Shown here one piece after another: positions 1 to 64,000 of a DNA stretch of 64,000 bases. Source of the stretch: Malacoraja senta. Lineage: Eukaryota. The notes beneath the pieces are model-generated. The model searched no databases. It saw nothing but the letters and a program-made list of their open reading frames with translations, and had not been told where the DNA came from. The stretch spans positions 271,188,001-271,252,000 of the forward strand of contig CM075977.1 in assembly GCA_038087875.1 (NCBI GenBank), in the 5' to 3' direction. The position numbers and the translations under genes were made by a program. Positions within the stretch are counted from its first letter, which is position 1; the number at the start of each line of letters is the position of its first letter.

Positions 1-1280
1 TGATTCAATATGGCAAGGGAAGTCAAGGGCAGTATAAAAATAAAAGAGAAGATGTATATCATAACAAAGATGAATGGGAAGCCAGAGGATTGGGAAACTT
101 TTAAAGATCAACAGAAGGTAACTAAAAAGGCAATACGGGGAGAAAAGATGAAGTACGAAGGTAAGCTAGCCAAGAATATAAAGGAGCCAAGAAAAAAAAT
201 AGTTAAGACAAATGTGGGTTCCTTAACGAGAGAAACAGGTGAATTTATTATGGGGAGCAAGGAAATGGCAGATGAGTTGAACAGGTACTTTGGTTCCGTC
301 TTCACTAAGGAAGACATAAACAATCTCCCAGATGTACTAGGGGACAGAGGACCTAGGGTGATGGAGGAAATTTCACATTAGACAGGAAATGGTGTTGGGT
401 AAACTGATGGGACTGAAGGCAGGTAAATTCCCAGGGCCTGATGGTCTGCATACCAGGCTATTCAAGGAGTTGGCTCTAGAAATCGTGGACGCATTGGTGA
501 TCATTTTCCAATGTTCCATAGATTCTGGATCAGTTTCTATGGATTGGAGGGTAGCTAGTGTTATCCCACTTTTCAAGAAAAGAGGGAGAGAGAAAGCAGG
601 AAATTATAGACCAGCTAGCCTGACATCGGTGGTGGGGAAGATGCTGGAGTCGATTATCAAGGATGTAAGCGGCGCATTTGGATAGCAGTAACAGGATCGG
701 TCCGAGTCAGCATGGATTTACAAAGGGGAAATCATGCTTGACAAATCTTCTGGAATTTTTTGAGGATCTAACAAGTAAAATGGACAAGGGAGAGCCAGTG
801 GATGTAGTGTACCTGGACTTTCAGAAAACATTTGATTAGGTCCCACATAGGAGATTGGTGGGCAAAATTAGAGCACATGGTATTGGCGGTAGGGTATTGA
901 CATGGATAGAAAATTGGTTGGCAGACAGGAAACAAAGAGTAGGGATTAACGGGTCCCTTTCAGAATGGCAGGCAGTGACTAGTGGGGTGCCGCAAGACTC
1001 GGTGCTGGGACCGCAGCTATTTACAATATACATTATTGATTTAGATGAAGGAATTAAAAGTAACATTAGGAAATTTGCAGATGAAACAAAGCTGGGTGGC
1101 AGTATGAACTGTGAAGAGGATGCTATGAGGATGCAAGGTGACTTGGACAGGTTGAGGAGGCAGAGGCAGTATAATGTGGATAAATGTGAGGTTATCCACT
1201 TCGGTGGCAAGAACGGGAAGGCAGATTATTATCAGAATGGTGTCAGGTTAGAAAAAGGGGAAGTACGATGAGACCTGCGT
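1..1280 (+). mobile_element. CR1-clade (HER1-like) LINE ORF2 fragment, decayed
   Basis: Frameshifted ORF2 pieces: MADELNRYFGSVFTKED, PGPDGLH, DWRVASVIPLFKK...[34 protein letters not shown]. Confidence 0.93.
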
Positions 1281-1635
1281 GATATTAGAAAACCAGCATT
1301 TAAAACCGTATGTAAAATGTATCATCTTACTGGTATGAAAAAGAATATCAAAAAACAAAATTGTATATTTGCTTTTCTAATTTTCTGCATCTTCCTGATG
1401 TCTGGGTGGATCAGTGTTTCTGGTTCTCCGCTTATGAAAATGAGATTATCTTTCAGAGCATGGGTGTCTACTTTGAGGTATCCAGTGTCGGCTTTCATTA
1501 TGTGGAAGCTTAATAAAGGTTTGTGACGCATATCTAATCCGTGTGGTTTATTTTATTAAACAATTAGAAAAAATGTATCTCATGTAGTTAATGACTTAAT
1601 TTGGCATCACCCCATACAGCCGGGAGGTAAGGAGG

Positions 1636-2180
1636 AGACAGCAACTGCAGATGCTGGAATCTTGGAGCAAAAGGACAAACTGCTGGCGAAACTCAGTGTT
1701 AGGCAGAATCTGTGGAGAGAAATGGATGACATTTCTGGTTGAGTCCATTTCTCAGACTGATGGTGAAGAGGCTGATAGAAAGATGTGCGGGGTAGGATTG
1801 GGGCCAGAAGCTGGAAAGGAATAGGTGGGTCCAGGTAAGGAGTGGTTGAATGGCAGATAAGTCAGGTGGGGGAGTGGGGAGTGGGGAGTGGAGATCGTAA
1901 TCAAGGCATGAGGTGACAAGTGAGGGAGACAATGGAATGCAAATGGTTGAATCTGCAAAGAAAGTAAGGTGGGGAGTTAAATGTAGAGCCAGAGGGAGGG
2001 ATGGTGGGTGGAAGGGAATTGGGGAGGGGTGGGGGTGAAGATAAATTGGGAACCCAAAGTAAGAAGGAATGGGTGATGAGTGCATGAAGGATATGGAGGA
2101 AGTGAATATTGCTTGTCTATGTCTCTCCACAGATGCTGCAGAACTTGCTGAGTGCATCCAGTTGTATATCTTGGAGGCTG
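1636..2180. mobile_element. Old Penelope-derived terminal fragment, fold-back arrangement
   Basis: aactgcagatgctgg...aactcag...cagaatctgtggagaga at the left end, opposite-orientation tctccacagatgctgc...gctgag at the right end, purine-rich interior. Confidence 0.5.
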
Positions 2181-2435
2181 GTTAGGGTCTGCACACTGCG
2201 TGGTGGCAGTGTTGGTGGTAGTGATAAGGTGGAAGGTGCCATTGTGGTCAAAGTAAACCAGTACCTGGCATCACTTTGAGTATACATACATTTCAGCGTG
2301 ACCAATGCATTCTCTGCATGGCTATGAAGAATTGTCATCAGCTTGGCAAAAAGGTAAAGCAATGGCGCATTTGATTTACATATAGAGTAGAAAAAACTGT
2401 TGCACAGGAATCTTCATTGAGATGTTCTCTGGGTA

Positions 2436-2570
2436 GTTCATAAGTTATAGCAGCAGAAGTAGACCATTCAACCCATCGAGTCTACTTCCCCATTCAATCA
2501 TAGCTGATCTATCTTTCCTTCTCAACCCCATTCTCCTGCCTTCTCCCTATAACCCTGACACCTTGACACC
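2436..2570 (-). mobile_element. CR1 LINE 3' end
   Basis: Reverse complement of the CR1 3' tail (ccattcaatcatagctgatctatct...attctcctgccttctccc). Confidence 0.75.
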
Positions 2571-3383
2571 CTTGAGTATTTTCAGGACTATACAAGGCAT
2601 GGTATTTTTCAAGGAATAGAATTCATTACTAACTCACAGTGAAGGCATCCCTTGGTAGCAGTGAATATAAAATAATTGAACTTATATTTAAGTGAAAGAA
2701 CAATGAGTTCAGGACTAGAATTTTATGTTTTACTTGGGCAATATGAGGGTATGAAGCCAAACAAAAGTAAACTGGCAAGTTAGGTTAAGTGATTGGTCAA
2801 TTGACATACAATGGAAGATAGTTAAGGGGATCTTTCTGAGTATGAAATGGGAAAAAGATCCAAGGGGCAGACCCATCATTCTGGTTAATGAAAAAGGATG
2901 AAGATGGTATCAAACCTAAAGTAAAAACATGTTATTGTAGAAAGTTGGATAGAAGGTCAGAAGATTGGATTGAATATTTAAAAAAACAATAAACAACATA
3001 AATGTTAGCATGGATGGGCCAGACCTAGGGGTTTGCTTCCATGTAGTACAGTGTTCTCTCACTTCAGATATGTTAGAATTGAAGTGGGTAGCATACGTGC
3101 TTTCACCTGAAAAGACCAGTGACTGGACTCTTTGACTCCGGAAAAGTGAAATGCAAACATTACCTTTCCAAACCTGCTCCTCCAGCTTCTCTGGGCCCGA
3201 CAAAAATACTGCCCTGGGCAATGGACCTTTCTCCACTCACCCCATCTTCACCTCTTCACCCTGTGGCATAGATGTCGATGCCAGGGCTCACCTTGTTCCA
3301 AGACTGTGGAAGTGCCTTCAGGTGCACTTTTTAGCACCCGCAGGTCAATGGTGGAATTGCAAATAGGCACCCAACATGATACT

Positions 3384-3584
3384 GTTTAAGAAGGAACTGC
3401 AGATGCTGGAAAATCGAAGGTAGACAAAAATGCTGGAGAAACTTAGCGGGTGAGGCAGCATCTATGGAGCGAAGGAAATACCCAACGTTTCGGGCCGAAG
3501 AAGGGTTTCGGCCCGAAACATTGCCTATTTCCTTCGCTCCATAGATGCTGCCTCAGCCGCTGAGTTTCTCTGGCATTTTTGTCT
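3384..3584. mobile_element. Short Penelope-derived insertion, inverted (fold-back) pLTR pair
   Basis: Antisense then sense copy of the Penelope 3' terminus seen at 21205-21333; 15-bp TSD acccaacatgatact (3369-3383 / 3585-3599). Confidence 0.88.
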
Positions 3585-3790
3585 ACCCAACATGATACTT
3601 TTGGCAACCGAGAACATTTGCTCAAGGCCCTGCCTTTTAAAGGATGTGCAATCAAATGAACCCCTCCTGGAATATTGAACTTATCTTGAAGAAATAACAT
3701 TTTGTCATTCAATGTCATCCCAAAGGAATTAATTCAAATCCGGTATTTAACTGGAATAGAGGGCGTGCATCTGTGCCCAACAATGCAATG

Positions 3791-3894
3791 TTTAAGAAAG
3801 ACCCTGAAGAAGGGACTCAACCCGAAACGTCGCCTATTCCATCGCTCCTGATGCTGCCTCACCCGCTCAGTTTCTCCAGCATTTTTGTCTACCT
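3791..3894 (+). mobile_element. Short Penelope-derived insertion
   Basis: 14-bp TSD ccaacaatgcaatg (3777-3790 / 3895-3908); matches the Penelope terminus. Confidence 0.85.
3804..3831 (+). ncRNA. Minimal hammerhead-ribozyme-like core (Penelope type)
   Basis: CTGAAGA-a-GGG(actcaa)CCC-GAAACGTC: CUGANGA and GAAA boxes, short stem II, palindromic ACGT stem III and GUC triplet. Confidence 0.6.
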
Positions 3895-4029
3895 CCAACA
3901 ATGCAATGGAATGTTTTATGATCTACGCAGGCATGGTGTGCTTTTTAAAAACCTTTGAAATTCCTTTGGCCGGAGCCCTACAACCACAGTTTATGTATAT
4001 GGGTAGACATTGATTGGACTCATTATTCA

Positions 4030-4470
4030 TAGAAACATAGAAAATAGGTGCAGGAGTAGGCCATTCGGCCCATTGAGCCAGCACCACCATTCAATATGAT
4101 CATGGTTGATCATCCAGAATCAGTACCCCGTTCCTGCTTTCTCGCCATATCCCTTAATTCTGTTAGCCCTCAGAGCGAAATCCAACTCTCTCTTGAATAC
4201 ATCCAGTGAATTGGTCGCCACTGCCTTCTGTGGCAGAGAATTCCACAGGTTCACAACTCTCTGGGTGAAAACGTTTTTCCTCATCTCAGTCCTAATTGGC
4301 CTCCCTCCTAATTCTTAAACTGTGACCCCTGGTTCTGGACTCCCCCAACATCGGGACCATTTTTCCTGCATCTAGCCTGTCCAATCCCTGAATAATTTTA
4401 TATGTTTCTATAAGATCCCTCTCATCTTTCTAAATTCCAGTGAATATATCCAGTCGATCCATTCTTCATA
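4030..4470 (-). mobile_element. CR1 LINE 3' fragment
   Basis: (catagaaa)n tail complement; reverse complement encodes the ...FTQRVVNLWNSLP... C-terminus. Confidence 0.9.
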
Positions 4471-5967
4471 TATATTTGTGATCACATATTAAACTAAAAT
4501 TCAGTTGTGAATGTCGGTGGATTTACAATATCACATGCAAGCCATCCTATTTCTGTATTAAATGCTCTGACAACCACCAGTCCAGAAAACCGCTAGTCCA
4601 GACAACGTCTTTGGGACGTTGCTGATTCTAGATTTGTAAATTGTCCAGACTTTTTACTGTTACTTGTATTAATATCCAGACACGCTTTAATTTCACTTTG
4701 TTATTAAAATGCTGCACATGAGCACTCCAGACCCTGGCTGTGACCCTTTAGTCTGCACTCCTGTCCTGGCCACACCCCTGGCCTTGGTGGCACACCCAGC
4801 TTGTACTCTGGACCTTCAGATCACATTACAGACTAATGTGTGAGCCAGATTGTCGGCATTTCTGAACAAATAAATGCTGGATGACTGGGACTTAACCGCG
4901 GAAGCAAAGGTCAAAAGACATCATTAATTGTGCTTGGGGACGGGTGTGAGCTCAGGGAAGGGTGTGTGATGGTCGACTTCTGTGTCCGCATTTGCGAAGG
5001 TCTGCTGTCAAGATCGATGTATTACCTCTGTTGATGGGCAGCCCTAGAAAGGTCATCCTCATTGCAAATCTGGGATGGAGATGAAACTGCTCTGAATATG
5101 GTGCACAGCTAAAAATTGTAGTGATAATAATGCTGGCATTTTAGGAACAGTGTGAATGCTTATATTTATGATTATAACGAATACGGAACTATGCCCTTAT
5201 AGTAACGTTAATGTTAGAAAAAAGTGTCAACTGTGTTGTGAAGATGCAAATTTAAACAAGCTGATCTGTGCCACTTACAGAGAGTCCTTTTGACGAGCTA
5301 ATGATGTTATAATCCCCTCAGAAATTGCGAATGAAAGGAAAATTCCACTCGTATCAGCCCCATTTGGTGATTTAGTGATGTCATTATGTCTTTTCATTCG
5401 AGTTTTCTAAGCTTGTCACATCTGGGATGTCATAATTGCCATACACAGAAAATGTGTTAATTAGTTTAAAATAATGGTCTTTTGTAGGTGACGGTAACTT
5501 GAACTTTGCTTTGTGTGTGAAACTTCAGTTCAATACCACTGGAGTACTCTCTCTAATGACTGTTTAATGACAGTTCCATCACTCTACAGATAATTCAGCA
5601 TTGAGTGTTGTGTAGAGCTTTGTTTTGCACAAAAAGCACACTTAGGTGCCGCAGAATAGTCATGCTACTTATGTACGTTCAATCAGATGGAGTCGGAGCA
5701 ACATGTCATTTGAGCCAGGTGGTAGAATATCTCCCCTATGTTCCAAATCTCCATATGTTTTGATGCAGTGTCATATCTCAGTGAGAAGTTCAATTTCTGT
5801 CCAGGATGGGGTTTAAGAGGCATGATGATAAAAACCAAAATACAAGGAATTCCATGGCAGGATTAAGTTGTATTCTAAAGTTAATTGGGAACATATTTTG
5901 CTGTAATTATCTCCTCTAGTCTTTGGTGTGAAACTTACATGTGGTGTACAATGTACAATGTAGTGCA

Positions 5968-6280
5968 TAGGGTGACACAGGTAATCGAGCCGCCGAGCTC
6001 CAGTGAGAGTTCAAACCTAACCTGTCTGTGTGAAATTTGCCCGTCCTCATTGTGATTGCATGAGTTATCTCCTCTGTACCAACGATTTTTGGGTTTGAAG
6101 GTCAATTGAGCTCCATAAATTATCCCAAGTGTAAAGATAAATGGAATGCGGAATAGGGGTGGTGCGTGCATCTATGTGGGAATAAAACGGATTAGGGTAG
6201 AATTAGTGTAAACATGGGTACTTGATTTTTATCATCGACCCAGGGGGCAAAAGAACCTGTCCATGCTGATCCTCTATAAC
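5968..6280 (+). mobile_element. Old degenerate tRNA-derived SINE
   Basis: Weak similarity in head, core and tail to the SINE copies at 14793 and 15833. Confidence 0.4.
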
Positions 6281-6294
6281 TATAATATAATAAA

Positions 6295-6815
6295 GTCATA
6301 AGTAATAGAAGAATTAGGCCATTCGGCCCATCAAGCCTACTCTGCCATGCAATCATGGCTGATCTATCTCTCCTAACCTCATTCTCCTGCCTTCTCCTCG
6401 TAACTCCTGACACCCGTACTAATCAAGAGACTATTTATCTCTGCTTCAAAAAAATCCATTGACGGCCTACACAGCCTTAAGTGGCAGAGCATTCCACAGA
6501 TTCCCCACCCTCTGACTAAAGAAATTAATTGTCATCACCTTCCTAAAGGAACATCCTTTAATTCTGAGGCTATGACCGTTACTCCTAGACTCTCCCAATA
6601 GTGGAAACATCCTCTCCACATCCACTCTATCCGGCCTTTCACTATTCGGTATGTTTCAATGAGGTCCCCCCCCTCATTCTTCTAAACTCTAGTGAGTACA
6701 GGCCCAGTGCCGTCAAACGCTCATCATAAGTTAACCCACTCATTCCTGGGATCATTCTTGTAAACCTCATCTGGATCCTCTCCAGGGCCAGTACACCCTT
6801 CCTCAGATGTGAGGC
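6295..6815 (-). mobile_element. CR1 LINE 3' fragment
   Basis: Complement of the CR1 3'UTR plus ORF2 C-terminus; paralogous to 7685-8355. Confidence 0.9.
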
Positions 6816-7684
6816 TCAAGGCTCCTTTCAGTCTCAGTAGCTCACTTCTGCTTCCACTCACCTCACAGCAGAAAAAGAAGACTTCTTTTAACCCTGATAT
6901 TTGGCAAAGAGAAGCAAGATGAACTCATTCCAAATGGCTGGGAGATTTCATGCTGTCATGCAGATGGCAGGAGGACTGGTTTGCTTTTCCTTTGTTTACG
7001 TTCATCTTTGAGTGTTCCAGCATGAAAGGTGAAATCTAGCAGGAAGTTTGCACACTATTGAAGTTTGACCGACTGACATGCTACCAAAGCAGCAAAACAG
7101 AAGCATAAAAATAATTCAGCTATTTTTGTTACAGTTCTTCACTACTGCCTCTACGAGCAAAACTGGACAATGGGAGACTATTTTACAGCTACTAGTGCAT
7201 ACAACATCACAGTGCCCACTGGTAGTTAATGCATCAGAATAGGCCAGGAGAAGGTTAAGCCCTCAATCTTCATAGAAATTGAGAAGGGGAAAGAATACCA
7301 CTGAGAATAAAACATCTGAATGACCCAAAAGATCTAGACATATATTACTATTTGCCATGAAATAAAAACACAGCAATTTTTCCTAAATCTGCAGCAGGAC
7401 TGGGATTTCTGTAACATTAAACTTTTAAGTTATGCAATCACAAGTAGTCCTCACTTAATTATGTTTTTTATTACATTGTTTCGGCAATCAAGGGATGACA
7501 ATATTTAGCAAAAGGAAAATGGCAGCAAACATTGGTAGAGTGATTGTGACAGCAGTAGGCCCGGGCAGAAATGTATTCAAGAGTCCGACAGCTGGTTGTT
7601 GGAGATGGGTTTGCAGTAAGAGTTGGAGGGTAGCAGTGAGAGTCGGGAGGCTGCAGTAGTAACGGACGGCTGGTGATCATATGG

Positions 7685-8355
7685 TCATAAGATCATATGT
7701 GAAATGAGTAGAATTAAGCCATTCTGCCCATCAACTCTACTCGCCATTCAATCATGGCTGATCTATCTCTCCCTCCTAACCCCATTCTCCTGCCTTCTCC
7801 CCATAACCTCTGACACCCGTACTAATCAAGAATCTATCTCTGCCTTAAATATATCCACTGACTTTACCTCCACAGCCTTCTGTGAGAAAGAATTCCTCAG
7901 ATTCACCACCCACTGACTGAAGAAATTCCTCCTCATCTCCTTCCTAAAAGAACATCCTTTAATTCTGAGGCTATGACCTCTAGTCATAGACTCTCCCACT
8001 AGTGGAAATATCCTCTCCACGTCCACTCTATCCAAGCCTTTCACTATTCTGTATGTTTCAATGAGGTCCCCCCCTCATTCTTCTAAACTCTAGCAAATAT
8101 AGGCACACGTGCCGTTAAACGCTCATCATATGTTAACCTACTAATTCCTGGAATCATTCTTATAAATCTCCCCTGGACCCTCTCCAGAGGCAGCATATCC
8201 CTCCTCGGATGTGGTGCACAAAATTGCTCACAATATTCCAAATGCGGCCTGACCAGCGGCTAATAGAGCCTCAGCATTACATCTCTGTTTTTGTTTCTAA
8301 AATTCCTCTCGCAATAAATGCTAACATCGCGTTTACTTTCTTTACTACTGATTCG
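7685..8355 (-). mobile_element. CR1 LINE 3' fragment
   Basis: ORF 7826-8044: KGLDRVDVERIFPLVGESMTRGHSLRIKG...FFSQWVVNLRNSFSQ. Confidence 0.92.
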
Positions 8356-8357
8356 AT

Positions 8358-9250
8358 GGTGGGAGTTAGATGGCTGGTTTTTGGAGATGGGTGTGGTGCT
8401 GGGTCAGGGAACAACAGAGGGAGTCGGAGGGTTGGTGATGGACCATGGGTGGCAGCTTGTTGGAGATGAGGAAATTGGACAACTGCGGCAGTGGGTTTTG
8501 AGTGGGTGGGAGTGGGAGTTTGGTAGTATCACAGTGGGAGTTGGTCAGGTACTGTGGTAGGAGTTGTGTAGGTGAGGGTGGGAGTTGTGTGGGAACAGAG
8601 GTGAGATCACTGGTGGGAGTTGGATGGGTGTAGGGATGGGAGCTGAGGCATATGCGGTAAAGGGAGTTAGACAGATGGAATGGGTGTTTGTGTACGACAG
8701 CAGAGTTGGTGGGAGTCAAGGGCTTATGCTGAGAGTCAGAGGTGACTATGCTACGAGTTATGGGAATGACACAGGGTTTTGGAAGATGAAGGGAATGGAA
8801 GGTTGGCCATGAAGACTGCAACAGTTGAAGGAGGGATGGTGAGAGTAGGGTGATTATGGGAACCCAGTCGGGTAGCAGTGGGAATCGCTGGAGGGGGTCG
8901 TGTGAGCCATTGGAGACAGTGGAAGTCGAAGAGCAGAAGCTGGAACTGTGGTGGGAGTTTGGTTAGAGATGGGAGACTGGAGCGCGCAGTGTGAGTAGGG
9001 ATGAGGTACAGGGAATGAGAGGGCAGTGGGAGTCAGGGAAAGAGTAGTGGTGGCTGGGAAAGAGTCAGAGATGAGAGTTGGTACGTTTCTGGTGATAGTT
9101 GGGGTGTCCATGCGGTAAAGGTCACAGCCAAGTGGGTGGAATTGGGCAATTGTTTCAGGAGTTGCTGGGGTAGGGGAAGGACTTGGAGGCATCTGTGGAA
9201 AAGAGGTGAGAGTAGGCAGCAAGAGTTGTGATGGTGTCAGGAGGAGTAGT
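8358..9250 (+). repeat. G-rich, C-poor degenerate low-complexity repeat (gggagtt/gggagtc motifs)
   Basis: Many ggagtt/ggagtc/agagtt units and strong strand bias; similar tract at about 7585-7675. Confidence 0.65.
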
Positions 9251-9672
9251 TAAACATGTAATTGGAGCAGAGGAATAATGGCACCCTTTGTGTTGGGCTA
9301 CATTTAGTTCATGGACCCAGGATGTATTCTGCAACATAACAGCATGATTTGTATTCTTCATAAGCTTGGTGCAATTGGTCGAGGCTTCTTTCCTAAGAAT
9401 GCCTTCAAAGGTGCATGATCTAGTCTGTATAGTCTAGTCTGTATAGTGCACAATTGAATGAGCCCGATATTGCTGGAAGTGTCAGCATTTTCTAAAGATG
9501 CTGAACTGAAATGCTGCTTTATGTGCCACAACAGCATTTGATGAACGGGAAGTTCTCCTGAAATTCTGGCCAATATTCATTTTCCAATCAGCACCATTAA
9601 ATGCAAGATGTGATCATTTAGCTCTTGTATTCGACATGAAAGTTGGTTGTGTGCAAAACGGCTGCCATGCTT

Positions 9673-10332
9673 TTTATTTTTATTTTTTATTTTTAATTTA
9701 AAAAAAAAAAATGTTTTAAAAAATTTAATTTTATTTATTAGAAGTATCTTTTAAAATAGTACCTTTTTACAGGTTCCCAGAATTATTAAAACATTCTATG
9801 TACAACTTCCTTTTTTTTAAAATTTTTTTTAGAAAGAAATGAGAAAGAAAGAAGTAGTGAAGAGTAAAGAAAAGTCTAGTGAGTGTGAAGTAAAGAAAAG
9901 AAATAAGTAAGAAAGTGAAGCCGAAAGGAGATTCTCCCTCGCCACGTCGATGCTTTTTTATGTTCTTAATCATTTTTCACCCAAACCTAGAATGTTTTAA
10001 TTATACAATACTATTGCACCACATGAATCCACAAGGTCAATAAATGGAGACCAACTCGTTAAGAATTGGTCTTGTTTATCTATTAGGAGGAGTCTCATTT
10101 CTTCCAAGTGGGCAGTTTCCAACATATTACCAATCCACATTTTGAGTGTTGGTATAGTAGCATTTTTCCAAAATTTAAGTATGAGTTTTTTTGCTGTTAT
10201 TAAACCACAATTAAAAAATGAAATTTGGGATATATTTAATTTGTTTCCATCTCCTATTACTCCGAAGATAATCATTTCCATATTAGGTTCCATTTTTATC
10301 TTAAATAAACTAGTAAATATATCATATATAGT
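9673..10332 (-). mobile_element. 5'-truncated L1-clade LINE with TSD
   Basis: ORF 9997-10293 is an L1 ORF2 C-terminus (AKKLILKFWK..IPTLKMW...WSPFID); T-rich tail complement near 9671-9700; 17-bp TSD aaac(g/a)gctgccatgctt at 9656-9672 / 10333-10349. Confidence 0.9.
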
Positions 10333-11034
10333 AAACAGCTGCCATGCTTGTCCACAAAAAAGTAAGGATTTTGTTTTAAAGTGTAATTTATTTCAAAACA
10401 GTGAAAAAGGTGGCATAAAGACACATATTTCTATTTTACTATTTCTACAACAATTCAGCCAGTACTGATTTGCGTGTGCTTTGCTACATACCGCTCTTCT
10501 CTGATCAAAAGCACCTAAGGGGTAGTGAAGAGTACTGTCGCTGGCACTCAGAAGAGAGGAGAGATGAGTATATTTTGCAGAACCAACAACCAGTAAGTAC
10601 AATCAGATGTTGTTCTGTTTTGTAGTGGTCAGATTTTTATAGACAAAGCACATGGAAATTATGGACACAGAAGATAGTTGATTGCTACGTTTCTGGAAAA
10701 AGTTAAGTTGAACAATACTGCCCTCAGATTCCATCAGTGCTGCCTGACATTCATGTTTGATTGCCTGCAAGTCTATAAAATAACATACCCAAACCATTGT
10801 TCTTATTAGGTAGGATGCCAAATAATGTTGAGGTAAAGTCTGACTTTGCCACAATATTGAAAATTGTCACCACATTATGAAAAATCCTGTATGTGGCAAG
10901 AAAACTGATTAAATTTGCATTTGAAATGAAAAAGATTTTGTTCAGGAGCATTTATCAGAAGACAAACCCATTTATTGAGAAAGAAAAATGAAAATCTGTT
11001 TTGTTTGTGTCACTCAAAACCTATTTGTAAAAAT

Positions 11035-13270
11035 ATTATTTTCAAGAGATACTCATCTAACAATATGAGACGTTTACTCAACATAATGCACTCACACAAA
11101 TCTGAAGAACAAGAATTATCAATTATTTCGCTGGATGCTGAAAAAGCATTTGACCAAGTAGAATGGAATTATATGGATAAAGTATTACAAAAATTCCAAC
11201 TGGGAGAGAATTTTATTCTATGGATTAAATGATTATATAATAAACCTACAGCTAGAATATTAACTAATAACATATTATCCTCAAAATTCCAACTATCAAG
11301 GGGAAATAGGCAAGGATGCTCATTATCACCACAGATGTTTGCTCTCATTATTGAACCGCTAGCAGAAAAAATTAGAATACACCCTGATATCCATGGGTAT
11401 AATACTAAAGATTCATATAATAAAATATCTTTATACGTGGATGATATATTACTGTACATTACAAAACCTCAAATCACTATACCAAATATATTAAATTGAA
11501 GACTTTGGATCTTTTTCTGGATATAGAATAAATTGGAATAAAAGTGAAATTATGTCAATAAAACCGAAAGATTCAACACATCTTTTAAAATTCCCTTTTA
11601 AAATAGCTACAGAAAAATTTAAATACTTGGGAATCGAAATTACTAGAACATATCAAGGTATGTTTAAGGCAAATTTTGATCCCCTACTTAATAAATTAAA
11701 CACACTAATTAAATTCTGGAAAACGCTCCCGATGTCTTTAATAGGCCGAATAAATGCAATAAAAATGATCTTTCTACCACAAATTTTATACCTATTTCAA
11801 TCGATTCCTATATACTTACCAAAGAAGTTTTTTTTTAAACTGCTCAGATATCACTAATTTTATTTGGGACTATAAATCACATAGAATACAAAAAACTCAC
11901 TTGAATAAATCTAAAGTATTAGGGGGGTTAGCACTACCTAATTTCATGTATTATTATTGGTCAGTAAATATTAAAAATATGATTCAACTGATGGATAACT
12001 CCGCCCAGCAAGTGGACTGGATTGTAATGGAGAAAGAGGATTGCTCTGGAAACATTGGAGCGATCCTCCTCTCACCAATGAAACTGAATAATATAAATTA
12101 TAATAAGAACCCAATTATTCATAGCACAATCCGAATTTGGAAACAAATAAAACAAAATTTAAAATTAAGAAATTTATCACTTTTATCACCCATAGTTAAT
12201 AACCCTTCGTTTAATCCCTCTATTATAGATACATCTTTTACACATTGGGATAGACTAGGAATTAAAATGTTCAGTGACTTGTATGAAACTGGAAAATTAC
12301 TTTCATTTCAACAATTACAAATAAAATATAAACTCGGAAATAATCAATATTTTAAATATTTTCAAATATGCGACTATTTGAAAAAATATACAAAAGATCA
12401 TTATAATAGCCCAGCAGATGTATTGGATGAGGCAATGCAGATAAAAGCTGAATCAGCAAACTTAATATTATATTTGTATAATATTATCTTAAATGTAGAA
12501 ATACCATCTATGGAGGGTATCAGAAGAGACTGGGAACAAGAGTTAGCTATTAAAATTTCAAAGGAAAGTTGGAATGAACACTTATTAAACGTGCATAAAT
12601 GTTCGATTAATGTAAGACACACTTTAATACAATTTAAAATTTTACATAGATTATATTATTCCCAAACTAAAATCCATTAAATTTTCCCAAATGTATCATC
12701 CATTTGTGATAAATGTCAATCCCAAGAAGCTACTATAGCGCACTCATTTGTTTTCTGTACAAAAATTCAAAAATTTTGGAATGAAATTTTCGAAATCTTT
12801 ACATAATTATTTAAAATAAAACTGATACCCAAAGCAGAATGGATTATCTTCGGAATAACGGAAGATGGTCCAGAACTAAATGTGTTTCAAAAGAAACTAA
12901 TAGACTATGGGTTAATAACTGGAAAAAAGCTAATCCTAAAATTTTGGAAGAAGGCTCCAATACCAACTATAAACATGTGGATTTCAAATATGTTCGAAAC
13001 ATTACTCCTAGAAGAGATAAGACTCCTCCTGGCAGGTAAACCAGATCACTTCCACCTGACGTGGTCTGCATTTATAGAATTATTACAAATATAGGGTGCA
13101 AAGGTAGCTTAAAAAAAATTGAGGTCAGGTAATGGGGGATGATGGAGAGTTGGTATGTCCCATTTGCGTAATGCTCATAAAAACTATTTGTTTCTTTCTT
13201 TTTCCTCTTTCTCTTTCTCCTTCTTTTCTAGGGTCTATTTCTTAACTCTTTCTCTTTTGTTTTTAATTTT
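11035..13270 (+). mobile_element. L1-clade LINE ORF2 (RT to C-terminal zinc knuckle), 5'-truncated and decayed
   Basis: SLDAEKAFDQVEW, RQGCSLSP, LYVDDILLY, FKYLGI, GRINAIKM..LPQILY, GGLALPNF, CDKC...AHSFVFC; pyrimidine-rich 3'UTR; stops and frameshifts. Confidence 0.93.
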
Positions 13271-13684
13271 GTTCCTATAAGGTCTTCATCAAATACTTCA
13301 GGCAAATGCTGTTTTTGGTTAAAATAATTAGCCTTCTGTGTAGTGTACTAATGGAATAGCGCCAAAGAGTGGAACTTCAAAATGAAAACTCTCTCATGCT
13401 AAGCAGCATCTTTAATCCTACTTGAAATTTTGGTCTGATGGTTCAAATCTACTCCTTGGAATTCAAGATATGAACAACAAGAAACAAAAAACGACTGTAA
13501 ATTGTATGTGAAGGCAAGAGGTATTGAATGGAGTAATGCATTTGCACAAGTCCAATGAATTGGATGGTCACTTTCTGTGATAAAATTTAGAAGATCCAAT
13601 CAGTATGCAAAGAGCAAGAAATAATTCAAGGAAAGAATGGGTCTATGAAAACTAGAAAGACAGCCCACGTGTAGAAACTGTGGA

Positions 13685-13822
13685 ATAAAAAGTAACTGCA
13701 GATGCTGGTTTATACCAAAAATCTTCTGGTGTGAAGAAGGGTCCCATCCCGAAACATCGCCTATCCATTTTCTCCAGAGATGCTGCCTGACCCACTGCAT
13801 TACTCCAGCATTTGTGTCTATC
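13685..13822. mobile_element. Short Penelope-derived fold-back insertion
   Basis: aactgcagatgctggttt (antisense tail) followed by sense gaagaagggt...cccgaaac...gtgtctatc. Confidence 0.75.
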
Positions 13823-13892
13823 TTTTGAAGAGGTGATGGATGTGGGTAAGATTCTTAATTACATTTTTGCAGGTGTTAAAAGGGATAAATCA

Positions 13893-14170
13893 TCAGAACA
13901 GTTTCTTCCCAGCTGTTATCAGGCAACCGAATCATTCTAACACAACCAGAGAGCAGTGACTGTCTGCATCTTTGATGTTTTCTTTGACTGACTTTGACTG
14001 GACATTGCTAGCTTTATCTTGCACTGAACGTTATTCCCTTATCATGTTTCTATACACTGTAAATGGATTGATTGTAATCATGTATTGTCTTTCTGTTGAC
14101 TGGTTAGCATGCAACAAAAAAGCTTTTCACTGTACCTCGGTAAACGTAACAATAAACTGAATTGAATTGA
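13893..14170 (+). mobile_element. Rex1/Babar-like LINE 3' end
   Basis: aacagtttcttcccagctgttatcagg...gcttttcactgtacctcgg...caataaactga; complementary to the 3' end of the 48302-49497 element. Confidence 0.75.
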
Positions 14171-14792
14171 ATGGGATGAAATATATTCCTCCATTGACTC
14201 CACCTTCACTTCATGCTAACTCAGAAAGCAACCAACATAATTAAGGACCACTCTGTCAATCTCGGTTCTTTCCTCTCCTGTCAAGTAGAAGGTACAAAAG
14301 CTTGAAAGCACGTACCACCCGATTCAAGAATAACTTCTCCCTCATTCTTATCAGACTCTCATATGCAAGGAATGAATTCACAATGTTCCAATCTATCTCG
14401 TTGGGGCCAATGCACTGTTTATTATCAGCACTTTCTCTGTAGCTGTAATACTATATTCTCCACTTTTTTTTTTCTCATTTTGCATTACCTGATGTAGTTG
14501 TGGATAGTATGATTTTCCTGGATAGCAGGTCCCGGCCAGATACTGTATTTGACACCAGTCATGCCTCAACTTGAACACAGCATACAGTTCTCTTATTCTT
14601 CTTAGTCATTTCCTCTGGTCAGGGTTGACTTGCTTCTTTGTGTTCGATGGTAACAAATGAGGCCTATGTGGGAATTGCAGACTCCTGAAAAGATGAGGCA
14701 GGATGCTCCAGGTGGCAGGGGCAGTGGCAGTGGATAGTTAGAGGGGTGGTGTGCTCCTTCTGTCATTTATACCTGGTTTTGTGTGTGGGAAT

Positions 14793-15107
14793 GGCGGCAC
14801 GGTGGCGCAGCGGTAGAGTTGCTGCCTTACAGCGCTTGCAGCGTCGGAGACCCGGGTTCGATCCTGACTACAGGTGCTGTCTGTATGGAGTTTGTACGTT
14901 CTCCCGGTGACCTGCGTGGTTTTCCCCCGAGATCTTCGTTTTCCTCCTACACTCCAAAGACATACAGGTTTGTAGGTTAAGTGGCTTGGTATAAATGTAA
15001 ATTGTCCCTAGTGTGTGCAGGATATTGTTAGTGTGCGGGGATCGCTGGTCGGTGCTGACTCGGTGGGCCGAAGGGCTTGTTTCCACGCTGTATCTCTAAA
15101 ACTAAAA
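14793..15107 (+). mobile_element. tRNA-derived SINE (HE1/V-SINE-like)
   Basis: A-box tggcgcagcgg, B-box ggttcgatcc, conserved core, CR1-like tail gggccgaagggc..gtttccacgctgtatctctaaa. Confidence 0.88.
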
Positions 15108-15169
15108 AATATGTATATAATTCCCTGAGTCATGCTGAATGCTCCTCCTCTACTTTGAGTGGTCGTGGG

Positions 15170-15535
15170 CCAGTGATTCTCCAGCGTCAGCGGGGATTTT
15201 GCACTTTTTGAAGGAGGCGAGAACATCCTTGAATCTTTTCCTCAGTCTTCCTGAACTTGTAATAGAGTGTCAGTAATGTGAGTCTGGTGCCAGCCATGCA
15301 AATGGTGTGGACTGCACAATAGAGATGGCTGGGTGTAGTTGGAGCTTCAATGCTGGCGATGTCAGCCTGTTGTTGGTCTCCTTATATTTTCAGTGGATTT
15401 GGATGGTTTTGTGGAGACAGCATTTTGCTGGTATCACTCCAGTACCTTGAGGTGCCTGCTGCAATCAGTACATGTCATAGAGCATAGCTAAGTCAGAAAG
15501 ATGGTAGTGATCATTGCTGCCAGGTGGACCATGGT
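15170..15535 (-). mobile_element. Old RTE-like LINE fragment
   Basis: Degenerate complement of an RTE ORF C-terminal region; related + strand remnant at about 16290-16380 (LEN..H.PY.GS.LS..ADI.DEI). Confidence 0.4.
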
Positions 15536-15832
15536 ACAATGGCATGTACACATAATCTTACATGATCGGTCTATAAGTAATAATTCTCAGTGGTGCCCCA
15601 ACAATCCTTTCAGTTTACCTTGCCATACATAGTGCCTCACCTCCATCCAGCTCCCAGCTGGAGTGGACCTAGATCTGCCTTATAATGCGGTGACCAAAAC
15701 TATACATGAACACACTGAAGGTGTGATGAGTTTCATCAGGAATTAATCTACAGGACAAATAAACTGTTCAATCTACACGACCTCCACTCCAGAACCCAAG
15801 CTTAGTAGTCAGTCTGTTTTTGCACAATTGCC

Positions 15833-16154
15833 GGTCACGGTGGCACAGCAGTAGAGTTGCTGCCTTACAGCGAATGCAGCGCCAGAGACCCGGGTTCGAT
15901 CCTGACTAAGGGTGCTGTCAGTATGACGTTTGTACATTCTCCCTGTGACCAGCGTGGGTTTACTCCGAGATCTTCGGTTTCCTCCCACATTCCAAAGACG
16001 TACAGGTTTGTAGGTTAATTGTCTTGGTAAATGCAAAAATTGTCCCTCGAGGGTGTAGGATTGTGTTAATGTGTGGGGATCGCTGGTCGGCACGGACCCG
16101 GTGGGCCGAAGGGCCTGTTTCCACGCTGTATCTCTAAACCAAACTAAACTAAAC
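15833..16154 (+). mobile_element. tRNA-derived SINE (HE1/V-SINE-like)
   Basis: Full-length paralog of the 14793 copy; (aaact)n tail. Confidence 0.9.
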
Positions 16155-16725
16155 TGTAGAGAAGCTCCGGGTCATCTTCCTCTCATTTACTGAGGGATGG
16201 GCTGATACTCAACATCTAGAAAGCAAAAGTCCTTCATTCGACCTTATTCCCCAGTGTATATCAACACCCCCCAAAAAACAGAGCTTTGCAGTGAGAGCTT
16301 GGAAAACATGGTGCACTCCCCATATCCTGGGAGCCACTCTCAGTGAGGGCGGACATCAATGATGAAATTCATCACACCATCAGTGTTTTTGTCACCACAT
16401 TACAAGGCAGATGTGATTGCACTGATTGCCAGATCTGTAAGATTGTGGCTCTGAGGATAGTTTAGGTCAATGAAACAGAGAAGGCTAAGTGGAGAATTAA
16501 TTGAGATGTATTAAACAGTGGGGAAATGAGAAAGGGTGGGGGCGAACAATTCCTCCATGTAGAATGATCAGGGGGGTTTTAAGAAAAATAAACCTTCACC
16601 TGGAAGATGTTGTGGTCTGGAACTCAATTGTGCAAAAATCTGTGGAGACCAGAATCCACCTCTCATTAAACAGTATTTGGAAGTATACTTGAAGAGCCAT
16701 CAGCCACAAAGATGCATTTAATGCT

Positions 16726-16880
16726 TCTTCTTCTTCTTCTTCTTCTTCTTGCATATGACATGCACAGCCTAAAGTTGTAGGACAACTTGTTCTATTTGAT
16801 CTTATTTGATTGTGCACGCCGGGTTGATTGCATTCACCGAAACAGGGCAGACCACGTGAAGGTTGCAATCTTCCACCCTA
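16726..16880 (-). mobile_element. Short retroposed element with (GAA)n tail (RTE-type 3' end or RTE-mobilised SINE)
   Basis: (ttc)n tract at the left end; 10-bp TSD atttaatgct 16716-16725 / 16881-16890. Confidence 0.7.
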
Positions 16881-18071
16881 ATTTAATGCTGAAATATTGA
16901 AATTGGCAGGGATGTAATGGGCAGTATGGCCTCATCCTGTGCTGTAAATTTTCTGTCATTTTATGAAGATTTTATGTTATTTGCAGGAAGTCATGTAAAT
17001 CATTTGGACATGTATAGCTTTTCAACACTGAAATATTGTCTTTTTTTCCCATTTGTTTTAAAGTTTTGTGCCTAATCCATCACAAAATAGAGAGGTCTTG
17101 CATAGAGAAAGTAATGGCTGTGAAAGTATTTAGCTAAATGCCAAGTATTTGGATCTACTATTGTACTCTACACCTGTTGAAATCAATCTTTCTGAGACCA
17201 TAAAATCCAATGATGGGATTACTTCACAGAAGCAGTGAAATAATTTTCTAAAGGTCAGAGAGTTACTGTACAGGCTGCTTGGTAATGCACCACGGGCCTC
17301 GTCCAAAACAGCCAAGGGCACAGCTCTATATACTGTACCTGAAACCATGCCTTTGTTCTCTTTCAAAGGGGGGCATTAGAGGCCTAGGAATCATTTCAGC
17401 AGTTTCAAACATTAATCAACTATGACATTGAAAATGCTGTCACTACATCAGCCCACCCGCTAAAGGATTGTGTCTGATCAGTTCTTCAAAAGCAAAGTAG
17501 CTGGAGCTTAATATTAATGGACATTTTGTGCAGTTGAAGCATACTTCACTTTAGGTTTTAATGCTAAGCATAAAGTAGGTAAGATAGAACAAGGGGTTTG
17601 AGTTGTTAATTTTGACTTTTTAACTACTTTGTCAGAAGCTTGGTCTAAGGTTCCCATTAAACCAAGACAAACATCATCTATACAGTTTAAAGTAAAACAA
17701 CATTTTGCAGCTGCAACAAGATTATTCCACAGTTATGTTTTGGGGCTCTTGAGGCAATTTTTAAATTGTTGATATTATTCTTCCCTAATATACTGTATGC
17801 CTTAAAATTTGTTAATTTTGTGTGCTTTTTCGAGTTATAAAACGTGCAATGCAGTGTGAAAATTGTTTTAATTGTACAGTTCAACATTGACTGGTGTAAA
17901 AGATAAAGGTTTCCACAAGTGATTATCAGTAAAAGAAAATGTGGGTTTATTATGCTCTACAGCGTTTTGCATTGTAACAATGTTAACTTGTTAACAGCTT
18001 GCAATTGACCCCATAATTAGACAGTATTAGGATTATAAAAATATCTCCCTTTTCCAGCTTTCTCCCCCTTA

Positions 18072-18852
18072 TGGGCCTGTCCCACTTAGGCAAATTTTTA
18101 GGCGACTGCAGGAGACTACGCAGTCACCACATGGTCGCCACATGATTGCAGGTGGTTGACGGGGTCGTGAGGAGTTCCCGCATTCTGGGAACTAGTCGTG
18201 GCTTCATTATGGTTGCCGCAAATTTTTCAACTTGTTGAAAAATTAGCGGCGACCAGAATGAAGCCGCCATGGAGAGTAGCGAGAATTCTTGTGCTGTAGG
18301 TGGGTCGCCAGGAGTTCGAAGGTTCTCGTAGGTTCTCGTAGGTTGTAGCCGGTGGTAACCGGTGAATTTCATTGGCTCATTGGGGGGAAAAAAACGTAAG
18401 CAGTAGTTTTTTGAACCAAGGATAACCGACCGGTAATGTTAAATGTCCACCGAGCTTCACAGCCGTGTATATCTGACTTCTTAAAAGTTGTCTCTCCCCC
18501 CTTCACCCCCCTTCACCCCCCTTCACCCCCCTTCTCCCCCTCTCCCCCCCTCCCCCCTCTTTTAAAGGACTTACCATACACTGTGCTTTAGCCGTCTTAA
18601 TTACAGCGCCAACCTTCCTGTTCATCACGGTGTGTGTCTGTATCACCTTGGCTTTGCACCCTGTGAATTTCTCTCAGACAGCGCTCCCCCTGTTTGCCCT
18701 GTCCCCCGCCTGCATAATGGGCTGGTGAAGTAAACGATGTGTGTGTATTCCACTGACAGTCGCCGTTCCAGTAGCCGGTTTTTCAGGCGACTGCCAGCAA
18801 CTTGACAGTCGCTGGCAGTCGCCTGAAAAATCGCCTAAGTGGGACAGGCCCA
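18072..18852. mobile_element. Non-autonomous PIF/Harbinger-type element (MITE)
   Basis: TIRs of about 38 bp tgggcctgtcccacttaggc...aggcgactgc; TTA TSD 18069-18071 / 18853-18855; internal (ccccccttca)n. Confidence 0.88.
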
Positions 18853-19413
18853 TTACTCCAAATGTTTGAGGAAAGATCATGGCCCAAAACATCATCTGTT
18901 CATTTCCCCCCAGTGATGCTATCTGATCTGCTGAGTTCCTCCAGCACTTTGTGATTTGAGTAAAACATATCCTATCAGTCTATCAGTATCTACAGAAGGA
19001 ATTGGAACTTTAAAGACTTTCTTTAGCCATGACCTTCTTGCAGCACATAATGTCAACATTTTTACTTGTATCAATGGAATTATAGATTTGTTTTACTTGC
19101 TGTACTGACAATACTTAAAACTGAAAAACAGAAACAATATTACACAAAGTTCCAAGATCAATTTAATGTACAAGTTACAGAAGACTAAACTCATAACTTT
19201 ACACATCTCATCCATTTCTGCCACATCTGTTATCAGTAAGCCTCAGTACTAATCATAAAATGTAGCTTGTAATTTACATGGAGTGAAGAAAGTGTTGCAG
19301 TTCGTGTAATTTAGCATTGAAGTCAGATACAGTATATGCAAATCCCAGGTTTAAGCAGCAATGCCTCGTAGCGTATACAACATTGAAAAGGAACTCCTGA
19401 CTATGATCATTAC

Positions 19414-19542
19414 TTGTTTAAGAAAGAACTGCGGATGCTGGAAAAATCAAAGGTAGAAAGGTCTCGACCTGAAACATCGCCAATTCCTTCTCTCCATAGA
19501 TGCTGCCTCACCCGCTGAGCTTCTCCAGCTTTTATTGTCTAC
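19414..19542. mobile_element. Short Penelope-derived fold-back insertion
   Basis: TSD cta(t/c)gatcattac 19401-19413 / 19543-19555. Confidence 0.8.
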
Positions 19543-19751
19543 CTACGATCATTACCTTTTCATTTCATCCTTTAGATGTGACCTAGTGACTGATTTTCTG
19601 TAACCCCATAGCCAAAATGCAGCCACATCGCCTTGAACTCTACAGACCTTCAGCTCACATTACTAATGTATCCTAGTGCATGATGCACTTTCTGTCATTT
19701 AATTTAAAATTCTTTAATTAAAACACAATCTTACCATTCCATTAACTAAAC

Positions 19752-21333
19752 TCACTCTACTCCTCCATCCCCCACCAGGATGGTCTCATAGCCCTCCGGT
19801 TCTTCCTCGACCGGAGAACCAACCAATACCCATCCAGTGATACTCTCCTCCGCCTAGCGGAGTTGGTCCTTACCTTCAATAACTTCTCGTTTAACTCCTC
19901 CCATTTCCTCCAAATACAAGGCGTAGCTATGGGCACGCGCATGGGTCCCAGCTTTGCCTGCCTCTTTGTAGGGTACGTCGAACAATCCTTGTTCGAGGCA
20001 TACCAGGGCCCCATCCCGACCTCTACCTCCGCTACATCGACGATTGCTTTGGTGCCACCTCCTGCACCCATACACAACTGACTGACTTCATCCGCTTCAC
20101 CACTAACTTCCGTCCGGCACTCAAATACACCTGGACCATTTCCGACACTTCCCTACCATTTCTTGACCTCAATATCTCCATCGCAGGTGATAGACTTCTG
20201 ACCAACATCCATTATAAACCCACTGACTCCCATGGCTATCTAGACTACACTTCTTCCCACCCTGCTTCCTGTAAGGACTCCATCCCCTACTCCCAATTCC
20301 TCCGTCTACGCCGCATCTGCTCCCAGGATGAGGTGTTCCACACCAGGGCATCGGAAATGTCCTAATTCTTCAGGGAACGGGGGTTCCCCTCCCCCACTAT
20401 AGATGTGGCTCTCACCAGGGTCTCTTCAATACCCCGTAACACTGCTCTCTGTCCCCATCCCCCCACTCGTAACAAGAGCAGAGTCCCCCTAGTCCTCACC
20501 TTCCACCCCACTAGCCGTCACATACAACAAATAGTCCTCCGTCATTTTCGCCACCTCCAACGTGACCCCACCACTCGCCACATCTTCCCATCTTCCCCCC
20601 TGTCTGCTTTCCGCAAAGACCGCTCCCTCCGTAACTCCCTGGTCAATTCTTCCCTTCCCTCCCACACCACCCCCTCCCCGGGCACTTTCCCTTGCAACCG
20701 CAAGAGATGCTACACTTGTCGCTTTACCTCCCCCCTCGACTCCATTCAAGGACCCAAGCAGTCGTTCCAGGTGTGACAGAGGTTCCCCTGCATCTCCTCC
20801 AACCTCATCTATTGCATCCGCTGCTCTAGATGTCAGCTGATCTACATTAGTGAGACCAAGCGTAGGCTTGGCGATCGTTTCGTTGAACACCTCCGCTCGG
20901 TCCGCATTAACCAACTTGATCTCCTGGTGGCTCAGCACTTCAACTCCCCCTCCCATTCCGAATCCGACCTTTCTGTCCTGGGCCTCCTCCATGGCCAGAG
21001 TGAGCACCACCGGAAATTGGAGGAGCAGCACCTCATATTCCGCTTGGGCAGTTTGCACCCTAGCGGCATAAACATTGACTTCTCCAAATTCCGGTAGCCC
21101 TTGCTGTCTCCTCCCCTTCTCAACTCTCCCTCATCCCTCTGGCATCTCCTCTTCCTTTCTCCTTTCTTCTCCCCGCCCCCACCCCCCCCCCAAACCCTGC
21201 ATCAGTCTGAAGAAGGGTTTTGGCCCGAAACATTGCCAATTTCCTTCGCTCCATAGATGCTGCTGCACCCGTTGAGTTTCTCCAGCACTTTTGTCTACCT
21301 TCGATTTTCCAGCATCTGCAGTTCCTTCTTAAA
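19752..21333 (+). mobile_element. Penelope-like retroelement (RT + GIY-YIG endonuclease), 5'-truncated
   Basis: LYSSIPHQDG, QIQGVAMGTRMGPSFACLF, RYIDD, RVPLVLTFHP, NLIYCIRCSRCQLIYISETKRRLGDRFVEH; few disabling mutations; terminal pLTR segment. Confidence 0.93.
21207..21234 (+). ncRNA. Hammerhead-like core in the Penelope pLTR (mutated)
   Basis: ctgaagaagggttttggcccgaaacatt; CpG-type change in the ACGT palindrome. Confidence 0.55.
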
Positions 21334-21600
21334 AACTAAATGTAATTCTTTTCCCTAGTGACAAAAAGCACTCACAAATTCGGCAGAGCCCAAAATTTAG
21401 TCTTGACTGAGAGGTGGGGTTTATATTTTTAATTTACTGTCCTTTAACTTAGAGGAGCTTTGGCTTTACAATTTTAAGACCACAGTCTCATTGCATTATG
21501 GCTGAATCCCATCTTCTACCATTTATAGTGTATGCAAATTCAAATGCAATTGCCCATGTCCTAACTCACACTAGATTCCACAAATTCATCAACCTGCTTG

Positions 21601-21733
21601 TGTGTAGGAAAAAAACTGCAGATGCTGGTTTACACCAAAGATAGACTCAAAATGCTGGAGTAGCTCAGCAGGACAGGCAGCATCTCTGGAGAGAAGGAAT
21701 GGGTGATGTTCGGGCTGAGACCCTTCTTCAGAT
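21601..21733 (-). mobile_element. Short Penelope-derived insertion
   Basis: Antisense pLTR ending at cccttcttcaga. Confidence 0.8.
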
Positions 21734-22659
21734 TGAACCTGTGCTCAATGACTTGCAATGATGTGCATTTAATCAATTTTCAAATTCTCATCCTTGTTTT
21801 GAAATCATTTCGTATGCCTCTCTCCTGGAAATTACCAAGCTGTCATGTGTTATGGGGAGAAGGCAGGAAAATGGGGTTAGGAGGGAGAGATGGATCAGCC
21901 ATGATTGAATGGCAGAGTAGACTTGATGGGCCGAATGGCCTAATTCTGCTCTTATTACTTATGACTACCCCACCAGAAAATCTGTACTCCTCCATTTGTG
22001 ACCTCTTGTACTTTCCAATTTTTGTTGCTTCACTATTGGCTATGAACCTTCAGTTGCCGAAGCCCTGAAATCAGAAATTGTCTCCTAAATCTTTTCAGAT
22101 TTCCATTCGTATTTCAGCCTTTAAGATTCTTCTTAAAACCCATCTCCTTGAGCAAACAACATGTTATTTGTCCTAAAAGCTCTCTGTGGTCCAGATATGA
22201 AATTTTATTTGATGACTCTCTTATGAAGTGTCTTGAAAAGCCTTTTAACATAAAATAAATGACATAAATGCAATTTGTTGATACTGATGTTCCACACGTT
22301 CATAATCATAACAATAATCATAATCATACTTCATTAGCCAAGTATGTTTTGCAACATACGAGGAAATTGATTTGCCATACAGTCATACCAATGAAAAGCA
22401 ATAGAACACACAAAATATATTTTAACATGAACATCCATCAAAGATTCTGTGGCTGAAACAAATTTTAAACACTTGGGCTTGTGTAATGCACACATTTTGG
22501 AGCCCATATCTGAGGAGGGATGTGCTGGCATTGGAGGGGGTCCAGAGGAGGTTTATGAGAATGATCCCAGGGATGATTGGGTTAATGTATGATGAGCTGA
22601 AGGTTAGAAAGTTACTGAATAGTGAAATGGAAATGAAGCCACCGCCTAACTGAGGGTGA

Positions 22660-23950
22660 GCCACCCTCAGGAATCACTGCAGTCCTTCTGTTGGCACATT
22701 CACAGTGCTGCTGAGTAGGGACTTCCAGCACTCACAGTCAGCATTGTATGTTTCCAAGTCAGAAAGGCGTGAGACTTGAAAGGTGAAAGTATTCCCATGT
22801 GCACCGTGAAAGTATTCCCATGAGTAATAGATATTGCATGTTTGGGATGTGTGGTTAGAGTGGTCTGGGTGAGTAACTGGGGTCCATTTTGTAGATGGTA
22901 CAAGCTGTAGCGTCTGCACACCGGTGGTGGAGCGAATGGATATTTCGGGAGATGACAGGGTGCCTGTCTAAAGGGCTGCTGAACTTGCTGATGCTGAACT
23001 TACTCATCCAGAGTGGTCCATCACTTGTGATATGTGCCCTTTATGGGTGTAAAAGCACTGGATATCAGGAGGTGAATCCATTGCTACAGGATACCCAGCC
23101 TTTAACCTGCTCTTCTCCTGCTCCTGATGCCCAGATATTTATTTTGAGTTGATAATAGTCCAGTTGCGTTTCTGGTCAATGCTGACCTCCAGGGTTTTGT
23201 TGATCGAGGATTAGACAAGAATAATGTCATTGAATATAAAGAGGAGGTGGTTGGGCCATCCCTTATTTGACAATGCCTGGTGCTTCTGAGGCATGTCTGT
23301 TTCATTCAGTCCTTTCCTGATTATTGCCCAGGTCTTTATGCTTGCATTTGCTGAGGAGTTGAAAATGAAAATGGGAATTGTGCAATCATCAGTGACCTTT
23401 TGATGGAAGGAACAATATTCCTGAAGGAGCTGAAATGTTTGGAACTAGGACACTACCCTGAGGAACTCATGATGGTGACCTGGAGCTGTAGTAATTGACC
23501 TTTAACAACATGGTGCCACCTATGACTCGAATAATTGGACTGTTTCCTCTTTAATACCCATTGATGACAGTTTCATCAAGGTTCATGGTGCATCACCTGG
23601 ACAAATTCTGCTTTAAAGGCAAGGGCATTCACGTCCATTGCACTTTGGATGCAGAGTGGCTTCTGTGTTGGCAGGGATTTTGGGGAATAAAAGCCAGGAT
23701 GGCATTTCTGGCTGAGTACGGATGTGAATGTTATAGCCTATTTATTTAGTACTCACACGCTGGGTCCCATCATCATTGAGGTTGGAGATTTTCGTGGATA
23801 CCCTCCTCTGTTTAATCTTCCACCACCATTCTGCGGAGCCTTGATCTGATCGTGTTTGTGACATCACCTAGCCCTGTCTAATGCATATTGTGTTTTGTTG
23901 TTTTGTTCGCAAGTTGGGAATGTTGCACATTGCAGCTTCACTAGGCAGGT
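22660..23950 (-). mobile_element. Very old CR1/L2-like LINE remnant
   Basis: Degenerate complement of PQGSVL (ctaggacactaccctgaggaact, about 23446-23468); similar remnants at about 30.7-32.3 kb (+) and 35.4-36.2 kb (-). Confidence 0.4.
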
Positions 23951-23964
23951 ACCTTAACCTCTAT

Positions 23965-24580
23965 AAGATATTTGCTGATGATATACAGACAGCTGGATTA
24001 GCAAGATACATGGAGAATGCAAAGAACCTGCAAAGAGATAGGTTATGTGGCTGATGCAGTGTGATGTGGAAATATGTGAGGTTATCCACTTTGGAAGGAT
24101 GAATGCAAAAAAAGTGTATTATTTAAATTAATCTCCAAACATCCATGGAATCTAAAAAAATAGCATTCAGGTAATGCAAGGAATTAGGAAGACAGTGCTT
24201 TAATGCAAAGGGTATAAAGTTTTAAAAATAGGGACATTTTGATGTAACTTTACAGGTGTTGGTGAGATCACAGCTGGAGGACTGAGTTCAATTTTTGCTT
24301 TCCATTTTTAAAGAATGATATACTTGCCTTGGAAGGAAACCACAGGGAAAATACAATGGGCTGGTTCCTGGGACTACAGGTTTGATGTATGAAGAAGGGT
24401 TGAGAAGATTATGTCTTAAATCTTTGGTGCATAGAGGTGATCTAATTGAAATAAATAAGACTATGAGATTGATTGACCGAATGGGTGTTGACATGTTTTC
24501 ACTTGACAGGTAATCAAGAACTGAGGGGCATTGTTTTAAAATAAGAGATATCCATATAAGGGATAAATGAGAAGAATATC
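23965..24580 (+). mobile_element. Old CR1 LINE fragment
   Basis: tttgctgatgata, tgtgaggttatccactttgg, ggtgagatcacagctggag, ggtgatctaattgaa motifs. Confidence 0.7.
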
Positions 24581-24804
24581 TTCTCTCAGGGGGAGAGGGA
24601 GAGAGAGAGAGAGATGTTTCCACACTATCACTATGACTATGAGATTAGCTTTGAACTGATTTGACGAAAGAGGATTTTGCTGAATTACATGTTGGATTTC
24701 AGTGACGTAACATAGTATTGTATCCACCAAAAGAGGAAACTTTTTGCTATATTTCTTTTTAGGGAAAAGCTCCTCAGTCTAGGCTTTGCTAACAGGTGTA
24801 TTTT

Positions 24805-25055
24805 TGTAGGAGAGGACTGCAGATTCTGGTTTAAACCGAAGATAGACACAAAATGCTGGAGTAACAGCGGGAAAGGCAACACCTCTGGAGAGAAGGAATG
24901 GGTGACATTTCGGGTCGGGACCCTTCTTCAGACTAGTCAGGGGGAAAGGGAAACGAGAGATATAGATGGTGATGTAGAGAGATAGAGAACAAATGAATGA
25001 ATGCTATGCAAAAAAAGTAATGCTGATAAAGGAAACAGGCCATTGCTAGCTGTTT
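24805..25055 (-). mobile_element. Penelope-derived terminal fragment
   Basis: Antisense pLTR plus purine-rich upstream segment. Confidence 0.75.
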
Positions 25056-25600
25056 ATTTTTGTTTTGGTTTCTTTCACACAAATCTTTTCTTCCTTTCTG
25101 ATGTTTCTTGATAATATAGACGTTGGCAATGAATACAGCACTCACGTGTCCTCAGAGCAAGGGTCCATTTAAGTGTTTCAATTATATTTTGGTGAAAATA
25201 AATCTTGATATGGGTTTGCATTTATCCCACTATTAACCAAAGTTGGCAATTTCTGATGTAAGGTCCTTGACCTGAAACATTACGGCTCTTTCTCCCTCCA
25301 CAGGTGCTTCCTGACCTACTGAGTAGTTCCAGCATTTTCTGTTTTCATTTGGTAACTTTCATGATTTGTGTATCCTTTACCTCTGCACCCTTTTATATTT
25401 CCACCAACCAACAAAACGTGGTTTCTTTATTTTTGCACCCAAAGTGCACCAATTCACTCGTAACTAGATTGAATTTAATTTGCAAGTTCTATTTGAAAGA
25501 ATTCAACAAAAGATAGAAAAACTACATGAATGCCTTCCATCGTTTTGCCGAATCCTACATTGCTAGAATTGTAGCACAATAAGAGACCCTTCAGCACACT

Positions 25601-25836
25601 ATTTAGTCAGAGGGTTGTGATTCTGTGGAATTCTTTGCCACAGAGGGCTGTGGAGGCCAAGTCAGTGGATATTTTTAAGGCAGAGATAGATAGATTCTTG
25701 ATTAGTACAGGTGTCAGGGGTTATGGGGAGAAGGCAGGAGAATGGGGTTAGGAGGGAGAGATAGATCAGCCATGATTGAATGACGGAATAGACTTGATGG
25801 GCCAAATGGCCTAATTCTACTCCTCTCCCTTATGAC
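25601..25836 (+). mobile_element. CR1 LINE 3' end
   Basis: agtcagagggttgtgattctgtggaatt...gggccaaatggcctaattct. Confidence 0.85.
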
Positions 25837-25839
25837 ATA

Positions 25840-27100
25840 ACAATGTCTGCAATGGACCTGATTCTGTTAAACTAATCTCCTCCGCCAGCCTGTGATCTAT
25901 ATTCCTCAATTCCCCGCCTCTAAATGTGCCTATCCAAAAGCCTCTTGAATGCCACTCTCATTTCTGTCTCCACCGCCCTGTCAGCATGTTCCAGGTACCA
26001 CCACTCACTATGGACTAAATATACCCTGCATATCTGCTTTAAACCTTGCCCCTCTCACCTTAAAGCTACGTCCTCTGGTCTTTGACATTTCCACGCTGGG
26101 AGAAAGTGTCTGACTATCGACTCTATCTATGCCTCTCATAATTTTATACACCTCTATCAGGTCCCCTCAGCCTCTAATGTTCCAGGGAAAACAATCAAAG
26201 ATTGTCCACCCTCTCCTTATGGCTAATACCTTCTCATTCAGGCAGCATTTTGATAAACGTCTTCTACAGCCGCTCTGAAGCCTCCACGTTCATCATATTA
26301 AGGGGCAAACAGAACGGCACACAATACTCCAAATGCGGCACACCATACATCTTCTATACCACTCTATCTACTTGCTTAGCCACTTTCAGGAAACTGTGAA
26401 CTTGGACCCCCAGATCCCTCTGCATATCTATGCTGTATGGATTTTTGCCATCAACTGTATACCTTCCCCTTACTGCTCAAAGCGCAACACCTCACACGTG
26501 CAGATTAAACTCCATCTGCCACTTCTCTACCCATTTTTGTAGTTGATCTCCATCCTGCTGCATACTTTGACAGCCTTCCTCACTCTCTGCAACTCCAGCA
26601 ATCTTGATGGCATTTGTGAACTCACTAACCAACCTTCTTCTCTTCTTCTTCTTGCGAATGAAACATAAACCAAAGGAATAGTTAGATCTCAAGCCGTGTG
26701 TTGAGCAGCCAGGTTGTTGTCTCTGCGTCAATGTCTGCCAGGCCCTGAGCTCCATTTGGTGGGTGGTAAAGCGGGCACCCAGAGATGACATGGTTGGCTG
26801 TCTGTTGTTCTGCTCCTCATTCACAGGATGGGCTCTGGCAGAGTCCCCATCTCCACATACTGGCATTGAAACGCCCAACTCCAGTACGAAGACTGTTGAG
26901 CTTCACCCATGCTCCTCTGGGGAGGTCGGACCCGGGACAGCTTTTATCTGGTGAACTGATCCATCCATCTACATTGCTACCCAACCTCCAGACAGAATAA
27001 TGCCCTTCCGTCATAAAGTTCTGTCTTCCATGAGTAAGCCAGTTCTGAATCCAAATGACCTAGCAACTATGAATACCGTGCATCTTAATCTTCTGAAAAT
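25840..27100 (-). mobile_element. CR1 LINE fragment interrupted by an RTE-like 3' fragment (about 26635-26965)
   Basis: SEFTNAIKIAGVAESEEGCQSMQQDGDQLQKWVEKWQMEFN; insert bounded by a (ttc)n tract. Confidence 0.7.
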
Positions 27101-28353
27101 TCTAAACACACTGTGTATTCCACGCAGCCCTGCTGCTCCCATAATGGACAGGGTAAGAACTTGCCAGGGAAGACCCGATAGATTTCTAGTTCATCGCCTT
27201 AACCACTATGTCACGACTATCAATTTGTTATGATTTCACATACTGATACGAAGGCCTCTCTTTTTGACGTTGTACACTATTATTTTGTGGTACATGTGAT
27301 AAACTAATTAACATTGTTGAGGATGTCAAAATTATTATTGGTATATTTTTCTGCTCCATAAAGTTTGGTTGAAATAATTATTTTACCGCCGCAGTAGTTT
27401 TATTTTTATTTTCAGGGACAACACGAGCATGATGAAAAATGAAGAGTACATCTTGGAGAGTGATACCTAATGTGTCAATTGGTTAAATTGCTACCTGACT
27501 AAAATGTAGACAAATTATGTTTTTATCGTGCTTGATCTCTTTTCTTTGAAGTCAATATTATAAGTGGATAATATTTGCTTCTTCACATTATCACTCGGGT
27601 TACATTTCACTAATTCACCAGTTTTTGTCCAAAGCAATTCACTTGGCATTGCAACATTTAAATGAAGCCACCACCTGAAAATAGGCAAGGAAATAGGTCT
27701 CAGGAGCTAATGGCAGCAGATCAAAATTTGCAGCAACCGAAGAATAGTAAATCAATAAAGCTATTGAAAAAGTGCCTCAGCATTAAAGTCGTATAGAGAA
27801 GAACACTTCATTTTGGAATCTATTTGATTTTTTTTCATTGGAATTTAATGAGCAGAAAATCAGATTGATTCTACAGTGATGGATCTGTTTTGCCCATGTG
27901 TTAAAGATGAAAATGTATCTGAAATTGGTTTTGAATTTTCCCTATTATTTTTATTCATTTTGGGGCCCATCCTCCCTTTAGCTACTTTTTGTCTCAGCAA
28001 AATATATTTTCTTGGGGAGGATATCTCATGGCTGCAGTGAACAGAAATGCAACCCTACTGTATGTGGGTTCTATGTGGTAGTGCTTATGATCAGTTCTGA
28101 GGGGTTATTTCCATCTTCACCATGCTGCCTGATTTACTGAGTATTCCCGCTTTTTTTGTTTTTTTTATTATGGAATTAATTTCTGTTGGACATTTTTTAA
28201 ACAAGTCAAAGTTTGTCCGTGCTGGACTTAGAGCTTCCCCTTATTAGTAAAATATATGATACTTTAGTGAAGGCCAGTGGAAAATATACAGTGCCCATCT
28301 TGGTGCTCCTCTGATACTGGAACCAAGTTGAATAATATATTTTTGACTGGTTA

Positions 28354-28708
28354 TGGCCCTGTCTCACGGTGCGAGTCCACCCACGAGTGATCCCGCAGTT
28401 TAAAACAAATCAAACTCGTGGTAATCACGTAGAATTAACGTAGCGGGAACGTCGGAACTCGTAACACTAACGGCAGGTACTCGCGAAACTTGTTAACTCG
28501 TGAAAATCTTTCAACATGATGAAAGATTTCCACGAGTCAAATTTACTCTTGAAGTAAAAATGTTAAACTTTTAAACTCGTTGTAAGAACGTAGTAGCCCG
28601 TGAATTTACCGTAGTGACTCGTGAGTCTACCGTGGGCACTCTTTAACTCAGCGGGACAGGCAGCATCGCTGGAGAGAAGGAATGGGTGACGGGATGACGT
28701 TTATAAAA
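28354..28708 (+). mobile_element. Left end of a PIF/Harbinger-type element, same family as 43409-46181
   Basis: TTA + tggccctgtctcacggtgcgag; colinear with 43409 to about 43780; no right TIR found. Confidence 0.85.
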
Positions 28709-29049
28709 TTCTGCTGCGTCTTTGTGTCACTCCAGCATTGTGTGTTTACTATTTTCAACCAGTATCTGCCCTTTCTTGTTAACGACATTAGTTGTATCCG
28801 TTGCAGTTGATTGTCACTCCCTTCAGTTTCCCAGGGGGTTGGGACGGGGGGTGGGGGGGGGGGGGAGATGCTGCCTAGTGACACCATTTTCCACTGTAAG
28901 CTAGCCCTTGGGGTGTGGTTAATGGCAAAAAGAATGTCTAAAGGCAGTTGATGAGCCTGAGTGAGAAAGGACCAGTTGTAAGGATACAGAGAAATGAGGA
29001 GAGAGGGATTGGGACCCATTGGCCTGATGAGCAGGTCAATTTCTGGACT

Positions 29050-30090
29050 GGCCTATAGAATAAATAGCAGGGACCTTTGGAATGTTGTTGTACAGAGAGA
29101 GCTTGAGATGCACGTCCATAGCTTCCTGAAATTGATGACATGGGAGGAAGGGGTAGTGAAGAAGGCATTTAAGCTTTTCTTCATAGGTCAAGGCTGTGTA
29201 TAAGAGTTGGGATGGCATGTCACATCTGCAAAAAACATTGGCTGAGCCACATTGTATGCAGTTCTGGATGCTACATTACAGAAAGAATATGATAGCTTTC
29301 ATGAGAATGTAGAAGAGATTCACCAAAATGTTGCTTGGAGTGGAGGGCTATAGTTATCACTGGAGACTAGATAGACTTGGTTTATCACTTTGGAATGTGG
29401 AAGACTGAGGGGAAGCCCTGTAGAGCTTTGTACAATTATAATAGGCATAGATAGGATGGTCACTTTTTATTCCCCCAAGGACATGGATGTAGAGAACAAG
29501 AGGGCACAGGTTTAAGGTGAATGGGGAGAATATAAAAGCGATCTGAGGGGTAGGTTTCTCACATAGAGGGTGCTGGTTATATGAAACAAGTTGCCAGAAG
29601 AGCTGGTAGAGGCAGATACATTTACAAAGGGCAGTTTAGTTTAGTTTAATTTAGAGATACAGCGCGGAAACAGGACCTTCGTCCCGCCGAGTCTGCACCG
29701 ACCAATGATCCCCGCACATTTACACAAGCCTACACACACTAGGGATAATATACACTTATATACACGTATAAAAACCCAGCCAATTAACCTACAAACCTGA
29801 GTGTGGGAGGAAACCGAAGATCTCGGAGAAAACCCACGCGGTCACAGGGAGAACGTACAAACTCTGTACAGACAGCACCCATAGTCAGGGTCGAATCCGG
29901 GTCTCCGGCGCTGCAAGCGCTGTAGGGCAGCACCTCTACCGCTGCGCCACTGTGTAATCTTGAACCGTTGAACAGATACTTATATAGAAAAGGCTTGGAA
30001 AGATACATTGGATTAGTGTAGATAGGCATCACAGTCAGCATGGATGAGGGACTGGAAAGCTCAATTTCTGTGCTGTATGATTCTATGAAC
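29050..30090 (+). mobile_element. Old CR1 3' fragment with nested SINE
   Basis: CR1 ORF2 C-terminal motifs on both sides of the SINE at 29635-29952. Confidence 0.7.
29635..29952 (-). mobile_element. tRNA-derived SINE (HE1/V-SINE-like)
   Basis: Reverse complement of the 14793-type SINE; (gttta)n tail complement. Confidence 0.88.
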
Positions 30091-30181
30091 TTTCCAATAA
30101 ATGAGTCATCTCAGCTCCCTGTTGGGACTCGCATCTTTGTAGAAGCCGATCTTCAACTAATCCAATTCACGATTTTGGTCA

Positions 30182-30545
30182 AAAATGGCTAAGATCATGA
30201 TGGGAATAGGTAGGGTGAATGACTGGAGACTTTTAGGCAGGGTTGGGACATCAAGAACCAGAGGGCATATGTTTAAGGTGAGAGGGACAAGATTTAATAG
30301 GAACCCAAAGGGCAACCTTTTCACTCAGAAGGTGGTGGGTATATGGAACAAGGTGCCAAGGTGCCAGTTGAGGCAGGTACTGATACAGCATTTAAAATAC
30401 CCTTGGACAGGTACATGGATAAGAATGGTTTAATGGGATATGGGCCAAATGCAGGCAAATGGGACTAGCTTAGAAGGGGCATTTTGGTCGGCATGGATGT
30501 GTTGGGCTGAAGTGCCTGTTTCAGTATTATATGACTATGACTCTG
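30182..30545 (+). mobile_element. CR1 LINE 3' fragment
   Basis: SRTRGHMFKVRGTRFNRNPKGNLFTQKVVGIWNK; (atgact)n tail. Confidence 0.85.
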
Positions 30546-31116
30546 AGCAGGAAGAGCTGCAAAAGCTATTGGTAAAATCAGTGTTTTACTAAAGACCTGT
30601 AATCCAGAATCATGTCCCAAGCTTAACTGCCCTAGTACAGGTACAACGCTAGCATCTATCTTGCAATGTGGAAAATTGCCTGGTAGATCATCTTCCCAAA
30701 AGTAGGAAAAATCCAATCTGGCTAATTACTATCTAATCGGTCCATGGTCAATCATCAATAGGGTGAAGAAGAATATTGTCACAGAACTATCAACAACAGC
30801 TTACTCACCAGCAGCCTGCTCATCGATATCTAAATCAGATTTCACCATGACCTCTTAATACCACACGTTATCACAGGTTTAGTTCAAATTAGGACCATAA
30901 AGCAGAATTCCAGATCCGTGGAAAAACTGATTGGCCTCGCCGTCAAAGTAGCATTTAAGCAAATGTGCTATCAAGGAGCCCTGATAATACCAAGTCAATA
31001 GAAAATTTTAAAAAATCACTCCAATAGTTTGAATCGTACTTGGCACCAAGGAAGCTAGTTACGGTTGTTGGACATCAATCATTCCAGCCCCAGGATAGCA
31101 TGGCACGTGTTCCACT

Positions 31117-31986
31117 AGGGGCGCCACATTGACGGCAGCCTCTGCCTACAGCCTGTTTGTCTTTCAATCTTTTTATTTATTTTTAGTTAGTTTAAAGTCT
31201 GTTTTGGGGGGAATCTTTGACTTTTCTATGTGGGGGAGGGGGGCAGGGTAAGGGGGAAACTGTTTCCCAGTCGCTTCCTGGCGGGGACGTGACTATTTCT
31301 CCGAGTCGCGTCCTCGCCCCCCTCCTCGCGGCCTACCACCTGGATCGGAGCAGCCTTTCCTGCCGGGGACCGGGAACTGGACCAGAGCTACAACAGCAGC
31401 GGCGCAGCGCTGAATTCACCGCGGAGCGGGCGATGCCTACCTGGATCGCTGTTTGGAGCTCCGGAGCGTTGGGCTGCTGCTCCAACATCGTGGAGCTGCG
31501 GTTTGGGAGAGCTTCCAACGCGGGCGGCGCTGACCGTCATCGCGGAGTCCTGGGGCCCTTTGCCGAGGGCCGCCAGCATTGCATCTCTGCCCAGCGTGGC
31601 CTGCAGACTTTGGGAGCCGCGGACTCCAGTAGGAGGTGGCCGACTCTGATGTCCAGGCCGCTGAGGAGGTCCCCCAGCCCCGACGTCGGACTTACATCAC
31701 CCCGGCTAGAGGGCCTGAACATCGGGCCGCCCGTAGCGGCGACTGCGGAGGGCTCGGGGAGGCCCCGACCACGGGTGAACATTGGGGAACATTAGAGGAA
31801 GAGGACTGACTTGGTGCCTTCCCTCACAGTGGGAAACTTTTGATTCTGCTGTGTGGGGATGTTTTTTATGTTGAACTCTATCGTGTGTGGTGTTCTTTAT
31901 TTTTATTGTATGGCTGTATGGTGAAGACACATTTCACTGTGCCAACTGGCACATGTGACAAATAAATGTATCTTGTATCTTGTATC
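31117..31986 (+). mobile_element. Unclassified non-coding retroposon with CpG-rich core and Rex1-like 3' tail
   Basis: Ends tttcactgtgcc...catgtgacaaataaa(tgtatct)n; interrupts an old LINE PQGS motif (gtgttc..|..ctcaggacagtatcc). Confidence 0.6.
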
Positions 31987-32704
31987 CTCAGGACAGTATC
32001 CTTTGTTCAACCCTCTTCAGCTACTTCATTCCATCATAAGGTCAGAAGTGGAGAAGTTCTCTGGTAATTGCACAAAACCCAATCCATTTATAACACTTCA
32101 GCACATGAAGCAATCCATGCCTGCATGAGGCAAGATATGGGCAAAATTCAGGCATTGACTGATAGGGTAGTATTTGTGCCGCAGAAGTGCCAGGCAATGA
32201 CACTTTTAAAGCTGAATTCTCCTTTATCAATATCCTGAAGGTCACTATTGAATAGAAAGACACATGGACCTGTCACATAAATACCATGGCTACAAGTGCT
32301 GGTTAGATATTAGGTACAGTATCTCAGCCAGGACCCCTGCACTTTCTTCCTTAGGTTCCCACAGTATTCTAGGATATGACTGATCAAGTCCAGGTTATTT
32401 ATCTCCCCATACATGCCTTATGACACCCAGTCTTTCTCCCGGATCAAAAAACAGGAGAACTTTGCCCATTTGGATCAATTGTAATCATATTGTCTTTCTG
32501 CTAGCTGGTTAGCACGCAACTAAAGCTTTTCAATGTACCTGGGTACATGTGACAATAAACTAAACTGATCTTGTCGCCTGTGGCTCCAAACATAAGTGCC
32601 CGCATTGGTCCTTCAGGAAGCCTATTTTCTATATAGTTACCATTTTCCCATAATATATTAAAACTTTTTGGATTTTACTTTTTCTTTTCTGCCTATCATA
32701 CATA

Positions 32705-33157
32705 AGAATGATCCCAGGAATGACTAGGTTAACCTATGATGAGAATTTGTCAGCACTGGGCCTGTATTCGCAGGAGTTTAGAAGAATATGGGGGACCTCA
32801 TTGGAACATATAGAATAGTGAAAGGCTTGGATAGAGTGGATGTGGAGAGGATGTTTCCACTAGTGGGAGAGTCTCGGACTAGAGGTCATAGCCTCAGATT
32901 TAAAGGACATTCTTTTAGAGACATTTTTTTGTCAGAGGGTGGTGAATCTGTGGAATTATTTGCCACAGAAGGCTGTGGAGGTCAAGTCAGTGGATATGTT
33001 TAAGGCAGAGATAGACAGATTCTTGATTAGTATGGGTGTCGGAGGTTATGGGGAGAAGGCAGGAGAATGGGGTAAGGAGGGAGAGATAGTTCAGGCATGA
33101 TTGAATGGCGGAGAAGACCTGATGACCTAATACTACTGCTATTCCTTATGACCTTAT
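32705..33157 (+). mobile_element. CR1 LINE 3' fragment
   Basis: GDLIGTYRIVKGLDRVDVERMFPLVGESRTRGHSL. Confidence 0.9.
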
Positions 33158-33452
33158 ATATTTCCCCCTTTTGACCTCTGGATTTCCTTCTTACGACTAC
33201 ACCTGCAATCCTTTGTACTTCTCCAAGGATTCACTTGATCTCAGATTCTTGTGGCTGACCAAAGCCTCGTTTTATTTTTCTGACCAGAGTCTCAATATAA
33301 TTTGTCATCCAGGGGTTCCTGATTGCTGCTGGCCTTGCCCTTCACTGGAAGAGGAACATTCAGACCTTTACCTCCCACTATTTCACTTTTAAAAGCTTCT
33401 GACTTACTCTCCTCCATACTTTGCTCTTGCCATCACTCTGAAATAAATTAAT

Positions 33453-34275
33453 CTACGTCTCATCTGGCCACAAGACCTTTTTCCAGATCTGTGGTTGCTC
33501 TTTTAAGTACTTCTTGGCAAACTGTAACCTGGCCATTCTATTTTTGCAGCTAACCAGTGGTTTGCATCTTGCAGTGTAGCCTCTGTATTTCTGTTCATGA
33601 AGTCTTCTGCGGACAGTGGTCATTGGCAAATCCACACCTGACTCCTGAAGAGTGTTTCGGATTTGTCGGACAGGTGTTTGGGGATTTTTTCTTTATTTTA
33701 GAAAGAATTCTTCTGTCATCAGCTGTGGATGTCTTCCTTGGCCTTCCAGTCCCTTTGCGATTAGTCAGCTCACCTGTGCTCTCTTTCTTCTTCATGATGA
33801 TCCAAACAGTTGATTTTGCTAAGTCTAAAGTTTGGCTGATGTCTCTAACAGTTTTATTCTTGTTTCTCAGCCTCATAATGGCTTCTTTGACTTTCATTGG
33901 CACAACTTTGGTCCTCATGTTGATAAACAACAATAAAAGTTTCCAAAGGTGATGGAAAGACTGGAGGAAAGACTAAGTGCTGAGAGCTCTGTTATACCTG
34001 CATTAAAGAGGGAATTAAACACACCTAAGCAATTACAAATGCCTGTGAAGCCATGTGTCCCAAACATTATAGTGCCCTGAAATGGGGGGACTATGTATAA
34101 ACACAGCTGTAATTTCTACATGGTGAAACCAAAATGTATAAAAATGGCCTTTAATAAAATCTGACAATGTGCACTTTAACCACGTGATTTTTTCTATTAC
34201 ATATCTCAAATTGTGGAGTACAGAGGAAAATGAATAAATTATGGGTCTCTGTCCCAAACATTATGGAGGGCACTG
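33453..34275 (-). mobile_element. Tc1/mariner transposon, 5' half (IR/DR type), truncated
   Basis: Terminus cagtgccctccataatgtttgggaca next to TA (34276-34277); inner direct repeat at about 34056-34078; transposase N-terminus with HTH, GRPRKTS, ARCKPL, RLQFAKKY, VLWPDET; frameshifted. Confidence 0.92.
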
Positions 34276-35744
34276 TACATGTGCCAAGCGACTCGCCTCC
34301 TGACACTCAATCCCTTTCTACCATCTACAAGTCAGCAGTATGTTGGATACCTTTCTACTTGCTTGGATGTGTGCAGATCCAACAACTCTCAAGAAGCTCA
34401 AAACCATCCTGGACACAGCAGCTTGCTTGACTGGCACTTCATTACACATCTTAAGCATGTGTTCCCTCTACCATTGCCATACAGTGGCTGCAGAAACCAT
34501 TTACAAAATGTAGCTCCCAATCTGTGGCCTCTACCGTCATGTAGGATGAAGGCAGCAGATGCATAGGAACATCATCATCTGCAGTATCCCAACCAAGGTG
34601 CAGAGCATGACTAATTGCAAATCGTGAACCTACAGCACCATGGCCCCCTTTCATTGCGGACTGCAGCCACTCTAGAGGCAGAATTCCATTATCTTTTCAT
34701 CCGCTATGGCCAATAACGTTGGGGTTTCCAGCAAAGCCCAATTCACAAAAAGTGAATAAATAAAAACTGACAATTATTGTCATCCCACATTGCCCTTGGG
34801 GATCTAATTTATATCTACATTTTGAACTGTAGCAGTGTTTCTGATCATAATACCTCCACAGTGCTTTAGGGTGAGGAGATCCTGGATTTAAACCAAACAA
34901 TGTTGTTTGGTTTAAATCTGTGTCAAGTCAGGATTGCATGTGGTTTGGGAAACGAACTTGTACATGTGCATGTTTGGTGACAGAGGTCACAGGTTAGTCC
35001 GGTGCTGTTGAGCGAGGTGGAGCAATTCTGCGCTGGTGCTGGAAGAGATGAATATGAGGAGTGATGGATATGTGCGTCAAACAAGATTGAATGCTTTGTC
35101 CTGTATGGTGTTGTTTGAATTGCACTAATCCAGGCAAAATAAAACAAAAACTCTCCATCACATTCCTAATGTGCTTTGTATTTGTACGTAGAACATAAGA
35201 GAACATGAGCTAGAGTAGGCCACTCAACACCTCAAGGCTGCCAGCCACTCAATATCATTATGGCTGTAGAACATCTTAGGGGAGTTGGGAGATGAATCAA
35301 TCACTGCAGGAAACTCAACCCCTGACATTCTTTTTTTAGTTGCAAGTTAACTTTCTGATCATTTATGTGCCCTAAGATATTTATTTTGGAGGGCTTGGTA
35401 ATGATAATGCTGTGGAATGCCAAGGATAGATGGTGACTTGCCTGGTACTTAAATGGTGTGAATGTTACAGATTATGAGCCCTTGTCTGGATGCTGCTTTC
35501 TTGCATTGAGCATTAGCTGCTCAATATCCGAGAAATCGTGATTGGAATTCAGCATTACACAATCATCAATAAATATCAACCTTTGTGGTGGAACACAAGC
35601 CATTGACGAAGCAGTAAAATATGGCCTTGGCTTGGGCACTGCGCTGAGGAACTTCTGCCGAGATGTCCTGGGGCTAATGATTAATCTACAATAACCACAA
35701 TCATTTCTTTTGGGTGAGACATCAATCTAGCCACTGGAATTTAG

Positions 35745-35965
35745 AGTCTGTGGAATTATCTGCCTCAGAGGGCAGTGAGGCCGGTTCTCTGGATACTTTC
35801 AGGAGAGAGCTAGATAGGGCTCTTAAAGATAGCGGAGTCAGGGGATATGGGGAGAAGGCAGGAACGGGGTATTGATTGGGGATGATCAGCCATGATCACA
35901 TTAAATGGCTTTGCTGGCTCGAAGGGCCGAATCCTGCACCCATTGTCTATTGTCTATTGTCTATT
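35745..35965 (+). mobile_element. CR1 LINE 3' end
   Basis: Matches 47590-47810; (tattgtc)n tail. Confidence 0.85.
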
Positions 35966-36489
35966 GGAATGCTTTTCCTTTGACTCCCATTTGCTTCAGT
36001 TTTACCAGTCACTTAATAACAAAGTTGATTTGATGTTGCTTTTATGTCAATGACCCTAACTTGGAATTCATCTCCTGTTTTCTATATGTGGACAAAGGAC
36101 ACACTGGGGCCCAATGGTACAAATAAAATCCAAGTTGAAATCAATGAGTAGGTTATGGCAAGTGACTTGCTTGCTAACTGCACCATCCGCTCTTGACTGT
36201 TGATTGAGAGAACTCAGATGAGTAGGTTAGATGTATACCTTTGTTAAAAAAAATCCAATTTTGTCAGGTGGTTAACAGTGTTGTAACTGAAACAGCATGG
36301 GCAGGATGTTGCCTGGTCCATTACCTTTGCTGCCAACAGCCGGCTCAATTGCTTCTTGAAATCACTTGGAGTAAAACGAATTGTCTGAAGCTCACCTTTC
36401 GCGATCATGGAAACGTCAGGAAGAAACTGCGATGGATCATCAAATTAGCACTTAGGGCTAAAGATGGCTTTGTACTTCAGTCTAGTCTT

Positions 36490-36720
36490 TGTTTAGTTAG
36501 TTGTAGTTTATTGTCATGTGTAATGAGGTACAGTGAATAGCTTTTTGTTGCGTGCTAACCAGTCAGCAAAAAGGCAAAACATGATTACAATCGAACCATT
36601 TACAGTGTATAGATACATGATAAGGAAATAACGTTTAGTGCAAGGTAAATCCAGCATAGTCTGATCAAGGGTAGTCAGAAGGTCATCAAAGAGGTAGATA
36701 CTAGTTCAGCACTGCTCTCT
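36490..36720 (-). mobile_element. Rex1/Babar-like LINE 3' end
   Basis: Colinear with 48302-48510. Confidence 0.75.
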
Positions 36721-37796
36721 GTCACGTTCGTTGCATGGTATAATTGAGGATGGGAATGTTCTTTGTGTCTCCTCCATTTAATTGTTCCCACCATCCCTGA
36801 CTGGGCTTGACAGGATTGCAGATCTTCGATCTGTTGCTGTGAAATTGCTACCGATCAGATGATTCTTTTGTGGTTTATGCACGAATCCTATGTTGAAGAA
36901 ATTGCAGGATATTTTTTTCCCCTTTTTAGGTGGTTTGCTGCTGCTCCAATCTTATCCACCTACATTCCTAATTGCCTTAGGGTTGGTCTCCTGATTTCAC
37001 AATAAAAGTAAATTGAGGGATATGGTCTATTTAGAGTTTACAGATTACATTGCAGTACAAAGTGCTGGAGTAACTCAATGGGTCCGGCACAATCTACGGA
37101 GGGAATAGATAGGTAACGTTTTGGGTCAGGATCCTGCTTAGTGGGAAAGAGAGGTGGGGCAGGAGATTTTGGGTGCCTATCCATTCCCTCCACAGATGCC
37201 ACCTGACCTACTGAGTTACTCCAGAATTTTGTATTCTGCTTTTGCGGGATTGTTTGTAATACTATATAAATTCCTTTTGGTTCATCTAAAAAAATACAAT
37301 TAGAAATATTGGCAGATGAATTTGAACTGGAAAAAGGTTTATTTTCAACGTGCTTATTTATCCATTCCTACAGAAAGAAGCAAGATTTCTCAAAAGATCA
37401 ATGGCAGTGGAAGATAAACATTTACTGGGAATTCATGTCATTTATTACTTTCATTATGCGCTGGCGACAGGAAACTTTCTAAAATGCAAGACTACGCATG
37501 TGATAGTCATGGAAGACTGAGGCAGGGTTGCAAGGCTCTCTTTCTAAAGGAGAATTATCTGAAATGGACATAAAAATGAATGAACCATCCATAAAATGCA
37601 ATGAATGAGTAATCTGACCACTGCTAAATGTGAGAAGGAATTTTTAAAGTGATGTTGGCATGCACTTAAAAGAAACTTGGGCCTTTTTCTGGACCGTCAT
37701 AATTTTTCATGCCCATTTATGGTCCTACAAGTGCCCAGAGGTAGCCACGGATTTTGCTTAGCTTACTTATATGTGTCAATAGGAGGAATACTTCTG

Positions 37797-37923
37797 TGTT
37801 AAAGAAGGAACTGCAGATGCTGGAAAATCGAAGGTACACAAAAATGCTGGAGAAACTCAGCGGGTGCAGCAGCATCTATGGAGCGAAGGAAATAGGTAAC
37901 GTTTCGGGCCAAAACCCTTCTTC
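37797..37923 (-). mobile_element. Short Penelope-derived insertion
   Basis: 16-bp perfect TSD aggaggaatacttctg 37781-37796 / 37924-37939. Confidence 0.9.
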
Positions 37924-38056
37924 AGGAGGAATACTTCTGCTCCTCCGGGCTTCATGATAAATCTGCAGGCATTGCCAACACACTCATTGTATGTTTTGGA
38001 CTCAATTCTGCATTTTTGCTTAGTTTCAACTCTTGACCAGAGTTGGGATACCCTGT

Positions 38057-38184
38057 GGATACAAAGGAACTGCAGACGCTGGTTTACAAAAAAAGGCAGA
38101 AAGTGCTGGAGTAACTCAGTGGGTCAGGCAGCATCCCTAGAGATCATAGATAGGTGACATTTTGGGTTGGGACCCTTCTTCAGA
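38057..38184 (-). mobile_element. Short Penelope-derived insertion
   Basis: 14-bp TSD ttgggataccctgt 38043-38056 / 38185-38198. Confidence 0.85.
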
Positions 38185-38282
38185 TTGGGATACCCTGTTG
38201 GCTACAGTCTTATAGTAGAGAGCCATTTTAACCTTGTCTACCTTATAGTAGAGTCCCACACTCCAAAGATATACAGGTTTGT

Positions 38283-38575
38283 AGGTTTAAGGTAAAGGGG
38301 AATAGATTTAATAGGAATCTGAGGGGTAACTTTTTCACACAAAGGGTGGTGGATGTATGGAATAAGCTGCCAGAGAAGGTAGTTGAGGCAGGGACTATCC
38401 CAACATTTACAAAACAGTTAGACAGGTACATGGATAGGACAGGTTTGGAGGGATATGGACCAAATACAGGCAGGTGGGACTGGTGTAGCTGGGACATGTT
38501 GGCCAGTGTGGGCAAGTTGGGCCGAAGGGCCGGTTTCCACGTTGTATCACTCTATGACTCTATAACTATGACTCT
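38283..38575 (+). mobile_element. CR1 LINE 3' end
   Basis: FFTQRVVDVWNKLPEKVVEAGTIPTFTKQLDRYM. Confidence 0.85.
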
Positions 38576-39631
38576 AAGTTTAGGCTTATCCCTGGCCTCT
38601 CTGAATGGATGCTTAATCAATCTCATTGTTGAAGGCCCTCTAGAAATTATCTGTAATATTCCAATTGAAAAATATGTCTAATGAAAGGAAAGAGTATTTT
38701 AGCAAATCATCTTTGAAAATTGTACCACCACTGATGTAGATATAATATTACATATGATTGGAAATGATGAAATCAGTTTGGTATTTTGCAGTAAACTCTA
38801 ACATTTGCCTCTTACTTCCTGGAATTCCAGTTAGCTCATTTTTTCCCAGTTCTTCAGAACAAAAAAAAGTGGTTTCTATGTCTAAAGTACTTTACTCCTT
38901 TGTGTGTTGGTGTTCATTGTCAAAAAGATGACATTTAAATAAATTGAACCATGAATGTGATATTTCTTTTTTCCTTAAAGAGGACACTACTGAAGCTCCT
39001 CAGGTGCCACAGATATACTTGGGAACTACTCTGGCAAAAGTCCTGAATTATTCTAAAAGTGTTTGGAAATTCCTCATTAATTACCAAGTTAAGAATGATA
39101 AAGCTGATATATCATTGCAAGCTTTTATTCAATGTATGCCAAAAATATAACAGAAATATTATTTTGGTTGATGTTTTTGACTGGTGGCTCAGCTTACCAC
39201 TAATTGACCCTGGTACAGGCATTTTAGGAGGCTGAAATAGTTATGCTAATTCCTTTGGGGGCAAGGACACCAAATTTCTTTGAGGACAAGGATGCCAAAT
39301 GAGCATTGTGTAAAAATATTTAGATTCGAAGGCTAAATACTGTAGCCCAATGGATTTTTAAAAGCCATTCTCAGTAGGTCATGCAGAAATGTGGTAAGAT
39401 CAATAAATGTAATGTTTCTGAATACCTAATAATTACCTTCATCCTAACTAGGAATGTGAGAAAACAATTAAGTTGTAGCGTAGGTGGTGATGGGAACTGG
39501 ATAGTTAACGGAAATATCTCTGCAAAGGTGATGGCAGGGTTGCTCTGGTGATCACAATGTTTATGGAGCCATCTGATTAACAGATAATTGAGAGTAAATG
39601 GAGACAGACAGAATGCGGAAGAAAGTCCTCT

Positions 39632-39968
39632 GGGTGGCACCGTGGCGCAGCAGTAGAGTTGCTGCGTTACAGCGCTCACAGCGCTGGAGACCGGGTTCGA
39701 TCTGTTCGGAGTGCAGATCTGTATGGATTCTGTCTGTATGGAGCTTGTACCTTCTCCCCGTGACCTGCGTGGGTTTCCCCCGAGATCTTCGTTTTTCTCC
39801 CACACTCCAAAGACGGACAGGTTTGTAAGTTAATGGGCTTGGTATAAGTGTAAATTGTTCCTAGTGTGTGTAGGATAGTGTCAATGTGCGGGGATCGCTG
39901 GTCGGTGTGGACTCGGTGGGCCGAAGGGCGTGTTTCCACACTTTATCTCTAAATAAACTAAACTAAAA
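39632..39968 (+). mobile_element. tRNA-derived SINE (HE1/V-SINE-like)
   Basis: A/B boxes, core and tail as in the 14793 copy. Confidence 0.88.
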
Positions 39969-40109
39969 AGGGCTGTGAAATCTGTGAAATATAATGTAAA
40001 ACCAAAATTATAATGCAGCAAATACCAAGCAGATCAGGCAGTGACTGGGGAGGGTGAAAAGCTGAGCCAATATTGCTTTGGGGAACATCTTCATTCAGTC
40101 TTCAGAAGT

Positions 40110-40760
40110 GACTCTGAGCTTCCCGATGCCTGTCACTTTAATTCTCCATCCTGTTCTCACTGTGGCCTGTCTGTGGAATCATATCCTGTTCCAATTAGGG
40201 GCAATATAAGTTGAAGAAACAACATCTCATCTTCAATCTGGGCACATTACAGCTTTCTACACTCATCATCAACTTGAAACAATTTCAAATAACTCGCCGT
40301 TTGCACCAGAATTGGCCAATACCACTGTTAGGTTATCTATCTGCAATATTAGCTATTTTTTCTCCCTCTGCAGATACTGCATAATTTGCTGGGTATTTTC
40401 AACATTATCTGTTTGGTTCTGGGTTTCGGCAACATTATCAATATGCCTATCACTGCTATAACTTGTCTTTTTTGCTTCTCTGATTGTCATTTTTAATCTG
40501 TTAATCAAATGTTTCTGCGATTATGGGCATACCTGTATAGTCCTGACTTTCTCCTGTTACAGAGCTTCATTTTGTCCTATCCGTCCTTCCCCCATCCTCT
40601 GTATCTTACAACTAACTTTTTTTCTCTCATTTTCATTTCTGACGTAGTGTCTTCATCCTGAAATATTAAACTCTGTTTCTCTTTCCTCAGATGTTGCCTG
40701 ATCTCTTGAGCATTTCCAGCAGTTTTTGTTTTCAATTCAGGTATATGCAATTTTTTTGAT
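40110..40760 (+). mobile_element. Old Penelope 3' remnant
   Basis: gaaacaacatctcatcttcaatctgggcac (EQHLIF.LG) and degenerate pLTR. Confidence 0.55.
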
Positions 40761-41026
40761 TTTCTAATATTTTAACTTTGGTTAATCAACCAAGTTACCA
40801 CTCTTGGATGTTGCAGGGAAATCTTTAATAAGATTTTCTGAAGCAAAATCTTATTAAAAAATTCTGTTTACAAAAACTGTCCAATCCAATTTTGCTGGTT
40901 TAGTTTTGTATTTAGTAACATGTAAATGAATTTAAGCAGAAAAATCAGGTTAAGGAAAGCACTTCTTGGGGGGGAATCTGTAAACCCAAGTGGAAACCCT
41001 AGACTAGAGGTCAGTTGGTAAATTAA

Positions 41027-41337
41027 AGGGCCTGTCCCACTTTCCCGAGTCCTCTTCCGAGTTGAAAGGACCTTAAAAAAAAAATCAAGATTTTTGTGAT
41101 CTACGAAAGTTGCAATTTTTCTCCTCCCGACTATCTTTTTATTCGTGGACTTTTTTGTCATGCTGGAAAAAACGTACCTGACGCCCCGAGTACCTACGGC
41201 TGGCATAACGGGCCGCTACGATATATCTACGGTCTCCTACGGCCTCCTACGGACTTGCTACAGACATTCTCCAAGTTTGAATCAAGGGGAAAACTCAGGA
41301 GAATTTGTGAGTAACTCGGGAAAGTGGGACAGGCCCT
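41027..41337. mobile_element. PIF/Harbinger-type MITE
   Basis: Perfect 24-bp TIR agggcctgtcccactttcccgagt; flanks TAA / TGA. Confidence 0.85.
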
Positions 41338-42800
41338 TGACACAACTAGCTTTCTTATTCACTAGAATGTGCCAGAATTTTGACAGGGAGGAGAACTGAA
41401 CGGTGCAAACTATGATTAAACAAAACTTGTCTTCCTTTGTGACTGTCTGGCAGTGCATGACAGATATGTCTTAAAAGACCACGGTGCTCATTATTATTGA
41501 AGTCTACAGCTGTGAGGGAAAATTACTTTATAATTTCTGAAAATCTGCAACTTGTCTGTCAATAGCTGGCTCACAGCCAGGCTGTGAATGTGCAAATTAT
41601 GGTTCAGTTTTCTGATGGGAAAACTGAACATAGAGTAATCCGGGGCAGACTACAGTAAGTACATACAAAGGTTTTAATAATGCAGCATTCTTGAAAAGGA
41701 AGGATTTAAGATCAGTGCATTTTTTAAACAGTTGATTGGATGGGCAGATTAAGGACGAAGGATAAAGGGAGATGGAAAATAAAGTGTACACATGGGATTA
41801 GAAATACTTATCATGGGGATGGTATATACCAAATGGAATTGTTTTGCGGTTACATTTTCATCATAATTATATGAAAATGGTAAAGTTGATACGCTGTACT
41901 TTGGTGGTTTGGTTTACAGCCAGTTGTAGGCTGATAGATACATCCATCTGTAACCTGGATCCTTGCTGTAACTCATTTTCTTGGATGGAAACAACTTCTG
42001 TGAGGTCGAAATCTACCCATTTATTTCTCTGGACCATGATGAGTGACTGCTTTGAATTTTCATTTGTCATCTGTTCACCAGTTAAGAGCTGTTTAATGCA
42101 TGTTGACAAACAGGATGCAGGCCATCTCAAGGTAACAAACGGGTTCCATTGTTACGGACGTCCATGAGGATTTTGTCCATGAGCCGGAATATACATAGAA
42201 ATTGCTCGATATGGTAACCATACCTCTACAGTATTTTAATGAATTGCTTCAAAAGCACATTACTGATCATTACTGATCAAATACTAAAAGTGGAGAAAGA
42301 GAGGAAACTAGTTTTGCCATTTGTAGGAATATACTTCGGATTTTAGAAGTTAATAATATTATGGGATCTCACTCATAAGTTGTGGTGTTCATAAGTTGAG
42401 AATTCATAACCCAGGGACGACCTGCAATACTAAAAACATTGGTCACATTTACATGGGGATGGGCTGCTATCCCTTTAACATCCTAGGACATAAAATGTTC
42501 TTGATTAGTATGGGTGTCAGAGGTTATGAGGAGAAGGCAGGAGAATAGGGTTAGGAGGGGGAGATAGATCAGTCATGGTGGAGTAGATTTGTTGGGCCAA
42601 ATGGCCTAATTCTGCTCCTATCACATGATCTGAGAAGGTTACTTTCAGTTAATGGGACACTAGCCAGTGCAAGGATCTGTTATTTTCAAATTTTATTGAA
42701 GATAAATTGAAAATGTATTTATAATAATCAGCGAATTAATAGAGAACTAATTAACAATTTGCTTGAAAGCCCTCTGCTGAGGAATTTAGTGATACTGTAA

Positions 42801-43405
42801 AGGCTCTGTCTTACCTGTTTGCGGTCATCGGCGGTGAAGCGCGGCGTCGCCGGTAGCGAGGACCGCGCGGCAACGACGAGAGCGTCGAGCCTATCCACCG
42901 GAGCGCCGCACGGATGCTGCGCGGGGGCCGAGTTAATTCAAACACGGCGGGTCCCACGTGCTTGCGGTAAGTAAAAAAAAGGGCGGGCCGACTGCGATGA
43001 CGTCGGCCCGCCGCACGTGACTCACCAGCGGCGGCTGTGGCGGCGGCCATCCTGATCGCGGCGCTGTAGCGGTGGCTGTGCCTGCGGCCGTGCAGCACAC
43101 GTGCCTCACTGGCGGCGGCACGTGCCTCACTGGCGGAGGCTGTGGCAGTAGAGGTTTGACGCACGGCGCTCGAGCCACACTGGCGGCGGCCCGTGCGGGC
43201 GGCCGTGCCGCACTTGTGCATCACTGGTGGAGGTTGTGCGGTGAGTATATGGTTTTCGACATTGTCAATTTTATTTTAGCACCGCGCGGTGTTGGGAACA
43301 CCGCCGCACGGCCCGGGAATTGTACTTTCTCACGAGTGCGCGGTCTATGGCGGCAGATTGTTCCCGTTTCGCCACCAATGACCGCAGACTCGTGAGACAG
43401 GCCTT
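42801..43405. mobile_element. CpG-rich PIF/Harbinger-type MITE (element A)
   Basis: 41-bp imperfect TIRs (30/41 match) aggctctgtcttac...gcggtcat / atgaccgc...gtgagacaggcctt; TAA at 42798-42800 and 43406-43408. Confidence 0.78.
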
Positions 43406-43989
43406 TAAAACCCCTGTCTCACTGTGCGAGCTGACCCACGAGGTACCCCGAGTTTAAAACAAATTTAACTCGTGGTAATCACGTACAATTAACGTAGCGG
43501 GAACGTCGGAACTCGTGGACGCAACTTAGCGACTCTTGGCGCTAACGGCAGGTACCCGTGAAACTTATTAACTCTTGAAAAAGTTCAAACATGTTTAAAC
43601 TTTTCCACGAGTAAAATGTACTCTTGTGGTTAAAAATGGAAACATTTAAATACGTTGTAAGAACATAGTGGCCCGTGTGTTTACCTTAGTGACTCGTGAG
43701 ACTACCGTGGGAACTCTTTAACTCAGCGGGCAGGCAGCATCTCTGGAGAGAAGGAATGGGTGATGGGATGACATTTCTAAATTGGGGGGGAGTGGGGGGT
43801 TGGAGCAGGGAGGGAGGGGGTGGGGGTGGAGGAGAGAGGGTGGAGAGTGGAGGGAGAGGAGGGGGAGACAGATGAGGGTGTCGTCATTCACTAGCGGCGG
43901 GTGCCGGTCACTGAAACAGGCAGGTGAGATTTCACATCCACCTTGTGTGTGTGTGTGTGTCTCTCTCTCCCTCCCTTCCTCTCACACAG

Positions 43990-44916
43990 ACTGAGATAGC
44001 ACCGATGGAGAACGCCGGAGTTCCCCCTCATCCACAGATCCAGTTTGGCAGAGGTCCCTTGGAGGAGGACGATCGGGCAATCAGTCCCGATAGCAACACA
44101 CAAGCCCCCACTTGGAAAACCATGACACAACCCCCAGCGACCAGTCCAGGCACCAGCCCGAACCCTACCTTACTAGCTATCAAGAGACCTACAGAAAGTC
44201 CACCCCAAATTATCTACTCTTCAACATATACTCCAACCACTATCCAGCCTACCAGCCAGCTCCACAAGACTGTTCGTGGAAAGATCCCTTGGCTTTTCGG
44301 GTTCAATAGTCAAAGGGATGTACTCCGGAGGCTTCGGAAACCCATGAAGGGTACCGGGCCTAAAATTGTAACTCACAGGACGTTCGTTCTGACCAAGCCA
44401 ACTCTCCAAGATGTGGTGACCTCAGTGCCAATGGTAGAACCCACGGTATTCCCTCTCACCACCCCACGTACCCAAGACACCACCACCGGACAAACCACGC
44501 GGATTCCCATTACCTCTGCCGGCGAGATTACAAGGACCATCCTCCCATCTACCATTGAAACGGCGGCGGTCACTACAGAGACCATCCCTATCACAGTCAC
44601 CACTACCCGGGCAACTCTCACCACCAGACAACGGGCGTTCTTCCGGCGCAGGGGACCGGGAAAGCCCTTCGGTAGAATCAAGAGGCGAGCGTTCTTTTCG
44701 AGGCCCACCTCCGGACGGAATCGCTCGGTGGCGTCGGCGGCTGAGAACAGGAAGACAATACTAGACACGATAAAAACTAGATTGGCCGTGACTCCGACTG
44801 TCCCAGTAACCACCAAAGCGCCTCTTCCTGTTGCAGTAGAGACCAGCACTTGGAACATTGGTGCGCACTGGAGACGTTACCCTTACTCCAGCTTAAATTT
44901 ATTACGTCGTTATTAA
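43990..44916 (+). CDS. Thr/Pro-rich mucin-like ORF or exon, candidate captured fragment of an IGSF10-like gene
   Basis: Open for 308 codons after a polypyrimidine tract + CAG acceptor (43989); in-frame ATG at 44005; RGKIPWLFGFNSQRDVLRRLRKP and RRRGPGKPFGRIKRR motifs resemble, from memory, the IGSF10 central region; lies between the TIRs. Confidence 0.55.
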   Translation, partial: TEIAPMENAGVPPHPQIQFGRGPLEEDDRAISPDSNTQAPTWKTMTQPPATSPGTSPNPTLLAIKRPTESPPQIIYSSTYTPTTIQPTSQLHKTVRGKIPWLFGFNSQRDVLRRLRKPMKGTGPKIVTHRTFVLTKPTLQDVVTSVPMVEPTVFPLTTPRTQDTTTGQTTRIPITSAGEITRTILPSTIETAAVTTETIPITVTTTRATLTTRQRAFFRRRGPGKPFGRIKRRAFFSRPTSGRNRSVASAAENRKTILDTIKTRLAVTPTVPVTTKAPLPVAVETSTWNIGAHWRRYPYSSLNLLRRY

Positions 44917-45844
44917 CGGCCAGTATTTGAAAGGTTATCCTTTAAATGAAATAGTTATTGCCATTCCTAAAGGCTTTTGCGAAAACTTAAACCGTGGTTT
45001 ATTATTAAGATACTTGAGAATGTTGTTTCATTAACAAATGCTCCTGCAGTTACTGAGATCAATTTAAAAACACAATTTAAAAACACAGTGGATTTATTTC
45101 TAAAAAAAACCCGTTATTCATAAAAAGATGTACAGGATATGCAATACACCAATGCCATGTGTAATTTTAAAAATAATCTTTCTCCTGAATAAAATATGTA
45201 TAAAACAAAAACCGTGCAAAATCTTTTCATCGATTCTCAGTGGTTAATGCCTTCGGTATTTTTCTAAAATAAACTTTACTCAGAATAAGAAATGTGCACA
45301 AAACAAAAACAGTGCAATGCATTATCAGTGTCTATACATTCAATAGTGTCAGGACTGTTTCCATCTATATTTAAACAAAACTCTCTTGTTGCTATGTGCC
45401 CCTTGGGGTGATATCCCTACCCTTGTCTGACGGGTGTCCCCATTTCAATATCGTGCAGCGGAAGGGCCATAGACTGTGGTCCAAATGAACTGCATGTAAA
45501 TGCAATGCAGATACAAATATTCTGCGTCTGTGTCTGCCATTTCCGTCTTTATGCCTTTCATGTCACAATTGCCAGTTCAATGGGTAATTCGGCTTAATTC
45601 AGATTTTATATGCGGATGCGAATAGTTTAATTATAAAGTGTAAATTCTATTAAATATGTTACAGGGAAAAACGTCCAGCAATGAAAAGACATCCCTGTAT
45701 TTAAATAGCGCCCATCACAAACTCAGGAGGTTCCAACGTCTATTACAGTAAAGGAAGTACAGTGAACGTACTTGGATAAACATAATGTTGAGCATGAATA
45801 TTGTTTTGTTTAAAAACGATGGTAACAAGGCTTGTAAATATGCA

Positions 45845-45940
45845 AAGGCAGACAAAAAATGCTGGAGAAACTCAGCGGGTGAGGCAGCACCTACGGAGAG
45901 AAGAGATATGCGACGTTTCGGGTCGAAACCCTTCTTCAGT
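45845..45940 (-). mobile_element. Short Penelope-derived fragment inside element B
   Basis: gacaaaaaatgctggagaaactcagcggg...cgtttcgggtcgaaacccttcttcag. Confidence 0.8.
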
Positions 45941-46304
45941 CACTGTTGCTTATTAAAACAGACCTTCATTCACATTTGGCTCAAGAGTACCTCGGGAGAG
46001 GAACGTGATAACTCGGGAGACGATCTTGGAACATCGCAGAAATGACAGTTAATGGCAAACTTGAGTCATACCCGTGTGAACTCGGTTAAACTCTTGATCA
46101 TACACTTGGAATCTCGTGCACAACCACGAGTCTTTCGCTCGGGGTACCTCGTGGGTCAGCTCGCACAGTGTGACAGGGCTTTAAGCGCAGGGCATGTTTG
46201 CCGCCAAACAGGTCCCACATTCTTAATACTGCTTCATTGTGCAAAGCAAATCATTGAGACTGAGGCTGGGGCAAGTGTGGTAATCTGCGAGGAAACTGTC
46301 AGCT

Positions 46305-48100
46305 GTTGGAAGGATGTAGATAGGGTGGTCAAAAAGGCTTTTGGCTTATTGGCCTTCATCAGTCAAAGTATTGAGTATAGAAGATAGACACAAAATGCTG
46401 GAGCAAGGTATCTCTCCAGACATGCTGAGTTACTTCAGCATTTTGTGTCTATCTTCAATTTAAACCAGCATCTGCAGTTCCTTCCTACATATTGAGTATA
46501 GAAGTTGGGAGGTAATGCTGCAGTTATACAAGACATTGGTGAAGCTGCATTTCGAGTATTGTATCCAGTTCTGGGCACCAGGTTATAGGAAAGATGTTGT
46601 CCAAGTTGGAAAGGGTGCAGAGAAACTTTACAAGGATGTTGCCAGGACTCGAGGGTCTGAGTTATAGGGAGAAATTGAGCAGGCTTGAAGACTATTCCCT
46701 GGAGCGCAAGAGGATGAGGGGTGATCTTATAGAAGCGTATAAAATCATGAGAGGAATAGATCGGGCAATAGATGCACAGAGTTCTTGCCCCAACATAGGA
46801 GAATCAAGTACCAGAGGGCAAAGTAACATTAGCAAATTCAAAGTAACATTAGCAAATTTGCAGATGACACAAAGCTGGGTGGCAGTGTGAACTGTGAGGA
46901 GGATGCTATGAGAATGCAGGGTGACTTGGACAGGTTGGGTGAGTGGGCAGATGCATGGCAGATGCAGTTTAATGTGGATAAATGTGAGGTTATACACTTT
47001 GGTAGCAAAAACAGGAAGGCAGATTACTATCTAAGTGGTAGTAATTCCCAACTGATGGTAGTCAAGTTGGGAAAAGGGGAAGTACAACGGGATCTGGGGG
47101 TCCTTGTTCATCAGTCAATGAAAGTAAGCATGCAGGTACAGCAGGCAGTGAAGAAAGCGAATGGCATGTGGGCCTTTATAACAAGAGGAGTTGAGTATAG
47201 GAGCAAAGAGGTCCTTCTGCAGTTGTATAGGACCCTAGTAAGACCACACCTGGAGTATTGTGTGTAGTTTTGGTCCCCTAATTTGAGGAAGGACATTCTT
47301 ACTATTGGGGGAGTGCAGCGTAGGTTTACAAGGTTAATTCCCGGGATGGCGGAACTGTAATATGCTGAGAGAATGGAGCGGCTGGGCTTGTATACTCTGG
47401 AGTTTAGAAGGATGAGAGGGTATCTTATTGAAACATATAAGATTATTAAGGGTTTGGACACACTAGAGGCAGGAAACATGTTTCCGATGTTGGGGGAGTC
47501 CAGAACCAGGGGCCACAGTTTAAGAATAAGGGGAAAGCCATTTAGAACGGAGACGAGGAAACACGTTTTCTCACAGAGAATTGTAAGTCTGTGGAATTCT
47601 CTGCCTCAGAGGGCGGTGGAGGCCGGTTCTCTGGATACTTTCAAGAGAGAGCTAGATAGGGCTCTTAAAGATAGCAGAATCAGGGGATATGGGGAGAAGG
47701 CAGGAACGGGGTACTGATTGGGGATGATCAGCCATGATCACATTGAATGGCGGTGCTGGCTCGAAGGGCCGAATGGCCTACACCTGCACCTATTGTTTAT
47801 TGACTATTGGCATAGGTTTAGGATGAAGGGGGAAAGATTTGTAGGAATCTGTGGGGTAACTTTTACGTACAAAGGTTGGTGGGTGCATGGAACGAGCTGC
47901 CAGAGGAGGTATTTGAGGCAGGGACTATTACAACATTTAAGAAGCAATTAGACAGGTACATGGATACTTACTTGGATAGGACTGATTTAGAGGGATATGG
48001 GCCAAACGCCGGCAAGTGGGATGTGTAGATGGGACATGTTGGTTAGTGTGGGCATGTTGAGCCGAAGGGCCTGTTTCAACGCTGTATAAATTTATGTATT
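46305..48100 (+). mobile_element. Nested CR1 LINEs: older CR1 interrupted by a younger CR1 (46821-47809) and a Penelope-derived insert (46384-46489)
   Basis: Older copy breaks at ccagagggca and resumes at gcataggtttagg; inner copy has LVRPHLEYCV and a full 3' tail; Penelope insert TSD tattgagtatagaag 46369-46383 / 46490-46504. Confidence 0.88.
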
Positions 48101-48301
48101 CTGAGCTTCTTGAAAGATGAGCACTAATTAAATGTTGAAGAGGACCTGTGCAAGCTCCTCATATTGGACTGGATCTGTGACCAAGGTAGATGCAGAACCT
48201 GCAACTTTGTACTGTGATTCCTGTTTCTATAGTTCAGAAATACAAAAACAAACCAAATCAAATTTCTAATTTATTAAACAAAAACAATTGACATCCACTT
48301 T

Positions 48302-49497
48302 TGTTTAGTTTAGTTTATTGTCACGTGTCCCGAGGTACAGTGAAAAACTTTTGTTGCGTGTTAACCAGCCAGCGGAAAGACAATACATGATTGCAATCGA
48401 GCCATTCACAATGTACAAATACACGATAAGGGAATAACATTTAGTGCAAGGTAAAGCCAGTAAAGTCTGATCAAAAGTAATCCGATAGTAGTTCAGGACT
48501 GCTCTCCAGTTGTGGTAGGGTGGTTCAGTTGCCTGATAACAGCTGGGAATAAACTGTCTATATTGAATCTGGTGGTGTGCGTTTTCACACTTCTATACCT
48601 TTTGCCTGATGGGGGAGGGGAGAAGAGGGAGTTGCCAAGGTGTGACGTCCTTGATTATGCTGCTGGCCTTGCTGAGGCAGCGAGAGCTATAAAAAGTCAA
48701 AAGAAGGGAGGTTGGTTTATGTGATTGTCTGGGCTACATCCACTATTCTCTGCAATTTCTTGCGGTCTTGGATGGAATTGTTCACAAACCAAGCTGTGAT
48801 GCATCCTGATAAAATGCTTTCTACGTACATCTTTAGTTTAGTTTAGTTTAGGGATACAGCGCGGTAACAGGCCCTTCGGCCCACCGAGCGTGCCAACCAG
48901 TGATCCCCATACATTAACACTATCCTAGACACACGAGGGACAATTTACACTATACCAAGCCAATTAACCTACAAACTTGTACATCTTTGGAGTAGACGTT
49001 GGTGAGGGTTGGGGAAATGCTGAACTTCCTAAGCCTTCCTAAGCCTTCTTAGGAACTTCCTAAGCCTTCTTAGGAAGTAGAGGCATTTGGTGTGCTTTCC
49101 GGGACTTTGCTTCAATATGGGTGATCCAGGAGAAGTTGTTGGTGATATTTACATCCTAGGAATTTGAAGTTTTCAACCATTTCTACTTCGGCGCCATCAA
49201 TGCAAACTGGAGTATGTGTACCTCTCCTCTTCCTGGTCGATCATTATCTCCTTTATCTTGCTGACATTGAGAGAAAGGTTGTTGTCTCGACACCAGGACA
49301 TAAGGTTCTCAATCTCCTTCCTGTACTCCAGCTCATGATTATTTGATATCTGGCCCACAATGGTGGTGTAGTCTACGAATTTGTAAATTGAATTAGATTT
49401 GTGCATGGCTGCACAGTCGTGGGTGTACAAGGAGTAAATAAATGGGCTGAGGTCGCATCCTTGTGGAGCACCAACGTTGAGGACTATCGTAGTTGTC
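48302..49497 (-). mobile_element. Rex1/Babar-clade LINE 3' half with nested SINE fragment (48832-48992)
   Basis: LNVGAPQGCDLSPFIYSLYTHDC...KFVDYTTIVGQI...WCRDNNLSLNVSK.KE; (aaact)n tail. Confidence 0.85.
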
Positions 49498-49969
49498 GCT
49501 AAACACACTGTTTGTACAGTATCTTTTGCATGTCTTTGCTTGTACTACTGTCTGTATACAACAGTCCATCAGTGAGTTTGCACATGTTGATGAAAGGTGT
49601 TTATCTGCAGCAGAGAAAGTTGCAAAGAATTGGTTCAATCGCCTATGCTTCTTTTCATGATGAGAAATAAATCTGAAGAAATGGTATTCAGGTTGATGAT
49701 GGTCGCAACACTAGGACTGTACTCCTGGCCCTAACATCTTCTTATGATATAAGCTGGAAGTGACAGTTCTTGTTCCAACTCTCCAGGCTGTTGCAATCTG
49801 CCAGCTTGATTTGCCAAGTGGACACATTTAATCAAACTCAAAATTCAGGGTCCACATGCGGGATTAGCTGACCAAACGTTTTTCTCAGTAATGATGAGCA
49901 TGAAACCACTGGATCGTCATTACGTATTCCATCTGGTTTAATAATATCCTCGGAAATAAATCCACCTTC

Positions 49970-50129
49970 NNNNNNNNNNNNNNNNNNNNNNNNNNNNNNN
50001 NNNNNNNNNNNNNNNNNNNNNNNNNNNNNNNNNNNNNNNNNNNNNNNNNNNNNNNNNNNNNNNNNNNNNNNNNNNNNNNNNNNNNNNNNNNNNNNNNNNN
50101 NNNNNNNNNNNNNNNNNNNNNNNNNNNNN
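49970..50129. other. Assembly gap (160 N)
   Basis: Run of N, followed by (TA)n and poly-G low complexity. Confidence 0.99.
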
Positions 50130-50825
50130 GAAGGTGGATTTATATATGTATATATATATATATATATATATAAGGTGGGGGGGGGGGGGGAAATATATAT
50201 ATATAGATAAATATATATATATAATGATTCCAAATGCAGAATAGAGTGGTTGACTTATAACTGCCTTTTGAAATGCTTAATAAGGATTCATATCCGCTAC
50301 ATTAAAGCGGAAAATGGATAAATCCAGATAGACCACCCAACATTGACTTAAGCATCAAATTTGGATAAAGCAAGATTGCAAAGACCTCCTCATAAATTTC
50401 AGGTGTCTAAATTGAGAAAGCTGTCAGGGGCATGCCAGGAACACTTGACTTCAGACCTGATTCCTAAGGAATTTGTTAAATGTTGCAGGATAAATGGAAC
50501 ATGGGAAGTAGAGATAAAGCACAACCATCTGTATTTCAGCCTTACCTAACTTTCTGCAACATCACTCTGAATATATTCTGATACTGATGATGATGCTCTG
50601 TTGAAATGTCTGATGTGGGCAAATGGATTACTCAGCTTCCCACATCCATGCTGTATGACATCTGATCTAAATTTCACAGTGAGAACATTTTGTTTCAAAG
50701 CATGCGTTGTCATGGAAATACCTTCCTCTTCCAGGGTAATAAAGAATTGTTATGCCACATTATTGGGCTATTAAATAATGGAACAAACTTAAAAGGAATC
50801 CCAAGACAGAGTGTGATATTTGGTA

Positions 50826-51027
50826 GAACAGCACGACAGACAGCATCTCTGGAGAAAAGGAATGGGTGACATTTCGGGTCGAGACCCTTCTTCAGACTTC
50901 TGACGAAGGGTCTCAACCCGAAACGGCACCCGTTCCTTCTCTATAGAGATGCTGCCTGTCCCGCTGAGTTACTGCAGTTTTTGTGACTATCTTTGGTTTA
51001 AACCAGCATCTGCAGTACCTTTCTACA
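50826..51027. mobile_element. Short Penelope-derived fold-back insertion with two back-to-back hammerhead-like cores
   Basis: ...tttcgggtcgagacccttcttcag-actt-ctgacgaagggtctcaacccgaaac...; TSD-like atatttggta on both sides. Confidence 0.82.
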
Positions 51028-51439
51028 TATTTGGTAAAGTTTGGTAATAATAGACTGCACTTTGGTATCTTTCTCTTTGTTCCACCTTTAGTACTTGTAA
51101 TTGGCTTGATTGTATTCATGGATAGTGTTATCAGATTTGATAGGATAGCACACAAATGACAGCTTTTTGCTCTACTTCAGTAAATGTGTCAATAATAAAT
51201 CTAAACCCAATACATCAGTGCACAAAATAGACATAAAAAGCTGGAGTAACTCAGCAGGACAGGCAGCATCTCTGGAGAGAAGGAATGGGTGACATTTCGT
51301 GTCGTGACCCTTCTTCAAGGTGCAAGGATATCTTTAGTTTAAAACAGCATCTGCAGTTCCTTCATACACACTTCAGTGCAGAAGATTGTTTCTGACTGAG
51401 ATTTGGTCATTTACCACTTAGCCCGGGGAAAGTGAACGT

Positions 51440-52960
51440 TGTTGACATCATCCTTTTTTCAAAACTCTTTAGATTCTGGAGTAGTTCCTGAGGACTGGAG
51501 GGTAGCTAATGTAACCCCACTTTTTAAAATTGGAGGGAGAGAGAAAACGGGGAATTACAGACCAGTTAGTCTAACATCGGTGGAGGGGAAAATTCTGGAG
51601 TCAGTTATTAAAGATGGGATAGCAGCACATTTGGAAAGTGGTGAATTCATTGGACAAAGTCAGCATGGATTTATGAAAGGTAAATCATGTCTGATGAACC
51701 TTATAGAATTTTTCGAGGATGTAACTAGTAGAGTGGATAAGGGAGAACCAGTGGATGTGTTATATCTGGACTTTCAGAAGGCTTTCGACAAGGTCCCATA
51801 TAAGAGATTAGTATGCAAACTTAAAGCACAAGGTATTGGGGGTTCAGTATTGATGTGGATAGAGAACTGGCTGGCAGACAGGAAGCAAAGAGTAGGAGTA
51901 AACGGGTCCTTTTCAGAATGGCAGGCAGTGACTAGTGGGGTACCGCAAGGCTCAGTGCTGGGACCCCAGCTATTTAGAATATATATTAATGATCTGGATG
52001 AGGGAATTGAATGCAACATCTCCATGCGGATGACACGAAGCTGGGGGGCAGTGTTAGCTGTGAGGAGGATGCTAGGAGGCTGCAAGGTGACTTGGATAGG
52101 TTGGGTGAGTGGGCAAATGCATGGCAGATGCAGTATAATGTGGATAAATGTGAGGTTATCCACTTTGATGGCAAAAACAGGAAAGTAGACTATTATCTGA
52201 ATGGTGGCCGATTAGGAAAAGGGGAGATCCAACGAGACCTGGGTGTCATGGTACACCAGTCATTGAAAGTAGGCATGCAGGTGCAGCAGGCAGTGAAGAA
52301 AGCAAATGGTATATCAGCATTCATAGCAAAAGGGTTTGAGTATAAGAGCAGGGAGGTTCTACTGCAGTTGTACAGGGTCTTGGTGAGACCACACCTGGAG
52401 TATTGCATATAGTTTTGGTCTCCTAATCTGAGGAAAGACATTCTTGCCATAGAGGGAGTACAGAGAAGGTTCACCAGACTGATTCCTGGGATGTCAGGAC
52501 TTTCATATGAAGAAAGACTGGATAGACTCGGCTTGTACACGCTAGAATTTAGAAGATTGAGGGGAGATCTTATAGAAACTTACAAAATTCTTAAGGGGTT
52601 GGACAGGCTAGATGCAGGAAGATTATTCCCGATGTTGGGGAAGTCCAGAACTAGGGGTCACAGTTTAAGGATAAGAGGGAAGTCTTTTAGGACCGAGATG
52701 AGAAAATCATTTTTTACACAGAGAGTTGTGAATCTGTGGAATTCTCTGCCACAGAAGGTAGTTGAGGCCAGTTCATTGGCTATATTTAAGAGGGAGTTAG
52801 ATGTGGCCCTTGTGGCTAAAGGGGTCAGGGGGTATGGAGAGAAGGCAGGGATGGGATACTGAGTTGGATGATCAGCCATGATCATATCGAATGGCGGTGC
52901 AGGTTCGAAGGGCCGAATGGCCTACTCCTGCACCTATTTTCTATGTTTCTATGTTTCTAT
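51440..52960 (+). mobile_element. CR1 (HER1-like) LINE 3' 1.5 kb, relatively young
   Basis: 249-aa ORF with [47 protein letters not shown]; complete 3'UTR and (ttctatgt)n tail. Confidence 0.95.
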
Positions 52961-53769
52961 CCAGCGTTTAATATATAACCATACTGCAGATAGACACAAA
53001 ATGCTGGAGGAACTCAGCGGGTCAGACAGCATATCTGAAGAAAAGGAATACTGCAGAGGTCAGCATAGATAATGCAAGGCAGAGGTGTACACGGGAGTTT
53101 AAATATAACGTGATCACCGAGGGAAACCTTTAAACATACATCTGCACAAGTCACATTGGTATATAATCTTAAAATGCTTCATGGTAATGAGGGAACATGT
53201 GTGCAGGTGGGGTGCCAAACTTGTCATTCTGCACCCTGAACCTCTGTGTTTGCCCTGATACAATTTTTTCAAATTAAATATTTCATTGTCACAATGTCGT
53301 TTTGCATGTGATTGCCAACCAGCAACTGTTATCCAATGCACAATGCCTGCATTACAAACTCAATTGGAAAGGTGCAAGTGGCAGCTGGTCCGATCTCACA
53401 AGATTGTTTGAATGGGATAATTGCCACATAAATCAGTAAAATAGTTTGCAGTGATCAGAAAAACAAAATGTCAAATTGTTAATGTGGAATCATAAGACTT
53501 CGGTGCTGGTTCAGTGATATCATGTGTATTACGTCATCTGCAGCAAACAGGGAGTGGTGGGGTAGTGAGGTGGGCTTCGTTTTCTTTCATTCTGGTGATC
53601 TGCCGAAAGGAAGTTGCACTGTGTGAAAATTGGAAAACTTGTGTGGGGATTCTGATGTGATTAACCCACACTGGTTTGTCCTGGTGCCGTGTCACATGTA
53701 AAATTCCTATTTTATATAATCATGCTTTTGCAGTTTGCTTTGCTTTTTTACTTGTGGACATTTTTCATC

Positions 53770-53948
53770 AGGCTAGAAAAACGCCCCGACCTACCTGATG
53801 CCTACTTGAGTACCTACGACTAGCATCACAACCTACATACGACCTAGCTACGACCTCCAATGACCTCTTGACGACCATGCTACGAGTATGAGTCAAGGGC
53901 AAACTCAGCAGAGGTCGTGAATTAGGTCGTGAAAGTGGGACAGGTCCT
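53770..53948. mobile_element. PIF/Harbinger-type MITE, right end only
   Basis: Ends gtgaaagtgggacaggtcct + TAA; ctacga repeats similar to the 41027 element. Confidence 0.65.
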
Positions 53949-54069
53949 TAATGCTGCTATATTCATTGCCTCCCACCACTGGTAGAAGTGGTTGGAGGCA
54001 ATGAATATATATTGCCTTTTAAGAGGTGCAAGCGAGCAATTGGTTTAGTTCACAACATTGCATCCTCTA

Positions 54070-54835
54070 CATAAGGGCAGAGAAATTGCAGATGGAATTC
54101 AACCCGAGCAATTGTGAGGTGTTACACTTTGGGAGGTTGAATGTAAGGAGAGAGTATACAGTTAATGGCAATGCCCTTCACAGTATTCCTGTGCAGATGG
54201 ATCTTGGAGTCCAAGTTCATAGCTCACTGAAGGTGGCAACACAGGTAGTTAGGGTGGTCAAAAAGACATACGGTATGCCTGCCGTCATTGCTAGGGACAT
54301 TGAATGCAAAAGTCATGTTGTCATAATGCAGCTCTAGAGGACTTATTAAGCCACATTTGGAATATTGCGTGCTGTCCTGGACGCCCGTTACAGGAAAGAT
54401 GTGGAAGATTCGGAGAGTGTGTAGACGAGGTTTACCAGTTAGAGGATTTCAGTTACACTTGGATTGTTTTCTCTGGAACGTTGAAGGTTGAGTGGAGACG
54501 ATAGAAATATGTAACATTATGAGAGGCATAGATAGGGTACTCAATCAGAACTTTTTTCCAAGGTGGAAATGTCTAACAATAGAGGGCATAGGTATAAAGT
54601 GAGAGGGAAAAGTTTATGCGTTAGTTTATACGGTAAGTTTTTACACATGTCCAGGGGTGGTGGTGGAGGCAGATATAACAGTGGTGTTTAAGAGGCTTTT
54701 GGATAGATGCATGGAAGTGCAAGGAATTAAGGGATGTGGATCATGTGCAGGCAGATGTGATATGTTCAGCTAGGCATCATGTTCAGCACAAACATTGTGG
54801 GTCAAAGGGCCCATTCCTGTACTATACTGTTCTAT
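54070..54835 (+). mobile_element. Old CR1 3' fragment
   Basis: QMEFNPSNCEVLHFGRLN...DLGVQVHSSLKVATQVVRVVKK. Confidence 0.82.
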
Positions 54836-55399
54836 CGATGTAATATTGCAATAAAGATGAATTATTGCAGACTCCAGCCTGTAATAACAGGATATAGGAA
54901 GTTAGTGGGGACGTCCAAGTGCGTACACCTTGATGGGAATCGTATGAACCTTGGTGGAGGAGAGAGGACATCTTAACGACCAGCAAACCTTTTTAAACAA
55001 TAATGAATTAACAATGAGAAGAGATTATATTCAACATTAATGATATGATAAGATACATTACAATTGTACTTATCCCAGAAGGAAATTGGCCTACTGACAG
55101 TCAAAATATCCAGTTACAAGGCATTGAAAGTGTCATGTGAAATGTAGTCGAGTAAAGAAACAAACAGGAAATGGGGGAAGATGTTTAATGATCTGCCAAA
55201 TATTTAATAATGTCACATACCTGACCAAGATCAGAAAATACATGAATAAATTCCATCAGTCAGAAACTGCAGATCTGGACTCGCACAACTCCATCTTCTA
55301 CCCAAGTACAATATTTTTAAATGACATCACTTATTACACTTCAAATGTTCCACCATAGCCTCACACATTTACCATTACTTCCATTCCCCTCAATTAATA

Positions 55400-56360
55400 A
55401 TCTCCTCTTCCTGGTGGAATTTGTCCTCACCTCAACAAATTTTCTTTTGACTCCTCTCACCTTATTTGAGTCAAAGACATAGCCACAGGATTTGTATGGG
55501 CCTTAAGTGCAATTCTCTTGTCATTTGCTGCATTGAACACTTATTGTTCTAAACATAATGTGTAGGGAGGAACTGCAGATGCCGATTTACACTGAAGACA
55601 GACACAAAATGCTGGAGTAACTTAGCGGGACTGGCAACATCTCTGGAGAGAAGGAATAGGTGACGTTTCGGGTCGAGAAACTTCTTCAGACTCAACCCGA
55701 AATGTCATCCAGAGATGCTGCCTGTGCCCCTGAGTTACTACAGCAATTTGTGTCTATATTTGTTCCAAATATACCCTGGCAGCACTCTCCAACTCTTTCT
55801 CTGGTACATAATTGACTGCATTGGGGCTGCCCCCTGCCCCCATTCAGAACTAGTCAATTTAATCAACTTCACCACCAACCTCTAATTCACTTGACACTCT
55901 GACACCTCTCTCCACTTGATCTCTCTGCCTCCATCTCAAACTGACTGACTCCAACAGCTACCTAGACTATGTTTTCTCCCACCTTGTCTTTTGCAAGAAG
56001 GCCGTCTCTTTTCACAGTTTATCCATCTCCGCTGCATTTAATCTGAAGCTGAGGCTTTCCATTCTGGGACATCTGAGAGGTCTTCTTCCTTCAGGTAAGG
56101 TAGATCCCCACTGCAGTTATTGACGTACCTCTCGCCCACGTCACCTCCTTTTCCCGCAATTCTTCTCTTGCCCTCCTTCACCCCCAGACGAAATACGGGT
56201 AGATTTTCCCTGGTCCTCACTTTTCACCCCACTAGCCTTCACATTCAACACACCATTCTCCAAAATTGCCTCCTGCTTCAACGTAAACCCACCGCCAGCC
56301 ACGTCTTCCACTCCTCAAATTGTTCTGTCTTCCGCAGAGACCACTCTCTGTGATTCCTTG
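55400..56360 (+). mobile_element. Old Penelope RT-region remnant with nested short Penelope fold-back insert (about 55558-55757)
   Basis: Degenerate colinearity with 19850-20640; SLVLTFHPTSLHIQ. Confidence 0.7.
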
Positions 56361-56537
56361 TTTCCTTAGGTCATGAGGAATAGGAGTAGTTAGGCCACTC
56401 GGACCATTCATTAAAGGCTGATCTATCTCTCCCTCCTAACCCCATTCTCCTGCCTTCTTCCGATAACCTCTGACACCTGTACTAATCAAGAAACTATCTA
56501 TCTCTGCCTTTAAAATATCCATCGACTTGACCTTCAT

Positions 56538-57505
56538 GTATATTTACAATATACATTAATGATTTAGATGTAGGGATTAAAAGTAACATTAGCAAATTTA
56601 CAGATGATACAAAGCTGGGTGGCAGTGTGAGCTGTGAAGAGGATGCTATGAGGATGCAGGGTGACTTGGACAGGTTGGGTGAGTGGGCAGATGGATGGCA
56701 GATAGTTTAATGTGGATATATGTGAGGTTATCCACTTTGGTGGCAAGAACAGGAAGGCAGATTATTATCTGAATGGTGTCAAGTTAGGAAAAGGGGAAGT
56801 ACAACAAGATCTGGATGTCCTTGTACATCAGTCACTGAAAGTGAGCATGCAGTGAAGAAAGCGAATAGCATGTTGGCCTTCATAACAAGAGGAGTTGAGT
56901 ATAGGAGCAAAGAGGTCATTCTGCAGTTGTACAGGGCCCTGGTGAGACCACACCTGGAGTATTGTGTGCAGTTTTGGTCTCCAAATTTGAGGAAGGACAT
57001 TCTTGCTATTGAGGGAGTGCAGCGTAGGTGCACGAGGTTAATTCCTGGGATGGCTGGACTGTCATATGTTGAAAGAATGGAGCGACTGGGCTTGTATACA
57101 CTGGAATTTAGAAGGATGAGAGGGTAACATTGAAACTTATAAGATTATTAAGGAATTGGACATGCTAGAGGCAGGAAACATGTTCCCAATGTTGGGGGAG
57201 TGCAGAACCAGGGGCCACAGTTTAAGAATAAGGGTTAGGCCATTTAGAACGGAGATGAGGAAACACTTTTTCACCCAGAGAGTTGTGAATCTGTGGAATT
57301 CTCTGCCTCAGAAGGCAGTGGAAGCCGATTCTCTGGATGCTTTCAAGAGAGAGTTAGATAGAGCTCTTTAAGATAGCAGAGTTAAGGGATATGGGGAGAA
57401 GGCAGGAACGGGGTACTGATTGTGGATGATCAGCCATGATCACAGTGAATGGTAGTGCTGGCTCGAAGGGCCGAATGGCCTACTCCTGCACCTATTGTCT
57501 ATTGC
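56538..57505 (+). mobile_element. CR1 LINE 3' fragment
   Basis: KKANSMLAFITRGVEYRSKEVILQLYRALVRPHLEYCVQFWSP; 3' tail; abutted by minus-strand CR1 pieces (56368-56535, 57505-57640). Confidence 0.92.
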
Positions 57506-58196
57506 CTCTGCAGCCTTCTGTGGCAAAGAATTCCACAGATTCACCACCCTCTGACTAAACAAATTTCTCCGCATCTCCTCCCTAAAAGAACGTCCTTTAA
57601 TTCTGAGGCTATGACCTCTAGTTCTAGACTCTCCCACTTGTTCATTCTTCCCCTCCCACTCATCTCCCTGCCCAGGCACGTTCCCCAGCAACTGCAGGAG
57701 GAGCAACACCTCTCCCTACATTTCATAACATGATGTCTTCTAGCTTACTCAGATGGAGTAAGCTTGCCTCTCTTAATAACCCTCCCCATCCCACGACTCA
57801 ATCTCTGAATATTTTTCCTTTCCGATAGCTAAGATGTCCAATCTAGCCAGACAATAGCTTTTGAGTAGAAATGGATCAAGAGCAGGACATACCTATGGTC
57901 CTTTATATGTATGGTTGCCGAATTTGATATAGGTTGTATTGTAGTAACTCCTTGCAGCTGGGGTAAGTGTGACCCTGGTCCTAGTGTCATGGAGGGCGCT
58001 GCCTATGATCATATTGAATGGCGGTGCAGGCTCGAAGGGCCGAATGGCCTACTCCTGCACCTATTATCTATGTTTCTATGTTTCTATGTGCTCTGTTCCT
58101 TAAGACTATGGTAGGGGCTTTAGTTTTTTATTGTTATCATTGCACTATATTGGGGGTTTTTATGTGTGTGTGTGTGTGTATGCGTGTTATACACTG

Positions 58197-58197
<1 letters not shown>

Positions 58198-58238
<41 letters not shown>
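58198..58238. repeat. (TA)n microsatellite, with (TG)n nearby
   Basis: Direct reading. Confidence 0.95.
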
Positions 58239-58242
<4 letters not shown>

Positions 58243-59639
58243 TGAGTATGTGTATATCTACACACACTGAACTTTTTTTTTCTCTTGTTTATTATATTGT
58301 TTATAGTGTACTATGTTTACATATTCCATTGTGCTGCTGCAAGTAAGAATTTCATTGCTCAATCTGGGACATATGACAATAAAACACTCTTGACTCTCTC
58401 TCTCTCTTGACTCTTAGTGGCACCCAGATGCTGAAGGTCACAGATGGCAGATTTGGTGATGCTGCCTGAAATCCGATGTGAAATGTCAAATATAGAAGCT
58501 GCTCAACATGTTAACATACAAAGAAGGCATGCATGAATTAGTGATTAGTTGATGATTGCTTAACTTTGCTGGTTACAGAGAGACAGCATTTGAAAAAAAA
58601 ATCTGTGATAATATATGAGTATTATTCATTTTATGATTATCCCATCTGACCTTGATAAAATACTTTGAAGCCATTTTATAGAGTCATAGATTCATATAAT
58701 ATCCCAAAGCGGTAGAGCTTATAGGTCTATGGTAGATTCTGGGGGTGTTGATGAGAATATGGTGGAAAGAGAAAACATGGGATTAATGCATGATTAGTGT
58801 AAATGGGTGGTTGATGGCTGGTACAGACTTGGTGGGCTGAAGGGCCTGTTTTAGCACTGTATCTCTCCACGATACGATGACCCCATCACTCTATCGTAGG
58901 TGCCAATTATATTCGCAATGGCAACGAATAAAATTAGGTTTCTTGAATATTACTTGAGTGACATACATGCAGACAGAGTAGAATATTTCATTACACTCTG
59001 ACATGTGGCTTGTAAATATTGAAAGGGCTTTTCAGTCACGAGTTGAATCTCTTGATAAAGAATACACATGTTCTTGATGTGCTTTTGCCCCAAATGTAAT
59101 GATATGTCTGGTGTAGCTAATTTTCTGTTTAATGGTGACCCCAGATGTTGATGCTGGTATCAGGTATCATCGCACTGAAAATTAAAGGGAAATAGCTAGA
59201 CTCTTGCTGGAGATAATTATATCCTGGTGCTTGAATGGCAAGAATGTTCCAAAGGCAAATGATTGCAAAGAAAGAAAATGTGAAATTGAAGCAAAAATAT
59301 TTAGCAGGCTAGGCAGCATCAGTGGGGTAGCTAACTGTGCCTCTTTATTTGGGCTGGTTAGCTGTACAGACAAAAGCATGGGGGACAGTTTATGTGGCAT
59401 AATCCCAGCAACTGATCAAAAGTCTAGTAGCTCAGAATGCCTAAGAGAACCCTGTCTCTGAAGGTACATGTTGTTAGAATAGAGTGACAGAGAGAGAAAT
59501 ATAGAAACATTAACTATTCATAGAGCTATAATATCCATAACAATCTCACAAAATTATTTAATCAAAATTTGCTGAAAAAACATCCTCAGAATGAATATTT
59601 CAGTCTGCAAATGAATTAAATGGCTGCATGACTGCCTTG

Positions 59640-60695
59640 AGAGTCGTCAGCATTGCAGTTGAGGTGCTGAAGGTCCTGACGCGTATGAAGGTAGACAATT
59701 CTCCTGGGCCTGTTCAGATATTTGAGGACACTGTGGGAAGCTAGAGAGGAAATTGCGGGAGCTGTGGCTGAGATTTATGAGTCGACATTAAATGGAGGCG
59801 AGGTGCCGGATGACTGGAAGGTGGAAAATGTAGTGCCTATATTCAAGAAAGGTTGCAGGGAAAGGGCTGGGAACTACACGCCAGTGAGATTAACATCGGT
59901 GTTTGGAAAATCACCACAGAGTATTCTAATGGATAGGATATGCATGCACTTGGATGGGCAATGGATGATTAGGGATAGTCAGCATGGATATGTACATGGG
60001 AGGTCTCTTCTCACAAATCCGATTGAGTTTTTTGATGAAGTGACCAGAAAGGTTCATAAAGGCAGAGTTATAGACATTGCATATGTAGATTTCAGTATGC
60101 CATACCCCAAGATTCAATATGGTAGGCTGCTCTGGAAGGTTAGATCCTTTGGGAGCGCTGAATGGATAGAAAATTGGCTTTAGGGAAGGAAGCAGAGAGT
60201 GATGGTGGAAGGTAGCTTTTCGGACTGGAGACCTATGACTTGTGGTGTGCCTCAGGGTTTGGTGCTGGGCCCATTGCTGTTTGTCATCTATATCAATGAT
60301 TTGGATGAGAACATATATGGCATGGTTAGCAAGTTTGCAGATTACACTAAAGTGGGTGGTATTGTAGATAGTGAAGATGATTGTCAAAAATTACAGCAGG
60401 ATCTTGATCGGTTGGGCAGGTGGGCTGAGGAATGGTTGTTGGAATTTAATGCTGAGAAATGTGAGGCATTGCATTTTGGAAGACTAACATGCGCAGGATT
60501 TATATAGTGAATGGTAGGGTTCTGGAGAGTGTTGTAACGCAATGTTTAAGAAGCATTTAGTCACGTAGCTGGATAGGACAGGTTTAGAGGGATATTGGCC
60601 AAATGCAGGCACGTGGGACCAGTGTAGATGGGACAGGTTGGCTGGTGTGGGTAAGTGGGCTGAAGGGCCTGTTTGCACTCTGTATGATTCTATAT
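59640..60695 (+). mobile_element. CR1 LINE fragment with internal deletion
   Basis: EVPDDWKVENVVPIFKKG, GVPQGLVLGPLLFVIYINDLD, SKFADYTK. Confidence 0.9.
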
Positions 60696-61299
60696 TGAAG
60701 CCATACATTTGAAAAGTGAGCAGGTATTAAAACATTTTTCTTATTTCACGACTCAGAATGCCGCATATCCTGAACATTTTATTTCATGAAAAAAGATTTC
60801 CCACTTGAAACATTTAAAAAAAAATGATTATTGAAATTGTGTTTTAACACCTGGAATGTTAGAAATTATAACTTTGTAATATTATATCAGAAAGGAGACA
60901 CAGAAAACAGACAGGATAGGAGGTAAGCCTGCATGCTCAAGTCAGCTGGGGAGGAGGAGTGTGACATTTCTTGTTAAATGAAAGAGAAGGCACAATTGTG
61001 GCTGGGGTGTGATTCTGAAAGAGGTGACCTGGTCAGCCACCAGAAGCTGTCTCTCGAAGATAGACACAAAATGCTGGAGTAACTCACCGGGACAGGCAGC
61101 ATCTCTGGAGGGAAGGAATGGGTGACATTTCGGGTCGAGACCCTTCTTCAGCCTGATGTCAGGGGAGAGGACGGTACAGAGATAAAATGTAGTTGGAGAC
61201 AGTAAGACTGGTCAGATAACTGGGAAGGGGGAGGGGACGGAGAAAGAGGGGATGCAAGGGCTACTTGAAGTTAAAGTCAATGTTCATACCGCTGGGGTG

Positions 61300-62107
61300 T
61301 AGAGCAGAGGGAGCTAGGAATGCAGGTACCTAGTTTGTTGAAAGTGGCATCACAGGTAGATAGGGTGGTCAAAAAGGCTTTTGGCACACTAGTCTTCATC
61401 AGTCAATTGAGTATAGAAGTTGGGAGGTCATGTTGCAGTTATAAAAAACATTAGTGAGGCCACATTTAGAGTATTGTTTAAGAAAGAACTGCAGATGCTA
61501 GAAAAATTGAAGGTGGACAAAATGTACTGGAGAAACTCAACGGGTGAGGCAGCATCCATGGAGAGAAAGAGTTGGCGACGTTTCGGGTCCAGACCCTTCT
61601 TCAGACCTTTAGATTATTCTTTAGTATTGTGTTCAGTTTTAGGCACAATGTTATAGGAAAGATGTTGTGAAGCTTTAAAGGGTGCAGAGAAGATTTACGA
61701 GGATGTTGCCAGGACTCAAGGGCCTGAGCCATATGGAGAGGTTGAGGAGGCTAGGACTTTATTCCTTGAAGCACAGGTGGATGAGGGGTGATCTTATAGA
61801 GGTGCACAAAATCATGAGAAGAATAGATTGGGTAGGTGCACAGAGTCTCTTGGCCAGAGTAGGGGAATCAAGGACCAGAGAAGCAAGAACGAATCTGTGG
61901 AATTCTCTGCCACAGAAGGAAGTGGAGGCCAATTCACTGGATGTTTTTAAGAGAGAGTTAGATTTAGCTCTTAGGGCTAAAGGAATCAAGGGATATGGTG
62001 AAAAAGCAAGAACTGATTTTAGATGATCAGCCATGATTAGATTGAATGGCAGTGCTGGCTTGAAGGGCCGAATGGCCTACTCCTGCACATATTTTCTATG
62101 TTTCTAT
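61300..62107 (+). mobile_element. CR1 3' fragments (two subfamilies joined) with Penelope-derived insert (about 61476-61606)
   Basis: QRRFTRMLPGL...RGDLIEV; switch of subfamily near 61880. Confidence 0.8.
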
Positions 62108-62740
62108 GATTGATCCTTGAGACACTCTTGAGCAGAGTTTCGCTCGTGGCAAAGAGGGTTGCAGAGGAATAGAAGACATAAGTGTCAGTTGTTGCATTGC
62201 ATTCACTGCAGAAAGAAAAACAAAATTAACATGGAGAGAAGGAATGTGTGACGTTTCGGGGTCGAGACCATTCTCAACCCGAAACATCATCCATTCCTTC
62301 TCTCCAGAGATGCTGCCTGTCCCGCTGTCCCACTCCAGCTTTTTGTGTCTATCTTCGGTTTAAACTAGCATCTGCAGTTCCTTCTTAAACAGAATCAACA
62401 TGACAGGTTGCTGACTTTTTGTTAGTTGTTACGAAGTCAATGAGTTTGTTTTAATGGGATTGATGGATTACTGAGAATCAAGGGATATGGGTTAATGCAG
62501 GAAAATTAAACAGTGGTGGAAGATTAGCCTCAATCTTTAATGGTGAAGCAGACATGAAGAACCAGATGGCCAACACCTGCTGAAAATTCCTTATGGTCTG
62601 ATGTTTCAAACATTTTTCATCAAATTTCTGCCAGATGGATTGACAGGGTTACCTATTGAATGTGAAGTCTGCGAAATGTGTGCAGTTTCTGGATGGAGTA
62701 CAGCTTAAATGGAAAGGACAGATTACAAAGCTGGTATGTG

Positions 62741-63132
62741 TGGGAAGGAACTGCAGATGCTGGTTAGCAAAAAAGATAGACACAAAATGCTGGAGTAACT
62801 CAGTGGGACTGGCAGCATCTCTGGAGAGAAGGAGTGGGTGACATTTTAGGTCGAGACATAGATACATCGATACATAGGCGATAGGTGCAGGAGTAGGCCA
62901 TTCGGCCCTTTGAGCCTGCACCGCCATTCAATGTGATCATGGCTGATCATCCACATTAGTAGCCCGTTCTTGCCTTCTCCCCATACCCCTTGATCCGCTA
63001 GCCCTAAGTGCTCTATCAAACTCTCTTTTGAATGCAGAGTATTCCACAGATTCACAACTCTCTGGGTGAAAACGTTTTTCCTCATCTCCGTTCTAAATGG
63101 CTGACCCCTTATTATTAAAACCCTTCTTCAGC
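62741..63132 (-). mobile_element. Short Penelope-derived insertion containing a nested CR1 3' fragment (about 62857-63120)
   Basis: 15-bp TSD caaagctggtatgtg 62726-62740 / 63133-63147. Confidence 0.85.
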
Positions 63133-64000
63133 CAAAGCTGGTATGTGATTACACCATGTATATGGCTCTTTTATCCCTTTTTCCACCTGGTGGTTTTGGG
63201 CAAACCTAGGCTTTCACATTTACAAACCCCTCAGTGACTGCATTCAGCGTGACAGGAAAGGCCTTAGGGGGCTATGAAAGCCTTCAGCACACCAGCGTAC
63301 GACGGTGAGATCCCTTAGAAGGGGAACTGGGGCAAGCTATTCTCATTGAGAAAAAAAGTAAACTGGGACAGAAGATTAAGTGGAGAAGATATTCAAACTT
63401 TAAAAATCCTCAATTGGCTTGACAGGCTAGAGGAATGTACGATGTATTCAAGAGAGAGTTAGGTATAGCTCTTAGGGCTAACGGAATCAAGGGATATGGG
63501 GAGCAAGAACGGTGTACTGATTTTGGATGGTTAGCCATGATCATATTGAATGGCGGTGCTGGCTCAAAAGGTTGAATGGCTTACTCCTGCACCTATTTTC
63601 TATGTTTTTATGATGTTTCCCTTGACCAAGGAATACAGGACAAGAGGACATTAGTTTGAGAATAGGGGGACTGAAATTAGGAGAAATGAGGATGAACCTT
63701 TGGAATTTTCTACATCAGAGGGCTGTGGATGTTCATGATTGATGGATTTCTCAAAGTTAAGTGATAGAGATAGTGATGGAAAATGCTGCTGAGGTATGTC
63801 AATCGTGAACATGATGAATAACAGAAGAGGTTTTGTTCTGCTCCTATTTCACATGGTCTCATGTTCTTCTTGGCCCCTTCTCACTCCCACAAGGAAACGG
63901 CTTATAATTTATTCCACAAAAGTGCCACCCAGCTCATACTTATGGAGAGTATGGACAGCTATGATAACATGGTAGATAAATGTCAGATCATTAATTGGAG

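Follow-up and report, generated by a model that had tools for sequence, protein, structure and literature searches.

In plants, the capture of gene fragments by cut-and-paste transposons shuffles exons at large scale. Capture in animals is thought to be rare and small, to involve mainly hAT and Mariner elements and to be nearly always single-copy; in the animal Pack-TIR catalog (Tan et al. 2021, Nat Commun 12:4280, PMC8277862), 87% of elements are hAT or Tc/Mariner, the median capture is 224 bp and 4 of 370 are multicopy. We analyzed a 64,000-nt stretch of DNA from the skate Malacoraja senta (hereafter, the window). At positions 43409–46181 it holds what is very likely a non-autonomous PIF/Harbinger-type transposon of the Pack-TIR kind with a mosaic IGSF10 cargo, whose long open frame would be a passive passenger.

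Architecture of the element

The element spans ∼2.8 kb (2.77 kb) and is bounded by terminal inverted repeats (TIRs) whose arms (43408–43452 and 46138–46182) are 45 nt long and 96% complementary, with 2 mismatches. An earlier, sequence-only reading of this DNA had picked out these repeats, their two mismatches and the enclosing TAAs, and holds up except for its arm length of 44 nt. The 31-nt TIR core occurs at just two sites in the 64 kb, which are the two TIRs (chance expectation 0.00), and across the window these are the only TIRs of this kind that face each other. TAA adjoins each TIR (43406–43408 and 46182–46184), the target-site duplication of PIF/Harbinger elements. The termini, of the type GGCCCTGT..., we take to resemble published PIF or Tourist-like termini, and AACCCCTGTCTCAC, AAGCCCTGTCACAC and TGGCCCTGTCTCAC are common to the copies, again as in PIF/Harbinger. 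Harbinger-type elements always insert at TAA or TTA, and the matching TAAs by themselves are therefore uninformative as to a single insertion event. Both the putative assignment to PIF/Harbinger and the apparent exact borders of the cargo, as given in the following feature list, are read from the structure of the element alone.

42801–43405, no strand: neighboring MITE 'A', GC-rich and Harbinger-type, which belongs to another family, has related termini (AGGCTCTGTCTTAC / AGGCCTGTCTCAC) and adjoins the shared TAA
43406–43408: TAA target-site duplication on the left side; the same TAA follows neighboring element A
43409–43452, plus strand: left TIR, from alignment and the count of core occurrences
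43409–43782, plus strand: left arm, non-autonomous Harbinger-type family, with eight copies of the subterminal motif ACTCKKG
43719–43765: 47-nt stretch within the left arm that resembles an abundant skate repeat
43783–43977, plus strand: G-rich low-complexity stretch, then a (GT)n(CT)n tract, at repeat-level depth
43915–44913, plus strand: 333-codon stop-free frame, which extends past the IGSF10 homology by 21 codons at its upstream end and by 10 at its downstream end
43978–44883, plus strand: putatively captured 906-bp stretch from inside the IGSF10 giant exon, corresponding to A. radiata residues 1073–1376
44882–45194, no strand: cargo piece 2, AT-rich, non-coding, on a separate contig in Leucoraja-like runs
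45197–45845, no strand: cargo piece 3, AT-rich, non-coding, on a separate contig in Leucoraja-like runs
45846–45942, plus strand: one copy of the abundant skate repeat
45943–46181, plus strand: right arm with four ACTCKKG motifs, including the right TIR (46138–46181)
46182–46184, no strand: right TAA, exactly at which the contigs of organisms B and C begin to match the window

The ACTCKKG motif reaches a density of 21.9 per kb in both arms, against 0.4 per kb elsewhere and none in the cargo, and read depth over the arms is 10^4–10^5 in all four sequencing runs, versus 5–16 for single-copy DNA. High-copy arms that carry the motif thus enclose a low-copy cargo devoid of it, which is the arrangement of a Pack-TIR with internal non-transposon sequence. 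A second copy of the family lies at 28354–28705 of the window, preceded by TTA (28351–28353); it is 80% identical to the left arm, and the homology extends through 43782. When the arms were compared by sensitive BLASTN with the remainder of the window and with 68 kb from two skate IGSF10 loci, the search recovered only this diverged left arm, no right arm and no full copy lacking cargo. Apparent joints of 43749–43764 to 45910–45915 were considered as cargo-less elements and rejected, both places holding partial or whole copies of the abundant repeat. The stretch at 43783–43977 is of uncertain origin, and part of it may derive from the family; its final CCTCTCACACAG overlaps with the native CCTCCCACACAG, a microhomology at the left junction.

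Pfam searches returned zero domains for the 333-codon ORF and for eight other ORFs inside or beside the element, from which we conclude, in agreement with the sequence-only reading, that no transposase or Myb/SANT gene lies inside. No autonomous partner (a PF13359-like DDE transposase together with a Myb/SANT-like protein) was found in the 64-kb window.

A fragment of the IGSF10 giant exon

The resemblance to IGSF10 had been proposed from sequence motifs, and database searches bear it out: among 1.84 billion protein representatives, the sole real match was IGSF10 of Hypanus sabinus (E 1.7e-35). The translated fragment shares 88% protein identity with residues 1073–1376 (of 2570) of Amblyraja radiata IGSF10, and the DNA of 43978–44883 is 92.5% identical to the IGSF10 giant exon of A. 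radiata and 91.8% identical to that of Leucoraja erinacea. The IGSF10 identity of this piece of cargo is proven, and the predicted parental copy is unambiguous, namely the giant exon in two related skates, as is characteristic of Pack-TIRs. That exon measures 4.2 kb (9626–13804 of locus L001), and the captured piece is internal to it; the homology breaks off abruptly inside the exon at both ends, so that only 906 bp of the 22-kb gene are represented. Both indels in the fragment, a 6-bp deletion and a 9-bp insertion, are in frame, a slight lean toward constraint.

The 64-kb window contains no other IGSF10 exon, LRR and Ig exons included, and hence not the architecture of a functional IGSF10. 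Native IGSF10 sits on a chromosome of 56–62 Mb in two skates, and the window lies more than 139 Mb into its own sequence. Since the LRR and Ig exons are missing and the chromosome does not fit that of the native gene, we interpret the locus, as first suggested, as a transposon-borne fragment and not the host locus. Other searches with the ORF gave noise in the PDB (bS21, E 0.05 or worse), mucin-like low-complexity neighbors only in the ESM Atlas (0.77), and no similar predicted protein at 170–540 aa in a word-index protein search. Rfam analysis of 42000–47500 gave three sub-threshold miRNA-like matches, which we read as chance.

A mosaic cargo at a site empty in Leucoraja-like skates

In runs X3 and X4 (Leucoraja-like DNA), the IGSF10 piece, piece 2, piece 3 and the right flank occur on four different contigs, with breaks at 44882/44883, 45194/45197 and 46182. 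Piece 2 resides there on a 1.5-kb contig whose sequences on both sides are unlike the window, and piece 3 on a separate contig of 675–685 nt, in which the skate repeat of 45846–45942 is contiguous with piece 3 up to 45872–45879. Within the element, piece 2 and the IGSF10 piece are linked by a 2-nt overlap (CT). The cargo is therefore a mosaic, as judged from contig structure, of apparently at least two unlinked sources. The sequence-only reading had described capture by a Harbinger element of an IGSF10 segment; the capture is borne out, but the cargo is not IGSF10 alone. Pieces 2 and 3 may share one common parent locus, with an indel between them there; sensitive BLASTN found no match to such a parent in the 64-kb window or in 68 kb of two skate IGSF10 loci.

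Contigs from organisms B and C match the window from the right TAA onward, and their left 195–206 nt fit nothing in 43200–46400. The letters of B and C show four of four Leucoraja-specific states and none that are Amblyraja-specific. Because the match to the right flank starts exactly at TAA, the site is empty in these Leucoraja-like species, an outcome that the sequence-only reading had named as a check. The comparison demonstrates insertion of the element at a TAA, with Leucoraja-like skates as the reference. Because these contigs part from the window at the outer edge of the TIR, with no match to the interior in their remaining half, that interior is not resident DNA, and the scenario of two independent TIR insertions around such DNA, raised beforehand as a refutation, was not borne out.

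A second version of the chimeric junction

A 963-nt contig in run X1 (organism A) spans the junction between IGSF10 and piece 2 by 56 nt. It retains the 9-bp insertion and carries the ancestral GGGATA. The contig and the window differ at 15 positions, and the X1 contig has the native state at 14 of these, an asymmetry of 14:1. Relative to this second version, the window copy has 14 private changes, half of them at CpG (7 of 14 substitutions, read from the alignment), plus the 6-bp deletion. In run X2, one contig terminates precisely at 44883, so that a second context is implied at that position. Depth in X1 and X2 is 0 on the single-copy right flank, and no separate native IGSF10 contig was seen. 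Such a pattern is expected of neither plain same-species DNA nor a simple ortholog, and the second version could therefore stem from RNA of another copy, from a diverged ortholog or from a family consensus. Estimation of copy number from depth was discarded as unreliable; the X1 single-copy depth of 2.3 gives ∼18 copies, compared with ∼2 from scaling by arm depth.

The open frame evolves neutrally

Across the six reading frames of the window, no open stretch is longer than that at 43915–44913, as originally noted, and its full extent is 333 codons; shuffling the element 300 times gave a mean of 111, with 240 as the maximum. Among 308 of its residues, 55 are Thr, 36 Pro and 30 Arg. We obtained dN/dS values of 0.55–0.83 for the copy, versus 0.60 for the native gene between two skates, and the window-private changes comprise 4 synonymous and 9 non-synonymous substitutions. 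In neutral simulations the frame was still open in 31% of cases after 41 substitutions. We see neutral drift in the copy and no indication of function. It remains open because it is only a few percent diverged and because Thr/Pro-rich codons seldom mutate to stops. The coding segment had been termed intact; this is correct insofar as the frame is open, but because it evolves neutrally, intactness is not evidence of function, and a long open frame in a transposon is by itself no such evidence either.

Origin and mobility of the loaded element

Two family-specific arms of ∼370 and ∼240 bp with 45-nt TIRs flank ∼2.2 kb of foreign DNA. Besides the low-complexity stretch and the 906-bp segment from the middle of the IGSF10 giant exon, this DNA includes ∼1 kb of AT-rich non-coding sequence that comes from one or more further loci. 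The cargo was presumably copied into a plain element via template switching during break repair or at a stalled fork, by a gap-filling or FoSTeST type of mechanism steered by short microhomologies. We consider it probable that the loaded element was then moved in trans by a Harbinger transposase and a Myb-like partner and occupies more than one locus. That it belongs to a multicopy, recurrently gene-capturing skate Harbinger lineage, with loaded elements on several chromosomes and other host fragments likewise captured, is a tentative proposal. Alternatively, a plain MITE broke and was repaired in situ with IGSF10 and other DNA, never moved and is single-copy, in which case the organism A version would be orthologous or allelic. 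Such filling is the usual origin of animal Pack-TIRs, 4 of 370 of which are multicopy (PMC8277862); it accounts equally well for the junction microhomology, and the empty site of organisms B and C is compatible with both models. However, 15 differences with a 14:1 asymmetry are unexpected between orthologs or alleles, X1 and X2 have no depth on the single-copy right flank, and the X2 contig that ends at 44883 implies a second context; on balance we regard gap filling without later movement as unlikely, though a serious competitor to mobilization.

The remaining explanations are far less probable. We speculated that the frame could be an exapted IGSF10-linker module under selection, perhaps spliced via the acceptor-like CT tract and a GT at 44872. 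Its status as the longest open frame in the window, the two in-frame indels, the acceptor-like and donor-like borders and the notable depth of the related copy in X1 and X2 (expression, if the runs are RNA) would suit a functional exon. The dN/dS is nevertheless not below that of the native linker, the private changes are mostly non-synonymous and reflect CpG decay, nearly a third of neutral simulations stay open, the frame has neither a Pfam domain nor a similar predicted protein of 170–540 aa, and the 'acceptor' CACACAG is native exon sequence, which makes a new gene here highly improbable. No more credible is that two unrelated truncated MITE ends happen to surround resident DNA or a segmental duplication, or that the assembly is chimeric: any Harbinger insertion would be expected to have a TAA at either side, which does not tie the ends together, and the BLASTN search recovered no full-length cargo-less copy, but the ends are the only facing pair in the window and 96% alike, both arms share a motif absent from the cargo, the B and C contigs leave the window precisely where the outer TIR edge lies, and a public run independently contains the chimeric junction at 44883. 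Finally, the high similarity to IGSF10 might suggest the native locus or a decayed pseudogene of it, a reading that is practically untenable with 906 bp of a 22-kb gene, homology that stops abruptly within a 4.2-kb exon, and a chromosome that does not fit. We therefore retain the loaded Harbinger-type transposon as the best explanation.

Comparison with known systems

Like Tourist-like and other PIF/Harbinger MITEs, the element has a 3-bp TAA/TTA duplication, short subterminal repeats, no coding capacity and arms in thousands of copies; ordinary MITEs, in contrast, are a few hundred bp long and have no host gene sequence, whereas this element is 2.77 kb and holds a host exon fragment. It shares with animal Pack-TIRs the structure of a non-autonomous TIR transposon whose two ends enclose non-transposon host sequence, an identifiable parental copy elsewhere, junction microhomology of a few bases, an exonic fragment and probably interchromosomal copying. 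It differs in the size of the capture (a 906-bp exon fragment within a ∼2.2-kb mosaic, versus a median of 224 bp) and in the hint of more than one copy, compared with 4 of 370. Capture by TIR elements had been thought little described in vertebrates; Pack-TIRs already document such capture (PMC8277862), which makes the kind a known one. The terms 'Harbinger', 'PIF' and 'Shark' do not occur in the main text of that paper, and literature searches for capture by Harbinger elements in sharks or skates turned up no relevant report. The skate element is thus of a known kind that is not described for cartilaginous fish in the papers found. It extends gene-fragment capture to Harbinger elements and to cartilaginous fish, in a well-documented case with an identified parental exon, an empty site in a related genus and a mosaic cargo, and its large exon fragment supplies copy-specific markers for mobility, transcription and small-RNA silencing of the parent gene.

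With the Pack-MULEs of rice and the plant Pack-TYPE (CACTA) elements (PMC5861414, PMC8903248), the skate element shares a mosaic from unlinked loci between TIRs and a captured coding frame that, as is often the case there, is open yet non-functional. The plant elements belong to other superfamilies, with other TIRs and target duplications of 9–10 bp or 3 bp of any sequence, and number thousands per genome with mobilization shown, whereas the skate element is one locus in the window. If the reading of multicopy, recurrent capture is true, cartilaginous fish would provide the first vertebrate counterpart of rice Pack-MULE activity.

An IGSF10 exon fragment between Harbinger-type ends

The studied element (43409-46181) has TAA immediately outside each end, and the 31-nt core of its terminal inverted repeats (TIRs) occurs at only these two sites in the 64-kb window (0.00 matches expected by chance). 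Harbinger-type elements insert only at TAA/TTA, so a matching TAA pair alone is no proof of one insertion joining both ends.

Borders and open frame
43408-43452 and 46138-46182: terminal inverted repeats, 45 nt, 96% complementary
43915-44913: stop-free frame, 333 codons, the longest among all six frames of the window

In shuffles of the element the longest open frame averaged 111 codons and reached at most 240, against the 333 present. Pfam found no domain in this frame nor in eight other ORFs in or beside the element. The TIRs, TAA and long frame described in the sequence-only reading are all there, as judged by TIR comparison, six-frame ORF count and Pfam.

A HMMER search of 1.84 billion representative proteins returned one real match to the frame (E 1.7e-35), a 2556-aa protein with LRR and twelve Ig matches, named by its sources as IGSF10 of the stingray Hypanus sabinus; its matching region was used as the query to find the skate orthologs. 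Aligned over 307 residues, the frame shares 88% identity with Amblyraja radiata IGSF10 (residues 1073-1376), and 43978-44883 is 92.5% identical to positions 12119-13021 of the native A. radiata locus (L001) and 91.8% identical to 12086-12988 of the native Leucoraja erinacea locus (L002), the two loci being about 96.5% alike. The L001 counterpart lies inside a single large exon (9626-13804, encoding residues 245-1637). Homology stops abruptly on both sides, with the native exon running on for hundreds of codons each way; tblastn and blastn of the window detected no further part of IGSF10; and the native IGSF10 chromosomes measure 62 Mb (A. radiata) and 56 Mb (L. erinacea), the window lying >139 Mb into its sequence. 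The matching stretch is therefore an internal exon fragment away from the gene, which bears out the earlier proposal of an IGSF10-like frame, borne as a fragment outside the host locus.

The carrier family and neighboring repeats

The ACTCKKG motif is present eight times in the left arm (43409-43782) and four times in the right arm (45943-46181), or 21.9 per kb, and is absent from the cargo, with 0.4 per kb in the remaining window. Together with these subterminal repeats, the termini and the 3-bp TAA/TTA duplication fit a putative PIF/Harbinger-type MITE. Summed depth over the arms reaches 10^4-10^5 in public runs versus 5-16 for single-copy sequence, which indicates thousands of copies.

Repeats related to the element
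28354-28705: second left-arm copy, 80% identical, adjoining TTA upstream, homology through 43782
42801-43405: element A, a GC-rich, repeat-structured Harbinger-type MITE of a different family with related termini, abutting the same TAA
43719-43765, 45846-45942, 46381-46455 and many sites in L001 and L002: abundant skate repeat (…AATGCTGGAGAAACTCAGCGGG…GGCAGCATCT…CGTTTCGGGTCGA.ACCCTTCTTCAG)

Because homology with the second left-arm copy extends through 43782, the 47 nt at 43719-43765, which resemble the abundant skate repeat, are part of the family, which makes 43783 the earliest possible start of the cargo. After 28705 that copy continues into different sequence, with the right arm absent nearby; it is either truncated or has another interior. 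In every run the abundant repeat reaches millions in summed depth. Since its 47-nt part is built into the family's left arm and a whole copy ends the cargo, it may have offered homology for template switches.

Element A looks like a lineage-specific expansion, as its family has a depth of 10^5-10^6 in organism A and its segment 43200-43306 has a depth of 0 in the Leucoraja-like runs. Decayed LINE reverse-transcriptase fragments (with motifs such as …LVRPHLEYC…) are found at 10-2200, 46590-47720, 51440-52860 and 59700-62030, and the right flank of the studied element lies within one such old LINE copy that has an ortholog in the Leucoraja-like runs. At 49838-50233, inside a simple-repeat region, there is a stretch of N (160 such letters in the window).

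An empty site and a mosaic cargo

Two public runs, X3 and X4 (from the Leucoraja-like organisms B and C), look like whole-genome DNA, their single-copy depth being even at about 5 and 16, and in the IGSF10 piece they carry four of four Leucoraja-specific states and none that is specific to Amblyraja. Both have the IGSF10 piece on the contig of the native gene (4705 nt long in X3), with the match stopping at 44883; 44882-45194 (piece 2) sits on a 1.5-kb contig unlike the window on either side, and 45197-45879 on another separate contig. The right flank, 46182-46360, is on contigs of 386-390 nt that start to match at precisely the T of TAA; their other 195-206 nt have no fit within 43200-46400. 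The whole interior is thus an insertion relative to Leucoraja-like skates, in which the site is empty, and the cargo combines DNA of at least two unlinked origins. An empty TAA site in related species had been proposed as something to look for, and these contigs supply it. The element is accordingly a TIR-bounded insertion at TAA whose cargo is a host-derived mosaic with an IGSF10 exon fragment in it.

Piece 2 and piece 3 (45197-45845) may derive from a single locus in which an indel separates them; neither turned up within 10 kb of the A. radiata IGSF10 gene or within 3 kb of the L. erinacea one. There is microhomology at the junctions: 2 nt are shared by the IGSF10 piece and piece 2, and the left junction has CACACAG and more in common with the native exon. 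Microhomology is a trace left by template switching (PMC8277862).

A second version of the loaded element

Two public runs of organism A, X1 and X2, contain fractions of 0.52-0.59 of the sampled cargo words. A 963-nt contig of X1 covers 43992-44939 and crosses the IGSF10/piece-2 junction by 56 nt with no mismatch there. It retains the 9-bp insertion that sets the cargo apart from all native genes seen, and has the GGGATA that the window copy lost. Fifteen substitutions separate contig and window, 14 with X1 in the native state and one its own; by eye, CpG transitions make up seven of the 14 window-private changes. This 14:1 asymmetry suggests that the contig is a family consensus or a less decayed copy, other than the window locus. 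One X2 contig ends exactly at 44883, which points to a second context there; site 44067 has two letters in X2, and X1 and X2 differ at 44585.

In X1 and X2 the single-copy right flank has zero depth and native IGSF10 has no contig of its own, a pattern unlike ordinary same-species DNA; it could be explained either by RNA from another copy or by contigs that had collapsed to a consensus. Copy-number estimates from depth varied with the assumptions made, from about 2 up to about 18 or more, and were not relied on. Overall, we consider it fairly probable that the loaded element occupies more than one locus.

Selection on the open frame

The fragment has 41 window-unique, 8 Amblyraja-unique and 15 Leucoraja-unique sites.

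dN/dS of the fragment (Nei-Gojobori)
Window vs A. radiata: 0.55
Window vs L. erinacea: 0.83
A. radiata vs L. erinacea native genes: 0.60

Constraint on the native linker is itself weak, and on the copy it is no greater than on the native gene. Between A. radiata and L. erinacea the linker exon diverges nearly as quickly as the whole locus with its introns (3.05% versus about 3.5%), and with the native dN/dS this part of the IGSF10 protein is under weak constraint only. Window-private changes are 4 synonymous and 9 non-synonymous. Codons one step from a stop number 65 of 295, and the native fragment stays open in 31% of trials with 41 random substitutions and in 69% with 13. Neither indel of the fragment shifts the frame, a mildly unexpected result; the 9-bp insertion may be older than the capture. 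The CACACAG that resembles a splice acceptor belongs to the native exon.

Given a dN/dS level with the native gene, the 4:9 private changes and simulated frames that often stay open, we conclude that the frame is young, stop-poor passenger sequence in neutral decay, with no evidence of a working gene. The coding segment earlier called intact is indeed stop-free over 333 codons, but the dN/dS values (0.55-0.83) and simulations speak against reading this as the sign of a working gene.

Loading mechanism and comparison with known Pack-TIRs

We propose that a plain family member broke, by excision or at a stalled fork, and that repair synthesis would have switched templates to ectopic loci and then back to the element, as in the gap-filling or FoSTeST models of PMC8277862; the loaded element was afterwards probably mobilized in trans. 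Alternatively, a plain element inserted first and was loaded in place, which we think less likely.

A survey of 100 animal genomes found 370 Pack-TIRs, of which 87% are hAT or Tc/Mariner; the median length of captured sequence was 224 bp, 13.4% included exonic sequence and only four were multicopy (PMC8277862). Neither Harbinger-based capture nor any cartilaginous-fish case was found in the main text of that paper or in the literature searched. The IGSF10-loaded element belongs to the already documented Pack-TIR kind and its mechanism is not new; it stands out by superfamily, host lineage, exon-fragment size and a hint of multiple copies.
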